Below are positions 1 through 64,000 of a stretch of DNA of 64,000 bases, in pieces. The translations under genes and the position numbers were made by a program. Under the pieces are notes generated by a model. It worked only from the letters and a program-made list of their open reading frames with translations, searched no databases and was not told the DNA's origin. Origin of the DNA: Octopus vulgaris (lineage: Eukaryota). The stretch is from assembly GCA_951406725.2 (NCBI GenBank), contig OX597826.1:25172001-25236000 (forward strand), given 5' to 3'. Numbering within the stretch: the first letter of the stretch is position 1; each line of letters begins with the position of its first letter.

Positions 1-1141
1 CAGAAAACACTTGCCCAACGGTGTCGTACATTGGGATTGAACTTGAAACCACATGGTTGGAAAGCAAACTTCTTAAACCACACGACCATGCCTGTACATA
101 TGTAAAACAAGGAATGTAATGTAAAATTTAGGATGAAGATGCTGTGTAGAGGGGGGGAGACACAAAAGATGCTTTCAAAAGTCAAATAAATTTTTTTTAA
201 AAAGCAATAAAAAATTAAAAATAAACAAAACAAAAACACACCGAAATATAGGACAAAAACTTTCAGTAAAAAATGAGAAAAATTAAATTATCTTACTGTA
301 AGCTTCTTTTTTTTATTTATTTACTTTTTTAATATTTTATATTTTTTGTTTATTTTTTTTTCATAATCATCACCATCGTTATCATCATCACAATTAATGT
401 CCTCATTAATTAATATTGCATCACATTATCACTATCGTCATCATCATCATCACCATTATCATCACAAAATTCATCACTTAAAGTAAACGTGCATACGTTA
501 AGTATGTATGTATATATATATGTGTATTGTTAAATATGTGTAGATATATACATTTACACGCACACATGTACATATATATACACAGAAAAAAACACACACA
601 CATTATCACTACCATCTTTTTACGTCCATTTTTCAATTTGGGCATGGTTTGGGTGGATTGTCACAAACCAAGTCAGTTGTACATGCACATGTATATATAT
701 GCGTGCGTGCATGTATGTGTGTGGTATACTTCAGCAAACTGAAATCGTCATTCAATGAAACCGCTATGAACTCAGTATAATAATACTTGCAAACCACAGC
801 TTTCATCATATACACACATAAATATATGCATTGATGTACACAAGGTTGTGTGTGAGTTGCATTTAAGGATGTATGCATGTACGAATAACAAAACTTTCAG
901 TACCTATGAATAAATAAATAAACTAAAAAATAATTCTATCGTTTCTTCTGACTAATCTTATTATTATTATTAGCATTATTACCAATACATAGATATATAT
1001 ATATACACATACACACATATATATATATAAATTGACAGAATGAGATAAAAAAATCCAAGGCTGTAAATAATTTTCAGAATATTTATAAATGTTCTGAAAA
1101 CTATTTACAGCGTTGGATTTTTTTTTAATCTCATTCTGTGA

Positions 1142-1180
<39 letters not shown>

Positions 1181-1321
1181 TGCTAATACATGACCCACGT
1201 TGGGCTCCTCCCTCGTATCATTATCGAACCTGGAGCTTTACCATGGTCCATCCATAGCACTTACTAAGAGTTACCCAACACGTTTTAAGTCTTCTTGATA
1301 CTAATACCTCTCATAACATAT

Positions 1322-2600
<1,279 letters not shown>

Positions 2601-3849
2601 GTATATAAAAGATTTGGTAGTTTTTAAATGAGTGTTTAAATTCTTTTACTTTATATATATACATTTTTCATACATATGAAAATGTACACACATACTTACA
2701 CACACACACATATATATATATATATACACACACATTTGTATATTTTTTGTTTTTTTGTTTTTGCAATTTACTGATTTACTGTCCTTTGCACATATTACAA
2801 AATAAAACATCAACAAACACACAAAACAAATAAAAAGATATTACCACATAAATTGTCGAGAAATCTCTCCCTCACCACGATTCACACACACACAAGAATA
2901 ACCGCAAATAAACATGTTAACATGAAATAAATAAAAAATATTAAATTTTTAAATTAATACAATTTTGGAACAGAAAGACAATAAAAAAATTTAAGATAAA
3001 AAAAATTTAAATCCAACAAATTAAAGAAAAAAATATACAAAGAATAAGTTTATGAAAAAAAACAATAAAAAAATAAAAACAAAAAAAACACATATATCAA
3101 TACTGAATACTTATGTGGATAATCTTAATGCCTTTTTGTTTTGTATTTTTGTGTTTTTTTTTATTAATAGTAATCCTTTGTATTATAGACACAGGGCCTG
3201 ATATTTGAGGGGAGGGGGATTAGTTGATTAAATTAGTCCCAGTACTTGACTGGCACTTTATTTTACCGACCTCGGAAGGATGAAGGGCAGAGTTTGACTG
3301 TTTCTGCAGGGGTGGAGGTGGGGGAATTAGATGGGGTGGGGCTGGGAAGTATTTCTTTTATATCACTTTTTTTTTTATTTGTCATAGTTTTTATATTGTT
3401 CCCCCTCATCTTTTGCCCTGGGGGCAAATAAATGAAATCATTATCCTCATTATTATTATTATTATTATTATTATGGTTTTTGATTTAGGTACAAAGCCAG
3501 CAATTATGGTAGCGGTGGGGTGGGGGTTAAGACAACGCTATTGACTCCTGTTCTTGAATAGTACTTCATTTTATTGATATTGAAAGGATGAAAGGGCAAA
3601 CCTAACTTTGGTAGAATTTGAACTCGGAGCATAAAGTTCAAATGCCATTGAGGTTAACTTTGTCTTCACCACAAATGGAGTTGAGAAGTACTGGAGCCAA
3701 CGGTATAGGCCCTAATACTTGATGAACTGTGATATGCTCAAAAATTGCAACTGCTTCCCTCAAAATTATTGGGCTTGTGTCCATGTTAGAAACCATCATT
3801 ATTATTATTATTACCATCATCATAGTTTATTTCCTTGTTGTTGTTGTTA

Positions 3850-6040
3850 AGACTGTGTACCCAGACAATTGACAACATATGTTCCATGACTACATCATGT
3901 ATGTGTACGTACAGATATATCTCTCACACACAAGGACATCTCATTCACACACATTCATGCAACTGCAATAAAAAAATGGCTTCACACTGCCAAGAAACAC
4001 TAAGCCTTCACCAAGTAACCCATTACTTGCCCTTCTGTCCTCTCAGTCACGGTTCTCCTTCTGTTTGGTCCAAATGCATGTACACAAGTCCAGCACTGTC
4101 CTAGACCTTGCTGTGACAAATAATTCCAAAATGTAAAGAAATTTGTATAGTCTTGTGATGGCATCAATAATCAAAAATCACTGCATATCATTCTGTACAA
4201 AGTGGATCTAATTGTACTTACTGCAGTTTAATCAGCCAATAGAACTCCTCTAACAACTTAAATATCGACCTCAAAGTTTCAGAAATACTTGAGGTTATCC
4301 CACATGGCACTCTGTCTGTTACGACAATGAGGGTTCCAGTTGATCATATCAATGGAATAGCCTGCTTATGAAATTAACATGCAAGTGGCTGAGCACTCCA
4401 CAGACATGTGTCCCCTTAACGTAGTTCTTGGGGAGATTCAGCATGACACAGAGTGTGACAAGGCTGGCCCGTTTGAAATACAGGTACAACAGAAGCAGGA
4501 AGAAAGAGAAAGTTGTGGTGAAAGAGTACAGCAGGGGTCACCACTACCCCCTGGTGGAGGCTCATGGAGTTTTAGGTGGTTTTGCTCAATAAACACTCAC
4601 AACGCCTGGTCTGGGAATCGAAACTGCGATCCTATGACCACGAGTCTGCTGCCCTAACCATTGGGCTATTGTGCCTCCACTGAAGTTATAATAGAGTATT
4701 CAAAGTCGTTTGATATAACAATTGCAAGAGCCAATGAGAGAATAACCCCTACACTGATAGTTAGGATAACGAAGCACCTGGTAACACCTGCCATTATAGT
4801 TAATGCAAAAGTAAGGTCACATAAGTCAGTGAATGGAAATTTATTGGTAATTTATAGACTTGACAAAATAAACACAAGTGGTTCTTCAGAATACAAACAA
4901 AACCTCATTGAAAGATAATAACATTCTTCTCTTTGAGCTCTTAGAGCTGTCCACTACTGGTTACAAAATTTTAGCAGCTTTACCAAATCAATATTCTTTT
5001 TTGTTTTTTTGGAGTGAACAATCCAGAATTTCCACAAAGGGAAGTTGTGGCTATTTATGATATGTTTTGGTTAAAATTTAAACACTCTCGGTTGTCAATG
5101 CATATATTTAAGGTGGAAACAATGTATGAAAAGTGTGAGGATTTATCTGTCTTACCCTTTTATTATGAAAAGTTTGGGGTAAAACTTGAACCTGCACTAG
5201 TCTATTTCAAATTGGCTCAGGATTTAGAAAAAGCCACAGTAGCCAATCAGGAAAGAGATCATTTTAGAGAACAATGTGAAGTCACCATTTTCCACCAAAT
5301 CAGTTAAATATCTATCAATCATGTTCTGTTGGTTTGCTCCTTCTCACATGATCAATCCTAAAAACTCTTTTGTTACCAACTTGCCTGAGACCACACTTGG
5401 TTCTATGATAAAAACTTCCTATCAAAATTCCTTGCTAATTTATCTTCCAAACATCAGCTTAATAATGAAAAAAAAAGTTAATTTACTAAATTCATTATTT
5501 TCAAAATTGATCGAAATAATGGCAGTATTTATCAACAGAAACATGGCAATGAAAGGGACAAAGCTCTATCTATCTACTTTCAAGATGCTGTTCATTGAAA
5601 TGGCAGCTGAGATATTAGCATCATATGTTGGACAAGTATTTCTTACACATGGACAATTATTTGGAGGTGATTCAAATGTAGACAATGATGATGATAACTG
5701 ATAGAAGAATTCTGGATCACTTCAACCTTCAGCAGATGAAAAACTTCCTTCTACCAGAGACACAGAAAAACTCTTTGACTTTATTAAGATTAAAGAAAGA
5801 AAATATTTTGATATTTTGCAGGTGAGGACATCAGAAATCGATAAGCAATTTTTCAGCCTGACCAAACAAGGAAGTATTCTATTATTGCTTATGAGATTAT
5901 GACTGCCAATCTTCCAGAGGATTAAGCTTGCTTAACTTGTTGAAGTTAATGCTCTGGATTAAATAATATTTTATATCACAAGCTTGAACAACAAAGCCAA
6001 AGTACCAGAGATTTTATAACTGAGAGACATGCATCAACTG
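3850..6040 (+). pseudogene. Heavily degraded coding relic, possibly a hAT-type transposase, interrupted by a SINE and a MITE
   Basis: Protein-like frames broken by stops and frameshifts: TDISLTH...AIKKWLHTAKKH (BED-finger-like), YDMFWLKFKHSRLSMHIFKVE, TEKLFDFIKIKE. The family call is a guess. Confidence 0.3.
4300..4680 (-). mobile_element. tRNA-derived SINE (family C)
   Basis: Minus-strand head with A-box (tagcccaatgg) and B-box (gtttcgattccc); flanked by tgaggttat/tgaagttat (probable TSD); related copy at ~54140-54400. Confidence 0.75.
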
Positions 6041-6437
6041 GAGGGGGGGGGGTCAAACTAAACTAACTTTAGGAAAAAGGAAAATGAGAAAAGGTTGTGA
6101 CATTCGTGTCATTTACAAAACCATTAGCTGTATAAATTAAGAGGAAGAGGCGCAAACTGAAAATGAGTTGTGACTTGGTTTTCCAGGTGATTTCTTCCTC
6201 TCTTGTTTGCATACGAGCACACAAATTATAAAATACATACATACACATTTGTTTAATGTCTGTCTTTTCTCATGCTAGCATGGGTTGGGTAGGGACTACT
6301 TTAGACGCTTTACAGCCTGTTACCCTTCCTCTGTCTGTCTGTCCATACACATACACACATACTTGCACATATATTACAAAGAGAAAGAGAGAAAAGACAT
6401 AAATACAAGAATGCATGAAGATCTATCTATCTATCTA

Positions 6438-6471
<34 letters not shown>

Positions 6472-6829
6472 CGTCTGTCTATCTATCTGTCTGTCTGTCT
6501 ATCTATCTATCCGTCTGTCTATCTATCTATTTATCTATCTCTACACATACACACACAAACTTGTTTCTGTATCCTGACACCAAAATAATAACAATGGTTT
6601 CCAATTCAGGCACAAAGCCAGCAATTTTGAAGAGAAGGGCTAATTCTATACCACTGATTCCAGTAGTCGAACAGTACTTTATTTTATTGACCTTAGAGGG
6701 ATAAAAGACAAAATTATTCCCAGTGGGATTTGAGAGTACAAAATGTAAAGAGTTGGAATGAAAGCAGCAAAACATTTTACAAATGTTTTAATGATTCTGT
6801 CACCCAATCACTCGAAACAATGAGAGTAA

Positions 6830-7131
6830 TGATGGTTTCAAATTTTGGCCCAAGGCCAGCAATTTTGGGGGAGGGCATAAGTTGATTGCATCTTAACAAT
6901 GATAATAATAATAGTCCTTTCTACAATTGGCACAAGGCCTAAAATTTGAGGGGAGGGGATTAGTCAATTACATTGACCCCCAGTATGTAATTGGTACTTA
7001 TTTTGTTGACCCTGAAAGGATGAAAGGCAAAGTCAACCTTGGCGGAATTTGAACTCAGAACATGAAGACGGACGAAATGTTGTTAAGCATTTTGCCTGGC
7101 TTGCTAATGATTCTGCCAGATCACCATCTTG

Positions 7132-7163
<32 letters not shown>

Positions 7164-7478
7164 CGTAATAACAGTGTCACAGTATCATGCATATTTGTAC
7201 ATGTGTGTGTGTGTGTGTGGTGAGTGTGTGGCGGGTGGAGGGGGCATACAGTTGAGTGAATGGCTCACAGTACATACATAACTGGTATTTGATTGATCAA
7301 CCACCTTGCTCCTGCCCCCATTGCTCTGAAGGATGAAAAGCAAAATCAATACCCCCACCGTCGCTGCCACCACCACTACCTGGATTGGATTTGAACACAG
7401 GAACACAGACAAAGGCATTTAGTCCAGTGGTCTACTATTTTTGATAATTCACTGTCCTAAATAACAACAACAACAAAA

Positions 7479-7520
<42 letters not shown>

Positions 7521-7910
7521 TCAAATTTTAGGCACAAGGCCAGCAATTTTGACAGGAGAGGTACTAGTCGATTACATCCACCCCAGAACTAGACTGGAAT
7601 TTGAAGAGCCAAAAGAAATGTCACCAAGCATTTCATCCAGTGCAGTAACAAGTCTACCAGCTTACCACCTTAATAATGATAATAATAATAATAATCCTTT
7701 CTACTAAAGGCACAAGGCCTGAAATTTGCAAGGAGAGGGTAAGTTGATCACTTCGACCCCAATGTTTTACTGGTACTTAATTTATCGTCCCTGAAAGGAT
7801 GAAAGGCAAAGTTGACCTCAGCGGAATTTGAACTCAGAATGTAAAGATGGGCGAAGTACTGCTAAGCATTTTGCCCAGTGTGCTAACAATTCTGCCAGCT
7901 TGCCGCCTTA
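6830..7910 (-). mobile_element. Cluster of tRNA-derived SINE family B copies separated by (TAA)n
   Basis: Repeated motif gaaaggatgaaaggcaaagtcaacct...ggaatttgaactcagaa (B-box gagttcaaattcc on minus); near-complete copies at ~6914-7130 and ~7695-7909. Confidence 0.85.
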
Positions 7911-8760
7911 ATAATAATATCAGTGGCAGAATAATAATAATAACAATAATAATAATAATAGAGTTTTTTCAGGGTTGAGGAGAAAAAAGGGGTAGTTTTG
8001 AGCATTCAGAAATTGAACTTCTTGTATGTATGTATGTATGTATGTATGTATATTTATACAAACAGAAATCATCTGCATTTTAGGTGGAAAATACCAACAA
8101 TGAAGAACATATCCCAACCGCAAGAGAAACACAAAATGTTTTAGTGTGGAATTCTTGTTTGCAGTCTTTGTATGCTGTTATCATTCTTCTTCTTCTTGCG
8201 GTTAACAAAGTGCTTCAAGAAGTGATATCATTATAATAGTCATTATATTTATAAAGAAGCACATCAATTGATTTCCAGAATCCTTTTTTTATTTTTTTTC
8301 TTAATTCAATTATTTTCAAAAAAAACTTCTTTATTTCTTTAAACCGGGGAATATAAATTTCAGATATCATCCAAGACTTGGGAACATTTCATCTCGGATT
8401 TTAAAAAAAGTTTTATTAATTTTTTTTATATCTATCCTCTTTCCTTCCTGCTTAGTTTGTGAACATTCTGTGTATGAGAAGCATGCACACATATATATGT
8501 ATGTGTGTGTGTCCAAAGTCGTTATGATTGTTAACAAACATTATCACCAATATCATTATTTAATTAATGCCAATGATATTTTTATATTTTTCATTTGTTT
8601 GGGTCTTTTTTTTGACCAGTTCAAAAAAAGAAAAAAATCTTCTGCTTTAATTTCCATCAGAAGAATTTTCGTTTTTTTTTTGTTATTCTTTTTTTACTCA
8701 CATTTATTCTCTGCCATCACATACGTTTTCCAGTGGTATTTGTTATTCTAAAGCTTTCCA

Positions 8761-9111
8761 TTAAGCTATATTATTGTGTGATAAACTACTTGTGCTGGCT
8801 TTTTTGGGTTTGATCATAAGAGATTGGAATTCATTGCAGTCGGAATCAAGAGAATGGATGCTCTCGAGACTGCCAGCCGGCATCAGCGGAGGCAATGCTG
8901 GTTCCATTAGTCTTTCAGTTGCCTCTAGAGAGCATTCGCCTTTCACTTCAATTGGAGATGTGCGAAAATGAACGGAGCTGCTCTGTAAGTGAACAACGCT
9001 CTCCTCCAGCATGTCATTCCGTCCGTTGACATTGTCTTCGATCACTCCTCCAGATGTAGTGACACTTTCTACTTCTACTGCTTGGTTCACGCTCTCTTGG
9101 CTACCATTTAC
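8761..9111 (-). CDS. Probable terminal coding exon of the same RING ligase (acidic, Ser-rich tail)
   Basis: ttattacag|GTAAATGGT; phase 0, compatible with the 32993 donor; 116 codons VNGSQESVNQAVEVES...SSLSHNNIA then TAA; non-repetitive, codon-like composition. GSxES shortly after the RING resembles invertebrate Goliath proteins as I recall them. Confidence 0.8.
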   Translation of the reverse strand, partial: VNGSQESVNQAVEVESVTTSGGVIEDNVNGRNDMLEESVVHLQSSSVHFRTSPIEVKGECSLEATERLMEPALPPLMPAGSLESIHSLDSDCNEFQSLMIKPKKASTSSLSHNNIA

Positions 9112-9114
9112 CTG

Positions 9115-9221
9115 TAATAATAATAATAATAATGATAATAATAATAATAATAATATTAATGATAACAACAACAATAATAATAATAATAATAATAATAATA
9201 CTATTAATGATAATAATAATA
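9115..9221. repeat. (TAA/CAA)n microsatellite abutting the terminal-exon acceptor
   Basis: Directly visible. Confidence 0.95.
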
Positions 9222-9680
9222 ATTTATTCTTTTATTAGCCACAGAGGTTCACATACAAAACATTAATTGACATAAAAGACAAAAACAAGACGATACAATG
9301 GGTTTTTGTGTGTACAAAATGTAATAATAAAAACTGAACAAATTAAAACTCCCAATAGGGGAGGCGCTTTAAGGTCCTCATGGAAAAACCCACAAAAGCC
9401 ATGGGTGCCTGAACAACAGGGCAATAGCCCTTCTTTTTTTTTTTTATAGGTGTATGCTTAGAATTGGTCCTTTCCAACATTCACCCACCTTTTAAAAAAC
9501 TTGCTACAAGGCAACACTTCCCTCTCCATCTTATGTTTCAAGTGAAACTTGAAAAAGTTGATAAGGGCTTGGCCAAAGAGGAAAGTATCTGTCTTTCGCC
9601 CTTTCAAACAGGTCCACCATACTACCTCTTTCACTACAGCCACTAGACAAATAAAAATTGCCTGCCCTTCCTGGTCAAAA
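9222..9680 (-). mobile_element. L1/Tx1-like LINE 3' fragment (ORF2 C-terminus plus 3' UTR)
   Basis: ICLVAVVKEVVWWT...LINFFKFHLK...FFKRW resembles the KxxIW...F.xxW C-terminus of L1/Tx1 ORF2; UTR ends ctgtggctAATAAAagAATAAA. Confidence 0.65.
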
Positions 9681-10966
9681 TAATAATAATAATAATAATT
9701 CATTCTAATAATCAACTGGTACTTATTTCATTGACTCTGAAAGGACAAAAAACAAAGTAACCTCAGAATGTAAAGAATCAGAACAAATTCTACAAAGCAT
9801 TTTACCAATGCTCAACCACTTCTGTCAGCTTGCCACCTTTTAAACTGTTTCCAACATAAGGCTCAAGATTTGAAAAAAGTTTCAAGAAATCGGGTTAGTT
9901 GATTAAATCACCTCAAGTACTGGACAGGTGCTTTATTTTTCATTGTGGTTGGTTATAGGAAGGACATCTAGCTGTAAAAACAGACACAGAAGTCTGGTGC
10001 AGGCTCATGCCTGGCCAGCCCCTGTCAAACTGTCCAACCCATGCCAGCATGAAAAGCAAACATTAAATGATGATGATGATGATGATGACCTTGGAAAAAT
10101 TAAATGCAAAGTTAACCTCAGCAGGATTTGAACTCAGAATTTAAAGTATCAGAATAAATATCACAATAAATATAAAATTTCCTCCAACACCACCATCACT
10201 GCCCTCAAGATTCTGCCAAACCCTTGTTAAATATTGTTTGTAAGACAGGTATAATACCATAAACTTAAGCTGACCTTTATACTAGAATTGGACCTCATTT
10301 TGATGATCTCAAAAGGGTGAAAAGCAAAGGAGACCGCCGTGAAATTTGAGCTCAGAACAGAAAGGCACCACAAGAATATTGGCAATCAGCCACCCTCTAC
10401 AAGGCCTGAAATTTGTGTGAGAGGAATAGACCGGTACTTGACCAGTCACTCCTAGCAGAATTTGAATGCAGTAACAATGTGGCATCAAATCAGGTAAACT
10501 AAAACAAAAACAGGCAGCCTTTTTTAGGAAGCAGGTTGCATGAGACACAGGCTTGTCATTAGGTAGGCAACACTACTAAAAAAACAATCCAAGCAATTTT
10601 TCGTTAGGTCATTCAGGAAGTCCCGTGGGCCGAATGTTGTCCACAGCTGATCTAAAGCCTCCAATAGCTATCCAGTTTTCTGTTAAATATCACCACACTT
10701 CTCCCCCAAATAACTTGACACTGAATATGTATCAAGGGAGATAATTATAAAATATATTATCTCCCTTGAGTTTCCCAGTTCACTTATACTACTCGTGTAT
10801 AATGCGAGAAATTAATATAAAACATCTAAATGAAAATTGCAATACGGCGTCATATTAAGAATGCTAGAAAATTTTTTTCCCATAAAATATGTAACTGATT
10901 TTTAGATACAAAAACTGGCAGTCGCATTGTATACGAGATGACACTGTATTTGAGAAAATTCGTAGT

Positions 10967-11030
<64 letters not shown>

Positions 11031-11269
11031 TACACATGTATGAGCGTATGTGTGGGTGTGTTGTACTTTAGAAACGAGATATTCTAGTTCAATGTCAGTC
11101 TATTTCTCTCGTTAAATGAATTAGATTGAAAAGGTTGTTCTTTCATCACAATGACAGCAATGTGACACGAACTTGAAACAAGAAGTAAACGTTTAATTTC
11201 TTTTTCTTTATTTTCTTTTAACGGAGTATAAATAACTAAAATCTATATCGAAACACTCGTTTCGTCGCA

Positions 11270-11411
11270 GCCACGTGTTGCTTCCCAACCACATGGTTCT
11301 GGGTTCAGTCTCACTATGTGACACCTTGGGGCAAAGAGGCTTCTATTGTGGTTTCAGGTGAACCAATGCTTTGTGAGTCGATTTGGCAGACAGAAAATGA
11401 AAAGAAGTCCA

Positions 11412-11467
<56 letters not shown>

Positions 11468-11750
11468 AAATTTAAAATAATAAGGGTGAAAAATAATTGA
11501 ATATTAATTTGAAAATTTATATATTCGAAAAATTATATATGTGTGTGTGAGTGTGTTCTAATCACTGATTAACAACCGGTGTTGGTTTGTTTGCGTCCCC
11601 GTTACCTAACCGTTCGGCAAGACAGACCAATAGAATACGTGCCAGACTTTAAAATAAGTACTGGGTTCAATTAAAGGCTTCAAGGTGATGCCCCCCCCCC
11701 AGCGTGGCCGCATTCCTATAATTGAAAGTAGTAAAAGATAAAATGATACT
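11270..11750 (+). mobile_element. tRNA-derived SINE family A (CORE-like), diverged
   Basis: ccaaccacatggttctgggttcagtc...caccttgggg...; internal (TA)n; tail similar to the other family A copies. Confidence 0.75.
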
Positions 11751-12145
11751 CCGAGGCAATGAACTGCAGAAATATCAAGAAGTTCGGAAAGGAAGCCTTA
11801 TGCTACTCGATGAATCCAACTCGTCATTTATTATTATTAATATGAGGCTGAATCGAGACCCCCACTCTACTACTACTACTACTACTACTAAATAATAATA
11901 ATAATAATAATCACCACCACCATATACTTCATTCGATTACATATCAGCAAGGATACTCCTATATGGTTGGTCTACAGGCTAGAAAAGGTAGTCAAAACTC
12001 CCGCTAAGTCCCAATGCTACTTATGTGAAATAAGGAACGATTGCATTCTATAAAGGATTGGGTAGACATGCCCCGAGATTAAACAACAACAATCATCATA
12101 TTAATATTATTTTAATTCCTTATTTTTTTGTTATTGTTAAAATAT

Positions 12146-12577
12146 TCTTTTCTGCTCTAAGAACAAGGCCCAAAATTTTTGGAGAGGAGGCCAGTCGATT
12201 AGATCGACCCTAGTACGCAACTGGTACTTAATTTATTGATCCCGAAAAGATGAAAGGCAGAGTCGACCTCAGCGGAATTTGAACTAAGAACGTAGCGGCA
12301 GACGAAATACTGCTAAGCATTTCGCCCGGCATGCTAACGATCCTTATTTCTTTATTGCCCACAAGGGGCTACACACAGAGGGGACAAACAAGGACTGACT
12401 AAGGGATTAAGTCGATTACATCGACCCCAGTGCGTAACTGGTACTTTATTTATCGGCTCCGAAAGGATGAAAGGCAAAGTCGACCTCGCCTGAATTTGAA
12501 CTCAGAACGTAACGGCAGACGAAATGCCGCTAAGCATTTCGCCCGGCGTGCTAACGTTTCTACCATTTCGCCGCCTT
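12146..12577 (-). mobile_element. Two tandem SINE family B copies with different 3' tails
   Basis: Two bodies (12146-12340, 12341-12577), both CpG-rich (young). One tail is ...ggccttgt...agaaaaga, the other ...ccccttgtgggcaataaagaaataa. Confidence 0.85.
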
Positions 12578-12780
12578 TATTCTGTTAAAATATTACATCG
12601 AGTGAGTTTCATCTCGTGACAACCGTTTGTCAGTTTCTTTCTCCTTTTTTATGATTATTTCTACTTAAGACGCTTGCTTGTGATAGCACCATTAAGATAA
12701 TTTGCTTTGTCGAGACAGTATGTAACTATTTATTGATTACATTTATCAGCAAGGAATCATGGCGTGAATTAAGAGAAATA

Positions 12781-14702
<1,922 letters not shown>

Positions 14703-14760
14703 ATATATAGAGGGCATTATTATACATACAGGCCACACGCTACGAGGGACATTAGTCATT

Positions 14761-14811
<51 letters not shown>

Positions 14812-15208
14812 GGATCTTTTCGGTTTGAATCGCAGTTTTTTCTAGCGGTGTCATATGAAATTGTCACCCATAATTATGACCCTAGTATCGATCTTATTGC
14901 ATTTCAATCTATTTTAGGGTTAGGGGTGGGGGGAAGGGTATCTTTATTTCTTCACAAATGTAAATAAACCCAATCTGTTTCTTAAACGAGGGACATATTC
15001 ATACGGCACAGAATGTTGTTTACCTCAATGGACGTCAGTGATTAGTTGAAATTGCAGAAATTGAAGAAAAAAACAACAAATATCTTACAAACTATAGAAT
15101 TTTCTCAATAAAGCCAAGAGAAAAAGATGTTTTATAAACACATTCTACCAGTATACGAAGTTTTAAATTTTTTAGTTACCTAGAAATTATGTTAAACCGA
15201 AAAGATCC
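14812..15208. mobile_element. MITE with 15-bp TIRs inserted in (TA)n
   Basis: GGATCTTTTCGGTTT ... AAACCGAAAAGATCC, with (TA)n on both sides; no ORF. Confidence 0.85.
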
Positions 15209-15325
15209 TATATATATATATATATATATATATACATTTTACGGGAAGGTTTACGAAAATAAACAAAAGACGAAGGTAGGTGGAGTACAAACAAACAATT
15301 GTATTAGTATGGAGCTCAGGAATCA

Positions 15326-15380
<55 letters not shown>

Positions 15381-15756
15381 AAATAAATTATAAAAGGAAC
15401 AAAATATAAAAGTAACACAGTTATAGGGGAAAAAAAGTCAAACTTCATTTGTTGAGGCTGGTGTAAGGGAGATAACTATTATTTAACTTAACTGACAAAT
15501 AAAAAAAAGTCTGTTTTTTTGTGAGAGAAGAAATGAGAGAAAATAGAAAGAAAGAAGGGAAAAGTATGAAAGAAAAAAATAGTTATCTTTTACTTGTTTC
15601 AGTCACTGGGCTACGGCCATGCTGAAGCACCACCTTCAAAGGTTTAGTCGGAAAAAATAAAAATTGGCCCCAGGACTTATTTTTTTTAAAGCCTAGCAAC
15701 TGATTCTATTGGTGGCTTCTTATACCGAACCGCTAAGTTACGGCGACGTAAACAAA

Positions 15757-16122
15757 GCTTGCTTACGAACCACATGGTTCCGGGTTCAGTCCCACTGCGT
15801 GGCACCTTGGGCAAGTATCTTCTCTTATAACCTCAGGCCGACCAAAGCCTTGTGAGTAGATTTGGTAGACGGAAACTGAAAGAAGCTCGTTGCATATATA
15901 TATATGTATGTGTGTGTGTATGACTGTGTGTCTGTGTTTGTCCCCCCCCCCACATCGCTGACAACCAATGCTGGTGTGTTTACGTCCTCGTAACTTAGCG
16001 GTTCAGCAAAAGATACCGATAGAATAAGTACTAGGCTTACAAAGAATAAGTCCTGGGGTCGATTTGCTCGACTAAAGGCGGTGCTCCAGCATGGCCAGTC
16101 AAATGACTGAAACAAGTAAAAG
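15757..16122 (+). mobile_element. SINE family A, preceded by an inverted 3' fragment at ~15585-15755
   Basis: B-box-like gggttcagtccc, CORE-like accttgggcaagt, tail gactgaaacaagtaaaaga. Confidence 0.9.
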
Positions 16123-16204
16123 AAACTTTTCAAGCGGTAAGAGGAGTCAAATACAACACAAAGACGCGCGCGCGCGCACACACATGCCTATCTAATCTCT
16201 CTCT

Positions 16205-16249
<45 letters not shown>

Positions 16250-16265
16250 CATACACACACACACA

Positions 16266-16299
<34 letters not shown>

Positions 16300-18270
16300 C
16301 ATACACACTCACACACAGGACAGGTTCCTCACAGAAATATTCCTCTACCAAATTTATTCACAAGGTTTAGTTCGCCTGTGGCTATAGCAGAAAAGAAGAG
16401 CACAAGCTGCCATGAGGTGAGACTGAACCCGAAAACACATGGTTGTAAAGCGAGCTTCTTAACCACATAGGCAGTTTCCGTCGGCGCAGACATGGCTATT
16501 TCCATCTTCAGAGTTAAGCATACACACACATCGTCAGCCCAAGATCCAGCTTAATCGGAGAGTTTAAAATCAGAAAGTAATATTCCAGTCACGATCATCG
16601 CGTACATTTTCTAGTTTGCACTTGGCAATTACCATAGGGAAGAAAGAAGAAGAAAAAGAGAAAAAAGGTGGGTGTGATTTGAAAGAGATTTGACTGCTAT
16701 CTCTAGCAGACTGAGCGACTATGTAAGTGATTCTTTGCCCCCAGCCCGATGTTTGGCAAGGGCGAAAATTGATTACCAAAATGAATTCACACACTCTCAC
16801 ACACACACAACAGCAATGCCTTCTCTACGCATGCGCAAATACTGGCACACATACAAAAAGAAAAAAACTGCCACCCATCAAGCTTTCGTTTGTTTTGTTT
16901 ATTATTATTATTATTTTCTTCTCAGTCTGAAAAGGGAACGACAAGAGAGAGAAAGAGATGCGAGTGGCAGGAAGAGTAGAATGTTTTGGCTTAATGTCTC
17001 GTGGTATTTAGTTACGTTCCTTTATGTTTCCATGTCTAAAAGCCGCTAGACTTGACTTTGGCAAATCTATTACAAACGGGGCTGGTCGAGTATCTTTTAG
17101 CTGTTCTCTCTCTGTTATAAATAGATATATAAATGAGTATTTTTAACAGTTCTGCTATAAATAGGAGTAATGGAGTATTTATATCTGGCCTGTTATAAGT
17201 AGGATTTACTAGGTATCGATATCTGTCCTCGTTAGAAATAGGAAATAATTGGTATAATCTTTATCTGTCATATTATGAATTAGCTGAACTAAGGCCACAA
17301 CTAAGAGATTAAGAGCATATGATTTCTTTTTAAATTCTCTACTGCCATTTTCAGTGCTACAGCTGTCCAGTTTCTCCCTCAAAATCCAGTATCCATCTGT
17401 CCCAGAACCTGCAGGCTACAGGTAGCCTAAGCCTCCATGTCTATAGGTATTGTATGGGTATTCCAACAGGTGTTCTAAATCTGAAGGTCTTCGACAGGTA
17501 TTCTAATATGAAGGTATTCTAATCAGTAGGTATTCTGCAGATGTTCTATGCCTGTAGGTATTGCACAGTATTCTAAATCTGGAAGTATTCTACAGGTACT
17601 TAAAGTCTGCAGGTATGGTACAACTATTCTAAGCTTGGAGATATTGTACAGGTATTTTAAGCCTGTACCTGTTGTACAGTAAGCTAGAGAGTAACACTAA
17701 TAAGTCACACTGCCTCCTGGGAAAGTTCATTTGTATCGGTTTGATATCATAGTGATTTGATAGGACCAAAAGCCCTTGTAAAACCACCCAACTGGTCGTA
17801 TAGGCTTTTAAAAATTCTATTTTCTTTCTTTTCTTTATTTTATAATTTATTATTATTATTTTTGCTGGATAATATTTACAACCATTCAACCATGCAGTAA
17901 GAAGGAAGCTGTTTTAAGTGAGTAGATTCAAGTCACCAGCTCATAGACAGGCTGTTTCTCATTTTTGCCAACCCTCCTGAGACTGCTCCCGATTCTAGGA
18001 TTCCAAACACCCATTTAATAATGATAAACTTATTTTATTAAGTTCTTCATTATTTTAAAAAATTGATTGAAGCAAAGGCAGCATATTGCAACAAAAATAT
18101 GGTGACAAAAAGAATAATCTTTAACAAGAATAACTTCCAATTCTGAGACAGAAAATTTACATTTTCTACAATTCATCAATCATTACTCCAAACTCTGCCC
18201 CATTCCAACTGTTTTTGCAACAATCTCTGAGCCTGGTGAGATTTCTCATACAATTTAATTCTACATAAGT

Positions 18271-18580
18271 GGGAGATGCAGGAAGATGTGGGATGAAATA
18301 CTGAAAAACGACCTCAGAACACTGAACCTTTCAGGTGAGATGACAAAGGAGCAAGATGCCTGGTGCCTTGCTGTACTCAAGAAGACCCATACTCTGTAGC
18401 AAAAGCATTAAGACTGCTCCCTCTGGTGATGAAAAGCACTCATGGCAGTTTTGCATAAAAGCGCATGCGCAGTGTCACATAAAAACATCCATGCAATGTC
18501 ATGTTAAAGCACTCAGTACACTCTGTAAAGTGGTTGGCATTAGAGAGGGCATCCAACTGTAGAAACCATGCCAAAACAGA
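18271..18580 (+). mobile_element. RTE-clade LINE 3' end
   Basis: GRCRKMWDEILKNDLRTLNLSGEMTKEQDAW matches the RTE C-terminal GRPRKTWxxxVKxDL...DRxxWR motif; the following UTR (gtggttggcattag...ggcatcca.ctgtagaaac) recurs in many short (GAT)n-tailed copies. Confidence 0.8.
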
Positions 18581-19629
18581 CCAATAAAATAAGACTCAGA
18601 TTTGAAAATAAGCACTTGGGATTATTTGTTTAACTAAAGACTTCAAGGCAGTGACCCAACATCGCCACAACCCAATGACCCCCAGTATTTATTTTTTTTT
18701 GTGTCTATTACTTATTCTGTCAGTCTCTTTTGTCCAATTGTCAAGTTACAGGGATGTAAACAAACCAACACCAGTTCTCAAGCAATGGAATAGGGACAAA
18801 CATAAACACGTGCACATACAAACACACACACACATATATACACATGACAGACTTCTGCACAGTTTCCTTCGACCAAATTCACTCACAGGGTATTGCTTGA
18901 CCCAGAGCTATTGTAAAAGGCACCTACCCAAGGTGCCATGCAGTGGGACTGAACCCACAACTATGTGGTCACAAAGAAAGCTTCTTAACCACACAGCTGT
19001 GCTTAAGCCTGGTGGCTGCATAAAAATCATGGCTTGTGTTACTTCATTGGATAACAGCAATTACGCTATGTACATATTGTTGTTGTTGAAATAGTTGTGA
19101 CATATCAGTCAGTCTGTCAATAGTACACGAAGCATTGTTTATCAATGGTTCATTCATCAATGATTTCGGATAACATGGTACACTTAACTACAAACCATGT
19201 TATGCTTATTTCAGACTGATCTCTAATAACTGCTAAGTTACTGGGATGTAAACACACCAACACCAGTTGTCAAGCTGTGGTAAGGGACAAACACAGACAC
19301 ACACACGATGAGCTTCTTTCAGTTTCCATCTACCAAATTCACTCACAAGACTTTGGTCAGTCCAAGACTATCATAGAAGACACTTGCTCAATGTGCAATG
19401 CAGAACCATAAAAATGGGAAGCAAACTTCTTTACCATACAGCCATTCATATATCTAGATGTAAACCCCTTTTCTACTCAAGGCACAAAGTCTGGAATTTT
19501 GGGGGGAGGAGCTAGTCGATTAGATTGACCCTAGTAAGCAACTGGTACTTAATTTTATCGATCCCGATAGGATGAAAGGCAAAGTCAACCTTGGCGGAAT
19601 TTGAACTCAGAACATAAAGACAGACGAAA

Positions 19630-19661
<32 letters not shown>

Positions 19662-19835
19662 TTGTATGTGCACATGTTTATGTTTGTCCCTTCTCCATCG
19701 CTTGAGAACTGGTGTTGGTTTGTTTACATCCCTGTAACTTGCCAGTTGGGCATTTCACCCGGCATGCTAATGTTTCCACCAGCTCACAGCCTTGATGTAA
19801 ATACATTATCAGGAATCAAAGTGTTTTATCAGGAA

Positions 19836-20207
19836 CTAGCAGTATTGCCCGACGTTGCTCGGGTTTGTTTCAACCCTTTAGAATTGGAATTTTTGAAAAG
19901 TAAAAATTTTGCATTATGTAGCTTGTTATTCTCTTTAAGTGGACATTTTTCTGGTTGAAATACACCGAAAAATGGCAACACAGCAGTCAAAAAGTCATAT
20001 AAAAATAAGGATTTTCATAGATGTAAATAATTTTTGGTCTTAACATAGTCTGATTTGAATTTTTTCTTCTACGGAATGAAGAGCAAGCCTTCTTCTATCA
20101 TACTCTCAATTTTGGTCAACTGTGCCACAGGGTCTCGGAGGAGATAGTGTTAGTTGAAGGCTGCCAAACCTGCCACACACAGACAACTTCAGCTTTATAT
20201 ATATAGA
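19836..20207 (-). mobile_element. Non-autonomous Helitron
   Basis: Minus strand A|TC...CTAG|T, subterminal hairpin cccga-cgttgc-tcggg (19848-19863), no TSD. Confidence 0.85.
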
Positions 20208-20559
20208 TTGATTTACGCTCCAGCCAATGCAATCCTTGTCATTCTACATTACCTCTTGTAATATTCTCTTTAATAACCAATATAATAAACCCATCACATT
20301 GCCTGTTAATTGTTTTTTAAGTCTATACCTTAGGCACTTGGCTGAAATCACCTGCTGAATTGATACAATAACTGTTACTAATCTTGTTTACCTTTATGGA
20401 AATATCTAATCAAAAGGTGTTACAAGTTAGTCACCTGGAGATTATTTACAAAAATAGCTGGTTCTTTTTTTAGATGCAAAGATCTTTTATCGTAAAGAGG
20501 ATTTGTCAGTGTGTGTGGGCGTATGGGTGTGTGTTTATATATGTACATGTACACGTGAG

Positions 20560-20592
<33 letters not shown>

Positions 20593-20709
20593 ATATATAT
20601 ATATGTATGTATATATATTTGGGGGAGAATTTACAAAAAAAAAAAGGTGAAGACAGGTGGTGTAGACAACAAACAGATGTATAAGTTTAACACTCGGGAA
20701 GTGAAAAAG

Positions 20710-20747
20710 CCTTTAACGTTTCGAGCCTATGCTCTTCCACAGAAAGG
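20710..20747 (-). ncRNA. Minimal type I hammerhead ribozyme-like motif (Penelope-type) with variant core
   Basis: CCTTT-CTGTGGA-A-GAGC-atag-GCTC-GAAAC-GTT-AAAGG: perfect stems I and II, palindromic AACGTT stem III; core CUGUGGA instead of CUGANGA. Confidence 0.6.
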
Positions 20748-20914
20748 AACAATGCAAACGTGTGAATGTGTGTGTGTGTGTATGATTGTATAAACATGTA
20801 TGAAACTTAGAAGTAAAATGTAAGTAATATTTAGTGAAGTTTCCAATTTAATATATACTTGTGTGTGTGTTTATATATATGTATACACATTCTCACACAC
20901 ACACATTGTATATA

Positions 20915-21480
20915 TGCTGGGTGTTTGGGCTAAATTTGATGACTTTTTTTTTATGTCTCTTTTATTGAGGAACTGTTTGCTGAACAGTCAATGGCGTTGG
21001 AGAGCATAAAAATTAGTAACTGAGAAAAAGTTAGCTGGCAAGGATGAGTGGGAATCATCTGAATACTGGAAAAGAGTTACTTGAATCACGATGATTGATG
21101 CCAGGTATCAAAACGCCAACATCATGACATGCAGTTTTTTTTTTTGAAATGTTAAAGCTTCATGTTTACCATGAGAGAATTTGCTTTATCAAATACTCTG
21201 TGAACACTAAACCCTGTAAGATGTAACATGGACAACTGCAATGGAGAATACAAAGCCTTGACCAGCAGGAAGGTGATGGTCTTTGTGTGTGTCTCTAGTG
21301 AAGGTGATACCATGTGGCTGCATATCTTTGAACATGGCTGCAGGCTCAGTTCAGATGGCTATGTGAAGTTGCTGGAGGGCTACATGTGTGGCAGCAGCAG
21401 AATTTGGCTCATTGCCATACCTCCAGAAAGAGTCGGAAGTGTTTGTCAGAAAATTCCTACAAATTCACCAGCCCTGAGTT
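20915..21480 (+). mobile_element. Tc1/mariner DD37D (maT)-like transposase relic
   Basis: VMVFVCVSSEGDTMWLHIFEHGCRLSSDGYVKLL and VWQQ..AHCHTSRKSRKCLSEN match the DD37D motifs VMVxGxVSSEGDVMPPH and WQQDSAPCHTS. Confidence 0.75.
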
Positions 21481-22734
21481 CTGACTTGTACTTATAAACT
21501 TTTTTTAACATCTAGTACTCATTTTGTCATTTTTATTTGCTGAACTGCTAAGTTATAGTGGCTCAAACAAACCAACACTAGTCTAATGGGACAAACAGAC
21601 AAAAACACTATCTATCTATATTATAGGCTTCCAAACAGTTTCCATCAACTAAAGTCACTTACAAGGCACTGGTCAGCCTGAGGCTATAATAGAAGACCCT
21701 GCTCAAGGTGCTATGCAGTGGGATTGAACCTGACACCATGTGGATGCAAAGTAAGCTTTTTAACCACACAGCCATGCCTGAAGGGAAAAAAACACATAAA
21801 GGAAGAAAAGAAAACATTAAAAACAAATGAAAAAAAACGATCAGATTAAATTTGTTTAGGTGGTGAGAGTAGCAAGTGGGGGTGAGTGAGAGGAATGTGA
21901 GGAGTAGAGGGAAGAGGGAAAATGAGACTAAAGACTAAAGAAAAAAAAAGGAGATAGAAACATATGTAAAACAAACAAAGAAATGGACCAGATAAAGATA
22001 CTGTAATGTACACAGAGAAATTTTGAATCCACCCTCACCAAATCCTTTTTGTGCCCATCTCCACTCAGTGGAAATATTAAGCTGTAAAAAGGTATATCAG
22101 TCACAGGGTACAATAAGCAATAGGTAAATTGAGATGATGCCCCCTCTCATCACCCCCAACTTAGCCCTCACCTCTACTCCCCTCGGGCCCTCCCCCACAC
22201 TGTCTGGTGCACCAGGGCATGCACACCCCTATCTCACTCATCCCCTCAGAGCCACAGAAAAGAGACTTCCTGTTTCTTTCTGTTTCTATTTTACTTGTTA
22301 GAACCTGGAAGGCAGGTGATGGGGTGGGCAGTGATAGTGAGGGGTAAGGGTCAGCTTTTTCATTCTTCTTTCTCTCTTTCCTCATTCCTTTTACCTGCTG
22401 AAAAGTAGAAGTTAGTAGACAGTAGTAGCTCTCGCACTTACCACATTAAAAGCCATATTATATAATATCTCTGATATTAAACAGGAAAGAGTTGGTTGTG
22501 TATGTATGTTTATATACATACAAACACACATGCACACACACACACACAAACGTGTGGAGGTGCATGGCTTAGTGGTTAGGATGTTGGACTCATGATTGCA
22601 AGACTGTGGTTTCAATTCCTGGACTGGGTGATGAGTTGTGTTCAAGAGTAAAATACATTTTGTGTTGCCCCAGTCCACTCAGCTGGCAAAAGTAAGTAAT
22701 CTAATAATGGACAAGCATCCTATCTTAGGGAGAA

Positions 22735-23102
22735 GGAGTGGCTGTGTGGTAAGTAGCTTGCTTACCAACCACACGGTTCCAGGTTCAGTCCCACTGTGTG
22801 GTACCTAGGGCAAGTGTCTTCTGCTATAGCCTCGGGCCGACCAAAGCCTTGTGAGTGGATTTGGTAGATGGAAACTGAAAGAAGCCTGTTGTATATATGT
22901 GTGTGTGTGTCTGTCTGTTTGTCCCCTTAACATCGCTTGACAACCGATGCTGGTGTGTTTACGTCCCCGTAGCTTAGCGGTTCGACAAAAGAGACCAATA
23001 GAATAAGTACTAGGCTTACAAATAATAAGTCCTGGGGTTGATTTGCTCAACTGAAGGTGGTGCTCCAGCATGGCCACAGTCAAATGACTGAAACAAGTAA
23101 AA

Positions 23103-23104
<2 letters not shown>
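22735..23104 (+). mobile_element. SINE family A, full length
   Basis: ggagtggctgtgtggtaag head through to the aaacaagtaaaaga tail. Confidence 0.9.
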
Positions 23105-23136
<32 letters not shown>

Positions 23137-23304
23137 TTTATTTAAAAGCAGCAGAAATTCAACAAAACCTGTTACTCAGAGTTTCATGTTCCTGAGTAAC
23201 AGGTTTAGTCAAATTTCTGCTGCTTTTAAATAAAGCATATTACTCTACTCCTGGTATTTGAGTACTCTTTTTTCCACCTTGTTTCACATTTATGTGTTTA
23301 CTCC

Positions 23305-23340
<36 letters not shown>

Positions 23341-23369
23341 AACATATACATACATATATACGCAGTTAT

Positions 23370-23590
23370 CTTCTCAGACACTTACGCGAAAGGGTCCTAA
23401 CAGAAGCAACCTTGTTACACTTTCTGGCTGGATTCCCAAGCTTACTGACTGAGACCACAGATATCATCCAACCTTCTAGTGCTTGGTCTACCCCCAGGTC
23501 TCCAGCCAGTTGGATCAGCTTGAAGAATTCATCATGTGATTCTTTCCTGTGACATTCTGACCACATATCCATAGCACAGGAACTGCAAAT
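23370..23590 (-). mobile_element. RTE-like LINE ORF2 C-terminal relic
   Basis: QFLCYGYVVRMSQERIT**ILQADPTGWRPGGRPSTRRLDDI corresponds to QLRWxGHVxRM...RPRGRPRxRWxD; the stops are TGA TGA, likely CpG decay of CGA CGA. Confidence 0.8.
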
Positions 23591-26402
23591 GTATATATTT
23601 TTGTGGATGGTGTTGAAATGGAGACACAAGATGGCATAGAGTAAAGAAAACTCTATAGTTATGTCAAGAGCATGATAACCTCTTTAGTGCTAGTGCATGC
23701 ATATACAGCTGCGTGCGTGCGCACATACATGCGAGTGCTGTCCAAATCTCTGACCAATCACATACGGCTAGCTGGCATTCAGTTGGCGTATCAAGTTTTG
23801 AGCATTTTGATTGGGTTTTGGAAAGAAAATTCACAAAAGAGTCACTTCTATTGATTTTTTAATGGCTTTGCAGGGTGACTGGAGAAATGTAAAGATGTGC
23901 ACAGCCACCCTTGGACGGTTTTGATTAACCATAGAAAGTGCGATCTCTCTAACTAAAAAATTGTGGATTTGTATAAAGGACACACACACAGACACACATT
24001 TTGCCATTTATATATATAGAGATGACATGAAAAAGCAATGTGCCCACTGCACTCTGTAAAGTGGTTGGTCTTAGGAAGGTCATCCAGCCAGCGAAGGTGT
24101 GGTTTCTCAAAGCATGCAGGTAAACAGTAACACTGAAAAAAAAGACTCATTCTGTGACAACCTGTCCAACCCATGCCAGCAAGAAACGTGCAAGTCTGGA
24201 GAACTCAGAACCATGTTAACCCATCTATCTCTTTTCTAATCATTTTGGTACCAACGTGCCTAACATACAATATGTGCCATTTTGAAGTGTCTATATTTAA
24301 AATGAAACCTTTCATAGTTTGATCAAAGGAACATTTCGTTCAGTTATGTTCCAAGTATCATCTTGATAATGGACAGGATAGTTAGTTTACTTAATCCTTC
24401 ACAGACAATGAATCTCATTATAAATTGTCTTCGCCATCACCATTTAAAGTCTGTGTTCCATGCTTGCTGACATGCGTAAATGGTTTGGCAATATCTAATG
24501 CATCTGAAGACTGCATCATATTCCATATCTGCTTTGGCATGTTATCTACAACTGGTTGCCCTTCCAAATGCCAACCACTTTATAGTATGTACTGGGTACC
24601 TTTTTCTTTTTTCCATGGCACCAACATTAGTGGGGTCATTATGCCACTTGCAAGACAAAGATCCTACTTGACTGACAGCGACACACAATAGACAGGGATG
24701 CAACTTTATGCTAGGAGATGAGGGTTTAAAATATTAAAGAAGGGGTAGGAATAGTTGTATGTACATTTTGCTTCCTGTAGCATTTTAGAAAAGGGTGAAG
24801 ACAATGGAGCGTGATTAGATGAAAATGTAGCTCTATTTTATAAGGTGGGGACAACTGTGAAGTCAAGAGACCACTTAGTGGTTCCTTCATTGGCAAGAGA
24901 AAAAGTAGGTGTATGTACTGAGTAGATATGTAAGTGACCTGCATCTAGCTAGTTCTAAAGAGTAGAATAGGCACAGTGGTGACAGAAGTGCTGGACAAGA
25001 CACAACCTGTCTGCAAGTCAGAGGGTCTTTATCAGTTAGCAATCAGCTAGGACATATGTTTGTACTTGTAGTAGCAGCAATGTCATGTAAGGTATATCAG
25101 CAATACGCCAGTTATGTGGGTCAAAATTTGAGCTTTGTACAATGTTAGCAACTGTTTTAGGTTTTAATATATTTTGGGGTCCCTGAGGAGGTGACTTAGC
25201 TTTTAGAAGGCAGTTTTTTTTTTTTTGAAATGTTAAAGCTCCATAGTTTACCATGAGAGAATTTGCTTTATCAAATATTTACCATCATCATCATACACAC
25301 ACACATGCAATCACACAAACTAAGTCAAGTATTTAGTTTAAGCTGTTCTGTCAACTATCAACCTTCACTTCCTGTAGCATTTTATATAATAGTCTAAAGG
25401 AAAGGATTTGTGGTGACTAGAAGATGGGATGTTGTGTACTTTATGCCTCATCAAAAGGCATTACTGATGGATGTAAAGTGTTGTTAATAGGTAATAAATA
25501 ATTCAAAGTAATTAATAGATTTGATGTTTTTAACAAATTACAACACAGCTGTTGGTGATACACAGACACACACAAATACTCACACGTTTGTGTGGTTGTG
25601 AAATTCACTTTGCAACCACTAGTTTTCGGTTTTACCACAATGCATGAAACCAGAAGTGTCTCTCTTCTACCACAGCACCCAGCTGACTAATACCTTGTGA
25701 GCAAAATTTGGTACACGGACCCTTTTGTATGTATATGTGTGAGTGAGTATACGTGTATATAAAACACCTTTACTAGGTAAAGTGTCTAAACTTGATCAGT
25801 GGATTTTTCCTCATCTGACAGCTTCTCAGCTTAATCAAGGAGTTGCCCTCTCCTTGTTATGTAGGAGTAGAATATCTACTGAATCTTTCCATCACAAATA
25901 ATGAAAAGTGGGTCCTCTATAACTGTATCCAACGAAAATGGCAATAGTTAGTACCTAATGAAAATGGAAAATCAATCTCCAAACAGGGTACACCTGAAAA
26001 AAGTTATGCCTTGTGAAGTATGTCTATCATGAGAAGTTAAACCAAACTGAAACAGTTTTATGGGGTGAAGTACTGTCAGCAGCTGAAAGCATTGCACAAA
26101 AATTTGCAAGAAAAGTGCCCCTCATTGGTCAGACATTAAGAGGTGTTGCTCTAACATGATAATGCAAGACCACCTAATGCCCAAGTCACTCAGGAAAAGA
26201 TTATGGCAATAAATGTAGAAGTTTTGTCTCATCCTCCTTATTCTCTTAACCTTAGTCCATCTGACAGTCATTTTTTCAGGTCACAGCAATATTATGCAGA
26301 AGGAAAAGAGCTCATAAATTGTGAAAGAGTGTTTCTGTGGTTCAGATCCTGAACAATTTTATACCTGAGGGATAAGCAATTTACCAAATAAATGGGATTA
26401 TA

Positions 26403-26727
26403 GTTCTATATTTAAGAGATGAGGAAAATTTACATTCGATGGATATTTGTCCTCATTTGTTGTTAATACAACCTTTCGGCCGATATACCCTCCAGCATTC
26501 ATCAGGTGCCTTGGGGAAATTTCAAACTTAAGTTCTCATTCCTAAGGCTTTTTTTTTTAATGTTATTATCATTATTATTATTTAGGTCACTGCCGGGAAT
26601 CAAACTCGGAATCTTGAGGTTAGTAGCCTGCGCTCTTAACCACTATGCACACGGGCATATAGCATAGTGGTTAAGAGTGTGGGCTACTAACCGAGAGGTT
26701 CCGAGTTCAATTCCAGGCAGTAACCTG

Positions 26728-26758
<31 letters not shown>

Positions 26759-26905
26759 GCAACAGCAACAACAACAACAACAACAACATGAGAACCCAGG
26801 TTTGAAATTTCCCAATGACACCTGATGAAGGCTGGAGGGTATATCATCCGAAACGTGTTAACAACAAACAAGATGAGGACAAATATCCATCAAATGTAAA
26901 TAATG
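26403..26905. mobile_element. Fold-back retroelement: back-to-back tRNA-like heads, each followed by a hammerhead motif; 14-bp TSD
   Basis: Inverted arms ~26428-26648 and ~26662-26901; TSD taaatgggattata at 26389-26402 and 26906-26919; A-box 26660-26670, B-box 26705-26714; CTGATGA...GAAA at 26822-26853 (+) and 26505-26474 (-). Confidence 0.85.
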
Positions 26906-26929
26906 TAAATGGGATTATATTATCAATAA

Positions 26930-27446
26930 CTAGCAGTATCGCCCGGCGTTGCTCGGGTTTGTAAGGGAAATAACTATATAAGCATTTTTAGAGAGTTACT
27001 TCCTTTATAGATGCCAATTCAGGCTTTCTTAGCCATTTCTGTTTTGGTGTCTTCAAGCCATGAAGTCGTTGTTCTAAAAGAACGCTGGTCTCCTTGACAA
27101 CGCATTACGACGTTGATTTCCTTAAACTCCCTTCCCCACAGCTTCACGAGGGAGGGAAGAAGGAGGAGAAGCAAACACAGGTGCAGGTGTTTGAGCGTGG
27201 ACACCAACTCCGCCGCCATCGACACCCGAAAAATTATGCATTAAAATGGAATAAAAAATTATGTTAAATTATTTTTAAAATCGTAGACTCATCGTAGATG
27301 CGCGCTAATAGCCAGACGGGCTTGATATTAATCACGACTATAAGATACCCGAATTTGGTTAAACTGCACCGCAAAATGTGGGAGGAGTTAGGAATCTAAA
27401 TCGTAGGAGACAGACACTCACACAACTACAGTTTTATATATATAGA
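26930..27446 (-). mobile_element. Non-autonomous Helitron (same termini as 19836-20207, different interior)
   Basis: A|TC...CTAG|T on minus, hairpin gcccggcgttgctcggg, no TSD; inserted in the mariner ORF. Confidence 0.85.
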
Positions 27447-27938
27447 TGAGGGGAAATATGATCTTGATTGAATAAATCAATTAAGACCAAAGAAACATTC
27501 GTTTCTCTCCCATCTTGAAATGTGATAGGGTCTAAATACATATATACATACATGCGTAGGCTTCGGAACAGGGAGTGCAAGTGCACCCCTGGAAGTTTAG
27601 TGGGTATAGGGTGGGACGCAATGAAAATGCTTTGAACATACTCCTGAAAAACTTCACCACCAAAATAAATAAACATAAAAAAGATTTTTGAACTGATTTG
27701 AAACATTAACTTTTCCATGATTGGGTTTACCTGAACTGATTGATGGACAAATATATTAAATGATAAGAATTAGTTTATTACACCTGTGTTTGTTTTGAAG
27801 TTAAGATTGAAAAGAAATTTGACCTTGTTTGTAAAAAATTTTAGATCTGGGTTTGCACCCCCTGGGCAAAGTTCATTCCTGCACATACAGACATGCATAC
27901 ACAAATTCCACACTTCACACAAACACACACATATATAT

Positions 27939-27979
<41 letters not shown>

Positions 27980-28918
27980 TCAATATAAGGGTAGCAAAAA
28001 ATTCAATAGAAATTTTTTTCCACCACCAGCGGTCCAGTGAGAAAGAAAAAATAGTCAACAGACTATATAATATACATTCAACAATTAAGGAATGGCCTTA
28101 ATAGGCCATTCAACTCACTAGAACGAGCAGCTAGACTCAAACCGCTAAATAGTAGTAATTCAGAAATCATAGGAAAATTAAAAACATTTACCCTAATCAT
28201 CTTTGGACAATGCATTGTTTCGACGTACTTTTTGGTAAGCCAGCCTAATCAGATTAAATTAAATTTAATCAAGTCAATTTAATCAAGAATTATATATATA
28301 TATATATATATATATGCATACATATATACATACATATGTATATATCTGTGCTGTGTATGTGTAGGGGAGGTTTGTTTTTTTCATGTCTTCATATTGACAT
28401 CATCTGAGCAATGCTGATGTTTGTTTATCTTTCCCTCTAAACAACACATCGTGTTTCATAGCTTACAAGCTTTGTCAGTCTCAACATGTAAACACCAAAG
28501 GAATGTAACGAACCTTACTGAAAGAAACAAGTGACGTTTGACAATAGGAGCAGCATCCAACCGTAGCACATAGCCTCAATAAGTCTCATCTGACCCATGA
28601 GATCATGGGGAAAACCAGAAGTAAAGTAGATAATGGTGATGATGATGATGATGATGATGATGATGACACACATGTTAGTCTTTTATTCAGGGTATGTTTA
28701 TTGTGCATAGATATACAGACTTGTCAAGCAAACAAGTGTATAAGTGATATTCACAATCTGCATTGAATATATTAAAATGAAACTAACTAATCAACTTTAC
28801 TCTAAAAAATACTACCCAACAGTAAAAATAGGCCAAGGATGACACAAAAGAATTGCAGTAAACCGATAATAATTTGGTTTAAGTCTATATCTACTTTAGA
28901 AGACATGAGTGTTTTTTA

Positions 28919-29215
28919 TTTCATTTAGTTGAGCGTGGGCTGCGGGGTCACTCTGAAAAGCTCTATCTACAACGATTTCATCTCAATTGAAGGAGAGGGG
29001 CTTTCTCCATCCGGGTTGTGGATCCGTGGAATAAGCTACCAGACAAGATAGTGAAGATGCTGACGACCGCTCGGTTCAAAGTCTCTCTTGACCAGAAATG
29101 GCCTGAACTCTTTGTATGACCACCCTCCCTGTACATAACTCCCTGTCCCCCTACATGGCCTTGCTTTTGCTTTTTGAGCCAATAAAAATTAAATTGAATT
29201 GAAAAAAAATTGAAT
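28919..29215 (+). mobile_element. CR1-clade LINE 3' end
   Basis: GLRGHSEKLYLQRFHLN*RRGAFSIRVVDPWNKLP...FKVSLD is the CR1 C-terminal motif; AATAAA and an (AATTG)-like tail follow. Confidence 0.85.
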
Positions 29216-29314
29216 TATATTCTGTGCATTCTTAATATATTTAATATACACAAAATTATAAATCAATTATATAGCTATGTATACACACACACACACACTC
29301 CACATACCTATATA

Positions 29315-29710
29315 CTCTTTTACATGTTTCAGTCATTTGATTATGGCCATGCTGGAGCACCGCCTTTAGTCGGGCAAATCGACCCTAGGACTTATTCTTT
29401 GTAAGCCTAGTACTTATTCTATCGGTATCTTTTGCCGAACTGCTAAGTTACGAGGACGTAAACACACCAGCATTGGTTGTCAAGCGATGTTGGGGGGACA
29501 AATACAGGCACACAAACATATACACACATACATATATATATATATATACATACACACACATATACAACAAGCTTCTTTCAATTTCCGTCTACCAAATCTA
29601 CTCACAAGGCTTTGGTCGGCCCGAGGCTATAGTGGAAGACACTTGCCCAAGGTGCCACACAGTGGCACCATGTGGTTGGTAAGCAAGCTATTTACCACAC
29701 AGCCACTCCT
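29315..29710 (-). mobile_element. SINE family A
   Basis: Reverse complement of the family A consensus; further minus copies at ~18700-19000, ~30085-30515, ~31320-31725. Confidence 0.88.
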
Positions 29711-32274
29711 ATGCCTTATATATATATACACACATTTCTTTTTTATTCTCGTCCTGCAGTGTTTTCTTTCTTTTGATGAAAGACTATTGTCCGAAAAGTT
29801 AAATGTTTTGTGTTAATCTCTTTTTAATTTGTTTTGGGGTATGTCACTGGGATTAGAAGGTTCTTATGTCATTTCTGTTATAAGGTGGAGTTAGTTATAA
29901 AAATCTGATAACTTCACCAAAATAATTTTTTTCATACTCTGCAAATAATTATAGTTTAGCATGGCCAAATTGCCTTTATAAGGTGAATATGAATCGGACA
30001 CTCAAAGCACACACAAACATATGTAACGGACGTTAAACGATGATGATGATGATGATGATATATTCATCTATCTATGTATCTACATCTTTTATCTTTTACT
30101 CATTTGAATCACTGAGCGGTAGTCATGCTGGGGCACCACCTTGAGGGGTTTTTGTCAAACAAATTGATTCCGGAACTTAATTTTTAATCCTAGTATTCAA
30201 TCTATCAGTCTCTTCTGCTGAACTGCTAAATTACAGGGATGTAAACACACCAACACCGGTTGTCAAGTGGTAATGAGGATGGGTGGGTGAGGTGGACAAA
30301 CTGACACAAAGACATGCACACATAAACATATACATACATATATATATACATATACAACAGGTTTCTTTCAGTTTCTGTCTACCACATTTACTCACAAGGT
30401 TTTGATCGGCCCAAGGATATAGTAGAAGACACTTGCTCAAGGTGCCATGCAGTAGGACTGAACCCGGAACCATGTGGTTGGGAAGTAAGCTTCTTACCAG
30501 ACAGCCACAACTGTGCCTATTTGTGTGTTCTCATGCCATGTCACATCCACCCTTAAGTGGTGAATACCTCACCTTCTGGTATTCATACTGCTTCTGTCAC
30601 ATTGTTTAAATATAAATATAGAAATGTGTGTGTGTGTACACAAATGGATTATATTGTTTATTTTTCTTTGTGCTTGTGTATTACCCACATTTGATGTACA
30701 GCTGCTACACTTATACCTCAGGGCTAGAATTTAAATAAACCATATATAAAAAAAAAAAACGAAAAAAAAAAGGCAACTGTTGCCAATGTGGATGACAATG
30801 ATGCCAACAACCCCTACAGCATCATTAAACTCAAATGTTTGTTTGTTTTTTTGATGCACGTAGTAAGACACAGCACATTTCTTTTTCACTGTTCAACAAG
30901 TTGCTTCATCCAACTAAACAGACGCAACACACGTGGCTTCTAACCTTTGTTACATAACATTGAAATAAAGATATAAAATATCCTGGGGGCTCCCGTCTCA
31001 CCAATGAGCACCTTTGCATGCATCCATACACAAACAAATACACGCACATATGTAATCTTCCTAAGTAATCCTTAAGAAGGATTTTGCTTTTGCGACAAGC
31101 TATTTTTTCTTTTATTTTTTTCTCTCGCCTGTTGTTTGTTTGGCTAATGTCTTTTTACCTAAATACAAAAATTACATATATTATCTTCAGCTGCTATAAG
31201 CAAAGCCTTCTGCCCTGTCTTTATTTCTGCTTTTATAAAGAAATTCTTTCATCTTTGTAGAATCAATAGAGGTTTTAATAAAGGGCCTTGTGGTGTTTAT
31301 ATTCCGCCTCTTTCATCTATTTAATCAGTTCAGTCATTGGACTGTGGCCATGCTGGAGCACTGCCTTGCAGGATTTTAATCAAACAGATTGACCCAGCAT
31401 TTATTTATTTATTTAAAAAAAAAATCTCATATTCTATTAGTCTCTTTTCCCAAACTGCTAAATTACAGGGACATGAACAAACCAACAGCTGTTAAATAGA
31501 GTGAGAGTGTGTCTGTTGGAGTGACAGACACAGACACAAAGAAACACATACAAACACAGGCAAACAACAGGCTTCCACACAGTTTCTGTTGAGTAAATTT
31601 ACTAACAAGGTATGGGTTGACCTGAGGTTATAGCAGAAGACACCTGCCCAAGGTGTCACACAGTGAGACTGAACCTCAAATCACCTTGTTGCAAAGCGTG
31701 CTTCTTAACCTCACAGCCATGCATGTGCCTACATTTACTTACATCTTTTTCATATCCTGAGTTCAAGTCTTGCCTATGTCAGCTCTGTCTTTCATTCCTT
31801 TTGGGGCTGGATTAAATATGAACCAACCAAGTGCGAAGGAGGGGCGAATAATTAAATCAACTTTCACCTTTTCACAAGAATTGCCGCCTTGTGTTTTTAT
31901 CAGTGTCAGCAGGTAGATAGTGAGCTGGCAGAATTGTTAGCATGCCAGGGGAAAAATGTTTAGCAGCATTCCATCTGTTTTATGTTCTGAGTTCAAATTC
32001 TACCGAGGCTGATTTTGCCTTTTAGCCTTTAATGGTCGATAAAATAAGTATGAGTCGAGTACAGGGAGTGATGTAATTGACTTTAGCCGTTCCTTGAAAT
32101 TACTGGCATTGTGCCAAAATTTGAAAACATTATGACTATTAGAAGGGTGGTGGACTGTCAAATATTAGCCTGTCAGACAAAATATCTTGCAGTATTTCTT
32201 TTGGGTCTTTACATTTGGAGTTCAATGCCCTGTGAAGCCTTCCTTCTTCCCAATGTTGATAAAATCATGTTTAA

Positions 32275-32495
32275 CCCTTTCGTTTCTGTATTTATTTTGA
32301 GATACTCTGTATTTCTTTCAATTACTTTAAATATAACAAAGAATTTAGGAAAATAACTTTGTTATCATTAAGTTAGTGTTAGGAATATAAATTGTAACTA
32401 AGGTCTGGGGGAAGATTTTAATTCAAAACTTATGAAAACAAGACATTTGTATTACAAAGCCAGAGCCGGTTTCAGCTGGGTTGGTAACGAAAGGG
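32275..32495. mobile_element. piggyBac-like TTAA MITE
   Basis: TTAA|CCCTTTCGTT...AACGAAAGGG; inverted copy of 61730-61951. Confidence 0.8.
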
Positions 32496-32992
32496 ATGTA
32501 TCAGGAAAAGGATGTTTGAGATGTATCAGGAAAGTTTCTCTTCAGGATACACACCTGGGAAAAGTATTTTTTTCTTTTTGTAGAAAACTACAGTAGTTGC
32601 TCAAGCAAGTAAGTCTGACATCTCCATACTACTGATATTGTTTAAGGAAAGGGTAAGACAAAGGCCCACCCAGCTTGGCACCAGTGTTGTTGCAGTTCTT
32701 ACTCTCAGAAACACAAAGACCAAGGAAAGCTACTTACAGCAAGGCATCTTGTCCGATGCTCGAACAGTTCTGCCAATCCAGCTTCCCCATCCCTACCCCC
32801 GGATTTGTACTTTTATTTTTAAGAAAATCCCAAAAGGATGAAAGACAACATTGGACCTCAGTAAGGTTTGAACCAAGAAGGCAGGGGTTTGAAACAAGAA
32901 CTGAAAAGGCTAGCCAACATGTCGACGACTCAGGATCAATTTATTGTCTTTATTGAAATATATGAAGGAAATAAAAATTAAACAATGCTTAC

Positions 32993-33089
32993 AGGCATTC
33001 CATATGCTCTAAGGATATCCATTTTACACATGGGACAACTTCTTTGTTCTAACAGCCACGGATCCACACAGGATTTATGTAAAATATGT
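32993..33089 (-). CDS. Goliath-family RING-H2 E3 ligase, exon encoding the second half of the RING
   Basis: gtttctgttctttgtttcag|ACATATT...ATGCCT|gtaagc; 97 bp, phase 2 to 0, in frame with the 83-bp exon; (K)[32 protein letters not shown] completes the C3H2C3 motif. Confidence 0.95.
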
Positions 33090-33149
33090 CTGAAACAAAG
33101 AACAGAAACAACAGCTTTAAGAGAGCAATATTAGTATTAATAGTGTAGT

Positions 33150-34150
33150 CTTTACCACAATCCCAACAACCACACAGCAGTCTTAACAGCAATGCCACAG
33201 TCCCAAAAATCTTACTGCAATCCCAACAATCATACCTATTTCTTTACAACCCACAAGGGGCTAAACACAGAGAGGACAAACGAGGACAAACAAACGGATT
33301 AAGTCGATTACATCGACCCCAATGCGTAACTGGTACATATTTAATCGACCCCGAAAGGATGAAAGGCAAAGTCAACTTCGGCGGAATTTGAACTCAGAAT
33401 GTAACAGCAGATGAAATATGGTTACGCATTTTGCCTGGCGTGCTAACGTGTCTGCCAGCTCGCCGCCTTATCCCAACAATCATACCGTGGTCCCAACAGC
33501 CATACCACAGTCCTGACAGCCATACTATACAGACCCCAAATTGCCATCACAATCCCAACAGTCATACCACAGTCCAAAAATCCTAACCATAGTCCCAAAG
33601 ACCTTACCACAATCCCAACAACCATACCATAGTCCCAACAGCCAGACCACAGTCCCAACAGCCAGACCACAATCCTAAAAACCCTACCACAATCCCAACA
33701 GCCATACTGGAGTCCCAACAACCTTACTACTGAAATGTCTTATTTTTTTAAGTTAGGATCACATCCAATTCTAAAATGTATAACTCACTAGACTGCTATC
33801 CAGGTAATATGGTCCATAGATTAAACATACTGGAATGCACCGATGTATCAAATGTTAGGAATTCTTATGTACCATGGGGAACATCACAGTAAAAAAAATT
33901 CCTGGCTTTGCATTCCAAAAGACCACCATTTGTACGTGTGACCAGTTCCTGTCAAACACAGTTGCACCAGGGAGATAACTCCCTACCTATGAAGACCCGT
34001 AGAACATTCCAGAACATCACAACCACAATCCCAACAATACCACCATAATCCCATCAGCTTTACCACAATCCCAAAAAAGGCTCACCAGTCCCCAAAACTG
34101 CACCAAAGTCTCAACAGCCTCACACTAGTCTCACCACAGTGTCACCATAC
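33150..34150. repeat. ~20-bp minisatellite (consensus ~TACCACAATCCCAACAGCCA), interrupted by a SINE and a unique block at ~33730-34010
   Basis: Repeated accacaatcccaaca/accacagtcccaaca units. Confidence 0.85.
33237..33469 (-). mobile_element. SINE family B with 17-bp TSD
   Basis: TSD atcccaacaatcatacc at 33220-33236 and 33470-33486. Confidence 0.92.
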
Positions 34151-35247
34151 AAATCTCCTCAAGTACATAGTTTGAAATGTGATCTACAAAAATGAGATAG
34201 GAGTGAATATATGGAATGAATATGGCGTTGAAGGTAAGAAAATATGCGTCAGAGAATAAGAATGAGAGGAAGAGGAAGAGAGAAAGGGAAGGAGGAGGAA
34301 ATAGGTTGGTTATCTCTGCTTCTCATGTATTTGCATACGTGTGTGTTTGTGTGTGTGTATGAGTGTCTGTGTATATGAGCGTGTGTATGAATAAAGGGAG
34401 AAAACAAGTGTGCTAGAGAGAGAGGGCGTGTGTGTGTGTTTGATAGTTAGTGTGTGTATGTATGTGTGTGTGTAAACATTCTGCTATGTGTATGCCTAAG
34501 CTTGGACGTGAGCTTGTTTATGTTTACTTGAGATGCTCCTGATAAATATTTTCCTTTATTCATTCAATCACAATTATAAAACCATGTATATATTTAAGTG
34601 TGTGTGTGTATGCATGTGCACACACACACTTACTCGAAAATTTTGAAGTGGATCGCTTGGAGATTAAATATAAAGTAAGATTTTAAAAAACAATCTTAAA
34701 TCCAATATAAATGATTAATACGAACTCTGAAGAATTTTATTTTCTGTTTTTGATAAGAATTTCCTTGTATTCATAAAAGCAAGCTCTTAATGTACACTAT
34801 CAAGTGAAAATGCAAGATATTTAGCAAGAGTACATACAAAGGACGTTAATCGAGGAGCAATAGTAATAGACAAAGGTAAACGTGGCTGTGTGGTTAAGAA
34901 GTCCATTGCCCAATCACATAGTTTCAGGTTCAATCCCACAGCCAAGCAACTAAAAACCTGATGAGTGGATTTCGTAGATGAAAACTGTGGAAGCCTGTCA
35001 TGTGGTTGTGTGTGTGTGTGTTCTTATTCTTTTGTTCTTTTACTTGTTTCAGTCAATTGATAACGGCCATGCTGGAGCATTGCCTTAAGGGAGTTTAGTT
35101 GAACAATTTGACCCTAGGGCTTGTTTTTTGTAAGCCCAGTAGTTATTCTATCGGTCTCTTCTGCCAAAATGCTAAGTTACGGGGATGTAAACACACCAAC
35201 ATCGGTTGTCAAGTGATAATTGAAGGGGGACAAACACAAAGGCATGG

Positions 35248-35286
<39 letters not shown>

Positions 35287-35764
35287 GTAAATCCAAAAAA
35301 GAAGAACAAATACAAAAAAACAATGCGAGGACATGGTACATGTAATGTATCAACAGACGCTCAGGAAAGGAAAGAAAGATGGTTTAATGTTTTGAGCAGA
35401 TGCTCTTCTTTGGAAACAGAGGAAAGTCCAAAAGAAGGGAAGACGGAGGAAGAAAATTGCCAATGATTCACATGTGGTTACATTTTGAAATGACCGGAAG
35501 GGAACGGGTAAAGAAAAGGTTCTAAGACAGGAGAATGTAAGAGAAGGAAGGTATGTGTGTGCGCAGGTCTGTGTGTGTGTAATAATAGCATGTGTGTGTA
35601 GTTTTGGTTTTTTATATGTGTATGTGTCAGTGAACTTTGTGCCACTTAATGTCGTAGGAGGAACTTATAGTAGAAGTGGCTGTCTTTTGTGTAGTGTGTC
35701 CCTTCACATGTGCATAGGAGAATGGTCAGTAGAAAGGTGTTTAACTGGTAGTTTGAAGTTGTGT

Positions 35765-35799
<35 letters not shown>

Positions 35800-36849
35800 T
35801 GACGGGCTTCTTTCAGTTTCTGTCTATCAAATCCACTTGCAAGGCCTTGGTGGGCCTGAGGCTATAGTAGAAGAGACTTTTCCAAGGTGCTACACCTGTT
35901 TTCCATGCTGGCATGGGTTGAATGGCTTGACAAGAGCTAGCAAGGCCAGGGACCACACCAGGTTCCATGGTCAGTTTTGGCTTGGTTTCTACAGCTGAAT
36001 GCCCTTCCTTAATGCCAACCACTTTACAAAGTGCACTGGGTGGGTTTTATATGGCACTAGCACCAGATATATAGACATGAGTATATTTAGTAGATGGAAA
36101 CTGAAAGAAGTTTATCATATATCATCATTATCATTATTTAAAATCTGCTTTCCATGCTGGCATGGGCTTGACAGATTGACAAGATACAGGGAGCTGCGAA
36201 GTTATGCTGAACTCCAGTATCAGCTTTGGCATGGTTTCTGCAGTTGGATGCCCTTCCTATTGTCAACCACTTTACAGTGTGTACTGAGTGCTTTTTTCTC
36301 ATGCTACTGGCACTTGTGAAGTTGCTAGGTAACTTGTAAGATAGAAAGAGAGAGCAGGGGAAATAGGAAAAAGCCCCCACTTAAAGGTGACAGGTGATGT
36401 TGAGTATCTGAGGTGAGTGAAGTGACTTTAAACCAATGCTAGGTAGGATAGAGGGACAAGCGCAGGTGTGTTACTGACTTCTTGTCTTGATGCCATGTTA
36501 TAGTTGGAAGTGAATGTTAACCATTTTATACAGAGTGTTATTCATTTCCAATCTTCCATGAAAACATGTCCAGTTATGAAGAATATTACATTGCTTGAAA
36601 ACAAGTGAGGATTAGTGACAAAAAGAGCATCCAGCCAGAGGAAAATTCCATCAGATCTATGCAGACATGGAAAGGTAGACATTAAAGCACTGATGATGAT
36701 GATGACGACGACGACGACGATAAAATCTTGATTAGAAAAGGCAGTGTTTAGCTAGGTGTAAAACCTTTATCACTCTTGAAAACTACAATGAGAACTTTGC
36801 TGTAAACTCTATATGCAGGCTAATAAATTTTGCAGAAACTGAACATATA

Positions 36850-37010
36850 CACTCTTGGAGTGGTTGGCTTTAGGAAGGGCATCCAGCTGTAGAAACTCTG
36901 CCAGATCAAGATTGGAGCCTGGTGCAGCTATCTGGTTTGCCAGCCCTCAGTCAAACCGTCCAACTCATGCTAGCATGGAAAGCGGACGTTAAACGATGAT
37001 GATGATGATG
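36850..37010 (+). mobile_element. Short RTE-3'UTR-derived element with (GAT)n tail
   Basis: gtggttggc...ggcatccagctgtagaaac...catgctagcatggaaagcggacgttaaacgatgatgat; similar copies at ~9945-10090, ~37480-37655, ~44650-44815 and ~60505-60720 (-). Confidence 0.75.
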
Positions 37011-37742
37011 AACTCTGGAAAGTTAGTAAATAAGCCGAATAAATAGAAAAGTTAGAGAAGAGCTATTAGATTACAACAATTGAATAACCCCATTGCAGTA
37101 CTTAATCAGTTTAGCAAAATTAGGGATAAAAACAGATGTAATATCAATTTGATATTCTTGATGTCTGCCTGTCAATTTATAAGTTACTCTCCTTAAAGCC
37201 CCAGAATTTGGTAAAACATGTGTTATCCACAATAAGGACTGTTCATACAATCAGGCAGGCTAGAAATCAGAAACTGATGTTTTCCCAAAGTGATTCTAGA
37301 TGGATGAAAGTTATTAATGATGTTACAATGGGTTTCTTTGATGGCGCTGAAAGACTGTGATTGAGTTTGATTTGTTGATTGATTTAAAAGGTCAGTTTAA
37401 ATCTGGATTTCATAGTTTGAATATAATTTTGTATAGAGATGACAGTCTAAGAACTACCAAAGAATATAGAGATGTATAAAAAAACACCCACTACATTCTC
37501 GGAGTGATTGGCGTTAAGAATGGCATCCAGCTGTAGAAATACTGCCAGATCAGACTGGAGCCTGGTGCATCTTCCTGGCTTCCCAGACCCTGGTCGAACT
37601 GTCCAACCCATGCTAGCATGGAAAACAGAGTTAAATGATGATGATGATGATGATAACCATAATAGAATAAGGAAAGAGCATTTCAATGCTTCCAAAGAAT
37701 TTAGGCTTAATTTCACTGTAGTTAGCTATACCACAATAGTCA

Positions 37743-38080
37743 AGGTGCGTGGCTCAGTGGTTAGAGTGTTAGGCTCACAATCACGAGGTAGTGAGTTTGA
37801 TTCTTGGACTGGGCTGTGCATTGTGTTCTTGAGCAAGACACTTTATTTCATGTTGCTCCAGTTCACTCAGCTGTAGAAACGAGTTGCAGTGTCACTGGTG
37901 CCAGGCTGTATTGGCCTTTGCCATTCCCTTGGATAACATTGGTGGTATGGAGAGAGGAGGCTGATATGCATGGGTGACTGCTGGTCTTCCATAAACAATG
38001 TTGCCTGGACTTGTGTCTTGGAGGGGAACTTTCAAGGTGCAATCCTATGGTCATTCATGAATGAAGGGTGTCTTTACACT
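37743..38080 (+). mobile_element. tRNA-derived SINE family F (V-domain-like)
   Basis: tggctcagtgg A-box, gagtttgattc B-box, gtgttcttgagcaagacact; second copy at ~45590-45935. Confidence 0.75.
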
Positions 38081-39614
38081 TAAACCCTATAGACAGTGAA
38101 ATGAAAACTTCATTTACATTAATAGAAACTCCAGTCATCCACCGTTTTTAGGAACCTTGTCAGTAATATTGGTAGAATAATCTTGAACATCTCAATTAAA
38201 AAATATTTGAGACAGTTACAAGCAACTACAAAATGCTGAAAAGTTGTGGATTTTTGTGAACAGATTAAGTTTATTCCCAAGTCTGCTCCAATCTCAGCTA
38301 ATGGGACAAAACAAATGCTACTGTAATGTAATCTGGTTTAACTCTCCATTCGAGTCAAATTTAACTTTAGAAATAATTTCCAAGTTCATCTTCAACTAAT
38401 ACTTCCTAAATCTCAGAAGCATTTCCTTAAAGGTCATAAATATTGGTTTCAAATTTTTGCACGAGGCCAACAATTCTGGGTGCTTCTTTCTCATGACACT
38501 GGCACTAGTGAAGTTGCTAGGTAACTTGTAAGACAGAAAGAGAGAACAGGGGAAATGGGAAAAAAGCCCCCACTTATAGGTGATGGTGAGTATTTATTTT
38601 ATCAACCTCAAAGGGACGAAAGGCAAAGCTGATAATGACAAAATTTGAACTCAGAACATAAAGACGGGTGAATTACTGCTAGGATTTTGTCCAGTGTGCT
38701 AATGATTCTGCCAGCTCACTGTCTTAAAGATCATAAATATTAAAGATTATTCAAACAGAAAACCTAAAAGTAAGCTATAGTTGCAAGAATAATATGGGAG
38801 AAATTATTGCTAGTATCAGGCACTCCAAGCCACAGAATAAGTCATCCAACAGCTATGCGAATGGGCAACAAAATGCAAATCTAGAAAACTGCAATTGCCA
38901 AAGGAAGGAGCTCTGATAATTAAACAATTTATGCAAAGCTAATGTTTCACTAACGTTTCAAGCTGTTGTGTCAGTGCAATGTGACAAGCAATTTCCTAAA
39001 TCCTATATTGGGATAAGTGAGGGCAATTCAAGAGCCAGTGTCATGACATCAAGCTGCCTACTCCCATTTCAAGTAACTTCCTGGTAATATGAAACTGCCT
39101 TCATTCACATTAACTTGAGGCTATCTTGTATCCAATTTCCAATTACCTCCCTCTCTGATGTAGCTAGAATGATAAATGCTAATGCTTACAAGTCATGATA
39201 TGTGTATTACATAAAGCATGTGAAACATACCAGATTGTAAATGAGTCGCAAAACATTAAAAGATAAAAAATGTTACAGTTTTTTTTTATTGTGTCCCTCA
39301 ACTAGAATAAAATTACAGATGTAATTACAAATGCAAATAAAAAATATATTTACATACTTCAAAAGCATGTGTACATGTGTGTAATTATAAGATTATTTTC
39401 AGTTTCACCAAATGTGTATGCATTTGTGATTATGTGTGTGTATGTATATATGTATGTGTATACACACACATATATACATATACACACAAAAATACATGCA
39501 CATACACAAATATATATACATATACACATGTATACATATATTAACATACAGACACACATATATACAAATACACACACATGTGTGTATGTGTGTGCACGTG
39601 TCATTCTCTCATAC

Positions 39615-40015
39615 TCTTTACCCTTTTACTTGTTTCAGTCATTTGACTGTGGCCATGCTGGAGCACTGCCTTTAGTGGAAGAAATTGACCCCAGTTCTTA
39701 TTCTTTGTAAGCCTAGTACTTATTCTATCAGTCTCTTTTGCCAAACCGCTAAGTTATGGCGACGCAAACATACAAGCATCGGTTGCCGAGCGATGTGGGG
39801 GGGGGACAAACACAGACACACAAACATATACACACACATACATATATATACACATATGACAGGTTTCTTTCAGTTTCTTACTACCAAATCCACTAACAAG
39901 GCTTTGGTCGACCTGAGGCTATAGTAGAAGACATTTGCCCAAGGTGCCACGCAGTGGGACTGAACCAGGAACCATGTGGTTGGTAAGCAAGCTACTTACT
40001 ACACAGCCACTCCTG
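39615..40015 (-). mobile_element. SINE family A, full length
   Basis: Reverse complement of the family A consensus. Confidence 0.9.
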
Positions 40016-40432
40016 TTCCATGTCTGTCTTTATACCAGTATCTCTTGAAAACGGTGCTTTCGTTTATGTCCTATAACTTAACAGTTCAACAAATAAAGAT
40101 TGATAAGATAATTACCACACTTAAAAATAAGTAATGGAGTCAATACAATTAACCAAAACCCTCCAAAGCAGTGCCCCAGAATGGTCATAATTCAACAACT
40201 GAAACAAGAGAATGACTAAAAGAATGACTCTCTCTCTCACACACACATTCTTAGGTATTCATAATCTCAAAAAAAAAAAATATATGCAGACACACACACA
40301 CAAACACACCCACACATACACAAACACACACGTATCTTTATCTCTTCCACGTCCAAATACAAATATGCTGATATCTATATAAGCACATGAATAAAACATC
40401 AAATAGATTTATCTTGTTATTATTTGTCAGCT

Positions 40433-41290
40433 TTAAGGCGGCGATTGTTAGCATGCTTGGTTAAACGCTTAGTGGCATTTCACTCATTGCTACGCTCTGA
40501 GTTCAAATTCTGCCATGGTTGACTTTACCTTTTAATCTTTTCGGAGTCGATAAAATAAGTACCAGTTGAACACTGGGGTCGATGTAATTGATTCATCGCT
40601 TCTCCCAAAATGCTACCCTTGTGGCAAAATCTGAAACCATTATTATTATTATTGTTAAGGTGACAAACTGGCAGAATCATTAGCATGTTGGACAAAATGC
40701 TTTGCGGCATTTCGTCCGTCTTAATGTTCTGGGTTCAAATTCCGTGGAGGTCCACTTTGTTTTTTATTCCTTTCAGAGTTGATCTGTTGATCTAATCAAC
40801 TTAGCCTTCCCTCAAAATTGCTGGCCTTGTGTCAAAATTTGAAACCTTTCTTTGTCAGCTGGCAGAGTTGTTAGCACACAGGGCAAAATGCTTAACGGCA
40901 TTTTGTCTGTCTCTATGTTCTGAGTTCAAATACTGCTAAAGTCGACTTTGCCTTTCATCCTTTTGGGGTCAATAAATTAAGTACCAGTGAAACACTGGGG
41001 TCGATGTAATTGACTAGTCCCATCCTATTCTTCTTCTTATTATTATTATCATTATTGTTTTTAAGGTGGTGAGCTGGCAGAATCGTTAGCACACAGGGCA
41101 GTATGCTTAGTGACATTTCATCTGTCTTTATGTTCCGAGTTCAAATTCTGCTGAGGTCAACTTCACCTTTCATCCTTTTCAGAGTTGATAAAAAAAAGTA
41201 CCAGTTGTGCACTGGGGTTGACATAATTGACTAGCCTGCTTCCCTCCCACAAAATTCCAAACCCTGTTTCTATAGTAGAAAGGATTATTT
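40433..41290 (+). mobile_element. Head-to-tail array of ~4 SINE family B copies
   Basis: Repeated tggcagaatc.ttagca...gagttcaaat...cctttcatcc units separated by (ATT)n. Confidence 0.85.
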
Positions 41291-41384
41291 GTCAGTTTTT
41301 CATTTGTTTAATTTTTGATGCTTTCTTCTTAATTTTATATAGGAAACTAGAAATATTTAGAAAAAATAAAAATAAGTTAGACCC

Positions 41385-41640
41385 AACCACAGGGTTCTGG
41401 GTTCAGTTCCACTGTGTGGCACCTTGGGCAAGTGTCTTCTACTATAGCCTTGGGCCAACCAAAGCCTTGTGAGTGGATTTGGTAGATGGAAACTGAAGGA
41501 AGCTTGTTGTATGTATGTATGTATGTGCCTTTGTTCCCACCACTGTTGCTTGAAAACCAATGTTGGTGTGTTTACATTGCTGTAACTTAGCAGGTCAGCA
41601 AAAGAAACTGATAGAATAAGTACCAGGCTAACAAAGAACA
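41385..41640 (+). mobile_element. SINE family A (truncated)
   Basis: gggttcagttccactgtgtggcaccttgggcaagtg... Confidence 0.85.
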
Positions 41641-41824
41641 AATCATGGGATACTTATTGATCAGACCTCATATGTTGCGAAATGTACATTGAACTCACAC
41701 AAAACAATTAAGTCTTAAATATAGGAGGTGGGGTGGGGGGAGAAAAGATGATTACAGCTGAGAAGCCTTTAATTAAAGATGTGCTCGATGAAAGCTGACC
41801 TGGGGTTAAACAATTACAACTTAC

Positions 41825-41907
41825 TTGCATGGAAGAATCCTAATGACATCAGAAGGTTTGTAGCCCTCAATACAGACTGCACATTGGTCATAATCTGATT
41901 CCAGTTC
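41825..41907 (-). CDS. Goliath-family RING-H2 E3 ligase (RNF130/149/150-like), exon encoding the first half of the RING
   Basis: Minus strand ttttttctgtctttacag|GAACTG...TGCAA|gtaagt; 83 bp, phase 0 to 2; translates [27 protein letters not shown](K), which matches the Goliath RING start ([19 protein letters not shown]). Not in the ORF track. Confidence 0.95.
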
Positions 41908-41999
41908 CTGTAAAGACAGAAAAAAAATGTAATTAAAATGTTACAGAATTTCAGGTGTAAATATAAAAAAATTATTGAAGCCTGTTATAAACCCTCTTG

Positions 42000-42953
42000 A
42001 TATTTCCCTTAGCGTTATGACACAAGAAACAATCGCACCAAAATTGACAAAGAACTAAAGAGAAAAACAGGTCAACCTGCGCTCTATGACACAATCACCA
42101 CCACCATCAAAATCAGCAAAATGCAAAAGAAAAAAAATATCAGGTCACCCTGACTCTATGACACCCCCCACCCACCAAATTAGTTAAGAAAAAATTTAAA
42201 AAATACAAAACTTTAAAAAAAATTTTCCGGGACGTCCTACGTCCCAGATATAAAGGTAAAAATAAAATATTTCCACTTTGCAAGTTCGAGTTGAGTACTC
42301 CCTTGCACGCTCTGTTGACTCAAACCTTGCTTCTATTGTGGCGAATTTACCGCCTCTGATTAGATATCTTTCATAGTCGCACCAAGAAACTTTTCGAAGG
42401 TGCTTTCCTCCATGTGTTCAAATCTTTTTTCTCTACATTGTATACTTTATAGACAATAGTCTTTTCTTTAATTTAATTTTTTATTATCCATCTGGACTAT
42501 TCCATTTCCGCACACTAATTTTATTTTTAATTTATTCCCATTCATGTGAAACCACTTCTTCAAGTTCAAGTCATTGATACAATTTTATACCAATTGCTAT
42601 TTTTACTTTTGTTATGTAATGATTATATTATACTTTAGTTTGATTTTAATTATTACTTACTACATATAATTCAATTGTTATTATTATTTTTATTGTTAAA
42701 GTGAAAGCATCTAACATAAAATGGAGAAATATTTTTGTTTCACTTTAACACGTAATACTGAAATAGTGGAGAAGATATGATATTGCTATGGGCTCGCTCT
42801 AGGCAAGCAGTAGAACATTTTTTTTTTGCCGATGACACTCCCCGGACCCTAAGTAAGGCATGTGTAAAATTTGAATGAAATTGGTTGTGTAGTTCTCAAG
42901 TTTTAGGGAAACACACAGACAGACAGACATTCTCAGTTTTATATATATAAAGA
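42000..42953 (-). mobile_element. Probable Helitron-like fragment (5' TC end at 42953)
   Basis: Ends cagacagacattctcagttttatatatataaaga|t like the two complete Helitrons; internal repeats caggtca.cctg..ctctatgacac; the CTAG end was not found, so the left boundary is uncertain. Confidence 0.5.
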
Positions 42954-42959
42954 TATATA

Positions 42960-43116
42960 CGATGGGCTTCTTTCAGTTTCTTACTACTAAATCCACTCAC
43001 AAGGCTTTGGTCAGCCTGAGGTTATAGCAGAAGACACTTGCCCAAGGTGCCACACAGTGGGACTGAACTCAGAACCATGTGGTTGGTAAGCAAGCTACTT
43101 ACCACACAGCCACTCC
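42960..43116 (-). mobile_element. SINE family A 5' half
   Basis: aagacacttgcccaaggtgcc...cttaccacacagccactcc. Confidence 0.88.
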
Positions 43117-43347
43117 ATTTGTCAATATATCTCTAGTAGTTTGGTATATATGAAAATGAAGTAGTATCCATGTATATGTGAGGAGACAGCTGCATGATCA
43201 CAATGATGTGGATTCAGCTCCTAAACAAAGCACTTCATTTCATATTGTTCACATTCTACTCAGCTGTCAACAAGCACTAGCAGTGAGTTTTAATGCAGCT
43301 CTCTGTCATTGCAGCTATCACACCCTGGATGTGTAGTCAGGTTAAAG

Positions 43348-43612
43348 CAGTGGTTCCTAAACCCCCCCCCTTTTTTTTCATTTACCTACGGACCCCTTTG
43401 ATTCTCATTTTACACAGGTGGACCCTCATGGCCATTCTATATTTTAAAAAAATTCCATATTTTTAGAATTAAATATTAATAGAAATTGTATAAACAAATT
43501 AATATATTTTGTGTATTGTACAAGTATAACCGATTTATTACACGTAAATTTTAGCAACAAAATCTTATATGGCCTCCACAAGGGTCATATGAACCCCAGT
43601 TGTAAATTAACG
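43348..43612. mobile_element. hAT-type MITE
   Basis: Starts CAGTGGTTC; 8-bp TSD ggttaaag at 43340-43347 and 43613-43620; right TIR decayed. Confidence 0.7.
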
Positions 43613-44210
43613 GGTTAAAGGGTGTGAAAATCAAGAGAACGTCTCTGTATGCTTGTGATTACACAGGCACTTAAAACAATAACTGAAAACATGGTACAAG
43701 CTACCAAGGCATTCTCATTCACAAGTGACAGCTGAATCTTTTATTACAAGTAGTCCTTGAGATTTATTCGTTGCGCTTCTATCTAGTTGTGTACCTGTAA
43801 AACAGGAAGTCTAAGGTTTGTCCAAGTGACAAACATAAACACAAACATATATATTGCCATCATTGATGGCAATGGTAGTGTCATCCGCATCATTTTCATC
43901 ATCATTTAATGTTCACGTTTCCATACTTGCATGGGTCCAGCAGAGTTTATTGAGGCAGATTTTCTAAGGTTAGGTGCTCTTCCTGGTGTCAACCCCTACC
44001 TGTTTCCAAGCAAATACTTTCCAATAGCCAGACATATTTTCGCAAAATATTGGAAATGAAGGACATTCGTTTACAAGCGGACACAAACATACTCATACAT
44101 ACATATACAAACATATATATACACATACATATATGCACACATATATATACATATATGTACATATGTACATATATATGTATATATACATGTATATGTGTGT
44201 ATATATTTTA

Positions 44211-44290
44211 CTGGGGAAGGTCAGTTTATGGGGTTACCCTGGATTTCCTGTCCATAACCCAGGGTAACCCCATAAACTGGCCTTCCCCAG
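44211..44290. mobile_element. 80-bp TA-flanked fold-back (minimal Tc1/mariner-like MITE)
   Basis: TA|CTGGGGAAGGTCAGTTTATGGGGTTACCCTGG...CCAGGGTAACCCCATAAACTGGCCTTCCCCAG|TA. Confidence 0.7.
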
Positions 44291-44527
44291 TAAAAAACAT
44301 TAATTGCTCTACGGCTAAGAGTGTGCTTCTTCTCAGGATTTATGTTTTCTAAAAACGATATATATATATATCCATCTGTTCTAATTTAATTAAACTCTAT
44401 GTCTTTGTGCAGCTGAAAATTTCTCTGCATTTTAAATTGATGTAATGATTGCATTGTTCAATTAAATGGAGTTGCATGAAATGATCATACTGTATTACCT
44501 CTGGATATCCTTGTTGCTTATTTTGAT

Positions 44528-44576
<49 letters not shown>

Positions 44577-46034
44577 GAGGGTGAAAAATTTGATATTAAT
44601 TTAACTCTCTTATAATTTCTGTATATATATATATATATATGGCACATAAAAAACACCCACGGAGTGGTTGGCGTTAAGAAGGGCATCCAGCTGTAGAAAC
44701 ACTGTGCCAGATCAGACTGGAGCCTGGTGCAGCCTCCTGGCTTCCCAGACCCCGGTTGAACTGTCCAACCCATGCTACCATAGAAAACGGATGATAAACG
44801 ATGATGATGATGATGTATTCATACAGCAGGGTTCTAGCTCCTGTCTACCAAATTAACCTCGCAAGGTTTTGGTCAACCTGAGCCTATAACAGCAGAAGAC
44901 ACTTGCCTCAAGATTCTGCACAATGGGACTGAACCTGAAACCATGTGGTTGAGAAACAAGCTTCTTTCTCAACTACACAGTGCCATGATTTGCAAACTAG
45001 TAACCTTTCTGCCATACTAAACTAAGATCAGTAACACCTTTATCCGTTACATGACTAGAATATAAAGAATAATTATTGCTACCATTTCAGGTTATTGAAA
45101 TTTTATCTTTCAAGTTGGCAGCCATATTGTGCTGATGTCATCACTAGGTTTAATGACTTTATTAGCAAGCACTAGAAGTACACTGTCTTTGATTTTTCTG
45201 AAATTCCACTGTAGTTCATTATCTATAATGGATATTGAATTCAATAGCAGTATATGTTTTCCATTATCACAGAATATATTCTCAGCTATTTCATTTAATT
45301 TGTAGATTTGTTCGTGTGTACTCTTTGTATTTTTTGGATATTTGGTTTTTGTTATCGTTTTAATATTCCCTTCTTTGTGCTAATGTAGATGAGAGAATTT
45401 TTTTTTTTTTTAAATTTAGATATTTGGAGTATAATGCCTGCAAGTAAGAGAACTAAAAGCCATATGGCTGTGTGGTTGAGAAGTTTGCTTTCCAACCAAA
45501 TGGTTTTGAGTTCAGTCTTACAGTGTGGTACAGAACAATGCAGTAGGTTATAGAAAATTATATAGTGTATATAGAGAACTGTGGAGGTACGGTGCATGGC
45601 ACGGTGGTTAGAGTGTCAGGCTCACAATCATGAGGTAGTGAGTTTCATTCTTGGATTGGGTTATGTGTTGTATTCTTGAGCAAGATACTTTATTTCACAT
45701 TGCTCCAGTTCACTCATCTGTAGAAACGAGTTGCGACGTCACTGGTGCCAAGCTGTATCTGCCTTTGCCTTTCTCTTGCGTAACATCAGTGGCGTGAAGA
45801 AGGAAGGTTGGTATGCATGGGTGACTGCTGGTCTTCCATAAACAACCTTGCTCAGACTCGTGCCTTGGAAGGGAACTTTCTAGGTGCAATCTCATGGTCA
45901 TTTGTGACTGAAGAGGGTCTTTATTCTTTTACCCTTTATATAGAGAACTAACTATACACTGGTGTTGGGTATGTTAAGAACTACAACAGAGAGGTATGTA
46001 GAGCAACACACAGAAATACATAATGAAATACAAC

Positions 46035-46830
46035 TTTTGTACTCCAGGTACAAGGCCCGAAACTTTTGTGGGGGGGGGTCCAGTTGATTAGATTAATCCC
46101 AGTATGCAACTGATGCTTAGTTTATGTAATCTATTGACCCTGCAAAGATGAAAAGCAAAGTCAACCTGACCAGAATTTGAACTCAGAATGTAAAGCTAGA
46201 CAAAATGCCACTAAGCATTTTGCTAATAATCCTTTCTACTCTAGGCACAAGGCCTGAAATTTTGGGTACTTATTTTATTGGCCCTGGAAAGATGAAAAGC
46301 AAAGCTGACCTTGAGGGAATTTGAACTTGGAACATGAAGAGAGATGAAATGCTGCTAAGCATTCTGTCTGGCATGCTAACAATTCTGCCAGCTCACTGCC
46401 TTAACAACAACAACAAAAACTTTGATAATAATCCTTTCTATTAAAGGCACAAGACTTGAAATGTTGGGGGATGAGGCTAGTCAATTACATCAACCCCAGT
46501 GTTTCACTGGTACTTAATTTATTGACCCCAAAAAGATGAAAGACAAAGTCAACCTCGGCGGAATTTGAACTCAGAATGTAGTGACGGGCAAAATACCACC
46601 AAGTATTTTGTCCAGTATGCTAATGATTCTGCCAGCTGGCCACCTTTAATAATAATAATTTCTATAATAGACATATTCCTGAAATTTTGCAGGGTTGATT
46701 GGGACTTGTTTTATCAACCTTGAAAAGATGAAAGGCTGATAAAATAAACCTTGGTGGAAATTGAACTCAGAACATTAGGGTTAGGGCTGCAGTGAAGCAT
46801 TTTGTCCAGCATGCTAATGATTCTGCCAGT
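46035..46830 (-). mobile_element. Head-to-tail array of ~4 SINE family B copies
   Basis: Repeated aagatgaaa.gcaaag...gaatttgaactcagaa units separated by taataat. Confidence 0.85.
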
Positions 46831-47059
46831 TTGTAGCTGGCAGCTCCCTAGAGATGGCATCTCAAAAAAAAAACACACCAATGATTGTGACACCTCAACA
46901 TCATGTCCTCTGTATGAATGAAATGCTGAATAAAAAGTATTATCAGAACTGTATTCAGGAGACTAGATCCCCTGGTAAAGTAAAGGTTTCTTACACAGCA
47001 AGTATCCCACTAGGCAGCAGGGAAGGGCTTGATCATAATCCAAAAACTACTGCAAAGAT

Positions 47060-47345
47060 TAGGAGCAAATAAAGACAGAACTTTGATGGAATGTTATCAC
47101 ATAAGCGAGCCTAACAAAGTAGGTACTGGTAGAGGGTGTATAAAATGTGGATAGAGAAATCGGTGCTCTTGGCACAACACCCAAGCTGTTATCTAAGAGG
47201 CTGAAGGATATTGGAGTTGTGACTTGCATTGTTGACCCATAAAAAAAGTGCAACCCTGCATTCTGCAAGAATCCTATGGAAGTTTTTCATGATTTGAAGA
47301 AACTCGTTGTCATCGAACCTCAAAACATCATCTCTGAGAATGAAT
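47060..47345 (+). mobile_element. RLE-type (R4/NeSL/CRE-like) non-LTR retrotransposon C-terminal relic
   Basis: IGALGTTPKLLSKRLKDIG...KSATLHSARIL matches the VIGALG...LQKxxxLxSARILR tail of RLE elements. Confidence 0.7.
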
Positions 47346-47754
47346 ACAACCTGAAATACTTACAACAACAACGATAATGATTTCAAATTTTGGTACAAGA
47401 CCAGCAATTTTGTGGGAGGGGGTAAGTTGATTACACTGATCCTAGGACTCAAATGGTGCCTATCTTATCGACCCTGAAAGGACGAAAGGTATTGTGGAAC
47501 TTGAACTCAGAATGGAAAGACAGACAAAATGCTGCAAAGCATTTTACTCAGCGTGCTAAAGATTGTCAGCTTGCCACAATGATAATAACAACAACCACAA
47601 CAACAACAATAATCATAATCAAGAAAAAGTCAAAATGAATCCAGTAAACTTATGTGTGCATGTATGTGTGAGTGTTTGAGAACAGTGTACAAGAACAGAC
47701 ATCAAATGTAAACAGATACACACATCTATCCAGTTTCTCTACTTTCACTCTCTT

Positions 47755-47785
<31 letters not shown>

Positions 47786-47990
47786 TACATTCCTACATCC
47801 ACATGCACACACACACACACACACACGCTCACATCTACACACACACATTTTTATATAGATACGCAAAATCCAAATGTCCAGCCTTATGAATTCACACATT
47901 CCATTGCATCCATGCAACGAAAACCACACACCACTTACATATACAAACACATAGGCAAACACACAAACATGTACATACATACAGACACTC

Positions 47991-48054
<64 letters not shown>

Positions 48055-50104
48055 TTATGTATGTTACATACATGTACTAGTAAACATACATACACACAAC
48101 TAAACCAACACAAATGAACAACTATTCCACCCACACACAAACACATAATGTACACACATTCATACACACACACACAAGCATATATTATACATACACATAT
48201 ATTTAAGCACATTTATATATATATACAAATGTACACAAATAAGGTATATACATACAACACAAATACACACTGTGTATACATTCACAAATAGATATACGCA
48301 CACAAGTACTTGTGCACAAAGTTTACACATACATACATACATACATACATACACACACACACATGCACATAGCATACACATACAAAAAAGTACTGGTGCA
48401 CATAATGCACATGCTCACAAATACATATACACACACACACACATACCATATTCACATGTGTACATATGGAAAAACAGACATGCACACAAACACACATGTG
48501 CAGACAGACACACACACATATGTACAGATAATTACCAAAGTGAGTGCCAACTGCTTCTAACTACGATGCTGTCACATCAAAACAATCAACCCCACCCCCC
48601 ATCGATACTGCCGCTGCCGCCGCCACCGCCGCCACCGCCACCACCACCACCACCACCACAGTTGGTCAGTGGAAATGGATATGTCTTACAGAAGGAATCA
48701 ATTTCCAAACTGCTGCAGCAACAGGGGAATACTGCACGGGTGTATGGGGTGGGAGATGTGGAAAGTTGGTGGAGGAGGGTGGGGTGGGGGCAGAGCACCG
48801 GTTGGGGGAAGGAAGGGGAGAGTAAATGGCTCAAACTGTGTGAGATTATTGTTGCTTTTGTTTAGCACATCCCCCACCATCCACTTTGATAGAGGAGACT
48901 TATGATTAAAACTGCTCCAGATATGGCCATTCCAAATGGTATTTAAATTGTAGCTGTACTTTGAGTGACATTATCTAATGAATGTGTCCATTGCCTTGCT
49001 ACATTTTGTGAGGTTTAAAAGTGATTTGGCTGCTATTTCTAACAAGTCAGATGACCACATAAAGGCTTTGTGTTGCATGACCTTGTTGTTTAGCCCCAGG
49101 TCAGCCCTCAAAGAGACCTATGATCTCAGGTTTCCAAGTCATAACCACTTCATGACAGTTTTTCTATTTTTTTTCTTTTGGCAAACTGCATATAACGGCC
49201 ATACTGGAGCACTGCCTTGTTGGGTTTTGTCAAATAAATCATATCCAAAATCTATTTAAGCTCTTGACAACTGGTGTTGGTTTGTTTACATCTCTGTAAC
49301 AGCAGTTTGGCAAAAAGAAGAGATAGAACAAGTGTTCTATCTCTTCTTTATGCCAAACTGCTGTTACAGAGGTGTAAACAAAACAACACCAGTTGTCAAG
49401 CAGCATGGGAACAAATACAAAAACATGCACACATGAGGCTTTGACACAGTGTCCATCAAACAGATCCATTCACAAGGCTTTGGTCAACCCAGGGCTACAG
49501 TGGAAGGCACTTGCACAAGGTGCATACAGTAAAACTGAACCAGGAACCCTATCATTACAAAGTAAGCTTCTTAACTATGCCATCATACTTTGACTTCTCT
49601 CTCTTTTTTTAACAACATAAGGTGTGGCTTGAAGCAATTTGGCTGCTGTTTCTAGCAGGCTGAAAACCACAAAGATGTTCCTTTGCTACATGACTTTGCT
49701 GTAACAGTAGTTCCAATCACGTAGTTCTGTAACAGATTGGTTCCAATCAAGCAGGCGTAGGATCAAGACACCATTCTGTTTCATTATTCAGACATAGTGC
49801 ATCTAGGACTACATTATCCAATGTGTAATTACATCTGCCTGTATGTGTACCTACCTGAGCAGACTTGTGTGTTTGCATGTCTATGAGTGTGCCTATCTAT
49901 GTGTATGTGTGTGTGTGCATGTATGTGAAAATGTTTGTATATTTACATATGAATGCATGCGTACAGATGTGTGTGAGAAAATGTTTGTGTATGTATGTAT
50001 GCAAAAAGGTTTGAGTATATGTATATAGATGTACACATGTATGTTTGAATATGCTCGTCTGCATGTGTCTGGCTGTCTATATATATATGCATGTCTGTAT
50101 GTGT

Positions 50105-50834
50105 AGGAGTGGCTGTGTGGTAAGTAGCTTGCTTACCAACCACATGGTTCCGGGTTCAGTCCCACTGCGTGGCATCTTGAGCAAGTGTCTTTTACTATAG
50201 TCTCGGGCTGACCAAAGCCTTGTGAGTGGATTTGGTACACAGAAACTGAAAGAAGCCTGTTGTATATACCTATATCTATATATAAATATATGTGTGTGTA
50301 TACGTTTGTGTGTCTGTATTTGTCCCCTGAACATCGCTTGACAACCGATGCTGCTGTGTTTACGTCCCCGTAACTTAGTGGTTCGGCAAAAGAGACCAAT
50401 AGAATAAGTACTAGGTTTACAAAGAATAAGTCCTGGGGTCGATTTGCTCAACTAAAGGCAGTGCTCCAGCATGGCCACAGTCAAATGACTGAAACAAGTA
50501 AAAGAGTGAAAGAGTGTACATATCTTTGTGTATGCATATATGAATGATGTATGTTTGTGTGAAAATGCTTGCATTTTTATATGTGGATGCATTCATGCAA
50601 ATCTGTTCAAGTTTGTGTGTGTACACATGTATGCATATATGTGTATGTGTGGATGTTTGCAGCTGTATGTACGTCTCTGCATATGCCTTCATACATCTAT
50701 ACGTATGATTTATGACTATGTGTATAACCATCTATGCCTGTCAGTGTGTGTGTATGTGAATGTTTGTATATGCCAGCCTATATGCGTATCTGTGTTAGGA
50801 TATATATGTTTGTCTTTGTATCTATATTAGTAGG

Positions 50835-50874
<40 letters not shown>

Positions 50875-51741
50875 CACTGGAGTGGCTGTGAGGTAAGTAG
50901 CTTGTTTACCAACCACATAGTTCCAGGTTCAATCCCACAGTGTAGCACCTTGGGTAAGTGTCTTCTACTATAGCCTTGGGCCGACCAAAGCACTGTGAGT
51001 GGATTTGTTAGACGGAAACTGAAAGAAGCCCGTTGTATATATGTGTGCGTGTGTATGTTTGTCCCCCACCCCAACATCGCTTGACAACTGATGCTAGTGT
51101 GTTTATGTCCCCGTAACTTAGCGGTTCGGCAAAAGAGACTGAAAATAAGTACAAGGCTTACAAAGAATAAGTGCTGGGGTCGATTTGCTCAAGTAAAGGC
51201 AGTGCTCCAGCACAGCTGCAGTCAAATGACTGAAACAAGTAAAAGAATATATATATGTTTCTGTGTATGCATATATCTGTGTATGCATATATTTGCATGT
51301 GTACATATGTCTGTATACACCTGTATATGTCTGTCTATATCTATGTGTGTGTGTGCATGCATGTGAGACTATGTATATGATGCACGATTATATGTCTATG
51401 TGTGTGTGTGTATGAATGTTCGTGCTTGTATTTCTCTGTGTATGTCTGTCTATATCTGTGTGTATGTATATTATTACAGAAACCATACTCCATGCTGCAA
51501 TCCAGTTTGTTTTGTCTATCACAGTGACTCACAAAGAACACACAGCAAAGGTTTCTCTTACCATTCCCAATTAAGCATTATTCATGCTTCAATTTACATA
51601 CATATACATACATTATATTTTAAGTGTGTATGTATACACACATATACATACATATACCTACATGCATACAGACATACACAACTACACACATACAAGCATA
51701 CATACCTATGCTCACACACACACATATAAATACTATATATT

Positions 51742-51786
<45 letters not shown>

Positions 51787-51948
51787 TCATACATACATAT
51801 ATATAGGCGCTGGAGTGGCTGTGTGGTAAGTAGCTTGCTTACCAACCACATGGTTTTGGGTTCAGTCCCACTGTGTGGTACCTTGGGCAAGTGTCTTCTA
51901 CTATAGCCTCGGGCCGACCAAAGCCTTGTGAGTGGATTTGGTAGACTT

Positions 51949-51991
<43 letters not shown>

Positions 51992-52200
51992 GTATGTGTG
52001 TGTTTGTCCCCCCAACATGGCTTGACAACTGATGGTGTTGTGTTTACGTCCCCGTAATTTAGAGGTTCAGCAAAAGAGACCGATAGAATAAGTACTAGGC
52101 TTACAAAGAATAAGTCCTGGGGTCGATTTGCTCAACTAAAAGTGGTGCTCTAGCATGGCCACAGTCAAATGACTGAAACAAGTAAAAGAGTAAAGAGTAA
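50105..52200 (+). mobile_element. Three co-oriented full-length SINE family A copies (~50105-50510, ~50875-51245, ~51806-52200)
   Basis: Each has the ggagtggctgtg.ggtaagtagc head and the aaacaagtaaaaga tail; embedded in TG/TA-rich DNA. Confidence 0.9.
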
Positions 52201-52413
52201 GACTACATGCATCCATTCACACACATGCACATGCACACACATATATCAGGATTAAAGACATATGACTGAGGTAGTGGCATTGATGCAGTTATAATTAGCA
52301 AAAGTGAATGACTGGAAAATGTTATACATAATCATATCTGTGTTATACATCTTTAACATGCACACACATGCATTAGTATACACACACACACACACATCTA
52401 TATTGCTACACAA

Positions 52414-52453
<40 letters not shown>

Positions 52454-53054
52454 TATATATATGTATACACATACAAACATATGTACATTGTGTGTCTATG
52501 TGATGTGAATATGTGTATATATTATATATACATACATGTGAAGGCAAACTAGCAGATATATGTACATACATACATATATATATATATCACAGCCTACAAA
52601 CACACATATATATATATAAATACACACATGTATTACATATACTCACATACGCATATACACATATATGCGTGTGTGCGTTTGTGTGCAAATAGGTATATAT
52701 GTCTGCATGTGTATGTGTGTATTTATGTGTGTGTGTGTGCAAATATATCTCACCTTGGAAAACCCTGAAATGATGTGAATGAAAGCTATTTATCTTTAAC
52801 CAAGAATTCTTTACAGTTTTCTATCCTTCATGTCTACCACCTCTACTCACCCAACCCACCCCTAACACACACACACACACACACACACATACACCAACGC
52901 CATTGCTTGCCGCTCCACTAACTCTTGTTTCCCAACAGATAATGTATTTACAATATTTACTCTCTTACAATACTAATACCACTACTACTAACAGTAGGAG
53001 TATATAATAAAAGTTCTACAAGACAGAGAGAAAGAAAGACAGACAGACAGAGGC

Positions 53055-53089
<35 letters not shown>

Positions 53090-53294
53090 AAGAGAGAGAG
53101 AGAAAGAGAGAGAGAGAAATACAGACAGACAGAGGCAGAGGCACAGAGAGAGAGAGAGAGTGTGTGTGTCTGATGTTTAGTTTTGCAATTAGAAACTTAT
53201 ATACTAGCCATCTTAGCAATAATGACAACAATGAAAAGACCAGCAACAATATGAAACATAATAATGACACTACTACTACTACTACTACTACTAC

Positions 53295-53345
<51 letters not shown>

Positions 53346-53633
53346 CAGCAGCAGTAGTAGCACACTACTTTTACTCATGGTGATGAGAATAATACTAATA
53401 ACAATAATGATAATTCGTTGAAATTTAGGCATAAGGCCAGGAAATTTTGAGAAGTTGATTCCATTGACCCCAATACTTGACTGGTATTTTATTTTAGCAA
53501 CCTTGAAAGGATGAAAAACAAAGTTGACTTTGCTGGTATTTGAACTCAGAATGTAAAAGGTCAGAAGAAATGTCATTAAGGCATTTTGTCCAAAACACTA
53601 ATGATTCAGTGAACTTGCCACCTTAATAATAAT

Positions 53634-54115
53634 AAATCATACCTCCTTATTGATATGACTGTCTCAATCGATATAAACGTATCTATCAAGACCTACCAAA
53701 AACTGAGCAAATATAAAGATCTTGAAATAGAAATTAGCAAAATGTGGAACCTGAAGACTAAAACAATACCTGTTGTCATAAGTGCCCTAGGAATGATAGC
53801 AAAAGGGGTTGATTGCTACCTAGTTCAGATACCAGGAAACCCCAAAATGGCAGAAATTCAAAGGATAGTGCTCATGGGAACTGGCCATATCCTACATAAA
53901 ATACTTTCTATGTAATCTCAAATTTTAAAATAAATACATAATTTTCTTATGGTTTCTTAAACATTCTCAAGAACAACACTATGTGCAAAACCAAATATAT
54001 GGCACCCTAGGCATAACACCAACATGAACTTCCAACCTGTTGTCTCTTGAGGTCTCTGGGTGAAACTTGGAGCCAACTTGGAGTACAGATATAAAGCAAA
54101 AGTCAAACATAAAAT
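53634..54115 (+). mobile_element. 5'-truncated RLE-type (R4/Dong-like) non-LTR retrotransposon in (TAA)n
   Basis: LLIDMTVSID...KLSKYKDLEIEISKMWNLKTKTIPVVISALG...IQRIVLMGTGHIL is the RLE endonuclease C-terminus (ID...KxxKY...PVVxxALG); taataataa on both flanks. Confidence 0.85.
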
Positions 54116-54402
54116 AATAATAATCCTTTCTACTAGGCTCATGGGCCCGGTTTCCATGGCATATGTATTTCCCCAGCTGGATGGGACACCAGTCTATCGC
54201 AGCGTTGCTAAAGAAACAGGAAGAAAGAGTGAGAGAAAGTTGGGGTGAAAGTGTACAACAGGGGTCACCACCCACCCCCTGCTGGAGCTTTAGGTGTTTT
54301 CGCTCAATAAACACCTAAACAATGCCCGGTCTGGGAATCGAAACTGCGATCCTTTGACTGCGAGTCTGCTACCCTAACCACTGGGCCATTGCGCCTCCTA
54401 CC

Positions 54403-54445
<43 letters not shown>

Positions 54446-55390
54446 TATCAAATTTTGGCACAAGGCCAGCAATTTTAGAGGAGGGGTATGTCGATTAAAT
54501 CAACCTCAGTACTTGACTGATACTTATTGCATTGACCTTGGAAGGATGAAAGACAAAGTTGATCTCAGTGGTATTTGAACTCAGAATGTAAATTCCTGAA
54601 GAGATGCCTCCTTGTCCAATGAGTTAATGATTCTGCCAGTTCACTGCCATAATAATGATTGTTTCTAATCAAGTGCGTGGCCTAGTGGTTAGGCTGTCAC
54701 ACTGAAGATCGTTAGATTTTGGGTTTGATTCCTAGACTAGGTGGTACGTTGTATTCTTGAGCAAAACACTTCATTTCATATTGCTTCACTTCCTCTTTTG
54801 ATCAGTAGGGGGGGGGGAGTGGCCTGCTCACCTAGTCAGTGGGGTGGTGTCTTTTGAGGGCTAAAACGATGCAAAAAGCACATTGTGGCCAGCATCTGAT
54901 AGCGTGGCTGGTCATGTGATCATGTGGTGGAGGAGGAGAGTTAGTCATTTACAGCGACCCCCGCCCCACCACCCTCCAGAACTTGGTCGGTACCTAATTT
55001 TATTGACACCAGAGGAATGAAAGGCAAAGCTGACCTCAGCAAGATTTGAATTCAGAACATATGTCGGAAAAGATACGGCAAAGCATTCTGTTTGATGTGT
55101 TAACGATTCTGCCAATCAATCGCCTTTATAGCGATTCCCCATTTTGGCACACGGCCACCAATTTTGAGGGGAAGGTCAAGTCAATACCACCAATGCCAGA
55201 GATTGATTGGTATTTTATTTTATCAACCACAAGGGGACAACAGACAGACTTGACCTCCATCACAATGATGACGATGTGGAGATTTTGAAGAAGGAAAAAG
55301 CTAAACCACTACATAGCATTCTGAACTGTTAGAAATAGCAGCTAAATTCCATTCAAATCATGTCATACTACTCTTTATAATACTAATATA

Positions 55391-55944
55391 TTGGGTTGTC
55401 CGGAAAGTTTGTGCCGATTTATAGTAGTTTACCTTTCAACTTATTCTAGAACATGGTTGAGTCCATAAAATAGGATTTGACTACACCTCCATTTAGAGCA
55501 CAGTTTAAGCTATCGTTTCGTGGAAGAAGATCTATGTTCCTAAAACCTGTGTTAATTCTGTAACCCTTTAAAATGGAAGATAAGAAAGTTCCTTTTCGGC
55601 ACTTGATGCTTTGGGAACCAGACAAAAATTGCTGCAGCTCAGCTGGGATGTGTTACCCCGCTCTCCATATTCACTAGATATTGCACCTTTGGATTTCCAC
55701 TTATTCAGGTCTCTGCAGAATAGTCTTAATGGTAAAAATTTCAATTCCTTGGATAACGTAAAAAGATACCGTGATGAATTCTTTGTCAATGAAACCACCT
55801 CAATTCTGGGAAGAGGGTATTTTCAAGTTAAAGGAAAGATGGAGATGCATTGTGCAAGAAAATGGTTCATATTTTGTAACGGCAAGTATTTATTGACCTT
55901 TTTCTTTCTTTTAAAAATCGGCGCAAACTTTCCGGACAACCCAA
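55391..55944 (+). mobile_element. Internally deleted mariner element (mellifera-like)
   Basis: TA TSD; ~30-bp TIR ttgggttgtccggaaagtttg.gccgattt; N-terminus MEDKKVPFRHLML joined directly to C-terminus WDVLPRSPYSLDIAPLDFHLFRSLQNSL. Confidence 0.93.
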
Positions 55945-56115
55945 TATAAGAACATATTTAGCAATGGGATTGGAGATATGCTGTTTCTAGATGAGAGATG
56001 AAAATGGTCAGGATTGCAATGTCACATGACTATGGCCATAGGTCTGATGGATCAAGGCTTACCTGGGGCTAAGCAATAATAACAGCAACACACATACATA
56101 AAGAAACACCCACAG

Positions 56116-56350
56116 ATGGTGATGATGATAATGGTGGTGTTGATGATGATTGTTAAGATGACTGTGGCGGTGGTGTTGATGGTTATAGTGATAATGGAGA
56201 TAATGGTGATGATGATGATGACAACGAAGATAGTGAAAATGGTGTTGGTGGTGGTAGAGATACTGATTGTGGTGGTGATGATGACAACAATGATGATAAT
56301 GATGATGATGGTGATGATAGTGGATGATGATGATGATGATGACGATAATG
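56116..56350. repeat. Degenerate (GAT/GGT)n triplet repeat
   Basis: Directly visible. Confidence 0.9.
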
Positions 56351-57103
56351 TTGTTAACGAGGTGACAACAAAAGACATAAAGAAAAGCAATTAGGATCAT
56401 GTTTTAATAAAGATTTAATTGGAAACAAAATAGATGATGGAGGCAGTGGAGATATCTGTAATTTTGTGTGTAATAAATGTTTTTACATGAAAAAGGTTAC
56501 GTACAGTAGGTGGGTGGGTAGGGGGATTTCTTTTTAACTTTCTACCTATTACTCTCTCTCTCATACTCTTTGCCTCTGTCTCTTTTTGTATCTAACCTAT
56601 ATATTTTTCTCTTTAAACATTCTCTCTCTCTCTCTCTGATACATACAATCCAATCCATTTCTCTCTGTAATGCTGAGTATATCTTACTCTCCGACACTTC
56701 TACCATCTCCCATTTCTCTATTCCTCACGCATGCTATTTCTCTTTCTCTCTCTCAATTGATCTCTCTATCTCTCTCCCTCCTTCACTTTATCTATCTCTC
56801 TCCTTCCTTCATTATCTATCTATCTATCTATCTATCTACCTTTGTCTCTCTGTACATCACAAACACACACATGCACACACACACACACACATGCACATAC
56901 ACAGAGTGTCAAATGTTTCTTTAGGAACACAAGACAAAGAAAACACCATTTCAAATGTTTGATACAGGAGGGATGGGTGAGAAAAATGCGAAGAAATGGC
57001 TTTGTTACCTCTGTGTGTGTGTGTGTAGGTATTTGTATGCATATTTATATGTACGTGGGTGTAGCGAGAGAGAAAGACAGAGAGCGAGTGAAAGCGAGAG
57101 TGA

Positions 57104-57156
<53 letters not shown>

Positions 57157-57410
57157 CTAGTAATCTGATTATCTTTCTCCGCCTGAGTTCTTCAGGTATC
57201 AAATTCTTTAGCAACCCAAAGAATTTCTCTACTCAGGTATCAAATACTCTTGAACCTGAACACCTACCACAACGTAGGGACATGTGTGTGTGTATGTGTG
57301 AGTGTAGGTGTGTGTGAGTGCATGTGAATGTGTGTGAGTGTATGTGTGTGTGTGAGTGTGTGTGCATAAGTATGTATGTGTGTGTATGAGTGTATGTGTT
57401 TGTGTGTGCG

Positions 57411-57449
<39 letters not shown>

Positions 57450-57561
57450 ATGTGTGTGTGTGTTGGTGCATGTGTTTGAAAACTACCATGAAAAAGATAA
57501 AGAGAGAGAATCAGGAACAGAGAAAAGGAGAGATAGAAAATAGAGGAAGGGAGAGACAGAC

Positions 57562-57743
<182 letters not shown>

Positions 57744-58852
57744 GCCAGTGTTGTATTCTGTCCATTTTCATAGTTCCTTTATTTTAGATTCCAAAAAGGG
57801 AAACCTCACTCTGGAAAGCCATGAACATCATCACATCATGTTTGCTTTTTATAACAAACATAAGGCTTCACCTATGAAACACAAACAGAATGTACACATG
57901 TCTCAGTCACACCTTATTCCCCCTCCCCCCATGCAAAAATATGACGTAAAAACCAGCATCTGAGTTATCTAGCTAACATAGAACCTCACCAGCACACACA
58001 AACACACAACACAAAATATATGGAACACTGTAAGTGCCAAATGCAAACATTCAGCATAGAATGTGCATCATGTTGACAATTTTTAGTATCAATGTGTGTG
58101 AGTGATTCTAGTTGTTAGAACCTGAAGTGCTATAAACTATAAATATATGTTTTTTAATGATTTGTCTCAAACAAGGCTTGAGGCTACTGTAACAAAGAGG
58201 GTCTATGAAGAAGGAAAAAAAGAGAGCCTATAAATTCAAAAGCTGTTGATTGACAGAAAGCTTAAAGGAGTGGATATTATAGACCTAAGGAGAAATAAGA
58301 TGATGATAGTGACTTTTAAGGGATCAACAGTTCAAGGGAAAAATAGAATAAAAGGACTTATGGATTAAGGAGAATACTACAATACACTTAAGAGAAATTA
58401 CAAGTTTTCTTGAAATTAAATGAGAGCAAACATGTGGTGTGTGGGTAAATTCTGTGGCCCTCTCTGTGGTTATTTTGCACTGTTTATTTGTATATGTCTG
58501 TCATGTGGAGTCTACGCAAGGTATTATTATGTTATTTTTGTTTTTTAATAAATTAAACACTTTTATGAATGGGAAATGGAGGCAGTGTTGTGTTGTATCA
58601 GATTTCTTAATGCTTCGTGTTTTCATATTAAAAAAAAAAACAGTTTAAAGTATTAATGGATATTCCATTTTTCACACAATGAAATAGTTTTATGTAATAA
58701 GGCCTTATTGATGACGAGTACTTAGAAACAACACGCAAGAGAATGAGTTATGAGTGTGGGTGGTTTTAAATTGCATATTATTAGATACACAGAGTAACAT
58801 GGCAACTGTAGAGCTGAGAGGCAGTTATCAGGGTGAGAAAAAAGTTAGTTTA

Positions 58853-59270
58853 CAGTGATCCCTCGTTTATCGTGGTAGATTAGTTCTGAGACCGGCTATG
58901 ATAACTGAATTTCCACAAAGTAGGGACACCATATTTACAGTATTTATTTAACATGTATTTGGACTTTCAAAACCCTCCCTGTGCTGTTAACAACCCATCC
59001 ATTACAGTAGTCTATTAATAACAAGGACAACTGTTAAGCAATAGCACTTTAGATTTAAAAAATAAAGATTGTTACTGTTACACAGGCCAGATTACATAAT
59101 AGAAAGCTGAGATTCGACGTCTCTCTCCATTGCACCAATCACAGCCTGTCTTAAGTTCAAATACCCCTGTATATGCTTTTTTGCTATTTTACGCTTGTTT
59201 TGTTGTTCCTAGACTAGGAAATAATATTTATTATATATATATTAATGAATGTAATGAAAAATTTTAGGCG

Positions 59271-59306
<36 letters not shown>

Positions 59307-59366
59307 AAAAATCCGCGAAGTCGTGAATCCACGATAGTTGAACGATGAAGTAGCAAGGGATCACTG
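58853..59366. mobile_element. Tigger/pogo-like MITE
   Basis: TA|CAGTGATCCCT...AGGGATCACTG|TA. Confidence 0.85.
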
Positions 59367-59467
59367 TAGAAGCAAAACAAGATACTCTTAAGAGTATCCC
59401 CCAAAATAAACTAGGCTAAATAATATGTCCATTCTTCATTAGGAGAAATTAATAAAAGGACCTAAAC

Positions 59468-59641
59468 CAGTGGTTCTAAACTGCAGTTCCAAGGGCTACA
59501 TGTGGCCCTTGGCAATCTTCCCTTTATAAGTGTAATAAATTTTTCTTTAATTGATTTGTGTTTTACTCTTTTTGATGCAGCTCCCAAAATAAACCCTGGT
59601 TTTGGATCTGGACTGGATATAAAAAAGGCTGAGAACCACAG
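59468..59641. mobile_element. hAT (Charlie-like) MITE
   Basis: CAGTGGTTCT...AGAACCACAG; 8-bp TSD acctaaac/atctaaac. Confidence 0.8.
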
Positions 59642-59652
59642 ATCTAAACGCT

Positions 59653-60025
59653 TACTCTTTACTCTTTTACTTGTTTCAGTCATGTGACTGCGGCCATGCT
59701 GGAGCACCACCTTTAGTCGAGCAAATCGACCCCAGTATTTATTCTTTGCAAGCCTAGTACTTATTCTATTGGTCTCTTTTGCCGAGCTACTAAGTTACGG
59801 GGACGTAAGCACACCAGCATCAGTTGTCAAGTGATGTTGGGGGGACAAACACACACGAACATACACACACACACACATATACGACGGGCTTCTTTCAGTT
59901 TCCGTCAGCCAAATCCACTCACAAGGCTTTGGTCGGCCCGAGGCTACAATAGAAGACACTTGCCCAAGGTGCCATGCAGTGGGACGGAACCCGGAATCAT
60001 GTAGTTCATAAGCAAGCCACTCCTA
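59653..60025 (-). mobile_element. SINE family A
   Basis: Reverse complement of the family A consensus, CpG-rich. Confidence 0.9.
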
Positions 60026-60789
60026 CACCTATGAATGTGAAGTAATGTTATTAGGACTTGCATGTTGAAATAGCAGAATGACCAAAAAATATTCAGAAGA
60101 ATATCCTGAATATTAAGCTGGTTGGGTGATATGCCATTTCTTCATCAGGAGAAATTGAAAGAAAAACAAATCAGAATCTGTACACTTGTGAGTGCAAGTC
60201 TGGTTTGACTACATTCAAGTGGTTTTAGTAGAACTTGTATGTTGATCAGGACCAACAATTTTGATGGATTAAAAACACAGTAACATACAATAATTCCATT
60301 TATCAGAGGGTTAGGGCACTAAGTTCCTGACCTGAAAGAAATTAATGTTAAGCCAGTGAAAACATACTGCTTCCTTGAAAAATGCCAAAAGATGTTGATG
60401 ATAAAGTTGGAAGTTTTCATAACTTTGTGTTTAATGAACATAAATTTTTGTGATTATATTTTGTCTGCAATCAGAAATATTTCAGGTGGTCTCTATTGGT
60501 AAGTCATCATCATCATCACCATCAAACACCTGTTTTCCATGCTGTCATGAGTTGGACAATTTGACCAGAGCTGGCCAGCCGGAGAAATGCACCAGGTTCC
60601 AATTGTCAGTTTTGGTCTGGTGTCTATGGCTGGATGCCCTTCCATATGCCAACCACTTCACAGAATGTACTGTGTACTTTTTACATGACACCAGCACAGG
60701 TGCTTTTTATGTGACACCAGCATGAAAAAGAGTACTTTGAAATGACCATGAGGATTAGAGTAAACAACAGGATAGTCAGAAAGAATTAA

Positions 60790-60999
60790 CCCTTTTCTGA
60801 CACCAAAACACCTGAGACTGCTCTTGGTTCTATGATACTAATTCATGTTTTAAAATTATCTAAATTAAAGCCACCCAACAAAGTTTCAGGTTACTTTATG
60901 TTAAATAATAAGAAGATTATTTTATGAAATTCTTTGTTATTTTAAAAATCAGTTGAAATAAAGACAATGTATTTCGACAGGAATACGGTAAGGAAAAGG
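60790..60999. mobile_element. piggyBac-like TTAA MITE
   Basis: TTAA|CCCTTTT...AAAAGG|TTAA. Confidence 0.75.
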
Positions 61000-61356
61000 T
61001 TAACATGTGTTTGGCTAAATAAAATACAGTTTACAAGGACTGAGTCTACTTGAAACAATATCTTTGTTGTTGGTGTAGAATCAATTCCATGCATGTTCAT
61101 GTGAAATAATTAACCAAAAAACTGAAAACAAAACAAAATTAGGTTGTTCTCTCAGGTGAATGTAGATCAATTTTACAGTCATTGGATGCTTTGTAAACAA
61201 ATAGTAGACAGAAGTGGAATACATTGATGGTTTCAGTAAACAAGGAACTGATGAGGGTAGAAGTGCTGTAAAACTTTCAAATCTAGACATATTTGAAGAC
61301 TGGATGACAAATACTTAATAGAGATTATCTAAAGATATGATTGTTAAGACTTTTAA

Positions 61357-61567
61357 CCCTTTATCATTTAATCTGGCCCAAATATTCTACCTGTTTTAAG
61401 TTCAAACTGACCTGATCCAACCCCTCACACCTACCCTACAATGTCAGGCAAAAAAATATACAAACACACCGTTGAAATGTTGAAGCTACAAGATAACGTG
61501 TGATTAATTCAAAACAATGTGAATAAATAAACATTACATTTGACAAAGGAATCTGAATGCTAAAGGG
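61357..61567. mobile_element. piggyBac-like TTAA MITE
   Basis: TTAA|CCCTTTA...TAAAGGG|TTAA; removing it rejoins the pogo KTF|KKCG motif. Confidence 0.85.
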
Positions 61568-61729
61568 TTAAAAAAAAAGTGTGGTATTTCAAATTCATTT
61601 GATGGGACTGGAAGCAAAACATTAATTGAAGAAATTGTTCAGTCTTGTGAACAAGAAATCAAATGAATTAGATGATTATAATTCGAGCAGGGCTGAAGTA
61701 ATGACAAGATAATATTTATGCCAGGTTAA

Positions 61730-61951
61730 CCCTTTCGTTAACAACCCAGCTGAAACTGGCTCAGACTCTGTAGTACAAATATCTTGTTTTCATAAGTTTT
61801 GAATTAAAATCTTCCACCAAACCTTAGTCATAATTTATGTTCCTAACACTAGCTTAATAATAACTAAGTTATTTCACTAAATTCTTTGTTATATTTAAAA
61901 TTGATTGAAAGAAACACAGAGCATCTCAAAATAAATACAGTAACGAAAGGA
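61730..61951. mobile_element. piggyBac-like TTAA MITE
   Basis: TTAA|CCCTTTCGTTA...TAACGAAAGGA|TTAA. Confidence 0.85.
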
Positions 61952-62407
61952 TTAAATATGGGTGTCCCATTAGATATAAACAAGAAAGCATTTGGAACCA
62001 AAAAAGCCAATATGGGAGTTTCTCTCATGGTAACTACCACAGTATAGTTTGTTCTAATGGAACATCCAAGTTTAAGTGGACATAAATATTATTTCTTGGT
62101 ATTAATACTGTTTCTATGGCTAATAAATATTTTATAATGATGAGAGTTTTCAAGAGTGACAAAGAGGATGAAAAATGCTTAGGTCTATTTTACAATAATT
62201 GACAAAAATATCATTGAAATATTCTATGTTGTGTATAAGTTATACAATTACAACATGGAAAATGCATATTGATCATTTAATCCATTTGTAATAACTTGGT
62301 TTCAAATTTTGGCACAAGGCCAGCAATTTCAGGGAAGTGAGTAAGCCAATTACATCACCCCCCCCCCCCCCCCCACTACTCAGCTGATATTTATTTTATA
62401 TATTTTA

Positions 62408-62628
62408 AAGGCGGCAAGCTGGCAGAAACGTTAGCATGCTTAGTGGTATTTCGTCTGCTGCTACGTTCTGAGTTCAAATTCTGCCGAGATCAACTTTACC
62501 TTTCATCCTTTCGGGGTCGATAAATTAAGTACCAGTTATGCACTGGGGTCGATGTAATTGACTTAATCCCTTTATCTATCCTTGTTTGTCCCCTCTGTGC
62601 TTAGCCCCTTGTGGGCAATAAAGAAATA
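62408..62628 (+). mobile_element. SINE family B (second tail type) nested in an oppositely oriented family B copy
   Basis: aaggcggcaagctggcagaaacg...ccccttgtgggcaataaagaaata inside the minus copy spanning ~62297-62680. Confidence 0.85.
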
Positions 62629-63079
62629 TGGTACTTATTTTATAGACCCTGAAAGGATGAAAGGCAAAGTGGACCTTGGTGTAAAGACACTCAACATACC
62701 AGATAGTGGTGGTGGTGGTGATGCTGTTAAACCAAATGATGGATTAAGTCCAACTTCTTGATGGGATTTGAGCTCAGGACACCAAAGAGGTGGAACAGAT
62801 ATAGCCTAAGACATCTGGTCTGATGTGTTTAGTTTTGCTAATCTGTTGCCCTGCATTTGTATTTCTTTTTATTTTTACTTTTATTGACCTGTAAGGATGA
62901 AAGATAAAGTTGGCCTTGGCAGAATTTGAACCTGGATATTACATTGCAGAGTTCTGCCCAATTATATGTAGTGTACATGTGATGTATATGTGTGTGTGTA
63001 GTGCATGTGTGTATGTGTGAGTGGTGTGTGTGTAGTGTGTGGGAACGGTGTGTGTGTGATGTGTGAGAGTGATATTGTG

Positions 63080-63116
<37 letters not shown>

Positions 63117-64000
63117 ATGTGGTGGAGTGGGTTGCTGTTTAGTCTCATCTGAGCAGACCTATGATCAAAGTAGTCCCAGCTGTGACCATCCTGTCCTTTC
63201 TTTCCTAACAGGGACTACAACACGTATTTTAAATGAAGATACATATCCCATATACAACCTTCTTCATTTAAACCAGTAAGGTATCATTTGAGACAGATTT
63301 GACAGCCATTTCTAGCAGACTGTGAGACTGCACATACAGCATCCCTCATTGACTCAAGGGTCCACTGTTGTTGCAGCGGATACCACTGAACGCAGCCAAG
63401 AAAGATGCTGAGACGGGCAGCGTGCCAACAACTCTGACGCAATGCATGCATCAAACACAAATACCAAAACAACTGCAAATATTATACATTTGAAAACTTC
63501 TGACGTGTTTGCTAACCACGTAGTGAGGAAGTAAATGGGATTATGCAATCAAATTGGTGAGTTTGGAGTGTATGCCATAAAGATGAGAAGATTTTGTTAT
63601 TTTGGACATGGGCAAAAAGAAAAAAAAGGAAAAGTTCTTTCTAATTTTCCACACTTTCTTTACCATATTTCTGTTGAAATAAATTATGTTTGTTTCCGAT
63701 TGATTTTGAAAATAATCTTTTATCTTTTATTTATCTTATCTTTTGCAGACATTGGACTGCAGCCACACTGGAGCACTGCCTTAAAGGTTTCAATCAAATT
63801 AATCGACTCCGGTACTTATTTCCAAGCCTGCTACATATTCTATCAGTTTCTTTTGCCGAACCACTAAGTTACGGAAGCATAAAACAAATCAACACTGGTT
63901 GTCAAGTGTTGGTGGTGGTGGTGGTGGAAAAACACCAAGACACACACACACACACAAATGATTGTTTTATGTTCAATTATAACCCTTTCTATTAAAGGCA

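What the first reader, a model, noticed from the sequence alone, without database searches (positions are those of the whole stretch)
26403..26905. Palindromic retroelement joining a tRNA-like Pol III head to a Penelope-type hammerhead ribozyme (candidate SINE-retrozyme)
Seen: a ~500-bp insertion with a 14-bp TSD, made of two inverted ~220-240-bp arms. Reading outward from the centre, each arm has a tRNA-like head (A-box TAGCATAGTGG, CTACTAA loop, B-box GTTCAATTCC), then an (AAC/AAT)n spacer, then a hammerhead motif. Combining the two arms gives GACAC-CTGATGA-A-GGCTG-n10-CAGCC-GAAAC-GTT-GTGTT. There is no T4 run between head and ribozyme in either direction. Established: minimal type I hammerheads with a palindromic stem III mark Penelope-like element repeats and can cleave as dimers; long TSDs indicate target-primed reverse transcription. 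Inference: this is a non-autonomous element transcribed from two divergent Pol III promoters, end-processed by self-cleavage and mobilised by a Penelope RT/GIY-YIG. I do not know a described family with this tRNA-head + hammerhead + fold-back layout, but cannot rule out that it is catalogued. Both hammerheads in this copy carry mutations near stem III. It also puts a long dsRNA into the host pre-mRNA.
Basis: partly seen in the sequence, partly recalled or inferred. Interest (0 to 1): 0.8.

Follow-up and report, generated by a model that had tools for sequence, protein, structure and literature searches.

The report
Penelope retrotransposon with tRNA-derived promoter head

Summary
In detail: 14-bp TSD, two inverted arms, tRNA-like head, (AAY)n spacer, minimal hammerhead. 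The reading does not. Each arm is the pseudo-LTR (pLTR) of an autonomous Poseidon-type Penelope element. The head follows the GIY-YIG stop codon in 25 of 30 endonuclease-picked loci, and the hammerhead lies inside the ORF's N-terminal codons. Head-to-head inversion is the family norm (60 of 90 loci) and a published Penelope trait, with the 'tail' on one arm only (45 of 48 pairs). Copy ends lie 45-85 nt past the ribozyme cut, so cleavage does not set them; both window hammerheads are broken. What I did not find in print: the pLTR starts with a tRNA-derived A/B-box head; 41 of 50 arms reaching it stop within 24 nt of its start; and no TTTT is shared along the 2.7-kb coding unit (copies 20 seen vs 93 expected; other Penelope loci 691 vs 476). 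This suggests Pol III initiation and possibly Pol III transcription of a coding retroelement. Against: a short palindrome at the same spot could cause the pile-up, the T4 signal is one family's, GGGG is also unshared, and RNA reads show only two-strand read-through.

The parts
26389..26402 (.). left target-site duplication (14 bp)
   Evidence: exact direct repeat with 26906-26919; shared flank strings of 8 nt or more in 28 of 48 head-to-head family pairs vs 7 of 339 random flank pairs
26403..26428 (-). Penelope 'tail' extension, present on this arm only; it is ORF N-terminal coding sequence
   Evidence: absent from the right arm; tail on exactly one arm in 45 of 48 pairs; continues into the ORF in L117, L165 and L401
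26429..26539 (-). left arm: start of the Penelope ORF (ATG at 26539), broken
   Evidence: translation MRT*V*NFPKAPDECWRVYRPK... matches the N-terminus of full-length homolog P0001
26465..26510 (-). left minimal type I hammerhead, defective (stem II mismatches, C15.2>G)
26540..26582 (-). left 5' UTR and decayed (AAT)n spacer
26583..26649 (-). left tRNA-like head, 5'-clipped, B-box changed
   Evidence: aligns to host tRNAs, best tRNA-Arg(TCG) z 8.8
26650..26658 (.). inversion junction: remnant of the family's short palindrome (TGCCC-AC-GGGCA) at the pLTR 5' end
26653..26727 (+). right tRNA-like head with A-box (26660-26670) and B-box (26705-26713); 5' part of the pLTR, candidate Pol III internal promoter
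   Evidence: lies directly behind the endonuclease stop in 25 of 30 endonuclease-picked loci
26728..26787 (+). right (AAC)n spacer; part of the 5' UTR next to the ATG is deleted
26788..26905 (+). right arm: start of the Penelope ORF (ATG at 26788), ending at the proximal end site, no tail
   Evidence: translation MRTQV*NFPMTPDEGWRVYHPKRVNNKQDEDKYPSNVNN
26817..26859 (+). right minimal type I hammerhead, defective (3-nt deletion removes the cleavage triplet)
   Evidence: the same deletion recurs in about 15% of copies (14 of 96)
26906..26919 (.). right target-site duplication
25900..26402 (+). target: decayed Tc1/mariner-type transposase remnant (not part of the element)
   Evidence: frames read HDNARPP, VLSHPPYSLNLSPSDSHFF, LPNKW; mariner label recalled, no family scan run

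Best explanation
The element is two head-to-head copies of the pseudo-LTR of an autonomous Poseidon-type Penelope retrotransposon, likely made in one insertion by two reverse-transcription events that each ran to the 5' end of the element's RNA, which likely begins at a tRNA-derived Pol III promoter. Shown: the unit is tRNA-like head, (AAY)n, ATG with the hammerhead inside codons 10-25, RT, GIY-YIG endonuclease, short 3' UTR, next head; L401 holds it whole as a partial tandem. Shown: inverted pairs are the norm, the tail sits on one arm only, there are TSDs of about 8-15 bp, and most short arms stop at the head start. Inferred from PMC11167929: the endonuclease nicks both target strands about 14 nt apart and RT starts internally at two sites (with and without tail) just inside the ORF. 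Inferred: copying from the 5' pLTR reaches the RNA 5' end after about 250 nt and gives a solo pLTR; the two cDNA ends join through the short palindrome there, or one snaps back on itself. Inferred: the RNA starts about 13-14 nt upstream of the A-box. Least sure: Pol III reads the full 2.7-kb unit, which would explain the lack of shared TTTT. The hammerhead does not define copy ends, and this copy is dead.
For: Linkage: head downstream of the endonuclease in 25 of 30 loci and hammerhead/tail in 28 of 30. L151 has RT (Pfam RVT_1, E 2.4e-10), then EN motif, head and tail. The tail continues into the ORF in two independent loci, 84% alike over 312 nt. P0001 aligns from residue 18 to 846 across L401. 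Homologs are mostly 660-900 aa RT proteins, among them an Anolis protein at 35%. Architecture: 60 of 90 loci have an inverted piece; tail on one arm in 45 of 48; TSD 28 of 48 vs 7 of 339. The two arms share the N7 allele (Fisher p 1e-4 over all pairs; 19 of 24 T/A pairs agree among loci not picked on that allele), so they come from one source lineage. Start-site pile-up: 41 of 50 arms reaching +12 end at -11..+12, none at -102..-12, 9 run into the ORF; 21 of 30 head-picked loci lack native upstream sequence. A-box and B-box are the majority state in 48 copies (box consensus recalled). T4: no site shared by more than 14% of 46 long copies over 2.68 kb. Copies show 20 vs 93.5 expected, while 80 other Penelope loci show 691 vs 475.6 and none of the 66 with expectation of 2.5 or more has zero. 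Intact ORFs of other retroelement families in this genome keep 3-9 T4 runs (10 loci). Order-2 Markov: 20 vs 51.5.
Against: A palindrome at the pLTR 5' end, with inversions centred on it, is described for ordinary Penelopes and was read as self-priming, perhaps on an antisense template (PMC3846280). The palindrome ends at the same base as my proposed start site, so junctions cannot separate the two causes. The T4 result is one family, so one evolutionary observation. GGGG is also unshared (about 2.4 expected). Under synonymous-codon shuffling no single ORF is significant (p 0.06-0.92) and L203 has 3 runs vs 2.6. Three of 80 control loci also have zero (short, expectation 2.2 or less). RNA reads from three runs lie equally on both strands, 76-81% run on into unlike flanks, depth follows DNA copy depth, and no start pile-up appears. 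Within-pair divergence (9.0%) is barely below between-pair divergence (9.4%). The head no longer folds as a tRNA. No copy with a fully open ORF was found. Known Penelope promoters resemble LINE-type internal promoters with Inr/DPE (PMC2377424).
Confidence: 0.7

Rival explanations
1. An ordinary Pol II-driven Poseidon element that once captured a tRNA-SINE remnant in its UTR as a passenger. The pile-up of ends is caused by the palindrome (self-priming or template switch), and the T4 loss is chance or codon bias.
For: Palindromes at pLTR 5' ends and inverted junctions are general in Penelopes (PMC3846280 passages). Many short arms carry 3-21 nt fold-backs at this point. The native upstream sequence forms a hairpin with the head. 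GGGG is also unshared, the codon-shuffle null is weak, and no Pol III transcript was seen.
Against: The native hairpin is weak (-8.6 to -9.8 kcal/mol, z -1.1 to -1.3), yet 41 of 50 arms stop there. The stop point is where a type 2 promoter would start. The family's pooled T4 ratio of 0.21 is lower than that of 77 of 80 control loci.
Confidence: 0.3
2. Mixed case: the head is a working Pol III promoter that makes only short RNAs (head, hammerhead and first codons). These are mobilised in trans as a Penelope-dependent SINE, while the coding mRNA is made by Pol II from elsewhere.
For: Short copies starting at the head outnumber long ones. The short RNA would hold the internal RT start region that PMC11167929 found sufficient. 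Sm-alpha shows that Pol III and a hammerhead can go together (PMC6765202).
Against: There is no shared terminator after the tail or anywhere in the unit to end a short transcript. Hammerhead cleavage would cut upstream of both RT start sites. It does not explain T4 loss deep in the RT and EN.
Confidence: 0.2
3. One reading: a self-contained palindromic non-autonomous SINE-retrozyme with two divergent Pol III promoters, trimmed by self-cleavage.
For: Near-symmetric copies recur (L001, L005, L009, L058, L084), and the majority hammerhead is intact.
Against: Arm lengths vary continuously and either arm can run into the endonuclease. Ends are not at the cut site, and the tail is on one arm only, on either side (26 vs 19). 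The sequence is the autonomous element's own pLTR.
Confidence: 0.04

Closest known systems
Penelope/Poseidon-clade PLEs (D. virilis Penelope; Anolis PAc; Adineta Pen2a)
   Same: Single RT plus C-terminal GIY-YIG ORF of about 840 aa; pLTR holding the ORF start and a minimal type I hammerhead; partial tandems; inverted 5'-truncated copy; tail on one end; 8-15 bp TSD; palindrome at the pLTR 5' end (passages of PMC8557442, PMC3846280, PMC4209133; parts 1-2 of 4 of PMC11167929).
   Different: The pLTR begins with a tRNA-derived A/B-box head instead of an Inr/DPE or TATA-type promoter (PMC2377424, PMC3846280), and the coding strand has no shared T4.
Sm-alpha / Sj-alpha SINE-like repeats of Schistosoma
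   Same: tRNA-derived, apparently Pol III-transcribed, followed by a hammerhead (passages of PMC2770079, PMC6765202; original papers not read).
   Different: Those are non-coding repeats with canonical hammerheads that release monomers. Here head and hammerhead are the terminal repeat of a coding element and cleavage does not set the ends.
TRIMp3 elements (Cassandra, Helenus, Ajax)
   Same: A small-RNA-derived Pol III promoter inside a terminal repeat (passages of PMC10886601).
   Different: They are non-autonomous LTR elements of 311-1263 bp, and that paper argues their autonomous partners must use Pol II. Here the repeat belongs to an autonomous Penelope.
Metazoan non-LTR retrozymes
   Same: Derived from Penelope pLTRs with a type I hammerhead (abstract, part 1 and passages of bioRxiv 10.64898/2026.07.22.740005). 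A head-less 215-nt tandem array of this family's (AAT)n-hammerhead-tail unit exists (L020).
   Different: The window's element is inverted, not tandem, and cannot give a monomer between two same-strand ribozymes.

Membership tests
EN+ Penelope-like element, Penelope/Poseidon type | One ORF with RT followed by a C-terminal GIY-YIG endonuclease | tested here: met
   RVT_1 E 2.4e-10; VYSIPCSCGRLYKGET motif (GIY-YIG label from motif and homologs, Pfam did not call it); homologs carry PF00078/PF28514/PF26215, one also PF01541. All copies seen are broken.
EN+ Penelope-like element, Penelope/Poseidon type | pLTR formed by partial tandem, including the first codons of the ORF | tested here: met
   L401 = EN end, head, tail, ORF, head, tail; L117 and L165
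EN+ Penelope-like element, Penelope/Poseidon type | Minimal type I hammerhead in the pLTR (extra base after position 9, G10.1-C11.1, palindromic stem III) | tested here: met
   majority state in 96 copies not picked on the motif; 26 of 96 still pass core plus stems; features per PMC4209133. Cleavage itself not tested.
EN+ Penelope-like element, Penelope/Poseidon type | Inverted 5'-truncated copy, 30-40 bp tail on one end, TSD | tested here: met
   60 of 90; 45 of 48; 28 of 48
EN+ Penelope-like element, Penelope/Poseidon type | RT phylogeny within Poseidon rather than Neptune, Nematis or Naiad | not tested
   no tree built; assignment rests on domain order, length and 35% identity to an 836-aa Anolis protein
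tRNA-derived SINE (SINE2) | tRNA-related head with A and B boxes at the 5' end | tested here: met
   isotype unresolved, tRNA-Arg(TCG) best in 6 of 7 heads among only 7 isotypes held
tRNA-derived SINE (SINE2) | Non-coding unit distinct from its partner except for a shared 3' tail | tested here: not met
   the whole arm, head included, is part of the autonomous element
tRNA-derived SINE (SINE2) | Transcribed by Pol III | not testable with these tools
   indirect only; RNA reads uninformative or negative
Non-LTR retrozyme | Tandem same-strand units, each with a hammerhead, releasing monomers or circles | tested here: not met
   window copy is head-to-head with two broken ribozymes; a tandem array exists elsewhere (L020)

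The most novel reading that the evidence does not exclude
An autonomous, protein-coding Penelope retrotransposon that swapped its Pol II promoter for a captured tRNA gene promoter and purged Pol III terminators from its 2.7-kb coding strand. It would be transcribed end to end by RNA polymerase III and translated without a cap, with solo and fold-back pLTRs spun off as SINE-like by-products: a route by which a SINE and its autonomous partner are one element.
Probability: 0.35. Interest if true: 0.82.

Novelty: new variant of a known kind. Interest (0 to 1): 0.55.

Why it matters
Autonomous retrotransposons are held to need Pol II or read-through transcription; Pol III promoters are thought confined to short non-coding parasites (stated in PMC10886601). 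A coding Penelope driven by a tRNA promoter would break that rule and raise the question of how its RNA is translated, which may bear on the unexplained role of the hammerhead inside the ORF start. Even without Pol III, the family gives a large natural data set for the open question of how Penelope inversions form: tail on exactly one arm in 45 of 48 pairs, allele sharing between arms, and both arms able to reach the endonuclease. It also warns that such copies are easily annotated as tRNA-SINEs or MITEs.

Tried and rejected
Rfam on the window stretch and on six loci: only miRNA-type hairpin noise, no hammerhead or tRNA. ARAGORN: no gene in the window or in 15 family loci. Pfam on two short EN fragments and on two of three longer ones: nothing useful. 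Viral contigs: 45 pattern matches, no relative. A search for A/B boxes behind the ORF of 80 other Penelope loci found none with both; many had little flank, so this is weak. A separate SINE family with the same head and another tail: not evident in 30 head-picked loci, 26 of which have a tail piece downstream. A second Poseidon family as in-genome control: P0002's 30 loci were all this family; P0045 exposed a more distant group, used. Simple snap-back copying as the only route to full fold-backs: disfavoured but not excluded, since the 3-nt deletion is not shared between arms (p 0.35) and the arms end at two different sites. Sequencing runs: no RNA holder listed; three same-label raw RNA runs were laid instead. 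The Mann-Whitney p is pseudo-replicated and is not used. Earlier findings of this scan: none. Literature: ten full-text searches found no Penelope with a tRNA-derived pLTR. Repbase, Dfam and subscription papers (such as Ohshima and Okada 1994 on octopus SINEs, seen only as a citation) could not be searched, so the family may be catalogued. The bioRxiv preprint's supplements are closed and might list it.

Full report
1. Observation. The window holds an exact 14-bp duplication around 26403-26905 and three inverted arm pairs of 77-97%. Aligned, the arms share head, spacer and hammerhead, but the left has a ~26-nt extension. A-box, CTACTAA loop and B-box are complete on the right arm; the left head is clipped and its B-box changed. 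Both hammerheads are broken. Rfam and ARAGORN find nothing relevant. The genome is 2.8 Gb in 227 contigs; I infer an octopus-like animal from size and recalled repeats, untested. An exact 39-nt hammerhead core occurs 1268 times, control 0.

2. The arm is a Penelope pLTR. I took 90 of those 1268 places, all on contig C1 and picked only on the hammerhead (30; 60 from its list; two partners of pairs and the last eight listed were left out). Several run upstream from the head into a frame with the motif VYSIPCSCGRLYKGET. Picking the other way, by that protein, 25 of 30 loci have the head and 28 of 30 a hammerhead/tail piece downstream. L151 adds an RT (RVT_1, E 2.4e-10). Downstream, the tail runs on into the ORF in L117 and L165, 84% alike over 312 nt. 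The arm's frame MRTQV..PDEGWR..PKR matches the N-terminus of the 847-aa homolog P0001. L401 is a whole partial tandem: EN end, head, tail, ORF, head, tail, with P0001 aligned from residue 18 to 846. No copy with an open full ORF was found; long copies are 83-89% alike.

3. The fold-back is the family's usual insertion product. 60 of 90 loci carry an inverted piece upstream. Of 48 pairs with both ends classed, 45 have the tail on exactly one arm (26 vs 19), 2 on neither and 1 on both; 8 pairs with a truncated end were set aside. Shared flank strings of 8 nt or more occur in 28 of 48 against 7 of 339 random pairs. Either arm, or both, can extend into the endonuclease. The layout is published: inverted 5'-truncated copy and one-sided tail (PMC8557442, passages); inverted pLTR, 8-10 bp TSD and palindromes at the junction (PMC3846280, passages); opposite-strand hammerheads 100-700 bp apart (PMC4209133, part 1 of 4 and passages). 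In vitro, Anolis PAc cuts and extends both strands, starts RT internally at two sites that bound the tail, and does not need hammerhead cleavage (PMC11167929, parts 1-2 of 4). Copy ends here lie about 45-60 and 85 nt past the predicted cut, so self-cleavage does not make them. Arms of a pair share the N7 allele (p 1e-4 over 77 scored pairs, many picked on T; 19 of 24 among unpicked) but not the 3-nt deletion (p 0.35), and overall within-pair divergence is 9.0% vs 9.4% between pairs. I read this as two cDNAs from one source lineage; snap-back is not excluded.

4. The hammerhead. In 96 distinct copies from 109 loci not picked on the motif, every core and stem column keeps the functional letter as majority. 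Apart from CpG-type changes and the 3-nt deletion, the only common second allele is at free position 7 (T 58, A 33). 26 of 96 pass core plus stems. That change is also a conservative codon change, so it does not prove selection on the ribozyme. Cleavage was not tested.

5. What is unusual: the head. Seven heads align to the genome's own tRNA genes well above shuffles; tRNA-Arg(TCG) scores best in six, but only seven isotypes were held. A-box TGGCGTAGTGG and B-box GTTCGATTC are the majority state in 48 copies. Arm 5' ends pile up at the head start: of 78 arm hits, 50 reach position +12; 41 of these end at -11..+12, none at -102..-12, and 9 run into the ORF. One search gave 35 of 44 within 9 nt using another reference. 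In 30 loci picked on the head start, 9 have native upstream sequence and 21 do not, many with 3-21 nt fold-backs. The stop point lies 13-14 nt before the A-box, where a type 2 Pol III promoter would start (recalled). It is also the edge of a 12-nt palindrome, and the native hairpin is weak (z -1.1 to -1.3). Junctions alone cannot choose between these.

6. Terminator avoidance. Mapped on one natural copy, 46 long copies share no T4 site above 14% over 2.68 kb; C4 has 8 shared sites and G4 none. Thirty family loci hold 20 T4 runs against 93.5 expected from base content. Eighty Penelope loci from metagenomes hold 691 against 475.6; none of 66 with expectation of 2.5 or more has zero, and 3 short ones do (some controls are redundant). 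In this genome, ten intact ORFs of other retroelement families hold 3-9 runs, near expectation for most and below it for two (5 vs 9.4). An order-2 Markov null gives 20 vs 51.5, and L401 has 2 vs 6.8. Against: synonymous-codon shuffles give p 0.06-0.92 per ORF, L203 has 3 runs, and all copies descend from one lineage. The signal is suggestive, not proof.

7. RNA. No RNA holder was listed. Three raw RNA runs with the same species label as a holder were laid on L210. Reads lie equally on both strands, 76-81% continue into unlike sequence, depth tracks the DNA run's profile, and no start pile-up shows at the head or the cut site. This is passive read-through of old copies and gives no support for a Pol III transcript; strandedness of the libraries is unknown and the family is decayed.

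8. Mechanism and odds. Shown: Penelope pLTR identity, inversion statistics, end positions. Inferred: two nicks, two internal RT starts, both cDNAs ending at the RNA 5' end and joining at the palindrome. I put Penelope identity at about 0.95, a start site at the head at about 0.6, and end-to-end Pol III transcription at about 0.35. A possible origin (inference): a tRNA-derived element ending in CTG(AAT)n, like the 3' end of a LINE of this genome (R4/Dong label recalled), received a Penelope insertion in its (AAT)n, placing the ORF behind the promoter. PAc prefers ATT targets (PMC11167929).

9. Comparison and novelty. It files as an EN+ Penelope of Poseidon type (no tree built). It is not a SINE proper or a retrozyme. 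tRNA plus hammerhead is known from Sm-alpha (PMC2770079, PMC6765202, passages). Pol III promoters in terminal repeats are known from non-autonomous TRIMp3, whose author expects autonomous partners to use Pol II (PMC10886601, passages). D. virilis Penelope uses a LINE-like internal promoter (PMC2377424, passages). Also seen as passages: PMC7761336, PMC4824008, PMC7229834, PMC13282606 with its one supplement (no mention of hammerheads), and the retrozyme preprint (part 1 of 5 and passages; no mention of tRNA). Ten searches found no Penelope with a tRNA-derived pLTR; Repbase and Dfam were out of reach. Verdict: new variant of a known kind, interest 0.55.

Noticed in passing
L020 848-2667 (G000:C2:2734207-2736026): Nine head-to-tail ~215-nt units of (AAT)n + hammerhead + tail without the tRNA head: a retrozyme-like tandem array derived from this pLTR.
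   Followed up: partly
L046, L054, L057 around 1450-1500: Family arms begin directly in the terminal (AAT)n of young LINE copies (R4/Dong-like, label recalled); that LINE ends in CTG(AAT)n just as the head does.
   Followed up: partly
L328/L338 native junction just upstream of the head: The ~17 nt of 3' UTR before the head look like a decayed inverted copy of the head's own start, as if the unit junction itself arose by a fold-back.
   Followed up: partly
L391-L393 (e.g. G000:C22:44547500-44554500): A second, young Penelope-like family with intact ~1311-aa frames and at least 145 close copies; only 21% identical to P0001, no hammerhead match in 700 nt downstream. Clade not determined.
   Followed up: partly
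L396-L400: A third Penelope-like group with 750-890 aa open frames and proline-rich flanks, about 30% identical to P0001.
   Followed up: no
L394-L395, L361-L370: A very young LINE family: many copies 99-100% identical, with intact 1227-aa frames.
   Followed up: no
window 25900-26402 and about 55584-55950: Two decayed mariner-type transposase remnants; the first is the target of this insertion.
   Followed up: no
L176 138-2854: Cluster of seven tRNA-Cys-like genes in 3 kb, two with altered anticodons.
   Followed up: no
window 1258-2600 and 12700-14800: Two long (AT)-rich microsatellite tracts, GC about 20-25%.
   Followed up: no
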